From the UHGV virus genome UHGV-0139000: DNA of 41,137 nt; one strand, written 5' to 3'. The stretch comes from a virus. Numbering within the stretch: the first letter of the stretch is position 1; each line of letters opens with the position of its first letter. The translations under genes and the position numbers were made by a program. This document shows positions 1 through 41,137 of the stretch, piece by piece. Under the pieces are notes generated by a model. It did no database searches. It was not told the origin of the DNA and worked only from the letters and a program-made list of their open reading frames with translations.

Positions 1-55
1 GTAAATAATGCGCGTATAATGCCCGCCCGGTTTGTGTTGTTTTGAGAGTTTCCTT

Positions 56-103
56 ATGGCGCTGTTAATCACTAAAAAATGCATCAATTGTGATATGTGT
101 GAA
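56..103 (+). pseudogene. yfhL: orphaned native 5' end of host ferredoxin gene (first 16 codons) left at attL
   Basis: ATG at 56 encodes [16 protein letters not shown], then reads into phage DNA and stops after 2 codons (stop 110..112). A near-identical N-terminus ([16 protein letters not shown]) heads the intact ferredoxin ORF at 40827..41087. Confidence 0.6.
86..103. repeat. attL core (18-bp direct repeat)
   Basis: Exact copy of 40857..40874; flanking bases show partial similarity further left. Confidence 0.8.
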
Positions 104-298
104 ATTAAATAAAAATACATTTATTTTCATGGTGATGCAGTAATGTGTTATTGAATGTGTTATTGAATTTATGGTGCAAAAAAATTTTGCATACGTTCAG
201 CAACACAAAGAGCTCCCCTTTCTATAAAGGTTCATTTGAGACTCCCCCTTGACTCCCTCTTCGAAATTGAAGACCATTAACTGTACATAATTACAGTC

Positions 299-577
299 AT
301 GGATAATATTATGCGCAGAAAAGAATCAAACGTTAGCAGTTTGCCGGAACTCACCAATTTTGAGGTAAGCTATTCCCTAGTTACCAATGAAGTTTACTTG
401 TCTGCATCCTTCACTGATAACATGGCCTGTATACCAAACTGGCCCTTACAAGAATTTCCGGATCAACTAATATGCATTTCTCGAGCAAAAGCTATTGCCC
501 TAATCGAAGAGCTCCAGAAGACCATCGACTATATGGACGCAGGAATCGATCGACAATCAGGTAGCCTGCTCCAGTAG
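299..577 (+). CDS. hypothetical protein (92 aa), cargo gene
   Basis: ORF in visibly AT-rich DNA between attL and the tail-fibre switch; no recognisable motif. Confidence 0.35.
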   Translation: MDNIMRRKESNVSSLPELTNFEVSYSLVTNEVYLSASFTDNMACIPNWPLQEFPDQLICISRAKAIALIEELQKTIDYMDAGIDRQSGSLLQ

Positions 578-710
578 CTGGCGAGTTTTATACTCGTTCC
601 CTGCAACAATGGGCTTTTGGTAAGGCACTCACAAATAAGGAATTCGTTAAGGCTTTTGTTCTGGAGACTCTGAAAGATACAAGGAATCAGTTGATGGCTG
701 GTTTGATCAT

Positions 711-751
711 ACTAATTAATATATTGTCAGACTCACAATATATTAATTAGT
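711..751. repeat. perfect 17-bp inverted repeat with 7-nt spacer (actaattaatatattgt / cagactc / acaatatattaattagt)
   Basis: Arms 711..727 and 735..751 are exact reverse complements; lies between the two cargo ORFs. Confidence 0.7.
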
Positions 752-878
752 GGTAGAACATAAAACCGAGTTCTTGACTTTCAATAGCTATTATATGCGA
801 TCAACAACCTTAACCACCTCCTTATATTTTATGAGATACTCAAACAATTTAAATTTATGAGCAAAGGAAAATAATAAA

Positions 879-1724
879 GTGAATAAAAATCCCTGGGATA
901 TTCCAGCATGGCACGCTCTGGGCCGAGAAGCATCTTTAGTTACACAGCTCATTGGTTCTGGGGCAACAGCCATAGGTAAAGCCAATTATGCAGACAAAAT
1001 AGGTGAATATTACACAGCATTTTTTGGGCTTTCTGTAGGTTTTGAGAGACTTGCTAAACTAATACTTGTTGCACACTATGCCATTGAACACAAAGGGAAA
1101 ATGCCTGATGAGAATATTGTAAGAAAATTTGGACATAAGCTCATTGAATTAACCAACGAGGTTGATAGTATTTCTAAAAAAATGCAACTATCTCTGAGAT
1201 ATTCACGTCCTACACATAAAATTACCTACAAAATACTTGAATGTTTAGATTCCTTTGCTGATGCCCGACGGGGACGTTACGCAAATTTCTCCTCATTAAG
1301 CAGCCCCAATTTAACCAATAATGAACCTATTAATAAATGGTGGGGAGAAGTAGCCGAGAGTATCCTTGAAAAACATTATTATTATACAGTTGAACAAAGA
1401 CGTGTTGAAGAAAATGCTAGGTTTATCAATGCCACTCTTTCACCGTATACAACGGTCATGTATATGAATGAAAGTACCAACATTATGCAAGACCTTATAT
1501 CAGCCTCCATCCGTACTGGACAAAATACCATTGTTCAAAAGTGGGGAAGATTCTATTCTCTTAGCATCGCTCGTTGGCTTGCCACAGTATTAGCAGAACT
1601 GTCTGATATAGCTTCTCATAAATATGGAATAATTAGTTTTTATGGCCTTAGTGAACATTGTTGCAGTTATATAGTTGAAGATAGTTTTTTAAAAAACAGA
1701 AAAATATGGCCACTTCGCCAATAG
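879..1724 (+). CDS. hypothetical protein (281 aa), cargo gene of unknown function
   Basis: Long ORF with GTG start at 879 preceded by aaggaaaa; AT-rich codon usage unlike the surrounding phage genes; occupies the position where the invertase 3' half should be. Confidence 0.6.
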   Translation: MNKNPWDIPAWHALGREASLVTQLIGSGATAIGKANYADKIGEYYTAFFGLSVGFERLAKLILVAHYAIEHKGKMPDENIVRKFGHKLIELTNEVDSISKKMQLSLRYSRPTHKITYKILECLDSFADARRGRYANFSSLSSPNLTNNEPINKWWGEVAESILEKHYYYTVEQRRVEENARFINATLSPYTTVMYMNESTNIMQDLISASIRTGQNTIVQKWGRFYSLSIARWLATVLAELSDIASHKYGIISFYGLSEHCCSYIVEDSFLKNRKIWPLRQ

Positions 1725-1728
1725 TTAA

Positions 1729-2043
1729 CTAGAAAATCTGCATAAGGGGGAGAAATCCCCCACCTGTAATAACATAACTACTAAAATTAACACCTTGTTC
1801 GCACAACTCCTCCACCAGCACGACAAGATGCCGCACACTGCGCCCCAGCCGATCCAGCTTCCAGACAACCAGAGTGTCACCTGCCGATAATGTCCTGAGC
1901 AGTTTTTTCAGTCCCGGCCTTTCGGACTTTGTACCGCTTATCTTGTCTTCAAAAAACAGCTCGCATCCTGCACAGTTCAGCGCATTACGTTGTAGATCTG
2001 TGTTCTGGTCATTTGTTGACACACGTACATAGCCAATAAGCAT
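1729..2043 (-). pseudogene. truncated Gin/Pin/Hin-family serine DNA invertase (N-terminal catalytic part only)
   Basis: MLIGYVRVSTNDQNTDLQRNAL...DTLVVWKLDRLGRS matches the invertase catalytic domain as I recall it; similarity ends after about 88 residues (near 1780) and the C-terminal HTH domain is missing. Confidence 0.8.
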
Positions 2044-2069
2044 AGTGGATCCCTCTGACAAAAGCAGGA

Positions 2070-2501
2070 ATGATGCCATTTGCTCGTTATTTCTGCATTT
2101 TCATAAACGTTGGTTTGGGAGAAGCGGCAACGAGGAACGTCGGAACGGATACCGGGCAAGTACCAGATATGAGTAGTTTTACAACGGGGCACTCTGGAGC
2201 AGCAGACTGGCCGAATCCTAAATCTGGATGGAGTAAGGGGCCGGATGGGGTAATTACACAATGGGGTATTTTCGGTTTCCCCGTTGGACAGACAGGGACG
2301 AATGTTGTTTTCCCGCTACCTTTCCCCGCGCGGGTCGAATCAATTACACTGACAATGGCAGATATCCAGGAGTCTCTGCTTTCTCCAGCAACCATGCCTG
2401 CTTATGGAGTTAACTCAACTGGTACTTCAAGAACGGGTTTTACAGCCCGTATGTCAGGCGCCGGTGGGTTTAATCTTTGCTATATAGCGAAAGGGAGATA
2501 A
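2070..2501 (+). CDS. alternative (currently unexpressed) tail-fibre C-terminal cassette inside the invertible segment
   Basis: Reading frame runs through gix-like site L encoding ...NVGLGE, the same peptide the active fibre encodes across site R; followed directly by a Tfa gene. The true coding part begins at the crossover (about 2110). Confidence 0.55.
   Translation: MMPFARYFCIFINVGLGEAATRNVGTDTGQVPDMSSFTTGHSGAADWPNPKSGWSKGPDGVITQWGIFGFPVGQTGTNVVFPLPFPARVESITLTMADIQESLLSPATMPAYGVNSTGTSRTGFTARMSGAGGFNLCYIAKGR
2097..2124. other. gix/hix-like recombination site L of the invertible segment
   Basis: ttggtttgggagaag (2110..2124) is the exact reverse complement of cttctcccaaaccaa at 3948..3962; the site is an imperfect 26-bp palindrome of the AAACC-NN-GGTTT type. 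Confidence 0.65.
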
Positions 2502-2505
2502 CAGA

Positions 2506-2949
2506 ATGAATAAAGTTAAAAGTGTTTACAGCCCGTCCGAAAATGCAATCTACAACGCAGCGCTATATGAAAGTTATATCAAGGAGGGGACATGGCCGCA
2601 GGATGGTATTGAAATCAGCGATGAGGATGCTGTCAGATTTAATGGGGGAAATAAGCCAACAGGAAAAATGCTGGGAATGGTTTCAGGGACCCTTGCATGG
2701 GTTGATGAGCCGCCGCTTTCACCAGAACAGAAAATATCAGATGCAGAAAACATGAAAGCCACATTTCGTGCAAAAGCTGACAGTGAAATATCCTGGCGTC
2801 AGGATGCTGTTGATGCTGGTATCGCAACTGATGAAGAAACTTCAACTCTCACCCAATGGAAGAAATACCGTGTGCTGCTGATGCGTGTTGATACGTCAAC
2901 AGCACCCGATATTGAATGGCCTACGCCTCCGGCAGCTCAGGCCAGATGA
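2506..2949 (+). CDS. tail fibre assembly protein (alternate copy, Tfa')
   Basis: 147 aa; C-terminus TSTAPDIEWPTPP mirrors the C-terminus of the convergent Tfa at 2921..3514; sits after the alternative fibre cassette. Confidence 0.7.
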   Translation: MNKVKSVYSPSENAIYNAALYESYIKEGTWPQDGIEISDEDAVRFNGGNKPTGKMLGMVSGTLAWVDEPPLSPEQKISDAENMKATFRAKADSEISWRQDAVDAGIATDEETSTLTQWKKYRVLLMRVDTSTAPDIEWPTPPAAQAR

Positions 2950-3514
2950 CATCAGGCGCGGTGCTGGTATCTGTTGCCGTCACCGCGTCAATGTAATCCA
3001 GCACGACGTTAAGTCGGGTTGTTTCTGCCTGCGTCAGTTTCCGCCCGGCCTGTAATTTCAGCTGAATCAGACTAATGGAAGCCATTGCTGCATCAATCAG
3101 TGACTGGCGCTGTGCTTCTGCCGCGTCTACTGCGGCACTGTGTTGTGCCTCAGTGTCTGTCACCCATTTCTCACCATCCCATTTATCGTATGGCGTTAAC
3201 GGTGAAATCGTGACATAACCGTCTTTGATGGCACCGATATAATCCACTGTAACAGCTGCGCCATTTTCAGTTGAGTAAACGGTCTCATTGCGATGGTCTT
3301 CTTCATGGCTCCATCCCTTACCCGTAAATACTGCCACTTTTCCCGGAATGTTTTCGCCCGGGTCAATACCAGTGGAACAGGCGGGTATACTTACGCCAGT
3401 ATTAATATATTCATCAGACCAGCCGGTATATTCATACGTTACTGCATTATAATAAAAACAACGCATATCGCCCGGCACTGTAGCCAGCCCATTTTCATCA
3501 AAAACAGGTTTCAT
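2921..3514 (-). CDS. tail fibre assembly protein (Tfa, active orientation)
   Basis: 197 aa immediately downstream of the tail-fibre gene; C-terminus TSTAPDVIWPELP shared with the Tfa' copy. Confidence 0.7.
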   Translation of the reverse strand: MKPVFDENGLATVPGDMRCFYYNAVTYEYTGWSDEYINTGVSIPACSTGIDPGENIPGKVAVFTGKGWSHEEDHRNETVYSTENGAAVTVDYIGAIKDGYVTISPLTPYDKWDGEKWVTDTEAQHSAAVDAAEAQRQSLIDAAMASISLIQLKLQAGRKLTQAETTRLNVVLDYIDAVTATDTSTAPDVIWPELPEA

Positions 3515-4326
3515 TATTTAGCCCTCACCAGAAAGTTAAATGCAATATTTCGCGGTCTGACAGCAACAAAATTCACACCATCACCCACAGAGTTACTGGT
3601 GAAATTAAATCGTGAAAATCCTGGCTGATTTCCGGCGATGCCATCATGAAAGTTAATTGCGTGTCCCGCACCTTCGCCTACATTCCCGGCAAACTGAGAA
3701 AAGTTTGTAGCTGCCTGCCAGCTTAATAATTCGCGACCACCGTCTGCACCTCGCCCGTCATCCCAGATACGAATGAAATCACCGCGGGCTTCAGGTAATA
3801 CCAGCGAAGGAAATACTTTCGCCAGCACAGGATAATCAGTGGCAGAGAATTTCGCGCCGTTGAACTTCAAAAACACCATACTGGACCAGCTGTCGATTAC
3901 AGTATTTGGCATTGCAGCGGACGGCCAGAAGAACGGAACGCCAATAGCTGGAGCACCTTCTCCCAAACCAAGGTTTTCGAGAGCTGTTTTCACCGTGCCG
4001 TCCGATTTGATATCGCCAAACGGATTCTTGCGGCTCAGGTATTCAACAGCAAACCCCGATCCCAGCAATTCAACAAAACCGGGCAGATCACCATTATCAA
4101 GCACATCCCGTTGCGTTTTATCACTTACAAACTGGGCCAGAGCTGCAGCAATAAAGCTGGCCTGCCGAATAACCTTATTGACTTGCGCACTGGAGGCTTT
4201 CCCTGCTGTAAATCCAGATAAAAGCGCGGGCAACGCTTCCCATTCCTCCTGCGATATAACATTGGCATTTCGATCCGTTGCAAACGCTTTAAAGTCATTT
4301 TTCGCCATCAGAGTAATACTCCCCAT
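3514..4326 (-). CDS. tail fibre protein (constant N-terminal part plus currently joined variable C-terminal part)
   Basis: 270 aa; gix-like site R lies inside it and encodes [10 protein letters not shown]; downstream Tfa; preceded by baseplate genes. Confidence 0.7.
3948..3974. other. gix/hix-like recombination site R inside the tail-fibre gene
   Basis: ttctcccaaaccaaggttttcgagag: 26-bp imperfect palindrome; 15 bp identical in inverted orientation to site L. Confidence 0.65.
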
Positions 4327-4988
4327 GCTCCTACATCAAAACCACTGATGAATTCGTTATCCATATCAAAACCAAAAAATTTTGAGCCTTCCGATGGGGT
4401 TTCCACCGAAGGTGTTTCAATGCCACCCGCCCATACCCCGGCGGCTTTTACTGTGAGATACCCCTGTTTAATTGCCGCAATTAACTCACGCGATACATCT
4501 GAAATATCAGTATCAGGAAAGACCCAGACCGATATCGTCATGTCCTGGTTATCGACTATCTGCATTCGCAGCCCGGATCCTGCTGTTGCCGCGTCAAGAA
4601 TTGCCGGAAGCGAATCATTCCGTCCGTCCCAGTTATTAATCGCAATCTTCGCTTTAAGAATGACACGATAAGTTTCATCGCTGAGATACATGTATCCTGA
4701 ATCAGGATCGTATGGTCCCTGCCATACCCCCTGATCATATCCAAGCCCGTCGGTATCCCAGCTGAAATAGACACCTGAGATAGGCTGGCTGACAACACGG
4801 CTACGTCCGATCCACAATCCAAGGATGTCAAGTTGCACACCAACCGCAGAGTCAATATCAAATGCACTAATCAGCCCTCTGGTGGCAGCCGCAACATCAA
4901 TAAGTGGCCGGGTCATCAGATCAACATGCGCAAGAAATTTAGGTTTGGTGGCGTGGTAGTTCGTGATTAGTTCGGTGTATTTGCTCAT
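4308..4988 (-). CDS. baseplate/tail protein (P2 gpI / Mu gp48-like position)
   Basis: 226 aa between the baseplate J-like gene and the tail fibre; assignment by synteny. Confidence 0.5.
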
Positions 4989-6184
4989 GACTCCACCGTT
5001 ATAACGATATTTTTCGGGGTACAGGACGCAGATTCGTTGTATCTGATATCAATGTTTGATGACGACAAAGCCCCCGGGGATTTCCCAATCGTCAGTTCCT
5101 GAATATCGTAATAGCGTGCATTCCCGCCACTCACCACGCCAAGATTCGCCGGTGAGTAAATGCGACTTAAAAGGACCGAATCACCAATCATCAGACTATT
5201 GATATAGTCGGAAATAGCCTGCTGGATCTGCTGCCCTATCTGTGAGGTATAACCCGTAAAAACTTTTAATTTAATCAGGGCATAAACAGGCACATCACTG
5301 GAACGCGAGAATTTGATTACATGGGGATTGCCGTATTTATCCGGAACCGTAACGGATGTTGTACCGTGAGTGGCTGTCCCCTGGCCTTTATTCCCTCTGA
5401 TAGCCTGAGCAATATCCGTTACATCACCGCCATCCACAATTACAGCAACAGAGTGTGGCGGTAACCCGTTACCGTCCTCCGAACCAGTATCGTTTTCATA
5501 GAGTTTGTGGCGGGTTACACCGGTAACATTAGAAACAGCACCATCCAGTGCTTCAAATGGGGTTATTGATGGCAACGCAACACTTTGCGACTGGCGGATA
5601 CGTAACTCAGCGTCAGTTTCTGCCGGAGTGCCCACAGTGGCTGCAGCAGGATTGGTTACCGAAACCCAGCCACGGGTTGGCGTATTAATTTCAGTGATAG
5701 TTCCAGCCAGCGCCGCCACTGCACCACTGACGGAACATGTTGCGGTCACCATCACTGTACCATCCACGCCTACCACCACTGAAGCAGGCAAACGCCATAT
5801 CACATTATTACTGTCTTTCACGCTGCCATTAATGATGGTTGTTCCGGCAGTTCCTGTAAGAAGCAAATCAACCGTAGAGTTCGTCGCGCCTTTACGTGAA
5901 ATACCATTTATTTTCACGTTACAGGTCAGTGCAGCCCCATAGCCGGTTGCCGGTGAAAAACAGTTGTAGACAGTTATCGCCATATTATTGGCATCATGAA
6001 TCGCCAGCGCCATCAGAGCCACCATCTGGCCGTCTTTGCTATCCGGTTCGAGGTAGGCATCACTGCCATAAATCTGCTGAAAATAGCTAATCAGGGTGCT
6101 GAGTATCGTCTGATAATCAGGCGCACTGATCCCCTCCGCGGTTACCTTTGCAGATAAACCGAGAGAATCAAGGTTCAGAGCCAT
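4985..6184 (-). CDS. baseplate J-like protein
   Basis: 399 aa; position and size fit the P2 gpJ / Mu gp47 family; follows the gpW-like and gpV-like genes. Confidence 0.6.
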   Translation of the reverse strand: MALNLDSLGLSAKVTAEGISAPDYQTILSTLISYFQQIYGSDAYLEPDSKDGQMVALMALAIHDANNMAITVYNCFSPATGYGAALTCNVKINGISRKGATNSTVDLLLTGTAGTTIINGSVKDSNNVIWRLPASVVVGVDGTVMVTATCSVSGAVAALAGTITEINTPTRGWVSVTNPAAATVGTPAETDAELRIRQSQSVALPSITPFEALDGAVSNVTGVTRHKLYENDTGSEDGNGLPPHSVAVIVDGGDVTDIAQAIRGNKGQGTATHGTTSVTVPDKYGNPHVIKFSRSSDVPVYALIKLKVFTGYTSQIGQQIQQAISDYINSLMIGDSVLLSRIYSPANLGVVSGGNARYYDIQELTIGKSPGALSSSNIDIRYNESASCTPKNIVITVES

Positions 6185-6537
6185 TACGCCTCCGATGTAA
6201 CAGTCGTTATTCCATAAAGAGTGTCGATTTCAGCGGAAAACATGACACGTCGGGTCGTGGTATCCACCGTCGTATTGAAATAGAGGATTGATTTAACGCC
6301 CTGCGTTTCCAGAATGCGCTTACGGATCGCCAGGTTGTAGGTTTCCGGCTTCTGCCTGCCCAGCACGGACTGGATCCATGGAGTCCCTTCGGTGGTGTCG
6401 AGAAACCATTGCCCATACCACAATTCGAATCGCGTTTTTACCGCCTGCGCCACGGCCTCCGGTGAGTTAATCAGCCAGGTGTCATCACCGCTGCCAAAGG
6501 TGTAATCGCCATCGGCGTCTTCACGTCTGTATCGCAT
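6184..6537 (-). CDS. small baseplate protein (gpW / gp25 / gp46-like position)
   Basis: 117 aa between the spike and J-like genes; synteny only. Confidence 0.45.
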   Translation of the reverse strand: MRYRREDADGDYTFGSGDDTWLINSPEAVAQAVKTRFELWYGQWFLDTTEGTPWIQSVLGRQKPETYNLAIRKRILETQGVKSILYFNTTVDTTTRRVMFSAEIDTLYGITTVTSEA

Positions 6538-7289
6538 CAGTTTACTCCGTCGGTATTGCTTCCACCGCGCTGAACACCACCATGAGTGTGCGTATCATCG
6601 ATTAGCTTGCCGTTAGCCTTCACGCTACCCAAAAACTCAACAGCACCAGTGATTTTTGAAGCCACACCAGAAACCACAGACCCCACCATGCCCCCCATCC
6701 AGGTTAACAGGCCATGAATGGTTACTTTCTCAGAAAAATCAGCCAGAGGGGCAACCACATCAAGGCCCCCCGGAGCGACAATTTTAATTTTCCTGGTATC
6801 AGGATTAAGCTCAAAATAGGTGCTGCCGTCATCACTACGCAACTGTGTGGCACTGGTATTAATACCGCTAATCTTCCTTGCCTGCGACTGGGGACCGACA
6901 ATACAAAACGCATCCGATAAATCATGCATTCTGTCATCGACCGGCTCCTGTATCCCGCCACTCTGCCACCAGAAATCAATACAACGATCGGCAAAAATCA
7001 CCAAACATTCATCACCGGCTTTAACTGGAAAAGTCAACGTACAGCCTCCGCCGCGCGGAAATACCACTGGCACATCCACCAGCAGGGGTAATGTCGTCGA
7101 CTGGTTGATTCCATTTGAGTCCGGCTCATAGCCTTTAATCGCAGGTTGAACAACCACTGTTACCGTGTCCGGATCAAATGACTGGACGATGCCGGGCATA
7201 GAAACACGCAGCGCCGACATGACAGAGCCAGCAAGTCTTACATCGGCCTGTTCTTTGCTACCAAGTTGAGCGCTTAAAGAAACGGGCAT
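6537..7289 (-). CDS. baseplate spike / assembly protein V-like
   Basis: 250 aa; N-terminal region (MPGIVQSFDPDTVTVVVQP...LPLLVDVPVVFPRGGG) resembles the gpV OB-fold spike family. Confidence 0.6.
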   Translation of the reverse strand: MPVSLSAQLGSKEQADVRLAGSVMSALRVSMPGIVQSFDPDTVTVVVQPAIKGYEPDSNGINQSTTLPLLVDVPVVFPRGGGCTLTFPVKAGDECLVIFADRCIDFWWQSGGIQEPVDDRMHDLSDAFCIVGPQSQARKISGINTSATQLRSDDGSTYFELNPDTRKIKIVAPGGLDVVAPLADFSEKVTIHGLLTWMGGMVGSVVSGVASKITGAVEFLGSVKANGKLIDDTHTHGGVQRGGSNTDGVN

Positions 7290-7306
7290 TCATATGTCTC
7301 CAGAAA

Positions 7307-7332
7307 GTAAAAAACCCGCCGGGTGGCGGGTT
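7307..7332 (-). terminator. rho-independent terminator downstream of the 79-aa membrane-protein gene
   Basis: Hairpin aacccgcc-gggt-ggcgggtt (7313..7332) followed on the minus strand by a run of six T (plus-strand A run 7309..7314). Confidence 0.6.
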
Positions 7333-7348
7333 CATTATTGAAGTTTCA

Positions 7349-7588
7349 TTACTGCTTGTTTGCTTCTAACGCTTCAGCTATTCGGCGAAGATACTCATTG
7401 TTTTTAAATGAAACCATGATGCACTCAAAGAATATTCGGCAAAATACAGCACATAACAAAAGCACTAAAGCGCCAGCAGCCTTCCCATTAACAAACGTTA
7501 TAATGGCGGCAACAACCAGAAGTAACATTGTGATGCCATACAGAACGTTGATGATTTTTGGAGTTATTAATTTATCAAATCCGAACAT
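7349..7588 (-). CDS. small two-helix membrane protein (79 aa), moron
   Basis: Two hydrophobic helices (ITMLLLVVAAIITFV, ALVLLLCAVFCRIFF); AT-rich; own terminator; inserted between baseplate genes. Confidence 0.55.
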   Translation of the reverse strand: MFGFDKLITPKIINVLYGITMLLLVVAAIITFVNGKAAGALVLLLCAVFCRIFFECIMVSFKNNEYLRRIAEALEANKQ

Positions 7589-7727
7589 GCGACAAATTCC
7601 TTATCGTGAAAGTAGAAGTATCACATTATAATTACGGGTGATTAATCAACAATCTTTTTGCATGGAAAGGAACCGATGATTTTCGGCGCATCCATGCTGT
7701 TCTGCAGAAGCTGGACGCAAATGTAAT

Positions 7728-8063
7728 TCACTTCACCTTCCGGCAATCATACGTCCAGAACTCCCGAGGCTCGTCCATATTTTTGCGGATAACTTCAACG
7801 TTGAGGATCGCTTTTTTGTTTCGTTTGATGTAGTCCATACCTAACCAACGTCCAGTATTAGGATCAGGTAACATCCATTGCATCATGACATTATCGAAAT
7901 CGTCTTTTTGTTTCAAAAAGGTCATTTTTTGTGTTTCTGGCTTTTGACCATTGATGTGCATGAGGCCATCATTACCAGCATCAAAGCGGAATGGTCCGCA
8001 CTGCGTTGCCGCCGAAACTGTTAACGGCAGGGCCAAGAATAAACAAAAAAATACTTTTTTCAC
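7728..8063 (-). CDS. secreted/periplasmic small protein (111 aa) with signal peptide, moron
   Basis: N-terminal MKKVFFCLFLALPLTVSA signal-like sequence, two Cys in the mature part; AT-rich; stop overlaps the start of the upstream tail gene. Confidence 0.55.
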   Translation of the reverse strand: MKKVFFCLFLALPLTVSAATQCGPFRFDAGNDGLMHINGQKPETQKMTFLKQKDDFDNVMMQWMLPDPNTGRWLGMDYIKRNKKAILNVEVIRKNMDEPREFWTYDCRKVK

Positions 8064-9094
8064 TCTACATCTCCGACTTTGTCCAAAGTGCCTTTTGCCA
8101 ATAGTTCTTTGCCACCTTTAGCCAGGCAAAGCAGGTCCATATACCACGCCTGCCCTCGGGTGTCGCCAGTATAATCAATGCTGCCCACAATGTAATCACC
8201 GTCAGTATTAATGCTGGCAGGCTGTGACATGCCTGGCAGACCGTTAACGTAGAGATTACCGTCGCTTTCAGACTCATCCAGTCGTGCTGGCGATTTCGCT
8301 ACCTGGTCATTACTCAAAGAGGCACGGTATACAGATGCCTGATCCAGACGAATAAGCCCACCGAGCTTAATATTTGGATTAATCAGGCATCTGACATTTA
8401 CGCCAGCTCCCATCGTCTGCTGTGGCATACCGATAAGCCCGGTGTTAGCATTCAACACCGTAGCAACACCAATATATTTATCTTCAGGAACAATATTTAC
8501 CAGATTATTTTCATACCACCAGTTAGCCTTACACTGCCCTGCGATATGATTCATCAACCTTGATGTGTTTTGATAAACAACGCGCCCCCGGGGAAATACC
8601 GTTTCAGGCATGTCAGGAACTGCGCCGGATTCGATGCCATATGGTTCGAATGATTTCATACCCAGACTGAAAAGATCTCTGTACTTCCAGCCAGCTGCCA
8701 CTGTGGTTTTCACACTTGCGTTCAGGTGGCCTTCCCAGCTGTCAATACACTGCAACATGATCCAACTGTCTGTGGCATTATCTTTACCAGTGACAGTAAA
8801 ACGGATATCTCCATTGAATATCATACCAACGTTTTCATCAGGATAATTACCTGCTGCATCCGGTTGCCCCTTGTATCCGGCAATAACCTGTATACGCGAA
8901 AACTCCTTCTGCATAATCCGGTTCTGAGTGGTAGGAGACAGGTTATAAACCTTAAAATTTCCAACGAATCCATTAAATATGGTCGCAGGCATTTTCTGAA
9001 TATTGAAAGTGACTTTAAGCTCAGAAAATTTTATCCCGTCGCCCTTATCATCAACAAGTAATAATTCAAAGTGACGCATCCAGTTTTTCGACAT
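8060..9094 (-). CDS. tail/baseplate hub protein (putative)
   Basis: 344 aa between tape measure and spike genes; synteny only. Confidence 0.45.
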   Translation of the reverse strand: MSKNWMRHFELLLVDDKGDGIKFSELKVTFNIQKMPATIFNGFVGNFKVYNLSPTTQNRIMQKEFSRIQVIAGYKGQPDAAGNYPDENVGMIFNGDIRFTVTGKDNATDSWIMLQCIDSWEGHLNASVKTTVAAGWKYRDLFSLGMKSFEPYGIESGAVPDMPETVFPRGRVVYQNTSRLMNHIAGQCKANWWYENNLVNIVPEDKYIGVATVLNANTGLIGMPQQTMGAGVNVRCLINPNIKLGGLIRLDQASVYRASLSNDQVAKSPARLDESESDGNLYVNGLPGMSQPASINTDGDYIVGSIDYTGDTRGQAWYMDLLCLAKGGKELLAKGTLDKVGDVE

Positions 9095-9096
9095 TG

Positions 9097-9399
9097 TTAC
9101 TCCGTGAAAACATAGAGGTGTGAGAGCGTTCCAAGATCGAATTGCGTCGGATTCTCCTGCCCTGCCACGTCGCAGAGCACCACCAGAGAAAAACCCAGAT
9201 CCATATATCGATACTGTGCCAGCAGGTCAGCCCCAGTAATCATCGGTATACCTGATATAATGGCGGAGCCATTGCTGTCAGCAAGATCCAGAACCCAGTA
9301 CTCGCCTCGCCAGATGACAGACAGGTGATAAACCGAACCGTTAATTGTGGTGGCAAAAGTCTGATTGTCAGCAACCAGTGGGATTTCTACGGCTTGCAT
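9097..9399 (-). CDS. tail protein, hypothetical (100 aa)
   Basis: Tightly packed within the tail operon. Confidence 0.4.
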   Translation of the reverse strand: MQAVEIPLVADNQTFATTINGSVYHLSVIWRGEYWVLDLADSNGSAIISGIPMITGADLLAQYRYMDLGFSLVVLCDVAGQENPTQFDLGTLSHLYVFTE

Positions 9400-9402
9400 G
9401 AA

Positions 9403-10053
9403 TCACCTTCCCAGAAATAAATTGCTCAAATACCCATCAACAGTGGAGATACCTTCTTGCGCCATCTGTGGCAGCGATTTCAGAATGGAATTATTCGGCA
9501 GCACCGTTGTTTTGGTGCCTGTATTCTGCACAGCAGACGTTCCGACTCCCTCGGTCATATTGTTTTTCGGGGCAACCCTGACTGACTGCGTGGAGGTAAT
9601 AATTACTTCCCTGAGGGTAAATGTCGCCAGAAGCACATTTTCACTACTCTTATCGGTCGTAACCTCCAGCGTTTTTATCAACATATTGTTGTAAATACGC
9701 TTGCCGGTTGTCACATCGAAAGGAATACGATTCCGCTGCAGGTTAAGCAGTTCCTGATACAGTTCTTTCGGGCTCAGCCCCAGTAAACTGGTAGCCGTCA
9801 GGTTACTGGCAAAATCAAGCAGCGATCCGCCTCCGGAAAAACCGGTTTCCATCACAACCTCAGAAGGGCGCCTGAATGCGTGTTCTGATATATAACCAGC
9901 GCCCTCACCACTGGCACCAGCATTCGTGGGCTGTTCAACCGGATGTTCCGTAATTTCCAGGGCGTCAGTGTGCTTTTCGGTAATAACCACATCAGGAATA
10001 ATGATTCCTATTGAGCGGGTTCGCTGCTGCAGTAAAACAGATAAAAAGTCCAT
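9403..10053 (-). CDS. tail protein, hypothetical (216 aa), directly downstream of tape measure
   Basis: Start overlaps the tape-measure stop; synteny only. Confidence 0.4.
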   Translation of the reverse strand: MDFLSVLLQQRTRSIGIIIPDVVITEKHTDALEITEHPVEQPTNAGASGEGAGYISEHAFRRPSEVVMETGFSGGGSLLDFASNLTATSLLGLSPKELYQELLNLQRNRIPFDVTTGKRIYNNMLIKTLEVTTDKSSENVLLATFTLREVIITSTQSVRVAPKNNMTEGVGTSAVQNTGTKTTVLPNNSILKSLPQMAQEGISTVDGYLSNLFLGR

Positions 10054-12059
10054 TACGCAGGTCCTTTCAATTGCTGTACCGCCCTGGCATTTACAGCCCC
10101 CTGCTTGTCAGCGATCAGATTAGCCGCCTCCTGAGGGTTGTTAACTCCATGAACATTTATAACAGTCTGCTGGTTAAGGCTGCCAGCGGCGGCCTGATAC
10201 GCCAGCGGGCTGTTCCAGTTTGAATAACCTTCTTTGCGCGCCATCGACTGCATCAATGCTCCCATAGTCTGGGGATCTGTAAGATTCAATATTGCATTCG
10301 GTGATACTCCCATCCATTTCGCAACATCCTGTGCATACTTTTTCGGATCGTTGTTATCACCTGCCGGGGCCCAGGTACTGACAATATCCTGAATAGTCTG
10401 TAATGCTCGTCCGGTTGTTTTCCCGGTAAAGTAACGCATGAGCTGATTTTTCATCGCCTCCCAGCCCTCAAGAGCTGATTCGAAAAACCGGAACCCTTTA
10501 CCGCTCACCGGGCGAATGTTCCCGGGGTTATTGTTGCGATCAGCAAGAGTACCGCCGCCGGGGATGTCGGGCTGGACGTTGGAGCCATGCACTACACCGT
10601 TACTCTGTCCCTGCCGGATAACTTTACCGGGTCCCCCGTGCAACCAGTCCATCCACGCAGGCCATTCACGGACCTCACTGACATCCCTGCGTCCGATATC
10701 TGTTTTTATACCAATAGCAGCCAGCGTGTCGCCGATAATTCGCTTCGTATACCTCAGTGAAGATTTTGCGCTATCGGCAATATTTTCTCTGTCACTAACA
10801 ATATAGCCCGCGTAAAGCGCCCACAATTTAAGCCAGGGTGGGACCGGTAAACCTGATATTTTTCCGAAAGCCCCCAGAACCTTGGATACCCAGACACCCG
10901 CGATGAATGTACCGAGGATTTCCAGTGCATTTTGCCAGCCGCCAACACCATCTTTTAGTTCCAGAAGGTGATCACGAAGCCAGGTGATCGCATCCTTCGC
11001 TTTATCTATTGCCGGTTGCCATTTTTCCCAGTCGATAAGACTGTTACCGCCTTCTTTCCATGTTTTGTAGTCTTCCCACAAGAGACCGAGAGCCACGATC
11101 AGACCGGTAATCAGCCCTATAGGTGACATCCAGAAAGTAGAGTTAAGTATCCGCATGGCGACAACCAGACCGCCGATAACCTCTATCAGGGTTTTCGTTT
11201 CGGCATCCAGTTTCCCCCACCACTCGATGATATCGCCGACACCATCGACTATCCGAAATGCTACCCGCCCGACTATCTCACCCAGCCAGAGGATCCCCTT
11301 TATGACCTTTGTGATGGTGACTTCAATTTTGGGAAAATTTTCAATTATCTTTTTGCGCAGGTTATCAATCTGCCCCGCCAGTCCGTCCGCAAGATTCGAT
11401 CCGATTTTGTCCCGCGCCATCCCGGCCATTTCACCGAGCGATTTCAGCGAGGTCATAAACCGGTTTGACGATAAGGCAGCCTGATCGGCATTAAATCCGA
11501 TCGCTTTCACCATTTCTGAATACTGAGCGCTGAACTGCCCCACACCACGACGCATGGCCATCAGGGTATTTTCGTCAATGCCCAGCATCTGCGCATACTG
11601 GTTAGCCCGGTAATACGGCATACCGCTGAGCTTCTGGCCTACACCTGTAAAAATAGCGGCCATGTCACGCATGTTGCCGCTGGCATCACGGGTCTGTACG
11701 CCCAGGCGATTCAGAAAGCCTTCTGCTCCGGGATTGTTACGAATAAACCGGGAGAGGCTTTCCAGAGAAGATCGCGCAGCGTCCACACTGCCGCCAACCT
11801 GCGAAACCGCATAGCCAATAGACTGAATTCCCTGGACTGTCGCGCCGGTGCGCTGTGACGCCCAGTAAAGATTATCCAGGCCGGAGGCGATCTTAGCCGT
11901 GAAGGCCACCACGGACAGCGCAGCTCCTTCAACGGCCAGTCCCATTTTGATGACATTTGCAGTTGTACCGGCGAGGACAGAACCGAACTTTTTCGCTCCT
12001 GCATCATCCACACTGAAGCCAAGCGAGACGAGGAAATCTTTAATAGTTTCAGCGTTCAT
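10053..12059 (-). CDS. tail tape measure protein
   Basis: About 668 aa with Ala/Gly-rich helical segments and a hydrophobic central region; downstream of sheath, tube and chaperone genes. ATG at 12059 with upstream GGAGAGAGG preferred over the TTG at 12080. Confidence 0.75.
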   Translation of the reverse strand: MNAETIKDFLVSLGFSVDDAGAKKFGSVLAGTTANVIKMGLAVEGAALSVVAFTAKIASGLDNLYWASQRTGATVQGIQSIGYAVSQVGGSVDAARSSLESLSRFIRNNPGAEGFLNRLGVQTRDASGNMRDMAAIFTGVGQKLSGMPYYRANQYAQMLGIDENTLMAMRRGVGQFSAQYSEMVKAIGFNADQAALSSNRFMTSLKSLGEMAGMARDKIGSNLADGLAGQIDNLRKKIIENFPKIEVTITKVIKGILWLGEIVGRVAFRIVDGVGDIIEWWGKLDAETKTLIEVIGGLVVAMRILNSTFWMSPIGLITGLIVALGLLWEDYKTWKEGGNSLIDWEKWQPAIDKAKDAITWLRDHLLELKDGVGGWQNALEILGTFIAGVWVSKVLGAFGKISGLPVPPWLKLWALYAGYIVSDRENIADSAKSSLRYTKRIIGDTLAAIGIKTDIGRRDVSEVREWPAWMDWLHGGPGKVIRQGQSNGVVHGSNVQPDIPGGGTLADRNNNPGNIRPVSGKGFRFFESALEGWEAMKNQLMRYFTGKTTGRALQTIQDIVSTWAPAGDNNDPKKYAQDVAKWMGVSPNAILNLTDPQTMGALMQSMARKEGYSNWNSPLAYQAAAGSLNQQTVINVHGVNNPQEAANLIADKQGAVNARAVQQLKGPA

Positions 12060-12291
12060 TATCCTCTCTCCATTTCTCAATGCGCCGCTGGTTATCTGCT
12101 TTTACCGCCAGATGGTCATTCAAGAGAGCAATGTCATACAAATCGACAGAGCCATCTTTAAGTGCTGTATAGGGAATTAACCCGGCGTCAACCGGATTGA
12201 GAAGGTAGGACAGCCCGTCCGGCAGGCTGTTAAACGTCAGCCCTGTTGCAGGCTCTGCGTCGTGCTGGTAAGGGGTGTAGGCAAAAAATTT
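12049..12291 (-). other. -1 frameshift extension of the tail assembly chaperone (G/GT or E/E' type)
   Basis: Minus-strand run AAATTTTTT (12283..12291) 15 codons before the chaperone stop; the -1 frame is then open for about 79 codons and ends at TGA 12049..12051, overlapping the tape-measure ATG. Confidence 0.5.
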
Positions 12292-12689
12292 CCCAGCGAA
12301 TCGGCGACCACCCGCGCCACCAGCTGCAGCATGACCAGCAGGTCAATATCATCAAACATCAGTTCACCCTGGGTAAATACCGGAACCCATCCGTCCATAT
12401 GACGCCGCGATACCACCGCAAGACAGGGATGAATAATCGCATCGGTGTCATCTTCGGTCAGGGAAGACAGTTCCTCAGCGATACGCGGGAGCATGGTTTC
12501 AAACACCGGTTTTAACTGCTCGAATTTCACGGTGTCGATTTTGCCATCAGCAGGCAAACGGGAGCGAATGCTCCCGAAATCTGACATCATTCCTGCCAGC
12601 ACCGGCAGAAGTTTGCGGGTCACTTTCAGCTGGTCAAAAACGCTGAGTTTTGCCGCGCGATATTTCACGCCTTTAATTTCGAATTCCAT
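12237..12689 (-). CDS. tail assembly chaperone
   Basis: 150 aa between tube and tape measure; carries the slippery site and -1 extension. Confidence 0.6.
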   Translation of the reverse strand: MEFEIKGVKYRAAKLSVFDQLKVTRKLLPVLAGMMSDFGSIRSRLPADGKIDTVKFEQLKPVFETMLPRIAEELSSLTEDDTDAIIHPCLAVVSRRHMDGWVPVFTQGELMFDDIDLLVMLQLVARVVADSLGNFLPTPLTSTTQSLQQG

Positions 12690-12692
12690 GTA

Positions 12693-13133
12693 TTAAAACT
12701 CCCCGAGAACCTGGTCAATCTTGCCACAGTCAAACACCCACGGCATCGTATTACCGGTTTTAGCGTTGGCGTTATCCGGTTGCTTCTGGAACGCAACACT
12801 GCGTGCCGTGATGATGTCGCCGCTGACCTTGTTGCGGATCACGATAACGTTATTCCCCCATGTGGCAGAAGACTGGCTCTGTGCGTTATACGCCAGCGAC
12901 AATTTTTTATTTGTCGGTGATGTCTTCAGAAGGTTAACGGTAATCGTCCCGCTTTTATCTGCATGGAGACTGTGCATCACTTCGCCATCAGCACCGATGG
13001 TCATGGTGTTTTTAGGACCGCCCATCGCAACCACAATCCCCTCTTCAGAACTTGCCGAACCGTACCCGAGGTCAATCGAACCTGTCGGCCCGGTCAGCGT
13101 CGCAGTGACATCCATAAAAGAATAGGTAGACAT
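12693..13133 (-). CDS. tail tube protein
   Basis: 146 aa immediately downstream of the sheath gene; myovirus sheath-tube-chaperone-tape measure order. Confidence 0.55.
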   Translation of the reverse strand: MSTYSFMDVTATLTGPTGSIDLGYGSASSEEGIVVAMGGPKNTMTIGADGEVMHSLHADKSGTITVNLLKTSPTNKKLSLAYNAQSQSSATWGNNVIVIRNKVSGDIITARSVAFQKQPDNANAKTGNTMPWVFDCGKIDQVLGEF

Positions 13134-13143
13134 TCACTTCCCC

Positions 13144-14289
13144 TTAGCGAACAACGTTAATCTGTACGTCAGCGTAATGAACCGCGCCTGCAAGTTTTAT
13201 TGCAGCCTGAATCACCGGAGCCTTACGGGCTTCACGTTCTGATTGTGCCTGTTCATCCAGCGGCTGGGCGTATACGTAATAACCTTTGGGCAGTGTGTCA
13301 CCTGATGACAACTGACCAAGGTCGCCCCCGCTCCATACGCCCGGAGCAATCAGTCCATTCTGAACGGCCTGATCCAGTGATTTTTCAACATTTGATAACA
13401 GTCGGGTAATACCGGCTTCAGTCTGGGGAACTTTCGTGGTGCTGGTATAAAGCAGGTTATAGAGGTTGGTCTGCACATAATTCTGTAACCAGTCCAGGCC
13501 GTGGCGTTCATCAAAGAAATCGCCGTTAGCCATCACTCCCTGCTGGAGGATAGCCGTATCATTCTGGTAGTACACGAATACATTGCAGTTTTTTGCATCA
13601 AGTGCCGATGCCTGGCTGACTGTCAGTGTTTCATACCCGACACCCGGCTCCTGCTTAAACTTGAGCGTAATCGCGGTATTACTGCCATTGAAATTAACCG
13701 TGAATACCCGGCCAAATGCAGATAACGCAGCGTATTTATTACCCGATGAATACTGAATAAAACTGCGTGAATATCCGGCGGTTTTCAGTTTTGATGCCAA
13801 ATCATCGCTGGATGCAGTCTGCAGGCATTTATCATCGCTTGTCGTAATCGCCAGAATACGGCTTACAGAAGAGGATTCGATCGCCGCAGCCACTTTCAGC
13901 CAGTCTGCATCCGGAATATCTTCATCGTCTGCAATCCCCAGCCCATACCATGAAGTATAATCGAGCATGGCATTCACAGCCTGCTCCAGCGTCTCAGGCG
14001 TGGCCTGTTCGCTGTCTCCCTTCGTTTTCACCCAACGACCAACAAAAACCTCCTGAGGTTTCGGTGATTGTGAGAAAAACACCTGCGCAGCTTTATATTC
14101 TGGTGATTCCACGCCAAAATCTTTTCCAATATCTTCCGCGGCAGAATAACGACGAATGCGCTCACTTACCGGAATGATTGTGGACGGGCCGAGAATGAGT
14201 AATGCACCAAAATTTCGCCCTGATGCTGCACGCGGCGACATGATCACATCAACATTAACAACGTTTGATACAGGCAAGCCCTGTGCCAT
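13144..14289 (-). CDS. tail sheath protein
   Basis: 381 aa, first gene of the tail-shaft block; synteny. Confidence 0.55.
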
Positions 14290-14292
14290 AGC

Positions 14293-14859
14293 TTAATCTC
14301 CGAAAAAGGTGACTGGTGCTTCCACCAGCGATTTAATACCGTACTCGCGCACAACCTTCCGGCGCAGACGCACCGTCATATCGTAGCGGCGGACCCATTG
14401 CTGATTAATAAGTTCAGGGAAGGGAGTCAGACCTGTGTAATCGCCAAGAGACAGCCCCAGCGCATTCAGTGCTGCATTGTTCTGCGGCACAGATATACCG
14501 TCACGAAACCGGGACGCATACACCATCCCCGCCGGTCCATAAAACGAAGCCATACACTCAATCGTTTCATGCCGCCAGAGCTGAGAGCCATCATCGGTCT
14601 GTCTGGTGAATGCCGGACTGTCATCACCTGACCATCCGATAACCCCAAACGCACACCAGTTCGTTTCAACCGGTAGCAGTGGCGGCTGCTCTTTCTGCCA
14701 GCGCGGGCGAACCATCCCGGCAGACAGACCGGAAACGTTACGCATCCACTGGCTTAACAGCCTGTCGAGCGCTTCGTCATAATCCGGATCGCCACTGGTT
14801 GGTATTAACCATCCGCGCTCTGTACTGGTGTTATTGCTCAACCGGAGTTCCCCCATCAA
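14293..14859 (-). CDS. head-tail/neck structural protein, hypothetical (188 aa)
   Basis: Compact operon position between head and sheath. Confidence 0.4.
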   Translation of the reverse strand: MMGELRLSNNTSTERGWLIPTSGDPDYDEALDRLLSQWMRNVSGLSAGMVRPRWQKEQPPLLPVETNWCAFGVIGWSGDDSPAFTRQTDDGSQLWRHETIECMASFYGPAGMVYASRFRDGISVPQNNAALNALGLSLGDYTGLTPFPELINQQWVRRYDMTVRLRRKVVREYGIKSLVEAPVTFFGD

Positions 14860-15220
14860 ACGGCATCAACTCACAATGCGCCTGAACGAATCCGGCCCCA
14901 TAAGCTGTATACGGGTCGACGAAGGTCACACGATAATCACGGCCCTGATACGTCACGATATCGGCATCACGGCCAGTCTGTCCCTGCGTCAGTCGCTCAG
15001 TCGTCACAATCAGAATTGCACCGCTGATTACCTGCCCTGCCTGCATACGGCGGTTTTCCAGAGAGCGATCAACAGTTACGACTCCGGCAAACTGCTTTTT
15101 AACTTCACTGTCGCTGCCGATCCCGTCCTCATCCACCGTTTGCACTCGGCGTGTTACCCACAAATTGAAGTCGCAAAAATCGGGGTCAAAAAGCACATCT
15201 GTTACATCAAGAGTCGGCAT
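14831..15220 (-). CDS. head-tail joining protein, hypothetical (129 aa)
   Basis: Operon position; overlapping starts and stops. Confidence 0.4.
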   Translation of the reverse strand: MPTLDVTDVLFDPDFCDFNLWVTRRVQTVDEDGIGSDSEVKKQFAGVVTVDRSLENRRMQAGQVISGAILIVTTERLTQGQTGRDADIVTYQGRDYRVTFVDPYTAYGAGFVQAHCELMPFDGGTPVEQ

Positions 15221-15761
15221 CTTTATCCCTCACTACATGGGTAATCGCTCTGCGATATTGCCCGGTGTCAATTAATGGTTTCGCCAGATCGGTTCCGGGA
15301 GATTCGCCAGCAACACGCCGGGAAAGTTCCAGTGTTGCCCCCTTGCGCCCCCGACGAGCCCGGGCTTCAACAGTGCTGTCAGCAAGCGGCGTAAAGCCGG
15401 TAATAGTCATGTAACGCCTGACGCCATTAGCGGCCAGCGTTCCGGCACGGTTGAGTGCGCGTTCTGCTCCCGCAGCATTACCATCAAGAGCAGCCTGCGC
15501 CGCGGTTTTGAGCTGCGGCACCGTCTGCTCTTCTGCCGATTTAACGCCGGGGACCAGGTGAGGTCGTGGCGGGATGTTCTGCTCTGGTGAGCCGTATTCG
15601 TTGAGGTAACCGATGCCCGCATTACCAAACGGAACATCATCCCGCTCGCTGTCTTCCGAAGGGATGCCGACCAGCACATCTTTTTTGGTTAACGACCTGA
15701 GCGCATCCAGAATGGCCTTAGCGTTATCCACCCTCGTTGTTACACCGCTTTTGAAACTCAT
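15207..15761 (-). CDS. head-tail joining/neck protein, hypothetical (184 aa)
   Basis: Operon position. Confidence 0.4.
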
Positions 15762-16165
15762 AGCTGGCGACCGCCTGCACCGAACATCGTGATCAACTGA
15801 TAAAATTCAGCGCCATATCGGGTGTTATTCCAGAAACCTGCATCAGGATTCAGCGTCGCGCTGGTGTCATAGCTGACGCTTACCTTATCCACGGACTTTG
15901 AGGACTGAACACCATTGGTTGAACCGCCCGGACCACCAGCCAGCATCGCTCTGCTGTCTGCCGCCCAGAGCGTCATGTAGTGCGCAACGAACAATCCGGC
16001 AAAGTACGGAAACAACTTTTTGCCGGTGACGTTTTCACTCAGCAGTTCATCGGCCAGATTCAGACGAAACTGGATTTGCGCTTCGGGATATTTGGCAGGG
16101 TCAGCAAACTGCGGGAAGTCGCGGCGAAAATCACTTACCGCTGGCAGACTTTGATTCTTTGGCAT
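15758..16165 (-). CDS. head-tail connector protein, hypothetical (135 aa)
   Basis: Operon position after the capsid gene. Confidence 0.4.
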
Positions 16166-16352
16166 TTTTTACCTCGTTACGCGCGTCTGTGGCTTTGCCA
16201 ACGGATACTTCCGCGTGCGCACGAGTGAACCAGTGCGTGGCAACTTCTTCCTCCACAGCATGACGGCCTTTAACAAACTCGCGCCGTGAACCGTCGGGAA
16301 GCGTGAGCACAAACGGGGTATGTACGTGTATTACTGCATTATTTTTTGCCAT
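16131..16352 (-). CDS. hypothetical small structural-module protein (73 aa)
   Basis: ORF between the capsid gene and connector genes. Confidence 0.35.
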
Positions 16353-16393
16353 CGGGTCATCCTTAATGGCCCCGCCAGGGGGCCATGTGGCTG

Positions 16394-17335
16394 TTAAATG
16401 CCATCAACGTACGAAATGGTTTCTTTGTACACTGGCTCAACCGCACCCAGCTTGCCGTAGTAAGTGACGATCTGATACAGACCGCGATACTGCACCGGCA
16501 CGCTCTGAAGCGGAACCAGCGGGTAGCGGACGTATTTTTTATCGTTGGTGTACGCAACCATGCGATCCTTTTTCCCCACACCACGGCCTTTCAGCCATTT
16601 AACCGCGCGGATATTCAGCGGAACACCGTTCTGGTGATAGCTGATGGTGTTGGTCTGAAGATACGTCAACAGGGACTGGTTACCCGCAGATGAAACGATG
16701 ATGCTGGACAACAGAGCAAACTGCTCAGGCGGGATCAGCAAATCACGCGGAACCACAGAGTAACCGGAAGCGGCCCACGCATCAGACAGCACCTGGTTAA
16801 TGCTTGCGCGGATTTCGTCCGGTGTTGAGGTTGCCCACGTTTTAGCAGCGTTGTTGACAGGCACGCCGTCCAGGGTAACAAGGCCTTTCAGGTTTAATGC
16901 GGAATCGCCAACATATACCTGTTCATCGTTATCCATCTGCCATTTCAGTTGCATACCGTCATACTTCTGCGTATCAATCGGGCGGCCGACCTGCTGAGCA
17001 GCCTGCAATTCTATGACCGTCCAGCCAAGTTCCATCCCCCACAGGTTCAGCGGGTTACCGGATTTGCCGATATCCACGTTCACGCCAGCAATAGCGGTTG
17101 AGTCTTTGCCTACCCAGTTTTTGCCATTCGGATTTGCACCAGTACCCGCAGCGGCGAAGCTGGTATTCGTCCAGCTGGAAATGTCATCTGCGATGGAGAC
17201 ATCTTCACGCAACTGAATATCGCGGGTCCAGGTGTACCCCACCAGTGGCAGGTTCAGCGTCTGGTCGAGTCGCTCCAGCTCCCCGATGAGAAAGGCACCA
17301 GAGCTGTCAACGGTTGCCTGATCAAAAGTAATCAT
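16394..17335 (-). CDS. major capsid protein (putative)
   Basis: 313 aa following scaffold-like and decoration-like genes; a GC-rich hairpin (16362..16381) follows the stop. Confidence 0.55.
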   Translation of the reverse strand: MITFDQATVDSSGAFLIGELERLDQTLNLPLVGYTWTRDIQLREDVSIADDISSWTNTSFAAAGTGANPNGKNWVGKDSTAIAGVNVDIGKSGNPLNLWGMELGWTVIELQAAQQVGRPIDTQKYDGMQLKWQMDNDEQVYVGDSALNLKGLVTLDGVPVNNAAKTWATSTPDEIRASINQVLSDAWAASGYSVVPRDLLIPPEQFALLSSIIVSSAGNQSLLTYLQTNTISYHQNGVPLNIRAVKWLKGRGVGKKDRMVAYTNDKKYVRYPLVPLQSVPVQYRGLYQIVTYYGKLGAVEPVYKETISYVDGI

Positions 17336-17346
17336 TCGTCTGTTCC

Positions 17347-17853
17347 TTAAATCTTCCAGGAAATTTCTGCATTGCCGTCAGCATCACCGGCACCTGTGAA
17401 TTCAGCGTTGGTCAGCACCACATTTTTGCCACTGACTGACGTGGACATGAATCCACCCAGCGGCACTTTGATGGATTCATCAGTGGAGACGACAACGTAT
17501 ACCGGGTCGCCTTTTTTGATGGTGCTGGCATCAAAATCAGAACCGAGATTAACAGTCACGTAGCCACGCTTCATGGCGTCGCCCGGGAAGTTCTTGCCTG
17601 TTCCCACCTGGCGAACCATGTCCGGCTGCGACGTGGTCGGATAAGGGCGCACGTAGATCCCCTTCACCTTGTCTGCGGTATCACCATCTGCCAGCGGCAC
17701 GAAAAAACCGTCATCATCGTATTTACCAGCCAGGCCATAGGCAGCGAAGGCGTTATCGGATTTAAGGACCACCGGTTCGACGGTTAAGTCCTGCGGGCGA
17801 GAGATAGCCCCGGCAATGCCAACAGGCATCCGGTACAGAAATACATTATTCAT
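17347..17853 (-). CDS. head structural/decoration protein (putative)
   Basis: 168 aa between scaffold-like and capsid genes. Confidence 0.4.
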   Translation of the reverse strand: MNNVFLYRMPVGIAGAISRPQDLTVEPVVLKSDNAFAAYGLAGKYDDDGFFVPLADGDTADKVKGIYVRPYPTTSQPDMVRQVGTGKNFPGDAMKRGYVTVNLGSDFDASTIKKGDPVYVVVSTDESIKVPLGGFMSTSVSGKNVVLTNAEFTGAGDADGNAEISWKI

Positions 17854-17856
17854 TTT

Positions 17857-19077
17857 TTACCCTTTACGGTTTGCCCAGAATTCAGCGTTTTGTTTGTTCA
17901 GGGAAGCGATACTGGTCATGCCCATGTTTGGGCGCTGTGCATCGCCGGTGGTGGCGCGGGTGTTTCGCCCTTTGGCAATCTCAGACACGGCATTAAACGC
18001 CATGTCGACCGATTGTTTCGGCAATTTGCGGATATCCGCATCACCGACGATCTGGCGAACCAGCGTTTTATCTGCGGAAGCCAGAACCTCGCGTTTGAAC
18101 TCGGTCGGTTTCATCTTACGGCTCAGATCGATACCCGGAACGATAACTTCGGCACGCCAGGCTGAGTCACCAGTAATCGTGGTTTCCTCTTCATCGTCCT
18201 CGCCGTCACCGGTCGGATTATCGTCAGGTTTATTATCGTTATCACCCGTGGCATTTCCTTCCAGCTTAGCCAGCAGGGCTTTCAGTAATGTTTTGAGGTC
18301 ATCATCACTGTCGCCGGTTGGACCTCCACCCATCTCTGGTGCTTTGTCCGGTAGTGGTTGCTGCGGGGACAGGTTGATGTTGAGATTAACGCCCTGCGGC
18401 AAATCTCCCTCATCTCCTGTAACCGATGCGGGAGCCGACTCCACCAGTTCGTTCATGGTGTCGGCATCTCCTGTCTTGATGGCTGCACGCATGCGGTTCC
18501 ACCAGTTTTTCTTTTGATTTGCCATTGTGTCTCTGTCTCCAATTGCACAACGATTTCCGGCTCTGCCTTTGGGGACAAGAGCCACATGGTTTCCGGTAAT
18601 ATCGACCTGCTCGGCTTTACCTGGCTCGGTCTGCTCGTACTCCGCGTCATAGCCGCACGACACTTCACGCAGGCCATCTTCGATAAGCTGAATGGCGTTT
18701 TCGTCTTTGACGATAAGGTCAGCCAGCATTAAATCAGACTGCTCACCCGTCCCGCGCCGGACATTCTGGAGGTGCCCGACAGCAAGCTCTTTCCAGTTCT
18801 CGGGATTTACCAGCCGCACATTCCCGTTTTCATCTTCAGGATGCAGGATCGTGATGCTCATCCCTTCGAATGAGGCAAGCGTGGCCGGATGGAATACCTG
18901 CTCAGGAGAACGCGTGACGACTATTTCACCGAACTTATCGGGTTTCAGTTTTGGCAGATCATCAGCACCATAGAGCTGCTTACCTGTTCGTCCTATCGGC
19001 ACGTCTCTGCACAGCAACGAGCCGTCAGCCAGCTGGTAGCGGGTTTCTCCCAGCCGGGTATTGAAAAAATATTTCAT
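17857..19077 (-). CDS. head scaffolding / prohead maturation protein (putative)
   Basis: 406 aa with a strongly acidic low-complexity stretch (GDSDDDL...DGEDDEEETT) typical of scaffolds; lies between the Mu F-like and capsid genes. Confidence 0.5.
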   Translation of the reverse strand: MKYFFNTRLGETRYQLADGSLLCRDVPIGRTGKQLYGADDLPKLKPDKFGEIVVTRSPEQVFHPATLASFEGMSITILHPEDENGNVRLVNPENWKELAVGHLQNVRRGTGEQSDLMLADLIVKDENAIQLIEDGLREVSCGYDAEYEQTEPGKAEQVDITGNHVALVPKGRAGNRCAIGDRDTMANQKKNWWNRMRAAIKTGDADTMNELVESAPASVTGDEGDLPQGVNLNINLSPQQPLPDKAPEMGGGPTGDSDDDLKTLLKALLAKLEGNATGDNDNKPDDNPTGDGEDDEEETTITGDSAWRAEVIVPGIDLSRKMKPTEFKREVLASADKTLVRQIVGDADIRKLPKQSVDMAFNAVSEIAKGRNTRATTGDAQRPNMGMTSIASLNKQNAEFWANRKG

Positions 19078-19091
19078 GGGTTACCTGCGAT

Positions 19092-19865
19092 TCAGGCGGG
19101 ATAAGATTGGGAGGTGGGAAAAACGATTTCTTTATAACAGCGACAATTCGGGAGCTCGCCAGCATGACCTGTCATGCCGTCAAGCGTTGGAGGTTTGCCC
19201 CATTCGACAAATTTACCTTCCATTTCCTGATGAGAATGCCTGACGTCACCATCTTCGGCTGTACGCCAGATATAACCATTCGAACCAATTGACAGCGCAC
19301 GCGCCTGATCCAGCGCTCCGGTTGCACGTCCAAGTTCAGTACGGGCAATCAGGTCAGCTCTGGACTTTGCTATATCACCCGATGCGGCTATTTCTTTAGC
19401 AAAATGTTCCGCTCTCCCACCGGTAACAACAGCTTCTGTCGCCCGATTCTGGATGTCGTACACCCTGTCAGCCGCCTCGAGGGGTAGCGATTTGATGTAC
19501 TTAACCTGTTCAGCAACGATGGATTTCATCACCTGCCCTGGAGGGGCACTGTTTACCAGATTGCGTAGCTCACGGCTGATGGTTTTGCTGTGTTTACGCC
19601 ACTGCTCATCATTCTTGCGCACAATGTCGGCGGTAAAGTTTTCCGCGACCTTTGTCGCCCAGGGGGTGATGATTTCACTGTAGCGTTCCAGCGCCTCAAT
19701 AATTTCCGTGATACTGTCATTTGAACCATCGTAGCGACCATTTACGATGTCCCCGACCGCCCGCGCTATCCTGCGTAGACTGGTTCGATACCGGATTTCC
19801 GCCTGACGGTTCCTGCGGTTCGTCATCAGGTTCGCCGATGCCGGGCGGCGCTTCGTCTTCGGCAT
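19092..19865 (-). CDS. minor head morphogenesis protein (Mu gpF / SPP1 gp7-like)
   Basis: C-terminal ARTELGRA and HAGELPNCRCY motifs recalled from the Mu F family; immediately downstream of portal. The start may be an internal Met because of the long overlap with portal. Confidence 0.65.
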   Translation of the reverse strand: MPKTKRRPASANLMTNRRNRQAEIRYRTSLRRIARAVGDIVNGRYDGSNDSITEIIEALERYSEIITPWATKVAENFTADIVRKNDEQWRKHSKTISRELRNLVNSAPPGQVMKSIVAEQVKYIKSLPLEAADRVYDIQNRATEAVVTGGRAEHFAKEIAASGDIAKSRADLIARTELGRATGALDQARALSIGSNGYIWRTAEDGDVRHSHQEMEGKFVEWGKPPTLDGMTGHAGELPNCRCYKEIVFPTSQSYPA

Positions 19866-21183
19866 TCTCTATGTCCTCGTCGGTAATGGATGCCCCGATG
19901 CCGGTTACGTCAGAATTTTCGCGCAAATCAGTCATAGCGGCTTTCAGTGTCATCAGACCATCACCCAGCGCTGTACTGATTGCGTTGGTGGTATTTAGCG
20001 CCACCGTTGAACGATCGACATCAGACATTTGCCAGAGCGGGTTAAACTCAAACGTGAAATCATCCGGGAGCGGCTTGCCAAGTTCCGAACGATGCATGAT
20101 GTCCAGTATCCGCCGCACCGGAAGACGTAAACGCCTCTCCTGCAACGAGCTTACCCGGTCGTAATAGTTGGCAAGGTCTGCATCGCCGGTAGAAAATCCC
20201 TTCGGGGACTGTCCGAACAACCGCACCAGAGGGATACCAACAGCGCCACTAATCTGTTCTGCAAACTGTGAAAGGATGTCATCCAGACCACTGAAGCTGT
20301 ACTGATGGGTTTCAAACTTATCCCGCGAGTCCATGAGAGTCATGCCTTCATTGCTCTGGAACTGTCGAATCAGGTCAATATTCTTCAGCAACGCTTCATA
20401 CGCAGGACCACCAAATGCGATAAGCTCGCGTAGCTTCTCCACGCTGTAGGTACGCAAATGCGCTTTGTAGACCAGCTGCGCCGTGCCGACAGTAGCGCTG
20501 TCGAACGCAGTAAGACGATCCCAGATACGCTCTACAACCGACATTCCCCATTCGTTCTCGGTCATCTTCTGCTGAAATGGCAACGTGACGCCATCAAAGC
20601 GAATCAGGCGACTGTGATGAATGCGCCAGGCAGGAATTCCCGTTGCTGTGGTCACCACATCGTAAAACTCAGGTTTACCCAGGTCCGGCCCCATATCTTT
20701 AATGCGGCGGGTCAGTACCGGGTCGATCATCCAGCGGTCGAGCGGGAGAATCCCCTTAAACTTGCCCTTACCGATGGTTTCGGGTCGCAGCGGGGTCATT
20801 GGTGCCTGCCCCTCAATCATGATGAAACCCACCGCGCCGCCGTAGAGGCGCGACCATTTCAGCACGTCATTCAGCGCATCCCAGATTTGCAACTCATCCA
20901 GTTGTGATTCGAGAATGCCACGATCTTTTGCATCAATTTCCGAAGTGATGCGAATGCCTTTGCGGGTCATATCATCCGGGATAGCATCGACTGCTTCGCC
21001 GATAATCCAGGATGAACGATAGGACCATTCCACCAGCATGCGGTTACGACTGGTGAAATTAGCCCGGTAGGTGGATGCTGAGTGCTGGTTAGGTGTCTGC
21101 ATCCCTACGCGGGCAATAAAATTCTCATAACCATCAGCTGTGGCCTGCGCAGTTCGCCGCAGGGCTTGTTTGTTTCGTGCCAT
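19717..21183 (-). CDS. portal protein
   Basis: 488 aa directly downstream of (and overlapping) the large terminase; acidic C-terminal tail. Confidence 0.7.
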   Translation of the reverse strand: MARNKQALRRTAQATADGYENFIARVGMQTPNQHSASTYRANFTSRNRMLVEWSYRSSWIIGEAVDAIPDDMTRKGIRITSEIDAKDRGILESQLDELQIWDALNDVLKWSRLYGGAVGFIMIEGQAPMTPLRPETIGKGKFKGILPLDRWMIDPVLTRRIKDMGPDLGKPEFYDVVTTATGIPAWRIHHSRLIRFDGVTLPFQQKMTENEWGMSVVERIWDRLTAFDSATVGTAQLVYKAHLRTYSVEKLRELIAFGGPAYEALLKNIDLIRQFQSNEGMTLMDSRDKFETHQYSFSGLDDILSQFAEQISGAVGIPLVRLFGQSPKGFSTGDADLANYYDRVSSLQERRLRLPVRRILDIMHRSELGKPLPDDFTFEFNPLWQMSDVDRSTVALNTTNAISTALGDGLMTLKAAMTDLRENSDVTGIGASITDEDIENAEDEAPPGIGEPDDEPQEPSGGNPVSNQSTQDSAGGRGHRKWSLRWFK

Positions 21184-22805
21184 CAGACCTGTCTCCCTAG
21201 CAGCTCCCAGATGTTCAGGGCTGAATTCATTGGGGCATAGTTGATCATCACCGAGTCGGCAAGATTTGGCGACCGGGTCCCATCAGGCTGTTTATCAATA
21301 ACGATTTTTCCCACACCATTAATGGAATAGGTCGGCTGCGAAAGCTCGATGATGAGTTTATCTTTGAGTGCCATGCTACTGCTGATTGAGATGATTTCGT
21401 CCGGGTTGTAAGCCATACCTTCAACCACGGCGCGCCAGGTATTCTGAAAAAGTTTACGTAACCGCCACCAGCTTTGGGCTTTGGCGTTAGCGAAGAAGTC
21501 CTTGTTCAGACGTGCGGCTTGCCCGTTGTCCCCGCGAACAGCTTCATCATCCGGATCAAATACCGCGCCACTACCTCGAAACGGTGTGGCGAGTATTGAC
21601 GGTCGACGCGCAGCGTTACGCAGTTCGTTGATAGCGCGTGCATCGCCGCGAACGCCAGCGCCCAGCCCGTCCTCGTCAAAGCGAAACTCTTCGAGGTTAT
21701 CCTGTTCGCAAAAGCCGAAAACCTTCTCGACGGACTGATAAATGTAGCTGCCCACACCAGACCATTCCCGCACATTTTCCAGGAGGAAGCCATGACGGGT
21801 GGAAAAGGCATTTTTGTCCCTGCCTTCGTCGGCGACATCCATCGCGCCAAGTCGTTTGCCTGTTGGCTGGATACCCAGTTTGATATGCGCATCAACGGCA
21901 GCCTGTACCCATTCGGATGGAATCAGGACGCCTTCCGCTGATGCGCTGTAGTTCAGATCAAGTTCCTGTGCCACCACCACCGGATTATCGATTTTCTCGC
22001 ATTCCCTGCGATACCACTCTTCATCCTTGCGAGGATCATCCCGCCAGTGGAATGTGAATACCGGTATCTTCCCGCCATGACGCTTCTGAGCGAACGGGTT
22101 AGCCATGCCGTTAACTGAACTCAGGTCAATACGGCAACGCGTCGTTTGTGACAACGCCGCATCAATCAGCAGAGGACGCTGAAGGAATGCAGCCTCATCA
22201 ACCAGATAAAGCGTGGTACGGTCACCACGACCAATATTATCGCCAGCCTCGCCTTTGATAACGGCACCAGTTTCAGGAAACTCAACACGCATATATGGCG
22301 CGTGCTTCTTCTCGCTCCACGAACCGCGAAACTCTACAGGTAGTGTTTCCACGAACTTGCGCGCCTTCCAGAACAATGCTTTCGGGTCACCGGTGCTGTC
22401 GACGTATTCCTCTTTACGGGAGCCGAAACCGATAACCATTTCTTTGTTGAAGAGACAAAGCGAGCAGGCCAGTCCGATCGCGGTCCAACTGAGCCCCATT
22501 TCACGGGATTTTTCGGTAATACCATTCTCCCGATTGCCCCAGCGTTCCATAATCCAGTGGATCCACTCCTCCTGTTTAGGGAAGAGTAAAAACGGAATGG
22601 TCACCGGCAGGCCATAATCAATATTACGCGGGTCTGTTGTCATGCCCCAGTCGATGATGAACTGAGCCGGGTTGGTACGGTAAAACTGCTTCAATACGGG
22701 CAATATTTCAGGATTCTGGCGAATGCGCTGTAGGCGTTCCATCCGCCATTCAAAAACCATCTGGTAATCAGGATGTTTAAAATCGAAGGGAAATGGTAAC
22801 GGCAT
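21183..22805 (-). CDS. terminase large subunit
   Basis: 540 aa at the head of the structural operon, directly upstream of portal; size and position typical. Confidence 0.8.
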
Positions 22806-22877
22806 ACCTAGCCCTAACTGTTGAAGTTATTATAAACTGGAAGCATATTACTTATGTTTATTTGAAAAGGAGATTTT

Positions 22878-23084
22878 ATGACGCCCGCAGTTAGTACCCG
22901 ATTATTAGAACTGACTCGTGATTTAAATAACGATATTAGAATCGCTGCTATCTATGCTTTAGGAGAAGGAGGTAATGCTACGCTATCAGCCGTTAACCGT
23001 CTTCTTGAGTTAACTCGTGATTCAAATAACGACATTAGAATTGCAGCAACCAAAGCTCTCGGACGTATTTTTCGGAGCAAATAA
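22878..23084 (+). CDS. HEAT-like repeat mini-protein (68 aa, two tandem repeats)
   Basis: Strong RBS (aaaggag, 6 nt before ATG). Protein has two tandem copies of RLLELTRD(L/S)NNDIRIAA...ALG; the DNA copies differ at synonymous positions. Antisense between terS and terL. Confidence 0.6.
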   Translation: MTPAVSTRLLELTRDLNNDIRIAAIYALGEGGNATLSAVNRLLELTRDSNNDIRIAATKALGRIFRSK

Positions 23085-23117
23085 GTAAAAATGCCGCTCT
23101 CTCCACGAGCGGCATAC

Positions 23118-23690
23118 TTAGCCCATCATTTTTCTATACGCCTCTGCAGCCTGCTCCGGCGTTAAGTTGGTAATTTCTGTTCTGACTGGTCCTCCATCAG
23201 CGCCAGTCACTTCATTTTTGACGTTGTCTTTAAACGCCTGAACAGAAACATGACGCCCAAGCAACTCAAGGTTTTTAACCTTATCAGGCCACTTAATCTT
23301 TTTAAGGATCCCGACCATTTCTCTGTCATCTCCTCGCCCCTCAAACATTTCAGCGAGGTTAAATCCACTCAGGTACCGACGCCACGATTCCGGCCACGCA
23401 GACAGAGGCTTAATACTTAAATCGTCCTCCAGGATGTCAGCCACATCGAGCCTGTCGATCTCAACCAGTCGCATCAGCACATAATTCGCATCAATGCCCA
23501 GTTGATCAATACGCTCCTGCTTTAGCTCGTTAATGCGGGCGCGTATCTCAGGTTTACCATATAGTTCAGCCCCCGTAACATGTGCTCGCCTGGAGGCATA
23601 GCCTGCGCGAATAGCTGCTTGTGTAGCATTCAGATCGACAAGAAACTCGCGACAAAACACCTCGTGTTTTGCTTTCAGCTTCTTAGTCAT
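23118..23690 (-). CDS. terminase small subunit
   Basis: 190 aa with N-terminal HTH-like [25 protein letters not shown]; upstream of terL. Confidence 0.7.
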
Positions 23691-23751
23691 TTTATTTTCC
23701 AGTTATCAGGTCATTATCGAAGCCCCTCCTGGAAGAGCTTCTGTAATGCTA

Positions 23752-24276
23752 TTACCGGGACTGTTCTATTTGTCGGACACCAGCCAACTGGTTATTCGCC
23801 TTCTCGATGGCTGCCAACAGTGGGTTAATCCACAGAACAGCCTGGCAATATGTCAACGTTCTGGTGGTAGTGGCACGATCACTGGCTGAGTCAATGTCCC
23901 CGGAATCGGCGTGCAATGCGCTGGCGCGTAAACGGTTCGCGTAGTTGAGCAACCCGACAGCAATATCAGCAGGAACAGGGAAATCACAGTTCTTTTCACG
24001 GAGCAGAACCTCACGGTATTTGATGACTGTCTTCTCGTGACCGATGTCGACCAGAGAATTTAATCGGCTTGCGTTTTCTGCTATCTGGTTAAAACGATTG
24101 AAGTTTAATGCCTGATTAGCTATCACTTTCCCTTGATATTCAGCTTCACCTTCCGCTTTATCAGCCCGCAACTTTTCTGCCTGATACTTGCTGTGGTAAT
24201 GGTTTGCAGACCAGACGAGCGCCCCAAAGGCAGAGAAGAAAAATGCCGCGATGACAATCTTATAAGTCAGCTTCAT
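23752..24276 (-). CDS. Rz-like i-spanin
   Basis: N-terminal transmembrane helix then a charged coiled-coil-like region; last gene of the lysis cassette; contains an embedded lipoprotein ORF. Confidence 0.7.
   Translation of the reverse strand: MKLTYKIVIAAFFFSAFGALVWSANHYHSKYQAEKLRADKAEGEAEYQGKVIANQALNFNRFNQIAENASRLNSLVDIGHEKTVIKYREVLLREKNCDFPVPADIAVGLLNYANRLRASALHADSGDIDSASDRATTTRTLTYCQAVLWINPLLAAIEKANNQLAGVRQIEQSR
23853..23999 (-). CDS. Rz1-like o-spanin lipoprotein embedded in the +1 frame of Rz
   Basis: GTG start with GAGG 9 nt upstream; translates VKRTVISLFLLILLSGCSTTRTVYAPAHCTPIPGTLTQPVIVPLPPER: lipobox LLSGC, Pro-rich, 48 aa; wholly inside Rz. Confidence 0.65.
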   Translation of the reverse strand: MKRTVISLFLLILLSGCSTTRTVYAPAHCTPIPGTLTQPVIVPLPPER

Positions 24277-24736
24277 TTACCACCCCACCAGCATCTTTAA
24301 ACCTGGAAATCAGGTCACCGATTTTATGTTCATACTGACCGTAACCTGCGCCAGGTAACGACGCCCAGATATTGCTGCAACGGTCGATTGCCTGACGAAT
24401 ATCGCCACGGTCAATCATCGGTAAAGCGCCACGCTCTTTAATCTGCTGCAGCGCCACAGCGTCCTGACTTTCTGGCGAAAAATCTTTCAGGCCAAGCTGC
24501 TTGCGGTAGGCATCCCACCAGCGTGAAAGAAGCTGATACCGGCCTGCAGCTGTTGATTTAAGCTTCGAGTTTAGCGTGACAAGTTTGCGAGGGTGATCGG
24601 AGTAATCAGTGAACAACTCACCTCCGACGATAACGTCATAACCGTGATTACGTGTCGGTTGTCGCCCATTATCCGTTCCTTCTGACCATGCCACCATATC
24701 CAGGAAAGCTTTACGTTGGGAATTTAGTGTCTGCAT
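24260..24736 (-). CDS. R: endolysin, lambda R-like lytic transglycosylase
   Basis: QRKAFLDMVAWSEGTDNGRQPTRNHGYDVIVGGELFTDYSDHPRKLVTL...GRYQLLSRWWDAYRKQLGL is very close to lambda gpR as I recall it. Confidence 0.8.
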   Translation of the reverse strand: MQTLNSQRKAFLDMVAWSEGTDNGRQPTRNHGYDVIVGGELFTDYSDHPRKLVTLNSKLKSTAAGRYQLLSRWWDAYRKQLGLKDFSPESQDAVALQQIKERGALPMIDRGDIRQAIDRCSNIWASLPGAGYGQYEHKIGDLISRFKDAGGVVNEADL

Positions 24737-24739
24737 GAA

Positions 24740-25099
24740 TTACTCCTTAGAGCCACCAAACTTGTTACCGATTACTCGCATTGCAGCCCCACGAATAGCA
24801 TCGACACCGATCAGCCCAACACCACCACCAATGGCAACAGAAAGCGATTTAGGCCATCCAACATACTCAAGAGCGGATGCAAAGGTCAGCGTCAGAGCAC
24901 CACAGAGCAAAATCTCAAGCGTTTTTCGTTTCCAGCCGCCGCCACCGCCAAAATAGGCAATGCGCAAGCCAGCCATAACAATTGACATAACCACTGCGCC
25001 CAACGGCGTATCTCCACGCCACCAACTTTGTAAGAGTTCCAGTAAGTCAGGCCAGGAATGAGGAGCATTGTGCATTTTCATACTTCCCACCTCCGCCAT
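24740..25099 (-). CDS. holin (putative)
   Basis: 119 aa with hydrophobic helices and Gly-rich stretches, directly upstream of the endolysin; possible dual-start N-terminus (M...MKM). Confidence 0.55.
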   Translation of the reverse strand: MAEVGSMKMHNAPHSWPDLLELLQSWWRGDTPLGAVVMSIVMAGLRIAYFGGGGGWKRKTLEILLCGALTLTFASALEYVGWPKSLSVAIGGGVGLIGVDAIRGAAMRVIGNKFGGSKE

Positions 25100-25182
25100 T
25101 ACGGGGTGTTGTTGAAAGGCGGGCCCTGCGTATACGCCCGTAGGATTGGGTTATGAGCCGTCCTTCGGTGGGCCCTGAATAC

Positions 25183-25205
25183 AAAAAAAGTTCGCCATAG
25201 CGAAC
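25183..25205 (-). terminator. rho-independent terminator in the late leader (tR'-like)
   Basis: Minus-strand hairpin gttcgc-tatg-gcgaac (25190..25205) followed by seven T (plus-strand A run 25183..25189); about 85 nt upstream of the holin start. Confidence 0.55.
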
Positions 25206-25435
25206 CTTGTTAAATTTGTTAAAAAAGGAAGTTATTTAACATAATGTACGTTATAGGAACCACACGATCCCCGCTCGCAATAGATTTGCGATGAAAGGCC
25301 TATTTAATCAACTTAAGTGGTCCAGAATGACGAAATTCGAGTGAATAAAAGGTGCATAAAAAAGGGCAAAAACTGCATAGCGTTTTTTCGCGACGAAAAC
25401 CCTGTTTTATTAACTTTTACTGAGAATAGAGCATT

Positions 25436-25459
25436 AAAAAAGGCCCCCTTGCGGGAGCC
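25436..25459 (-). terminator. rho-independent terminator downstream of the Q-region genes
   Basis: Minus-strand hairpin ggctccc-gcaa-gggggcc (one mismatch) followed by six T (25436..25441). Confidence 0.45.
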
Positions 25460-25526
25460 TCTTCGTGATGAACTGTTTTCAACAGATATCAGGCTAATCG
25501 GCTTTTTGGAATTCCACAACTATTTT

Positions 25527-25868
25527 TTATCTTACCTTGATGCCTGATGCCGTCAGATGTTTACGACAGTCCTGAATACCTTCGTTATAACCCGCATCGT
25601 AGAAGCTATCCGGCTTTGCCTTCAGCGCAGGAAGCGTAACGCTGGTAGCTCTTCGTTCGGCCAGAACACCTGCCTGAAAGAGTGTCCACATCAACTGAAC
25701 TGCTGAATCACAGTAAGTAACATCTTCACTGTACAATTCTCGTTCAATCCTGATGCCAAGTTGAGCCTTCATTGATGCGCCAATATTACCTTTGGCCTGC
25801 AACGACAGGTCTGGGTACCTCTGTTCCATGAAGCTTTCAAATCTGTTGCGAACGCTGATCAGAGCCAT
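25527..25868 (-). CDS. hypothetical protein (113 aa) downstream of Q
   Basis: ORF with phage-like codon usage; no motif recognised. Confidence 0.45.
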   Translation of the reverse strand: MALISVRNRFESFMEQRYPDLSLQAKGNIGASMKAQLGIRIERELYSEDVTYCDSAVQLMWTLFQAGVLAERRATSVTLPALKAKPDSFYDAGYNEGIQDCRKHLTASGIKVR

Positions 25869-25899
25869 CTGGTTCCCTTACGTGATTGATTGCTGGATA

Positions 25900-26322
25900 T
25901 TATGCCGCCGAGCAGCTCCTACGCAAAGTCCTGATAGCCTGAGGCTTTGACTGAACCGACTGATCCATTTCGAGCACCACATCCAGCATGGCTAAGCAAC
26001 CGTCAATAAATCCCTCTGCCGCCTGAAGCCTCTTCAGAACGTGGGTGTGAGATACGCCGAGCTTCTCACCCATCGCCCTCACGGGCATGGCCTGGACGTA
26101 ATGCCACTCAAGGAGCGTGCACAGATACGGATCTTTTTTCTTCAGGCAGCTCATAGCGGAGTTGATGATAAGACCGTCATTGTCACTGCATTTCAGCCTT
26201 CCAGACTGCGTCGCGGGTAGCAGATTCTTAAACCCGGCTGCAACAGGAGGAAAGTAGACGCTACCACCTTCACTCGCTGCCCAGCCACCCCAGCGCTCTA
26301 AAACCTGTTGAATATTACGCAT
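25900..26322 (-). CDS. late-gene antitermination protein Q-like
   Basis: 140 aa, N-terminus MRNIQQVLERWGGWAA resembles enterobacterial prophage Q-type antiterminators as I recall them; sits upstream of late leader, terminators and lysis genes. Confidence 0.55.
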   Translation of the reverse strand: MRNIQQVLERWGGWAASEGGSVYFPPVAAGFKNLLPATQSGRLKCSDNDGLIINSAMSCLKKKDPYLCTLLEWHYVQAMPVRAMGEKLGVSHTHVLKRLQAAEGFIDGCLAMLDVVLEMDQSVQSKPQAIRTLRRSCSAA

Positions 26323-26449
26323 AGCTCTGACCTCTACGTTTTGCTACGAAAAAATTTTCTGAGAACTACGTCTGTATATCCGTGGGTGTGGATAACGCAG
26401 TTCCGATTCGCATATTGCATGTATCAACATGCAAAAAGTTGCTAATGCG

Positions 26450-26645
26450 GAGTGGAACCACCTGCCCCCACCTGGAACCACCTTTTCCTAACCTTTCCCT
26501 CAATCGACTTATATATATATATGGGGTTTCTAGTAGAAAGGCGGTTCCAGTGGTTCCAGTGGTTCCGCCCCGCTTGCCACAAGGTCTGCAAGGTGGAACC
26601 TCCTTCTCTTTTAGGTGGTTCCGCGTGGTTCCAGCGGTTCCCAAA
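26450..26645. repeat. iteron-type replication origin
   Basis: Nine copies of GGTTCC/GGAACC (26454, 26474, 26543, 26552, 26561, 26595, 26617, 26627, 26636), several as GTGGTTCCA in both orientations, flanking (TA)n at 26509..26522; overlaps the 3' end of the primase gene. Confidence 0.7.
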
Positions 26646-28797
26646 CCTTGCATTTTTTCCCCCCAATTCGCCTTTGGGCACGCTTATACCCGCAATTTTG
26701 CAAAACATTACTAATTCGCATTTCTTCGCGTTTTCCGATGCGGTCAGGATTTAGCCCAATCGCATCACGCAAAACATCACTTGCGCGTAAAAATTCGCAA
26801 TTTCGCGGAAGTTCATTAGCCATCAGGTCTGGCGTGTCGAGCCATTTCTCTACCGTTTCAAGCCAAGCATCCTTGATGGTGTACTGTTCATGGACACTCG
26901 CTGCCAGTTGTTCAGCCTCACGGAACTGGATACCCCCCAGACGCTGAAACACCTCACGAGCCTCAGCCCAAAGTAAAAGGAGATCTCTTTTTATCGCTTT
27001 CACGTCGACTTTCGACACTTCCACGGGGAGCCAGCGACGGTTACCAGTCTTGTCCGCAAGGAATTCGTCCTCATTGGTGGTACCAACGAACACCAGGCGA
27101 CGAGGAAACTGGGTGGCGAACTCCCGGTATTTCGGGATCCAGTTTTCGTGAGTACGCGTCACAAACGCTTTGATTGACTCCAGCTCTTTGGTATTAAGTC
27201 CGCGCAGTTCACCAATCTCTGCCACCAGCCGACCACGCATTTTTCGAGCGAGATCATCGTCTTTTTCGGCAAAAGAGATTTCAGTAAAAAACGCAGGATC
27301 AGGGCTCAGTGCCTCCACTCCGGAAGACTTACCGCAGCCCTGCGGACCAACGAGGATCGGCACCATATCCGCTTTGATGCCTGGCTCCAGTACTCGCCCC
27401 GCCAACGCGGTCCACATGTACATAGACACCGCACGGGTATAAGGCGTGTCGGCTGTACCGAAGTGCGTATGGTAGAAACATTCGATGCGCGGCACGCCAT
27501 CCCACTCCAGCCCGTTCAGCCAGGTGATCGCTGAATCGAATGGTTGTTCATCGGCTGCAAGTAACACCACATCGCGAATAAGTTCACGACCAACAGGTTT
27601 AAATCCCCGCTTTTCCATCGTGATGCGCAGGCGCGCATAATCCGCATCGGTGAATGCTCGCCATTGTCCGGATCCTGCAGGGGCAAACATGATTTCGTCG
27701 CGGAACTGGTCAAAGCGAATATCGATGTCCACAAAATCAGGGCGTACTACTGCTTTGGCTGCGTTGCTGATGGTTGCCTCGATACGCCCCCATTTATCAC
27801 GCTCGAAAGCAGGCAGCGGTAAAGGTTCCGCCACTTCGGTGCTGGTCAGATCTTCGAAATCGTCGTTGCGGATCCCGATGGCATTAAGGAAATCTCCGTC
27901 ATCACGATGCGCACAACTGGCATGCAGGCATTTAAAATGCCCCTGCTCAAAGCCCGCGGTTCCCGCAGGAAAATAAGCTGTGCTTGTTGGATCGCCCCCG
28001 CTACTGTGGCCGTCTTCAAACGGACAGCGGATATATCGTTCACCATTTGCGCCATCCAGCAGCGTCCAGCCATTGGCATCAAGATATTCAGCTGTATCAT
28101 CCGTCGCGCCGGGCGTGAATGCTGATCGGTCGCGCATCTTCGTGTTGCCCGCTTCGGTGGTTACCGACACAGGGAGTTGTTCAGCCAGGCGCTGCCACAG
28201 CGTTTCAAGCTGCTCACCAGTAATAGCCGGAGGTTCATCCGGCAAACCACCGTCCCATTCAATACGCGCGCCGCTGCTGTGCGTACCACAGGCAACGAAC
28301 TGCTGCCCGTTCGCCAGCAACTCGATAATGCCCATATCCCCCGCCAGGCGATGGATACGCTTACGGAAATCACCATCAACGGCCAGCAGATACAGACACT
28401 TATTACTGTTTGCTCGCCAGCGTCGCGGCGGCAACTCCCCCAGAAGTTGCACAAGCGTTTTGCGAATATCTGCCTGAATGTCTTCATCTTCGCTATCGCA
28501 GTCCAGCGCCAGCCAGCCATGGCCTGTACGCACGCAGATGCCATAATCCGGTTCATTCGACCAGCGGGCAAAATCATGCTCAGTAACAACATACCCGGTC
28601 CATTGAGCAATACCGGTGACCTGGCGGTCCCGGTTATAGCGACTTGGCGTCTTACCCAGCGCTTTCAGTTTACTATCAGGGGATATGGTCGCACCGGGGT
28701 TACATACAACTGGGAGAAGATGCTCAGTTCTCCCCAATACCAGGTCGAAATGAAACCACTCATCAGGCGTAGCTCCCCATGGTTTGCTATCGGACAT
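26611..28797 (-). CDS. replicative primase-helicase (P4 alpha-like)
   Basis: 728 aa; Walker A VGPQGCGKSSG in the C-terminal half; N-terminal region primase-like; origin iterons at its 3' end; start 3 nt after the cro stop. Confidence 0.75.
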   Translation of the reverse strand: MSDSKPWGATPDEWFHFDLVLGRTEHLLPVVCNPGATISPDSKLKALGKTPSRYNRDRQVTGIAQWTGYVVTEHDFARWSNEPDYGICVRTGHGWLALDCDSEDEDIQADIRKTLVQLLGELPPRRWRANSNKCLYLLAVDGDFRKRIHRLAGDMGIIELLANGQQFVACGTHSSGARIEWDGGLPDEPPAITGEQLETLWQRLAEQLPVSVTTEAGNTKMRDRSAFTPGATDDTAEYLDANGWTLLDGANGERYIRCPFEDGHSSGGDPTSTAYFPAGTAGFEQGHFKCLHASCAHRDDGDFLNAIGIRNDDFEDLTSTEVAEPLPLPAFERDKWGRIEATISNAAKAVVRPDFVDIDIRFDQFRDEIMFAPAGSGQWRAFTDADYARLRITMEKRGFKPVGRELIRDVVLLAADEQPFDSAITWLNGLEWDGVPRIECFYHTHFGTADTPYTRAVSMYMWTALAGRVLEPGIKADMVPILVGPQGCGKSSGVEALSPDPAFFTEISFAEKDDDLARKMRGRLVAEIGELRGLNTKELESIKAFVTRTHENWIPKYREFATQFPRRLVFVGTTNEDEFLADKTGNRRWLPVEVSKVDVKAIKRDLLLLWAEAREVFQRLGGIQFREAEQLAASVHEQYTIKDAWLETVEKWLDTPDLMANELPRNCEFLRASDVLRDAIGLNPDRIGKREEMRISNVLQNCGYKRAQRRIGGKKCKVWEPLEPRGTT

Positions 28798-28800
28798 GGG

Positions 28801-29013
28801 TTAAGCCTTTTTATCGTTTTGTGAGCCATACAACAGCCAATTAGGGTCGCAATCCAATGCTATAGACATTTCAAGAAGATAACGTGGCCGAGCAATAACA
28901 CCACTTTCAATTCTGTTTATTGCCTGCTGGCTCACTCCTGTGAGCTCAGCCAACGTAACTTGCGTCATTTTGAGTTCTTTACGTCGTTCTTTTACTCGGG
29001 TCGCTAAGGTCAT
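28801..29013 (-). CDS. Cro-like HTH repressor
   Basis: 70 aa from the ATG at 29013 (GAGG 8 nt upstream); HTH MTQVTLAELTGVSQQAINRIESG; divergent from cI. Confidence 0.75.
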   Translation of the reverse strand: MTLATRVKERRKELKMTQVTLAELTGVSQQAINRIESGVIARPRYLLEMSIALDCDPNWLLYGSQNDKKA

Positions 29014-29133
29014 TGCTTTCACCTCATACAATTTTAGTGGTATTTAGCAACAACAAACGAGGTTTGTCAAATACAACAAAAATTGTTTTTAATGTGGGTA
29101 TACACATTAATACAACCCAGAAGGACTAATCCC
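29014..29133. promoter_or_regulatory. divergent cro/cI promoter-operator region
   Basis: Contains the operator-like dyad atacaa-N6-ttgttt (29071..29088), palindrome caaac-gag-gtttg (29054..29066) and an extra atacaa half-site (29110..29115). Confidence 0.55.
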
Positions 29134-29757
29134 ATGTCTCTCGCAGCCCGTTTTAAAGCACGTCGTTTGGAATTAGGAATGACTCAAGTGGAAGTAGCGA
29201 ATTCTGCAGGGGTTAGCCAACAATCCATAGAATCCATCGAAAGTGGACGAACCAGAAAGCCACGCAATCTTCTGGATCTGGCTAAGGCCTTGAAATGTAG
29301 CCCAGACTGGCTACTGAACGGTAAAAATATTATGCCTCTCGCGGAGATAAGTACCAGACGCATACCTATATTAAGTTACGTTCAGGCAGGAGAGCTTACA
29401 GAAGCAAGAGACATAACAGATCTGACAGGGGAATTTGAATATATTTTGGCAGACTCTGACATTCCAGAAACATGCTTCGCATTACGTATTGATGGCGACA
29501 GCATGCAACCAGAGTTTAAAGAAGGAGACATTGTTATCATCGATCCTGATCTATGTCCTGCACCAGGGGAGTTTGTTGTCGCCAAAAACGACGGTCACGA
29601 AGCTACATTTAAAAAATACCGTCCATTAGGAATCGGCATCGACGACTTTGAATTAATCCCCCTAAATCCTGATTACCCTATTTTTCGTAGTGCAGATATG
29701 AACTTACAGATCATAGGTGTAATGATCGAACACCGTATTTACCGCCGTAAACGTTAG
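29134..29757 (+). CDS. CI-type repressor with LexA-like S24 autopeptidase domain
   Basis: N-terminal HTH (MTQVEVANSAGVSQQSIESIESG); Ala-Gly cleavage site in SYVQAGEL; C-terminal domain with GDSM (Ser) and FKKY (Lys); AGGA 8 nt before the ATG. Confidence 0.85.
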   Translation: MSLAARFKARRLELGMTQVEVANSAGVSQQSIESIESGRTRKPRNLLDLAKALKCSPDWLLNGKNIMPLAEISTRRIPILSYVQAGELTEARDITDLTGEFEYILADSDIPETCFALRIDGDSMQPEFKEGDIVIIDPDLCPAPGEFVVAKNDGHEATFKKYRPLGIGIDDFELIPLNPDYPIFRSADMNLQIIGVMIEHRIYRRKR

Positions 29758-29775
29758 TATTCCCACCGTAAATAT

Positions 29776-29795
29776 CGGGAGGCGTAACAGCCTCC
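29776..29795 (+). terminator. hairpin immediately after cI (weak terminator candidate)
   Basis: gggaggc-gtaaca-gcctccc, 7-bp GC-rich stem; only a weak T tract follows. Confidence 0.35.
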
Positions 29796-29883
29796 CTTAC
29801 CCCATTTGTAAAGTCTTACAAATTAAATTCACTTAAATATCAATAAAGTAGTATTCACACCCCACAAAATACCACATTTGTGG

Positions 29884-29912
29884 TTTACACAATACAACTC
29901 AAATTGTATCTT
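29884..29912 (+). promoter_or_regulatory. early (PL-like) promoter overlapped by a perfect operator palindrome
   Basis: -35 tttaca (29884..29889), 16-nt spacer, -10-like gtatct (29906..29911); operator atacaa-ctcaaa-ttgtat (29892..29909) matches the 29071..29088 site at 17 of 18 positions. Confidence 0.5.
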
Positions 29913-30079
29913 TAGCCACAAGTCGAACGGCGCGACTCTAAACCATGCGTCGGGACCGTGGCGGGACAGGATGTCGGCAATACGGGTCAGTAAGTTCCCT
30001 TTGGGGTGCGGCGAAGCACTGTCTACTGATACAAGTCGAAGCCGCCGAACCACCAAAGTGAACTGAATGAGGAAACGGC

Positions 30080-30274
30080 GTGAAAACGTATAAACCGCTC
30101 AAAGGTGAATGCCCTGCTTGCCAAACACAGCTTCAGACACCAAAGCCAAAACGATACCAAATCAACGAATGTTATGAGCACTGCCCTGGATGTGGTGCTT
30201 TCCTGCATACCATTGCAACGCACTGGCGTGTCCGCTTCAACCTTGTGGTACCACGTACGCACAATACCAACTGA
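30080..30274 (+). CDS. small Cys-pair zinc-ribbon-like protein (64 aa), first early gene
   Basis: GTG start with GAGG 7 nt upstream; CPAC...CPGC pairs; followed by an intrinsic terminator. Confidence 0.5.
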   Translation: MKTYKPLKGECPACQTQLQTPKPKRYQINECYEHCPGCGAFLHTIATHWRVRFNLVVPRTHNTN

Positions 30275-30305
30275 ATCATCCATGTAATTGCTGTGTGTAG
30301 TCTTT

Positions 30306-30331
30306 GCCCGCCGCAAGTGACGGGCTTTTTT
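30306..30331 (+). terminator. rho-independent terminator after the first early gene
   Basis: gcccg-ccgcaagtga-cgggc followed by tttttt. Confidence 0.6.
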
Positions 30332-30390
30332 ATGTCTGAAAGCGCACTCGCAACAGCGCGCTCCCCGATATGAAAAAAGGAATACAACCG

Positions 30391-30540
30391 ATGAAACCTG
30401 AACACCTCTATCGACTGACGGGGCGCGATGTTCTCCGTTATCGCCGTAAAAACTTCGATTTGATGACCGGTCTGGCCGTTGCCACTGCGCTCGGTCTGAT
30501 CATCACTTTCATTCTCCTTGTAGCGAGGACCACAGTATGA
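30391..30540 (+). CDS. small membrane protein (49 aa), below the ORF-track length cutoff
   Basis: ATG at 30391 with AAGGA 10 nt upstream; [49 protein letters not shown] (basic N-terminus, C-terminal helix); stop overlaps the next ATG (ATGA). Confidence 0.4.
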   Translation: MKPEHLYRLTGRDVLRYRRKNFDLMTGLAVATALGLIITFILLVARTTV

Positions 30541-31439
30541 GTTTAGAAACCAGTCTCGAACTTAATAATCAACTTCTGGCACAACATAATGCGCTGCTTG
30601 AACGTCTTATCCGCACGATGGCATCAGGTATTGTTATGCATCCTGACACGATTTCACGAGTGCAGGAATGTCGGGATACAGCAACTGAAACTGAAAATAT
30701 GTCAGCGGCAATGACACTGGATGATCTGGAGTTCAGCGACGTTATCGCACTGGCTGGTTTCTACCCGGTAGCCACCCCTATCACAGAAGACATGCTGCAA
30801 CGTGCTGTTGCCTACCGTGATGCTGAAGGCGATAAACGAGTAGTTCAGATTGATGCTCTCGACAGCGCATTGCAGGGCGTCAAACGAGCCAGGGCACTGC
30901 ATAAACCCGCTCTTCTGGACCTGTCCCGTAACATTCTTAAGTTCTGGGACGACCTGCCAACCATCGGCGAGCGACGTGCTTTTGCCGAGCAACTACTTGA
31001 TGCACCTGCAGATGGGCGTGATGAAGTTAAGCCGAAAAAGGCCAGTAACAAAGATGGAGAACGCACGGGGCCGTTTTACGTCAAAAATGTATCCGGCACA
31101 GCAGCCAGTGAACTCCACACCTTACGCAAGTTGAACGAGATGCTTAAAAAAGGCCATATCGAGATCAACCGTGTTGAGTACCTTCAGCTGCAGGAAGAAT
31201 TTGCACGCAGAGACGCAGCAAATTCCAGCCAGAATAATGACGCCAAAGATGACCATACAATTGATTTCGCTGCACTACGCAAACAAGCTGAAGGGTTGAT
31301 CCTCCAGTTAGCAAAAGGGGGTTACCGGGCAGAAGCTATTGCAATTCTGGAAAAACAGGGAGCCAGGAAACTTGGTGAAGTAACGGATGAAAATCTCGCT
31401 GAAGTAATCACCCTGGCTGAAAAAGCACTGGAGGGTTAA
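30537..31439 (+). CDS. hypothetical early protein (300 aa)
   Basis: Operon position before the nuclease and polymerase genes; no motif recognised. Confidence 0.55.
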
Positions 31440-31441
31440 TC

Positions 31442-32743
31442 ATGCCAGACGTTCATGCACAACTTTCTCCATCATCAGCGCATCGATGGATGCGCTGCCC
31501 AGGAAGTCTGGCGCTGGAGGCCACACAACCGGATAAAGAAACAACTTTTGCAATCGAGGGCACTGCAGCGCACGCGCTTGCTGAAAAAGTTCTACGAAAC
31601 AGGCAAAGCCACCCGGAACACTACGCCGGATGCAATGTTTCTATGTTTCTCGGCTCATACCCCCTTCGCGAAAATCCTGATGATACATCTGGCCCACAGG
31701 TGGATGATGAAATGGTCGAAGCCGTTGGCCGGTATGTTGATACGGTCTGGACTCTTGCACAGAATAATGAACTATTGGTTGAACAACGTGTTGATTTCTC
31801 ACATATAACGGGGGTGGAAGAATCTTTCGGAACTGCCGACGGCATAATCATCGCTGGTAACGAATTACAAATCCACGACCTGAAATATGGCAAAGGCGTC
31901 CGCATTGATGCAGAACAAAATGAGCAACTACAACTGTATGCTCTGGGTGCGCTCGAACAATTCAGCATGCTGTATGACTTTGAGACTGTAAGATTATTTA
32001 TTCACCAGCCAAGGCTCAACCACGTTTCAGAATGGTCGTTAACCGTGCAGGAACTTCAGTCTTTCGGTAAACGAGCACAGGAGGCCGCAACCAGTGCGAT
32101 CCTTGTTCTCAATATTGCTGAATGCGAAGGCATTGAGACACTACCGCTGGAAAACTTCATACCTGGAGAAAAACAGTGCCGCTTCTGTAAAGCAAAAGCT
32201 ATTTGCACTGCCCAGAAAATGCAGCATTTACAAACAGCGGCCAGCGACTTTGAAGATCTGACAAAGCCTGTCAGCGAAATAATCACCAATGCCAGCGCAC
32301 GTGTACCTCTGTTAACCATTGAGCAGCTTGCGGAGATCTATAGCCAGGCCGACTTTATTGAGTCCTGGCTAAAGGCAGTACGGGACCGGGTTCACAATGA
32401 ACTCAATGCCGGACATCCGGTACCGGGGTTTAAACTGGTAACAGGAAAACAAGGTAACCGGGCCTGGAGTGATGAAGAGGCAGCTCGCGCACTTCTGAAG
32501 GACCAGTTCAGGTACAAAACTGAAGAAGTATTCGACTTTAAACTTATTAGTCCCACAAAAGCCGAAAAACTTATCAAAAAGGCCAGTCCACGCCGTTGGT
32601 CAAAAGTCGAGGCACTGATAACACGAGCTGATGGTAAACCAACCGTCGTTCCCGAGTCAGACCCACGCCCCGCACTCAATATCAACCCTGTAAATGATTT
32701 CGACGACGTATCCGACGATACGCTAACCGCAGACCTCATCTGA
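31442..32743 (+). CDS. PD-(D/E)XK family nuclease (Cas4/RecB-like, DUF2800-type)
   Basis: N-terminal [14 protein letters not shown], central IHDLKYGKG motif and C-terminal Cys cluster ([10 protein letters not shown]); typical companion of phage PolA modules. Confidence 0.65.
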
Positions 32744-32758
32744 TTTAAGGAAATACCC

Positions 32759-33307
32759 ATGAAACTGAAGCTGAACAATGTTCGTCTGGCCTTCCCGTCT
32801 CTGTTTGAAGCTAAAACTGTAAACGGCGAAGGCGATCCGCGTTTCTCCGCAGTATTTTTAATGTCTCCCAAACACCCACAACTGGAAGAAATCCGTAAAG
32901 CTATGAAGCAGGTAGCGAAGGAAAAATGGGGAGAGAAGTGGGAGCCCATTTATAACCAGCTGGAGAAAAAACTCAATCTGTGCCTGCATGATGGTGATGA
33001 AAAAGCAGAGTATGAAGGCTTCCCCGGCAATTTCTTCCTGAATGCTGCTAACAAAGCGCGCCCAGCTGTTCTTGATCGCGATCGTTCGCCACTTATTCAG
33101 GCTGACGGACGTCCTTATGCAGGGTGCTATGTAAACGCCGTTATCGATATCTGGGCACAGGACAATAATTTCGGTAAACGCATTAATGCCTCACTCGGCG
33201 GAGTCCAGTTCCTGCGAGACGGCGATGCATTCGCTGGCGGCGGAGTGGCAAGCGCTGACGATTTCGACGATATCAGCGAAGGTGCTGATGCTGAAGCACT
33301 AATTTAA
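32759..33307 (+). CDS. ssDNA-binding-like protein (DUF2815-type) of the replication module
   Basis: 182 aa directly after the nuclease; assignment from recalled family and synteny. Confidence 0.5.
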   Translation: MKLKLNNVRLAFPSLFEAKTVNGEGDPRFSAVFLMSPKHPQLEEIRKAMKQVAKEKWGEKWEPIYNQLEKKLNLCLHDGDEKAEYEGFPGNFFLNAANKARPAVLDRDRSPLIQADGRPYAGCYVNAVIDIWAQDNNFGKRINASLGGVQFLRDGDAFAGGGVASADDFDDISEGADAEALI

Positions 33308-33359
33308 CCCTACTTCATAGACGCCCGGTTAAACACCGGGCTACTGATTAGGCGTATAA

Positions 33360-33989
33360 TCACTCAGGAATCTTAATCTTTCTCAATTCTTTATTTAGTT
33401 CACAGATCTTTTTCTTAGACGGGAAAGTATCATACATCCAAAAACCAACAGTCTCTAAAACTATTATCATAACCATATACACAAGATAATTTAAAAGGCC
33501 TTCATTTTGCCCTATGGAAATAATGCAGATAATAGAAAAAAGGGTAAACAGCACAAAACACAGAAAGGAAAACAGACGACTAATAATAAATAAAAAACCT
33601 GAAAAATCAACATTAATAAAAAACACTCCGTTATCTTTCTCTATATAATTCTGAAGCTTAATCAACTGATTTATATACTGTCTTTTTTCTAATCTATTGC
33701 AAATGTAAATAACATCTCTTCGGTTATAAGAGGATTGCAATTTCAGCGCATCACGAATAATTTTATCATTTATTCTTTTTTCTATGGCTTTCTTATCCTC
33801 CTTATCCAGATAACGTTCATACTTAATTAAATATAAAATTAACTTCTTGACATATTTAGGCTCTTTATACTTATAATTAAAAATAATCTTTCTTATCCAG
33901 ACTCCCATAACAATCAAACATGAAAAAATATATCCAGCTATTTTCTCCAGATGCTCTGTATGGTCAATCAAGTATTGGATCATATGCAT
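33360..33989 (-). CDS. membrane protein (209 aa), antisense AT-rich insert in the replication operon
   Basis: One N-terminal and two C-terminal hydrophobic helices with a Lys/Glu-rich central region; strongly AT-rich codons; opposite strand to all neighbours; stem-loop at 33325..33343 on its 3' side. Confidence 0.6.
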   Translation of the reverse strand: MHMIQYLIDHTEHLEKIAGYIFSCLIVMGVWIRKIIFNYKYKEPKYVKKLILYLIKYERYLDKEDKKAIEKRINDKIIRDALKLQSSYNRRDVIYICNRLEKRQYINQLIKLQNYIEKDNGVFFINVDFSGFLFIISRLFSFLCFVLFTLFSIICIISIGQNEGLLNYLVYMVMIIVLETVGFWMYDTFPSKKKICELNKELRKIKIPE

Positions 33990-34035
33990 AATTAATCTTT
34001 TAATCAGTTAATAGAATAAAAACCAAGGTAAACAC

Positions 34036-36099
34036 ATGTCCAATATACTATGGGGCGACCTGGAAACCTATTGCGAAATCCCTATTACGAACGGTACCCA
34101 TGCGTATGCCGAAGGCGTTGAAGTGATGCTTTTCGCATGGGCTATCAACGACGGGCCAGTAAACGTGTGGGATATCACTGCCGGTGGTGGTATTCCACAC
34201 GGCTTATACGAAGCAATCGCAGACCCTGAAACCCTGCTTTATTTTCATAACTCTCACTTCGACCGCACCGTCCTGCGTTATGCAATGCCGCGCCTGGCAC
34301 CGCCAGTCGAACGTTGGCGCGACACAATGGTGCAGGCGCTGGCGCACGGTCTCCCGGGGTCTCTGGGGGAACTCTGCGAAATACTCGGCGTCCCGCAAGA
34401 CAAAGCGAAGGACAAAGAAGGTAAAGCGCTGATCCAGCTGTTCTGTAAGCCCCGCCCGAAAAACAGCAAACTGCGCCGTGCCACCAGCAAAACCCACCCG
34501 GAAGAATGGCGGCGCTTTGTTGCTTACGCCGGACTGGATATCGAGGCAATGCGCGAAGTCTATAAACGTCTGCCGAAGTGGAATTATCAGGGGACAGAGC
34601 TGGCGCTCTGGCATCGTGATCAGCAGATCAACGACCGGGGCGTCTGCATGGACATGCAACTCGCGCGCGCTGCGATCGAAGCGGTAGACCAGGAGCAAAA
34701 GCGCCTGGCAAAGCGTACACAGGAAATGACTGATGGCGAAGTGCAGGCAGCCACACAACGAGACGCGTTGATTAAGCACATTGTTGAATCCTACGGTGTG
34801 GAGCTACCAGACATGCAACGCAGTACTCTGGAACGTCGTATTGCCGACCCCGATTTACCATCTGCCGTGAAAGAACTGCTGGCTATCCGCCTGCAGGCCA
34901 GTACTACCAGCACCAGTAAATACAAGGCACTGATGAAAGGCGTAAGCCACGACGGGCGCTTACGCGGTACGCTACAGTTCTGCGGGGCGTCACGTACCGG
35001 TCGTTGGGCCGGACGGCTATTCCAGCCCCAGAACCTTCCCCGCCCTTCACTAAAACAGGAACAAATAGACGAAGGCATCGAAGCACTGAAAGCCGGATGT
35101 GCAGACCTGCTGTTTGACAATATCATGGAACTAACCAGTTCAGCGTTACGTGGCTGCATTATCGCGCCAACAGGCAAAAAGCTGGTGGTAAGTGACTTGT
35201 CGAACATTGAAGGCCGTATGCTGGCATGGCTGGCGGGAGAAGAATGGAAACTGAATGCATTCAGAGAGTACGACGCCGGAACGGGTCCGGACTTATATAA
35301 ACTGGCGTATGCAAAAGCTTTCGATATTGCACCAGATGATGTTGATAAACACATGCGTCAGATCGGTAAAGTCATGGAACTCGGTCTGGGTTATGGTGGT
35401 GGTGTGTCGGCCTTCATCACTTTTGCACTGGTTTACGGTCTCGATCTCGACGAGCTGGCGAACGCCGCACTACCAAACATTCCCCGCGATGTTATCCGCG
35501 AGGCGAAAAGCTGGTACGACGAATCTGTTAAACGCAAGTCAACCTACGGGCTTTCTGAACGGGTATTTATCGCCTGCGACTCACTTAAACGTCTCTGGCG
35601 CCGGGCGCATCCCGCGACCTGTGATTTCTGGTACGAACTGGAGCGCACCGTCCGCACTGCAATCGCCACACCGCAAAAAACATTGTATTGCGGTTATCTT
35701 AAAATCCGCCGCGATGGCGCGTGGCTGCGCATACAGCTACCATCCGGACGCGCTGTATGCTACCCGTCTCCGGTTATCGAAAAAGGGAATATCACCTACA
35801 TGGGGGTTAACTCTTATTCGCGTAAATGGCAACGACTCAAAACCTACGGCGGAAAGCTGGTGGAGAACATCACCCAGGCGGCCGCCCGCGACATTCTGGC
35901 CGGAAACATGCCGCTTATCGAAGATGCCGGTTACAGCATTGTGCTGACGGTACACGACGAGGTGATCACCGAAGCACCTGACACAGAAGATTTCAACGAT
36001 AAAGCGCTTTCCGCACTTCTCTCCACTAACCCCGAATGGGCGCCCGATATCCCACTGAACGCTGGCGGTTTTGAGGCGTACCACTACCGTAAGGATTAA
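34036..36099 (+). CDS. family A DNA polymerase (phage type)
   Basis: Motif A DLSNIEGR, motif [17 protein letters not shown], motif C VHDEVITE; 687 aa. Confidence 0.85.
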
Positions 36100-36104
36100 C
36101 TCCT

Positions 36105-36320
36105 ATGTCATTTAAATACCGGGACAATCCACTTTATTACAGGGCTGCAAGGGAAGCTTTGCGACTTGAACAATCCGGCGAATATGACCGGGCAGCGGAG
36201 GTCTGGGCAAAAGCCAACCGCGAATCACATCACGAACTGAATCAGGAATGGAGTGAACGCAGATCTGATTTTTGCCTGATGCAGAACATGCGTGAAAAGC
36301 GTAAGGCGGTCGAAGAATGA
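36105..36320 (+). CDS. hypothetical small protein (71 aa)
   Basis: Translationally coupled within the replication operon. Confidence 0.45.
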   Translation: MSFKYRDNPLYYRAAREALRLEQSGEYDRAAEVWAKANRESHHELNQEWSERRSDFCLMQNMREKRKAVEE

Positions 36321-36616
36321 TCGTTTACGTTGCCGGGCCGATGAGCGGTTACGAGCAATTTAACCGCCCGGCCTTTCATTCCGCAGCAAAGAGGCTAACG
36401 GACAAGGGATATGTTGTGCTTAACCCCGCAACTTTACCCAATGGTTTGACACAGGCTCAGTACATGGACATCTGCCTCGCAATGCTTCGCTGTGCCGATA
36501 CGATTTATATGCTCAAAGAGTGGGAGTACTCTGCTGGCGCACGTGCAGAAAACGCGTTGGCAGAGAAACTGGAATTGAATGTGCTTTTTGAAGAGTGGGA
36601 TTCAGATGGCCTATGA
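36317..36616 (+). CDS. DUF4406-type protein (nucleoside 2-deoxyribosyltransferase-like fold)
   Basis: N-terminus MIVYVAGPMSG and overall size match the family as I recall it. Confidence 0.5.
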   Translation: MIVYVAGPMSGYEQFNRPAFHSAAKRLTDKGYVVLNPATLPNGLTQAQYMDICLAMLRCADTIYMLKEWEYSAGARAENALAEKLELNVLFEEWDSDGL

Positions 36617-36875
36617 ACGTGAAAGCCTTATCGAAAAGCACCTCGTCGCTGAAGTGAAAAAAGCTGGCGGAGTGGCCTTTAAGTTTGTATCTCCCGGTCA
36701 CCGCTCGGTACCGGATCGCATTGTCCTGCTACCAGGCGGTCGTATCGTTTTCGTTGAATGTAAATCTCCCGGCAAGCCACCACGGCCTGACCAGTTGCGC
36801 GAACATGAACGTCTGCGAAAACTGGGCTTTACCGTGGTGGTGCTGGATAGCAAAAATTTAGAGGGGATATTGTGA
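36606..36875 (+). CDS. VRR-NUC domain nuclease
   Basis: About 90 aa with ...PDRIVLLPGGRIVFVECKSPG... (D...E-x-K core); usual position beside the helicase. Confidence 0.65.
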   Translation: MAYERESLIEKHLVAEVKKAGGVAFKFVSPGHRSVPDRIVLLPGGRIVFVECKSPGKPPRPDQLREHERLRKLGFTVVVLDSKNLEGIL

Positions 36876-36880
36876 GACAA

Positions 36881-37606
36881 TCATTCTGAGCGATTTTTCT
36901 TGAGCTTAGAAGCTTTTAAAAAACATACTTTTAGTTGTTGTGTTTCTTTTATGCTTACAGGAATTAATTTCCCCTCAATTCCTTCGACACTCATAAATTC
37001 AGAGCTATTTTTTTTACAGTTCCCCAAGACAAATTTTCCGTTATAGCTTTCGATAATATAAGCATCATATTTTTTAGAATAAAAAAGAGGCTCATCTGAT
37101 AAGTATGCCCATGCCCACCCAAGGACTGAAGGAAGCATTGCTATGGATATAAAAAGCATAACCCCATGAGTTTTGTTTTTTATTCTAAATTCATTCCTAA
37201 TAAAAACAGATACTGCCCTGACACTGATAGGGCTAATAAATCCCAACAGTATTGCTTGGGTAGCCACATCCCTTATGGATTTTTCATAAAGGTATGAGCT
37301 ACCGCCATATAAATACATTGTCCAGTATGAAAGCAAAGAGGCCAAAATGAAGAAAAATAAATACACCCACCATGGAATATTCTTCTCTTCAGTATCAATA
37401 TGCAGCAAAGCGACTAAGGTGCACAAAAGTCCTAATGCAATAACAGAAAATTTAACTATTTCCTCAATCCCAATAGAAATAAAACTTACAGGGAATCCAT
37501 AAAATGAGCTGTACCCTTTGTAAAAAGAAAAAGCCATAAAATAAAGGGCGGCCAAGAGAACCGTTGTAATTGATAAATCTTTTACATTCATGATGTTCAA
37601 GAGCAC
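36881..37606 (-). CDS. polytopic membrane protein (241 aa), antisense AT-rich insert between VRR-NUC and helicase
   Basis: Four to five predicted hydrophobic helices in the first ~160 aa then a Lys-rich soluble tail; strongly AT-rich; opposite strand to both neighbours. Confidence 0.6.
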   Translation of the reverse strand: MLLNIMNVKDLSITTVLLAALYFMAFSFYKGYSSFYGFPVSFISIGIEEIVKFSVIALGLLCTLVALLHIDTEEKNIPWWVYLFFFILASLLSYWTMYLYGGSSYLYEKSIRDVATQAILLGFISPISVRAVSVFIRNEFRIKNKTHGVMLFISIAMLPSVLGWAWAYLSDEPLFYSKKYDAYIIESYNGKFVLGNCKKNSSEFMSVEGIEGKLIPVSIKETQQLKVCFLKASKLKKNRSE

Positions 37607-37629
37607 CTTTCTAATCAGGGATTTTCTTC

Positions 37630-39021
37630 ATGATAACTTTTAAACCACGTCCCTACCAAGATCTCATCATCAATCATCAAATCGAGACCCTGCGCGGCAA
37701 CATCTGGGCAGGGATGGGGATGGGTAAAACCGTAGCGACACTCACCACGCTGGAAGATCTTTTCATGGCTGGAGCAGAAACACGCCCCGCGCTGGTCCTC
37801 GCGCCGCTACGCGTTGCAGCAAGCACTTGGCCTGATGAAGCTGTTAAATGGGGGCATCTGCGTAATATTGAGGTACAGCCGATCATCGGTAACGCCAAAG
37901 CGCGCTCTACAGCGCTGGCGAACAGCAACGCGAGCGTGTTCACAATCAACTACGATAACCTTGTCTGGCTGGTTGAAGAATTGGGAGAACGATGGTCGTT
38001 CGGTACTGTCATTCCAGATGAAAGCACCCGGCTAAAATCCTTCCGGCTGCGAGGTGGTGGTAAGCGCGCGGCGGCGCTGGGCAAAGTGGCGCACAAGTAT
38101 GTCCGGCGCTGGATAAATCTCACCGGTACGCCAGCACCGAACGGCCTGGTAGATTTGTGGGGACAATCGTGGTTTGTGGACCAGGGGCAACGTCTCGGGC
38201 GCACTTACGGCGCGTTTACCTCACGCTGGTTCAAATCGATACAGTTTCCGGGGCAGAGCTGGACCAAACTGGAGCCTTTTGCTCACTCACAGGGTGAAAT
38301 ACAGCGAGCGTTAGCCGATGTGACCCTCTCGCTGGATGCGGCCGACTGGTTCGATATCAAAGACCCCATCCATAACGTAATCCGCGTGGATATGCCGCCG
38401 AAGGCCCGTCAGCAGTATCGTGAAATGGAAAAGGAAATGTTCCTCGAGCTGAATGGCGAAGGCATCGAAGCACCGAACGCCGCGGCAAAGACACTGAAGT
38501 GTCTGCAAATCGCCAGCGGCGCAGTATACACAGATGACACCGGAAGTTGGTCAGAACTGCATGACACCAAACTACAGGCGCTGGACAGCATACTGACCGA
38601 AGCAGCTGGCGCACCTGTGCTGGTTGCTTATCACTGGAAACACGATCTTGAACGCTTGCTTAAAGCATTCCCTCGCGGTCGTCACCTCGACCAGGCTCCA
38701 CAGACACTGCGCGACTGGAATTCCGGAAAGATTCCTGTTCTCTTTGCACACCCAGCCAGCGCGGGCCACGGCCTGAACATGCAGGACGGCGGAAATATAC
38801 TGGTATTTTTCTCACACTGGTGGGACCTGGAGCAATATCAGCAAATTATTGAACGTATCGGCCCAACCAGACAGATACAGGCCGGACACAATCGTCCGGT
38901 ATTTATTCACCACATTATTGCTGCCGACACTATGGACGAAATGGTGATGGAGCGGCGCAACTCAAAACGAACAGTGCAGGACATCCTGCTCGATGCCATG
39001 AAAAAGAGAGGTATAGCATGA
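37630..39021 (+). CDS. SNF2/DEAD-like superfamily 2 helicase
   Basis: Walker A AGMGMGKTV and DExx-like IPDESTRL; 463 aa; last gene of the replication operon. Confidence 0.7.
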   Translation: MITFKPRPYQDLIINHQIETLRGNIWAGMGMGKTVATLTTLEDLFMAGAETRPALVLAPLRVAASTWPDEAVKWGHLRNIEVQPIIGNAKARSTALANSNASVFTINYDNLVWLVEELGERWSFGTVIPDESTRLKSFRLRGGGKRAAALGKVAHKYVRRWINLTGTPAPNGLVDLWGQSWFVDQGQRLGRTYGAFTSRWFKSIQFPGQSWTKLEPFAHSQGEIQRALADVTLSLDAADWFDIKDPIHNVIRVDMPPKARQQYREMEKEMFLELNGEGIEAPNAAAKTLKCLQIASGAVYTDDTGSWSELHDTKLQALDSILTEAAGAPVLVAYHWKHDLERLLKAFPRGRHLDQAPQTLRDWNSGKIPVLFAHPASAGHGLNMQDGGNILVFFSHWWDLEQYQQIIERIGPTRQIQAGHNRPVFIHHIIAADTMDEMVMERRNSKRTVQDILLDAMKKRGIA

Positions 39022-39218
39022 GCGAGAAACCCGACGATTTACTCACCCCGGATGAAGTATGCCAAAAGTTAGGTATTACACAGAAAACGCTATGTGAGTG
39101 GAATATTAAGCATCGTCATCGGGCTATCCTGGCACCAATTCGTTTCAGTGCAAAAGTAGTTCGTTATGAGCGCCGAAATGTCGACGCTTTTATTCAAAAA
39201 TGTCGCAGCCAGTATTAA
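39018..39218 (+). CDS. excisionase / AlpA-like small DNA-binding protein
   Basis: 66 aa next to and overlapping the integrase 3' end; LLTPDEVCQKLGITQKTLCEW HTH-like segment. Confidence 0.55.
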   Translation: MSEKPDDLLTPDEVCQKLGITQKTLCEWNIKHRHRAILAPIRFSAKVVRYERRNVDAFIQKCRSQY

Positions 39219-40618
39219 CCTCGCCGCCGTAGCAATGCCACCTGCGCAAGTATGCTCCGCTCGTGAGCCTCGAAAGCTTCGCGCTTCAACGCAATCTCTT
39301 CCTGTAAAATCTCATCAGAAAAGTCGTAATGTTCTGCCATCGGGTCATCTGACTTGCTGGAGTGGTGAAGGCAAAGGAGGCTGATTTCCCTTCGGTCTGA
39401 GCGGGAATAGCCTCTTTCCTTCATCAAGGCAATAACATTGCTCTTAAGGAATTTACGGCACATCGTATTAAATGCACCGTCTTTCCCTTTAACAGTCCCA
39501 TCATGTTTTATTCCTTTTACAGCCCCGTCCGGGCTGTATGTTTTCACCAGCTTATCCAGTGATCGTTTTGAAAATGGCTGCATTGGATCACGTGGCTGCA
39601 AAAATACATAATCCCTGTTGCACTCAGGAACTGAATCACGCCAGGCTTTCTGCTCGTCGATAATCCGCCGGATCTCAGGCGTTATCGGCAGGCGGAAAGC
39701 CTTTTGTGTTTTCATAGCCCCTCGCATGCCGATAACCCCTTCCGGATAAACAATTTCACCAGCCTCCTCGTGAACGTAGTCCCAGCGCAGGTTATGGACA
39801 TTAATCGGACGAACACCAGTGATGATCATGAAACGAACAGCATTCTTCTGGTGTACAGAGGTGCAGGCAGCAACATTGAGCCAGAGTCGGGCGATTGATT
39901 CAATATCGGTAAAAAGCCGTGTGGGGGTAGGTTTCTGTACGCGGGAGGAAACATAATCATCTGGCAGACTGGCGGCAACATTGCGGCCGTTGCAAAGAGT
40001 AGGTGCGCAGAACTTCCAGAACCGACGGAGCTCGGCAAACAACTCCAGGGCGTTATTGTTCGAGCGAGTGGCGATCCACTCGTCCAGCACTTCCACCAGC
40101 CGACTGTATGTTACGTCGCTGAACACCTCGCGCTCGCCGAACGTTGATTTAATCCGGTCGATACGCACCCCGTAGGTTGTGAAACTGTCCGGGCTCAGCT
40201 TCTGACGGGCTACTTTGGCTTTGAGGTCATCCCGGTACATTTCCAGCGCTGCATGTACGGACTCTGCCCGCAGTCCACCGTCAGCCATACCTAGTGCTTT
40301 TTCGCGCGCCAGCTGGATAGCGAGCTCCGGCCACTCGCCGAGCTTTTTACCTTTGAGGCCCATCTTTTTTGGAAACTCGGCGTAAAATGTAACCTTACCG
40401 GCTTTGCTGAAATCGATACGGAGATAGTTCTCTTTTTCGTATTTGGAACGGCGAGCCACGCCGGAAGCAGCGAGGATGATTTTGGCGGCAGCAACACAGA
40501 TTTTCATGTGTGCGCTGGTATAAGGGGGTTTACAGGCGTCCCATTTTTCAGAAGCGGCTAAAACATCGTCATTATTGGGGCTATCCGGATTATGTGTTAC
40601 AGTGCGCGGCATTCTCAA
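39215..40618 (-). CDS. int: tyrosine integrase
   Basis: 467-aa ORF adjacent to attR with an N-terminal arm-binding-like segment; the true start may be an internal Met (e.g. MKICVAA). Confidence 0.8.
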   Translation of the reverse strand: MRMPRTVTHNPDSPNNDDVLAASEKWDACKPPYTSAHMKICVAAAKIILAASGVARRSKYEKENYLRIDFSKAGKVTFYAEFPKKMGLKGKKLGEWPELAIQLAREKALGMADGGLRAESVHAALEMYRDDLKAKVARQKLSPDSFTTYGVRIDRIKSTFGEREVFSDVTYSRLVEVLDEWIATRSNNNALELFAELRRFWKFCAPTLCNGRNVAASLPDDYVSSRVQKPTPTRLFTDIESIARLWLNVAACTSVHQKNAVRFMIITGVRPINVHNLRWDYVHEEAGEIVYPEGVIGMRGAMKTQKAFRLPITPEIRRIIDEQKAWRDSVPECNRDYVFLQPRDPMQPFSKRSLDKLVKTYSPDGAVKGIKHDGTVKGKDGAFNTMCRKFLKSNVIALMKERGYSRSDRREISLLCLHHSSKSDDPMAEHYDFSDEILQEEIALKREAFEAHERSILAQVALLRRRG

Positions 40619-40817
40619 TCCTTATCTGCGTAGGCGCAGAAAACAAGCTCACACATACAAGTCTTTTCTACGGGACAAAATGCAATGTGTTGCGGTTTTG
40701 TGTTGCTGGACTGAGTTTATCAAGGTTAAATACACTGGATCAACATACAGTAAGTTAATGACAGTAAAGCATACAAACTCGATACAACTTACTGATTTTA
40801 AAATGATTTAACGGTAA

Positions 40818-41087
<270 letters not shown>

Positions 41088-41137
41088 TATTCTACTCTGG
41101 ATGTAGAGTGTTAATTATTTTATAGAGAAACCTTAAC

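Follow-up and report, generated by a model that had tools for sequence, protein, structure and literature searches.

In phage HK022, the transcript of the put (polymerase utilisation) site alone binds the β' zinc-binding domain of its own RNA polymerase and suppresses pausing and termination without a phage protein (PMC9378689). HK022 carries the sites putL and putR, and its left operon has the order PL-putL-nun-terminators; put-like elements with the same architecture of two stem-loops are found in HK639, HK75 and phiEt88. Phage lambda has the N protein and a nut (boxA/boxB) site. Both N and HK022 Nun are products of a small first ORF that lies past PL and a leader RNA and is followed by a terminator.

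Three further groups of elements are relevant for comparison. RNase E matures the host small RNA RprA at GA|AUU to an abundant, Hfq-stabilised and functional species of ~50 nt (PMC5222698), and RprAproc has been described as 'the last 47 nts' of RprA (PMC9262595). AgvB and AsxR (PMC4104026) and StxS (PMC7547250) are short Hfq-binding RNAs located at conserved terminator positions by moron cassettes, in prophage operons under antitermination control. The Mu gp6 family (PF26833) comprises proteins of 60–76 aa with a CPxC-x20-CPxC pattern, encoded in an early non-essential region.

Here we describe a locus in the UHGV virus genome UHGV-0139000 (41,137 nt, hereafter the window) that combines features of these systems. 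It is the leader of a PL-type early operon in a temperate enterobacterial phage with a DUF2800/DUF2815/DNA polymerase A module. As in HK022, a putL-type element stands directly past a PL-type promoter, with a small accessory gene and a terminator next in line. Unlike HK022, the phage is not a classical lambdoid, DUF2800, DUF2815 and DNA polymerase A being encoded in its PL operon.

Organization of the early operon

About 3% of the complete E. coli genomes contain a prophage of this family. Its opposite operon encodes a VapE primase, Q and lysis genes. The features of the locus, in the order of their coordinates in the window, are as follows.

29083–29757, + strand: CI-like repressor gene with HTH and peptidase S24 domains (Pfam Peptidase_S24, 2e-21; HTH_3, 1e-12)
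29777–29796, + strand: hairpin GGGAGGC-gtaaca-GCCTCCC without a T-run, 3' of the repressor gene, read from the sequence
29884–29912, + strand: predicted PL-like sigma-70 promoter (-35 TTTACA, 17 nt, -10 TATCTT), from a promoter scan
29892–29909: operator, a perfect palindrome ATACAACTCAAATTGTAT that overlaps the -10 of the PL-like promoter
29921–29996, + strand: HK022-type put RNA with two stem-loops (blastn, covariance model, covariation)
30003–30079, + strand: conserved 5' junction of a cassette slot, including a Shine-Dalgarno sequence GAGGAA
30080–30274, + strand: ORF64, a 64-aa zinc-ribbon ORF (CPxC-x20-CPxC) with a GTG start and a TGA stop
30286–30331, + strand: mature-RprA-like module (RNase E-type site UA|AUU, block 30286–30309, hairpin 30306–30325, T6 30326–30331)
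30391–30540, + strand: 49-aa predicted membrane protein (phrog_11981, 1e-36), the first conserved gene past the terminator
30537–31439, + strand: 300-aa protein, first of the replication-type genes (PGAP annotation of CB9615, gene list of L004)
31442–32743, + strand: DUF2800 nuclease (same two sources)
32759–33307, + strand: DUF2815 ssDNA-binding protein, followed by the DNA polymerase gene (same two sources)

The repressor gene is co-directional with the early operon, like lambda cI relative to PL. Its PGAP start is at 29134, and it is annotated as 'LexA family protein' in CB9615. The hairpin at 29777–29796 is possibly the end of the immunity transcript, judging by its position and sequence. 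Palindromes of the family ATACAA-N6-TTGTAT occur as operator-like copies at 29026–29086, in the divergent cro/cI region, and at the PL-like promoter, which is consistent with one repressor governing both early promoters. The analogy with the N/tL1 position of lambda that was drawn in the preliminary description is therefore apt, in that a cI-like repressor, an OL/PL-like promoter, a small gene, a terminator and read-through genes follow in the same arrangement; the closest counterpart is HK022. The same description had placed a 64-aa protein with two Cys pairs first after a repressor-controlled promoter, and this is borne out by the GTG ORF at 30080–30274 and by the operator palindrome lying on the -10.

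A promoter scan revealed nothing better than chance between the terminator and the DUF2800, DUF2815 and DNA polymerase genes, so the replication genes would need transcription to read through the terminator. Between the DUF2815 and DNA polymerase genes, an AT-rich ORF of 209 aa with hydrophobic segments (33360–33989, minus strand) has the annotation 'hypothetical' in CB9615 and resembles a further accessory insertion of the moron or defence type.

In all E. coli genomes listed, the 630-bp interval 29758–30390 has no PGAP annotation, and hence none of the three elements (put RNA, 64-aa gene, RprA-like module) shows up in RefSeq annotation.

A put element in a non-classical phage

A sensitive blastn search of positions 29760–30380 against phage records matched 29908–29992 to the annotated 'putL: antiterminator RNA' of HK022, HK75, O276 and HK639, with 79–84% identity, and also matched equivalents without annotation in phiEt88 and several P22-like phages. 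The alignment of eight elements has 27 invariant columns, with the conserved blocks CGAACGGC.CG, GG..AGGA.G and G.CAAT in this order. With a home-made covariance model built from these eight elements, the element in the window scored 86.6 bits (E 7e-24). The same model found no second copy equivalent to putR in the whole window, so that the phage has one put copy as compared with two in HK022. A search of Rfam against the window at gathering thresholds returned nothing, and the put element matched no Rfam family even at E<=5.

Stem-loop II differs from that of HK022 putL by compensatory changes. GAGC/GCUC is replaced by GACC/GGUC, an internal C-G pair by U-A and, in the upper stem, GUUCA/UGAAC by GACA/UGUC with one base dropped per side, a paired deletion that leaves this stem a base pair short of its HK022 counterpart. 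The bulge of the lower stem, which is U68 in HK022 and needed for antitermination there, is a G here. Among 11 distinct sequences, 94.1% of the cells form standard pairs, compared with 25–44% in slid controls, 12 of the 19 pairs have changed on both sides and none of 500 shuffles reached the observed values, in an alignment that was fitted to the model and thereby favours structure.

The position relative to the promoter is also similar. The element starts a few nucleotides past the predicted transcription start (~29919), and the core CGAACGG begins at 29924, leaving 11–12 nt from the end of the -10 at 29912; in HK022/O276 (L002) the -10 ends at 2505 and the core starts at 2517, a gap of 11 nt. 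In a comparison with an Enterobacter bugandensis prophage, put is 100% identical with no substitutions and the promoter region is nearly invariant, while the flanking repressor gene is saturated at synonymous sites (pS 0.74).

By sequence and predicted structure, the region 29921–29996 is a clear homologue of HK022 putL. It appears to be a new member of the put class on a non-classical phage backbone, and it may already figure in the put survey of King et al. 2011. By analogy with HK022, it would provide a sufficient, protein-independent route past the terminator located 310 nt downstream.

An alternative leader in related prophages

For the distribution of leaders, a census used the downstream 49-aa gene as its anchor, and not the feature itself, and covered 71 IMG/VR relatives with enough upstream sequence. 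The put element was found in 19 relatives and a different, boxA-type leader in 49, and the two are mutually exclusive; the other three relatives have neither. In this respect the family differs from HK022, many sister prophages having a boxA-led leader instead of put.

In the put-less sister prophages, the leader is a highly conserved sequence of ~175 nt at the same place (L007, 1268–1460; also L009–L014 in E. coli). It begins with an rrn-type boxA GCTCTTTAACAA and contains three GGTAAGC motifs and a terminal GC hairpin. No Rfam family matched this leader. It may represent another leader that causes antitermination in cis. A boxA of the GCTCTTTAACAA type is absent from the leader in the window, and the window has no nut (boxA/boxB) site of the lambda type.

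The terminator hairpin

The hairpin at 30306–30331 consists of the stem GCCCGCC (30306–30312), the loop GCAAGT, the complementary arm GACGGGC (30319–30325) and T6 (30326–30331). Five GC pairs are followed by a mismatch and one further pair, and then by U6. We consider it an intrinsic terminator by the sequence criteria of a GC-rich hairpin and a U-tract, and would expect it to be active as such. The preliminary description had called it a strong hairpin-plus-T6 terminator: the hairpin and the T6 are real, whereas 'strong' is an overstatement for a structure with a folding energy of -9.4 kcal/mol, as 17/200 shuffles fold as well. Given this moderate stability, some read-through may occur even without put. 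The hairpin was missed by a consensus terminator scan because of its internal C.A mismatch.

The terminator stem is conserved in all relatives, the loops being variable, and covarying stems are observed (GCCCGTC/GGCGGGC, GCCCCTC/GAGGGGC). The terminator is part of the conserved backbone and separate from the cassette that precedes it, and its stem is homologous to the working terminator of host rprA.

A second hairpin, AGCGC...GCGCT, is located at 30343–30365, between the terminator and the 49-aa gene. In the minimum free energy fold, the U-tract of the terminator also pairs with a downstream GAAAGC. According to this fold, the second hairpin and the U-tract pairing could constitute an alternative structure that acts on termination or on translation of the next gene.

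A terminator module similar to mature RprA

In a permissive scan of Rfam, the sole significant match was to RprA (RF00034) at 30226–30335, with 48.2 bits (E 2e-5 to 7e-5). A full-length RprA can be rejected, as this score is below the gathering score of 70 and the 5' stem-loop and most of the seed are missing; model positions ~62–108 alone align with high confidence. The similarity is concentrated in a 24-nt block AATTGCTGTGTGTAGTCTTTGCCC (30286–30309), which is identical to E. coli rprA at 24/24 positions. A blastn comparison of the whole module with annotated rprA of about 5,400 E. coli genomes gave 82.6% identity over 46 nt. In the terminator stem, one A-U pair is replaced by G-C, a compensatory change, and a second pair, U-A, by the C.A mismatch. 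The loop differs as well, with GCAAGU in the phage RNA and UCCCAC in host RprA.

The identity between phage and host begins exactly at the RNase E +1 of RprA, and the A+1U+2U+3 context is retained as UA|AUU. The 5' stem-loop of RprA, most of its seed and the region pairing with rpoS and narP are absent from the module or not conserved. A remnant of the seed, AUCCCCUGA (CCCCUGA), is kept in many sister prophages; in the window this site reads CCAACUGA, a change explained by its overlap with the end of ORF64 (final codons and stop codon). Sequence comparison thus identifies 30286–30331 as homologous to the matured 3' form of RprA, that is, to its last ~46 nt. The module shares with this form the 24-nt block, the terminator hairpin, the U-tract and the RNase E context, but it is the 3'-terminal part of an mRNA or leader, not a stand-alone gene with an Rcs-controlled promoter.

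A census of 94 relatives that also used the downstream gene as its anchor found the block in 91 (~97%): it is exact in 68, has one substitution in 20 and an indel in three, and three relatives lack it. The module (ATTGCTGTGTGTAGTCTTTGCCC, hairpin, T-run) also recurs in unrelated phages. In the N4-like Erwinia phage Ea9-2 (L022, 700–747), it has the same 5' boundary and is located right past the stop codon of thymidylate synthase. Another temperate phage family has the module in over 40 contigs (L036, 3050–3165): just downstream of a CI-like repressor gene, a distinct 5' domain of ~60 nt and the module, as 3' half, make up an element of ~110 nt. Further contexts were found in IMG/VR (L028, L050, L056, L074, L142), none of which is a true rprA gene, and 29 places on E. 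coli plasmids also have the module. Literature searches for RprA-like elements in phages found nothing, and the RprA-like terminator module is apparently unreported.

The role of the module can be read in two ways. It has somewhat short of an even chance of being a terminator only, of the tL1 type, captured from the host or recombined among phages, with no role as a small RNA or in Hfq binding. This would fit with the RprA seed that pairs with mRNA (nt ~31–50; PMC5861431, PMC9262595) being largely missing here, and a good terminator could plausibly be exchanged horizontally as a unit. Within the window, no complement of the RprA-like block of 10 nt or more was found, and 9-mers occur at chance level. 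In addition, put should suppress termination at the module; if it does so efficiently, few transcripts would end at T6, and a U-tailed RprA-like RNA lacks a clear source. On the other hand, the 20 nt on the 5' side of the hairpin are unneeded for termination, yet they are identical to host RprA in 68 of the 94 relatives and differ at one position in 20 more, and the hairpin loop and stem vary while this 20-nt block stays. Moreover, in four or more unrelated contexts the 5' boundary of the block coincides exactly with the RNase E +1, and mature RprA is itself an abundant, Hfq-stabilised and functional species (PMC5222698).

We tentatively suggest, although with considerable doubt, that several unrelated phage lineages (this prophage family, the second temperate family with its own 5' RNA domain, and N4-like Erwinia phages) carry a copy of mature RprA whose cleavage at |AUU releases an Hfq-bound mimic, and that this mimic reprograms or titrates the host circuitry of RprA, RpoS, biofilm and NarP. 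As part of the same tentative reading, the copy in temperate phages would usually be the first terminator of the early operon. Such a module would resemble AgvB, AsxR and StxS in belonging to a prophage operon under antitermination control. In contrast to them, it belongs to an early operon and copies the mature form of a host small RNA; AgvB, AsxR and StxS lie beyond PR' and Q, and none of them copies a core-genome small RNA.

A variable cassette slot upstream of the terminator

Leader and terminator are separated by a slot whose junctions are conserved. Its 5' junction (30003–30079) also precedes an unrelated 64-aa ORF in two relatives (L009, L008), and the 3' junction begins right past the stop codon. 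The slot contains ORF64 in the window, the unrelated 64-aa ORF in L009 and L008, a 68-aa ORF in L013 and, in others, a gene of 174–189 aa on the opposite strand (L010, L011, L012, phage vB_EcoM-606R2); it is empty in L034, L088, L111 and others. A moron cassette would be present or absent at one fixed site with conserved junctions and have its own promoter and terminator. At the slot, presence/absence polymorphism and conserved junctions are observed, a promoter scan detected no promoter of the cassette's own, and the terminator is that of the backbone.

The opposite-strand gene replaces ORF64 in many relatives (L010, 1383–1907; L011, 1320–1889; L014, 1820–2389; all on the minus strand), and its 5' end abuts the RprA-like block.

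Among the 71 relatives, an ORF64-like gene was found in eight, seven with put and one with the boxA-type leader, and 12 relatives have put without ORF64. All four combinations of put or boxA with and without ORF64 exist, so that leader type and cassette assort independently. The terminator and downstream genes are the same in relatives without ORF64. From this comparison, ORF64 is dispensable for the architecture and is probably not part of the antitermination machinery.

The zinc-ribbon protein ORF64

ORF64 is preceded by the Shine-Dalgarno sequence GAGGAA at 30069–30074, 5 nt upstream of its start. Its cysteines are C11 and C14 (CPAC), C31, and C35 and C38 (CPGC). A word-indexed search of 5.8 billion proteins yielded three close relatives only, and a HMMER search of 1.84 billion representatives gave three matches with E<1e-10, two of them at 61% and 48% identity. 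All homologues down to 48% identity retain C11, C14, C35 and C38, C31 being variable, and the motifs KPLKG, KPxRY and IATHW are kept over the same range, including in an unrelated genomic context (L020). An antisense ORF of 97 aa at 30023–30316 was rejected (dN/dS 1.55).

It is improbable that ORF64 is not a gene and that put and the terminator are separated by an untranslated spacer only. In favour of a spacer, ORF64 has no PGAP call in the genomes listed and only three close relatives among 1.84 billion representative proteins, and its dN/dS of 0.26, calculated against the Enterobacter bugandensis copy, is just moderately low, being much weaker than in the neighbouring genes (0.01–0.02) and with some other frames not far behind (0.34, 0.47). 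However, this value is the lowest of the six frames, the Shine-Dalgarno sequence is good and properly spaced, and the conserved CxxC cysteines and motifs, a confident structural model (pLDDT 83.6) and a 94% hhalign probability to Mu-like gp6 all argue for translation. We conclude that ORF64 is a real protein-coding gene and an optional early cassette.

An AlphaFold (AF2) model based on five sequences is a five-strand zinc ribbon with no helix. Sequence and fold searches of the PDB returned generic zinc ribbons only, such as a LysW-type ribbon; fold matches in BFVD were phage proteins without characterisation, and DksA/TraR appeared in neither database. Candidate assignments of ORF64 to TraR/DksA, N-like proteins or the IS66 zinc finger were rejected, as the matches were sub-threshold and driven by CxxC. 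Compared with Nun and N, the beta zinc ribbon ORF64 has neither sequence nor fold similarity, lacks an arginine-rich motif and is optional in its family; there was no match to the N family.

The homologue with 48% identity (P0005) has a precomputed Pfam match to PF26833 (Phage_Mu_gp6), and hhalign of the ORF64 family against SfMu gp6 gave a probability of 94% (E 1e-7) over 46 columns with 22% identity, a very distant likeness that rests largely on the Cys motifs. Pfam scans run here on members of the ORF64 family, P0005 included, gave no match to PF26833, and tblastn of ORF64 itself found no Mu-like phage. On the profile comparison, ORF64 is tentatively best described as a distant Mu-gp6-like early protein, and it probably binds a host or phage macromolecule.

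A metagenome contig (L019, 226–480) encodes the homologue with 61% identity, followed by ATCATCCCTGTAATT and, past it, by a different pre-terminator sequence and the hairpin GGCCCG...CGGGCC with T6. This indicates that the RprA-like module can diverge. In two genome scans, comparison of this pre-terminator sequence with RprA of another genus gave nothing or chance-level matches.

It is very improbable that terminator read-through needs ORF64, be it as an early antiterminator other than N or as a polymerase-binding factor of the TraR/DksA type. ORF64 does hold the N/Nun position, no gene of the operon being translated before it, and the fold confidently predicted for it, the zinc ribbon, is one that often binds RNA polymerase or nucleic acids. 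Yet a complete put RNA stands upstream, 63 of the 71 relatives, all of which share the terminator and the downstream genes, do without ORF64 (12 of them with put, and the slot is sometimes empty), and five family members gave no match to PF01258 (DksA/TraR) at E<=1, with an all-beta model and fold matches to a LysW-type ribbon and phage proteins. The antiterminator role and the TraR/DksA likeness raised in the preliminary description are thus not upheld, and at the comparative level read-through appears independent of the protein.

Proposed model of early operon regulation

We regard as likely an order of promoter and operator, put RNA acting in factor-independent antitermination, an optional zinc-ribbon cassette, an RprA-like terminator and the replication genes. 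The model is based on the sequence and structural homology of put, the promoter geometry, the optionality of the ORF and the RprA homology; we infer from it the antitermination and terminator activities, the production and function of an RprA-like RNA and the function of the protein.

Upon loss of the repressor, transcription would start at ~29919, and the first ~75 nt would fold as an HK022-type put RNA. By analogy with HK022, this RNA would stay on the β' zinc-binding domain of its own polymerase and make it resistant to pausing and termination. The modified polymerase would pass the hairpin and T6 at 30306–30331, with expression of the replication genes, whereas an unmodified polymerase would stop there, leaving them silent. 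The zinc-ribbon gene, an optional accessory cassette in a nun-like slot, would be translated from the conserved Shine-Dalgarno sequence. From transcripts that end at the terminator, cleavage at UA|AUU would probably release an Hfq-binding RNA of ~45 nt that mimics mature RprA.

Implications

If ORF64 is an accessory Mu-gp6-like zinc ribbon and not an antiterminator, effort can shift to its binding partner. Were the mimic reading correct, it would be a case of phage mimicry of a processed core-genome small RNA, during induction or lysogeny, and if the module is processed like the host RNA, phages would supply, in mature form, a small RNA that acts globally in stress and biofilm. About 3% of sequenced E. 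coli would then carry a second, unannotated source of RprA-like RNA, which would cross-map in RNA-seq, Hfq-CLIP and RIL-seq analyses. The natural swap between put and the boxA-type leader could reveal another cis-acting antiterminator. As judged from homology, protein-independent put antitermination would extend beyond the classical lambdoids to a widespread prophage family of the DNA polymerase A type.

Follow-up and report, generated by a model that had tools for sequence, protein, structure and literature searches.

An antisense gene for a predicted membrane protein occupies an exchange slot in the replication operon of an Escherichia coli prophage

Genes and features of the locus

The window analysed here is the whole 41,137-nucleotide stretch of virus genome UHGV-0139000, and it is the right-hand part of an Escherichia coli prophage that is integrated beside yfhL. 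Near its right end a gene for a 236-aa membrane protein lies, on the opposite strand, between two genes of the conserved phage backbone. The features of this region are as follows.

36579..36875, plus strand: VRR-NUC nuclease gene, left flank, conserved backbone (RefSeq annotation of identical loci; tblastn across loci)
36861..37645, no strand: exchangeable cassette (junction comparison of 15 loci; gap lengths and GC content of 44 loci)
36881..37591, minus strand: coding sequence of the 236-aa membrane protein (ATG at 37591; stop codon TGA at 36883..36881)
37606, minus strand: in-frame GTG of the same open reading frame, which would add 5 residues to give 241 aa (36881..37606)
37630..37659, minus strand: putative promoter-like site TTGGTA-N18-TATCAT (consensus scan), overlapping the first helicase codons on the opposite strand
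37630..39021, plus strand: SNF2-family helicase gene, right flank, conserved backbone (annotation; Pfam SNF2-rel_dom in related loci)
39215..40618, minus strand: integrase gene (annotation)
40827..41087: yfhL

The homologues of the membrane protein were 234-237 aa in length and had N-termini of the form MN[VIL]KDL, matching the ATG at 37591 of the window, and the NCBI PGAP annotation of strain MLI108K3 placed a 711-nt coding sequence at the same ATG. Since the homologue starts and the PGAP start agreed, the coding sequence was taken as 36881..37591, and judging from these alignments the true start is probably this ATG, giving a protein of 236 aa. An earlier note on this DNA had described a 241-aa antisense protein encoded 23 bp from the helicase start. 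An open reading frame of that length does exist from the GTG, which is 23 nt from the helicase ATG (37630), but the likelier ATG is 38 nt from it and the protein is likely to be the shorter one. The convergent near-overlap with the VRR-NUC gene reported in the same note was confirmed, as only 5 nt (GACAA) separate the two TGA stop codons. Also in agreement with that note, the AT-rich antisense pattern was the same as that of a second gene, at 33360..33989; the GC content of the variable segment (36876..37629) was 0.34, compared to 0.53 in the flanks.

Coding potential and expression signals

The coding status of the open reading frame was assessed against 2000 dinucleotide-preserving shuffles. 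The longest stop-free run at this position was 248 codons, compared to 70.5 ± 16.6 codons in the shuffled sequences, the maximum of which was 166, so that none of the 2000 reached the observed length. Pairwise dN/dS values among five homologues were 0.09-0.31, with the least saturated pair (dS 0.19) giving 0.31. Because the reading frame is longer than in any shuffle, has homologues and shows dN/dS values in this range, it is, on the comparative sequence evidence, a genuine gene under purifying selection.

The scan for promoters did not rise above chance, with two sites found and 3.1 expected, and no terminator was found. The hexamers and spacing of the promoter-like site were also present in loci L010 and L011, and the spacing was 21 in L006. 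No Rfam match was obtained anywhere in the whole window.

Exchange of cassettes between conserved genes

Of 5426 complete E. coli genomes, 158-159 contained the two flanks, in every case in the chromosome, and the 236-aa gene was present in 22 of these 159 prophages, the slot holding unrelated genes elsewhere. The proposal in the earlier note that the gene is accessory cargo and not part of the phage core was thereby upheld. The cassettes identified in the slot in E. coli were as follows.

22 E. coli genomes: the 236-aa gene (junction-spanning search)
11 E. coli genomes: a full-length BstA gene in the same antisense orientation (PADLOC, E = 1.4e-115)
20 E. coli genomes: a cytosine methyltransferase gene and a 106-aa open reading frame
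24 E. coli genomes: a TIR-like gene

The remaining slot contents in E. coli included Rha/Arc/Ant modules (antirepressors) and other genes. Across 36 species-representative loci the gap between the VRR-NUC and helicase genes was up to 3.3 kb long and as short as 1-17 bp among the most distant relatives, where the two genes directly abut, and its GC content was almost always below that of the flanks. When species-representative, E. coli and phage loci were taken together, the slot was found to hold at least 21 clusters of open reading frames of 100 aa or more, among them DUF6338, KilA-N/ANT, Bro-N, Rha, Arc and SprT-like proteins, methylases, a dGTP diphosphohydrolase and a dCMP deaminase.

In a comparison of 15 loci, homology between carriers and non-carriers stopped within the last VRR-NUC codons and restarted at approximately codon 6 of the helicase gene. 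Since these limits cut into the ends of both flanking genes, each cassette brings its own helicase start codon and ribosome-binding site. The helicase N-terminus was observed to vary with the cargo over its first five to six codons (37592-37645 in the window), with MITFKPRP, MPKVFTPRP, MIKQFIPRP and other versions being seen. As judged from the junction sequences, the slot is a sharply bounded hotspot of recombination. Two hallmarks of moron or hotspot cargo were found here, namely patchy presence at a fixed position between conserved genes and a deviating composition; the GC content of members of the family was 0.28-0.39, compared to 0.44-0.62 in their helicase genes.

Two further exchange slots were identified in the early operon, between the DUF2815 and PolA genes and between the PolA and VRR-NUC genes. 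PADLOC candidates were detected in these neighbouring slots of carrier prophages, namely PDC-S25 (SIR2-like, E = 2.8e-158) and PDC-S35 (TIR, E approximately 1e-105). On these comparisons the 236-aa gene stands alone, is accessory and is maintained by selection in an Enc34-type temperate prophage, where it is located in one of three exchange slots of the early replication operon.

The further slots of the window (33308-34035 and 36100-36580) were occupied by a 209-aa phrog_10579 gene and by ANR and DUF4406 genes. In related prophages their contents were Nmad5 with a 229-aa antisense open reading frame, HNH, the SIR2-like PDC-S25, the TIR PDC-S35, YfbU and DUF3268 (coordinates of such cargo: L061 10794-12296; L060 8954-9715; L005 310-1071). 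The 229-aa antisense product is a hypothetical protein (WP_000215799.1) that had no PADLOC match and was encoded beside Nmad5 in slot 1 of several carrier prophages (L055 16986-17675, minus strand; L063 and L064).

Distribution and diversification of the family

When 1.84 billion representative proteins were searched exhaustively with phmmer, only 26 relatives were returned at E ≤ 1e-3, nearly all of which were approximately 230-250 aa in length and were matched over their full length. The close relatives came from E. coli, E. albertii, Salmonella, Enterobacter and an insect symbiont, and the family was seen across gut- and insect-associated Enterobacterales; the names given in the source records were always "hypothetical" or "membrane protein". 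The window protein had no match in Pfam (E ≤ 1), NCBIfam, PADLOC or PHROGs. The unannotated family phrog_35408 was matched by 14 of 23 relatives (best E = 1.3e-8) and not by the window protein at E ≤ 0.01; the latter was tied to the matching relatives by phmmer, with E values of 6.5e-16 to 5e-4. Pfam analysis of all 23 relatives gave three single chance-level matches only, a search of PDB sequences with a profile of the family gave nothing credible, and a BFVD structure search gave no match at E ≤ 1e-3. When the window protein and the distant relative P0026 were used as tblastn queries against isolated phages and plasmids no match was obtained, and a single-protein scan of IMG/VR yielded two close copies only. 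A literature search by accession, PHROG identifier and DUF number returned nothing relevant to the family.

Of the 310 sequences in cluster P0001, 15 were listed, and these included several full-length proteins (236-237 aa) of E. coli, E. albertii and Salmonella. In the clusters P0001 and P0013 many Salmonella draft contigs (approximately 36.2 kb) ended inside the gene, giving dozens of "partial" proteins of 80-175 aa; these breaks are probably due to a coverage or assembly problem in an AT-rich, homopolymer-rich segment.

Every genomic context recovered for the family was a prophage or a prophage remnant. Homologues with 48-77% identity to the window protein were located in the same slot and in antisense orientation, in some cases in prophages with a different integrase and attachment site, and the relatives P0033 and P0028 (24-29% identity) occupied the same slot of Enc34-type prophages. 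Cargo identity (24-99%) was decoupled from helicase identity (75-100%): at locus L006 the helicase was 94% and the cargo 48% identical, and at locus L011 the values were 79% and 74%, respectively. For the same pair of loci, the membrane-protein gene evolved several-fold faster than the adjacent helicase gene (dN 0.20 compared to 0.035). The gene had been called an insert in the earlier note, a term that could not be retained, because relatives down to 24% identity share the slot and the gene is thus not a recent insertion. In evolutionary terms, as far as the alignments and locus comparisons tell, it belongs to an allele class of long standing that diversifies at a recombination hotspot.

Other distant relatives were encoded near the integrase gene of unrelated prophages, antisense to their neighbours, and one was co-directional, following DnaB in the early operon of a lambdoid prophage. 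In an Enterobacter cloacae remnant (L013 8001-8711; L014 756-1466) the homologue was intact and only fragments of the helicase and polymerase genes were left; here the gene has outlived its prophage and may have been retained by the host. No conserved partner gene was found beside the family in the loci examined.

These contexts bear on two alternative functions. The first is a role in the lytic cycle of the phage, as a membrane anchor for replication, in exclusion during lytic growth or in the timing of lysis. The gene does lie inside the replication operon, phages from several genera keep it at this position, and the lambdoid relative points in the same direction as the early genes. However, 137 of the 159 E. 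coli prophages lack it although they are otherwise near-identical, and so do the related induced phages vB_EcoM-606R2, -689R2 and -611R5. Unrelated genes take its place, it is on the strand opposite to the operon, and frameshifts affect 12 of the 22 copies in E. coli (see below); a lytic function is accordingly quite improbable. The second is lysogenic conversion unrelated to phages, in which the protein would alter the physiology of the envelope (for instance through an effect on a transporter, a stress response or colonisation) to the benefit of the host. The intact gene of the decayed Enterobacter prophage, the spread across gut- and insect-associated hosts and a prophage-borne product that is predicted to be periplasm-facing and non-enzymatic are all consistent with this explanation. 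It was considered unlikely, since rapid diversification decoupled from the backbone fits antagonistic co-evolution better, phage-directed genes abound in the slot and in those beside it, and loss by frameshift is frequent in E. coli.

Predicted structure and topology of the protein

The structure of the protein was predicted with AF2 from a 23-sequence alignment (pLDDT 87.6, pTM 0.84). The regions of the protein and their coordinates are as follows.

37478..37564, minus strand: TM1 and periplasmic loop 1, residues 10-38, motif GYxxFYG(F/Y)PxxFI; the most conserved stretch of the alignment
37103..37477, minus strand: TM2-TM5 and short loops, residues 39-163 (hydropathy; AF2 helices at residues 42-63, 74-95, 106-132 and 140-163)
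36884..37102, minus strand: C-terminal soluble domain, residues 164-236, predicted to be periplasmic; four to five beta-strands and a helix
37018..37016, minus strand: codon of the invariant C192
36925..36923, minus strand: codon of the invariant C223

The model consisted of five long helices, then four to five beta-strands and a terminal helix, and Kyte-Doolittle analysis gave five hydrophobic segments. Both results are consistent with the four to five membrane helices expected in the earlier note, and both favour five. The number of lysine and arginine residues averaged 5.6 in the N-terminus, loop 2 and loop 4, compared to 1.4 in loops 1 and 3, and this bias was present in all 23 sequences. 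By the positive-inside rule, the N-terminus is predicted to be cytoplasmic, and loop 1 and the C-terminal domain periplasmic. The lysine-rich soluble tail that had been described was only partly substantiated: the C-terminal 69 residues contain 13 lysine and arginine residues, but the lysine-rich extreme tail is not conserved in distant relatives. From the charge bias, the domain to which it belongs is predicted to be periplasmic and not cytoplasmic.

In the alignment Y17 was invariant and G26, G32, P34 and I38 were near-invariant. The invariant residues of the family were a tyrosine and two cysteines, and the near-invariant ones were glycine, proline, isoleucine and phenylalanine, with no enzyme-like polar residue among them; the conserved residues thus do not look catalytic. 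Of 21 positions conserved at 70% or more, 12 fell in TM1 and loop 1, and the others belonged to the C-terminal domain or to the outer end of TM5. Only one of 67 columns was conserved in TM2-TM4, and none of 26 in the cytoplasmic N-terminus and loops, so that all of the conserved non-membrane positions were on the predicted periplasmic side. The sequence of TM2-TM5 was poorly conserved across the family, with the helices being kept. C192 and C223, both in the exported domain, were the only cysteines common to all members and, given this conservation pattern, they probably form a disulfide. The C-terminal domain gave repeated weak local matches to small barrels of the MazF/CcdB type and to SH3-like barrels, which serve as a fold-level description only. 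Overall, the model and the alignment suggest a polytopic protein of the inner membrane that carries all of its conserved features on the periplasmic side.

This pattern of conservation also bears on whether the protein is a toxin-type membrane effector of abortive infection, which would sense infection, collapse the membrane potential and kill the cell, as RexB-like or Abi pore proteins do. A polytopic, stand-alone protein would suit such a role, the slot also hosts the abortive-infection gene bstA and TIR-like effectors, and the recurrent frameshifts could reflect the cost of a leaky toxic membrane protein. We nevertheless regard it as an unlikely explanation. The cytoplasmic loops are 8-10 residues long with no conserved column, leaving no evident cytoplasmic sensor surface, there is no partner sensor gene, and TM2-TM4, the would-be lining of a pore, are the least conserved part of the protein.

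Recurrent frameshifts in E. coli

One short tract within the coding sequence was found to be a site of repeated mutation.

37008..37015, minus strand: A8 homopolymer (T8 on the plus strand), directly after the C192 codon; recurrent +1 frameshift site

Among the 22 complete E. coli genomes that carry the gene, the allele length was 726 bp in ten, 727 bp in 11 and 728 bp in one. The copies in 12 of 22 genomes were therefore frameshifted, and the changes arose independently at least three times. The inserted base, in those alleles that were inspected, was an A in the A8 run, converting it to A9, and the product was a 195-aa protein without C223. Truncation to this length was counted in 11 of the 22 genomes, and A34 brings the frameshifted copies to 12. 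The A9 tract was present on three allele backgrounds, namely the O26/O111 clade (O26:H11/O111:H11), M-17 together with the IMG/VR contig L057, and A34, the last of which carried a second +1 change in an A6 run (37176-37181).

Selected phase variation was considered as an explanation and judged less likely, although the tract might switch reversibly. The length of the A8 tract changes repeatedly, but the tract is not conserved, since homologues encode CRKN, CINE or CKNN at this position, which precludes a long run of A. A simpler reading of the sequences is that the tract is a mutational hotspot with frequent loss of function, and the proportion of frameshifted copies indicates that the gene is often dispensable or costly. 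Because the O26, O111 and M-17 copies are truncated, functional work needs an intact allele.

The frameshifts raise the question of whether the gene is a decaying passenger that has no current function in E. coli and is kept by linkage to the prophage only. The +1 changes in 12 of 22 genomes, the repeated involvement of the same A8 tract (at least three times) and the two changes in A34 would fit with decay. Such a passenger status is nonetheless rather improbable, as purifying selection was evident across the family, several of the 15 sequences listed for the 310-member cluster were full-length, and the predicted fold was confident and was kept down to 24% identity.

Relationship to the gene at 33360..33989

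The second antisense gene of the window (33360..33989), which encodes the 209-aa protein of phrog_10579, was found in 67 E. coli genomes. In the earlier note it was suggested that the two membrane-protein genes might be parts of one split system, and in the window both are indeed antisense and AT-rich and lie in the same operon. Both genes occurred together in at least four of the 22 E. coli carriers (three O55:H7 genomes and A4) and in at most 11, when independence predicts approximately 9.3, so that the co-occurrence search revealed no excess over chance. No homologue of the 209-aa protein was present in any of the loci outside E. coli that carry the 236-aa family. Furthermore, intact alleles of the 236-aa gene were paired with other cargo in slot 1. 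MLI108K3, which has the closest intact allele, carried Nmad5-type cargo in the other slot in place of the 209-aa gene, as did the O26 clade, M-17 and A34; in MLI108K3, the O26 clade and M-17 this cargo was Nmad5 with a different antisense open reading frame. A two-gene system divided between these two slots is effectively refuted by these results.

Proposed function and comparison with known systems

The location of the gene, in a slot that also hosts BstA and TIR-like genes and beside SIR2 and TIR candidates, makes it plausible that it is defence cargo. We tentatively propose that the lysogen makes its product as a superinfection-exclusion factor that works at the level of the envelope, and put this at somewhat less than an even chance. 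Transcription from its own promoter, against the lytic operon, would allow the protein to be made in the lysogen, where it would act at the envelope. Its periplasmic face might bind the genome-delivery component of an incoming phage, or an inner-membrane host factor used by that phage, so that genome entry would be blocked without killing the cell. Fast, allele-like diversification would then reflect an arms race with the targeted phage proteins.

Several properties led to this proposal. The gene is confined to prophages, stands alone with no conserved partner, is constrained yet fast-diversifying and shares its slot with defence genes, and it is intact in the decayed Enterobacter remnant. The conserved surface of the protein is predicted to be periplasmic and non-enzymatic, with the two invariant cysteines in the exported domain.

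Other observations argue against exclusion. The protein showed no sequence or structural likeness to a known exclusion or defence protein in the libraries searched. Expression is the weakest link, as the promoter-like site was at chance level and was not conserved in L006 and no terminator was detected; furthermore, the low GC content makes silencing by H-NS plausible. More than half of the E. coli copies (12 of 22) were frameshifted in at least three independent events, the neighbours in the hotspot include genes that are not for defence (antirepressors and nucleotide-metabolism enzymes), and the antisense layout is not universal, given the co-directional relative in a lambdoid operon.

Accessory cargo in a temperate-phage hotspot, possibly encoding an exclusion protein, is a well-known kind of gene. 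The cI-N region of lambdoid phages, for example, has been treated as an accessory hotspot (PMC8585504). The slot described here resembles such hotspots in its fixed position and in its alternative, compositionally deviant and often antisense cargo, which includes known defence genes. It differs in being inside the replication operon of an Enc34-type prophage and in having boundaries that cut into the ends of the VRR-NUC and helicase genes.

The nearest functional analogue, by comparison of general properties, would be SieA of P22, a prophage-expressed inner-membrane superinfection-exclusion protein of 162-164 aa with three predicted transmembrane helices (PMC10883804). Its three types are less than 30% identical and share the same helix pattern (PMC10883804). 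Like SieA, the 236-aa protein is a single small polytopic inner-membrane protein from the accessory genes of a temperate enterobacterial phage and belongs to a strongly split family, and the site of action proposed for both is the inner membrane and periplasm during genome entry. In contrast to SieA, which has no exported beta-domain, it is predicted to have five helices and an exported beta-domain with two cysteines. No match to annotated exclusion families was found in PHROG, Pfam or NCBIfam, and none in BFVD (E ≤ 1e-3); by these profiles the two proteins are set apart.

No description of the hotspot, the family or the combination of folds was found in the libraries and literature searched. 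A more far-reaching proposal, and one that we hold as doubtful, is that the gene represents a new family of single-gene, periplasm-facing anti-phage proteins, in which five helices and a disulfide-bonded small beta-barrel without a structural neighbour would block genome entry, and which would have diversified to 24% identity in one slot; this slot and its two neighbours would then be an undescribed defence hotspot, in which BstA, TIR and SIR2 candidates are joined by over 20 further families of cargo. If exclusion at the envelope proves true, the protein would be a structurally new family among the few known inner-membrane exclusion proteins and would provide a tractable one-gene system in E. 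coli. Approximately 3% of complete E. coli genomes have the three exchange slots, which also occur across Enterobacterales; as these slots hold BstA and PADLOC candidates, their unnamed genes are good candidates for the discovery of defence systems by position.

Two catalogued families were compared with the 236-aa protein. In Morganella and Trabulsiella prophages, similarly oriented genes for DUF6338 (PF19865) membrane proteins filled this slot, and the proteins were alike in size, in having N-terminal helices and in having a beta-rich C-terminal part. A distant relationship was rejected, since the hhalign probability was 0.07% and none of the 23 relatives matched the Pfam profile. The DUF6338 proteins in the gap between the VRR-NUC and helicase genes of L024 and L036 were 179-202 aa in length, and in E. 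coli genomes DUF6338 was listed beside TIR genes in this region. The matches of 14 of 23 members of the wider family to phrog_35408 indicate that the superfamily is already among the catalogued phage proteins.

BstA is a soluble, DNA-binding abortive-infection protein of prophages that acts at sites of phage DNA replication (PMC8585504). Its gene resembles the 236-aa gene in being single-gene accessory cargo in exactly the same slot and antisense orientation in 11 E. coli prophages. The proteins themselves differ, as the PADLOC model of BstA (an N-terminal HTH/KilA-N-like domain and the BstA C-terminal domain) did not match the 236-aa protein, whereas the slot-mate in L002 scored 1.4e-115. The position of BstA has been described as strikingly conserved downstream of the prophage repressor (PMC8585504). 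The BstA genes observed here in L002 and L003 (2071-3003), which are antisense between the VRR-NUC and helicase genes, are in a context different from the published one.
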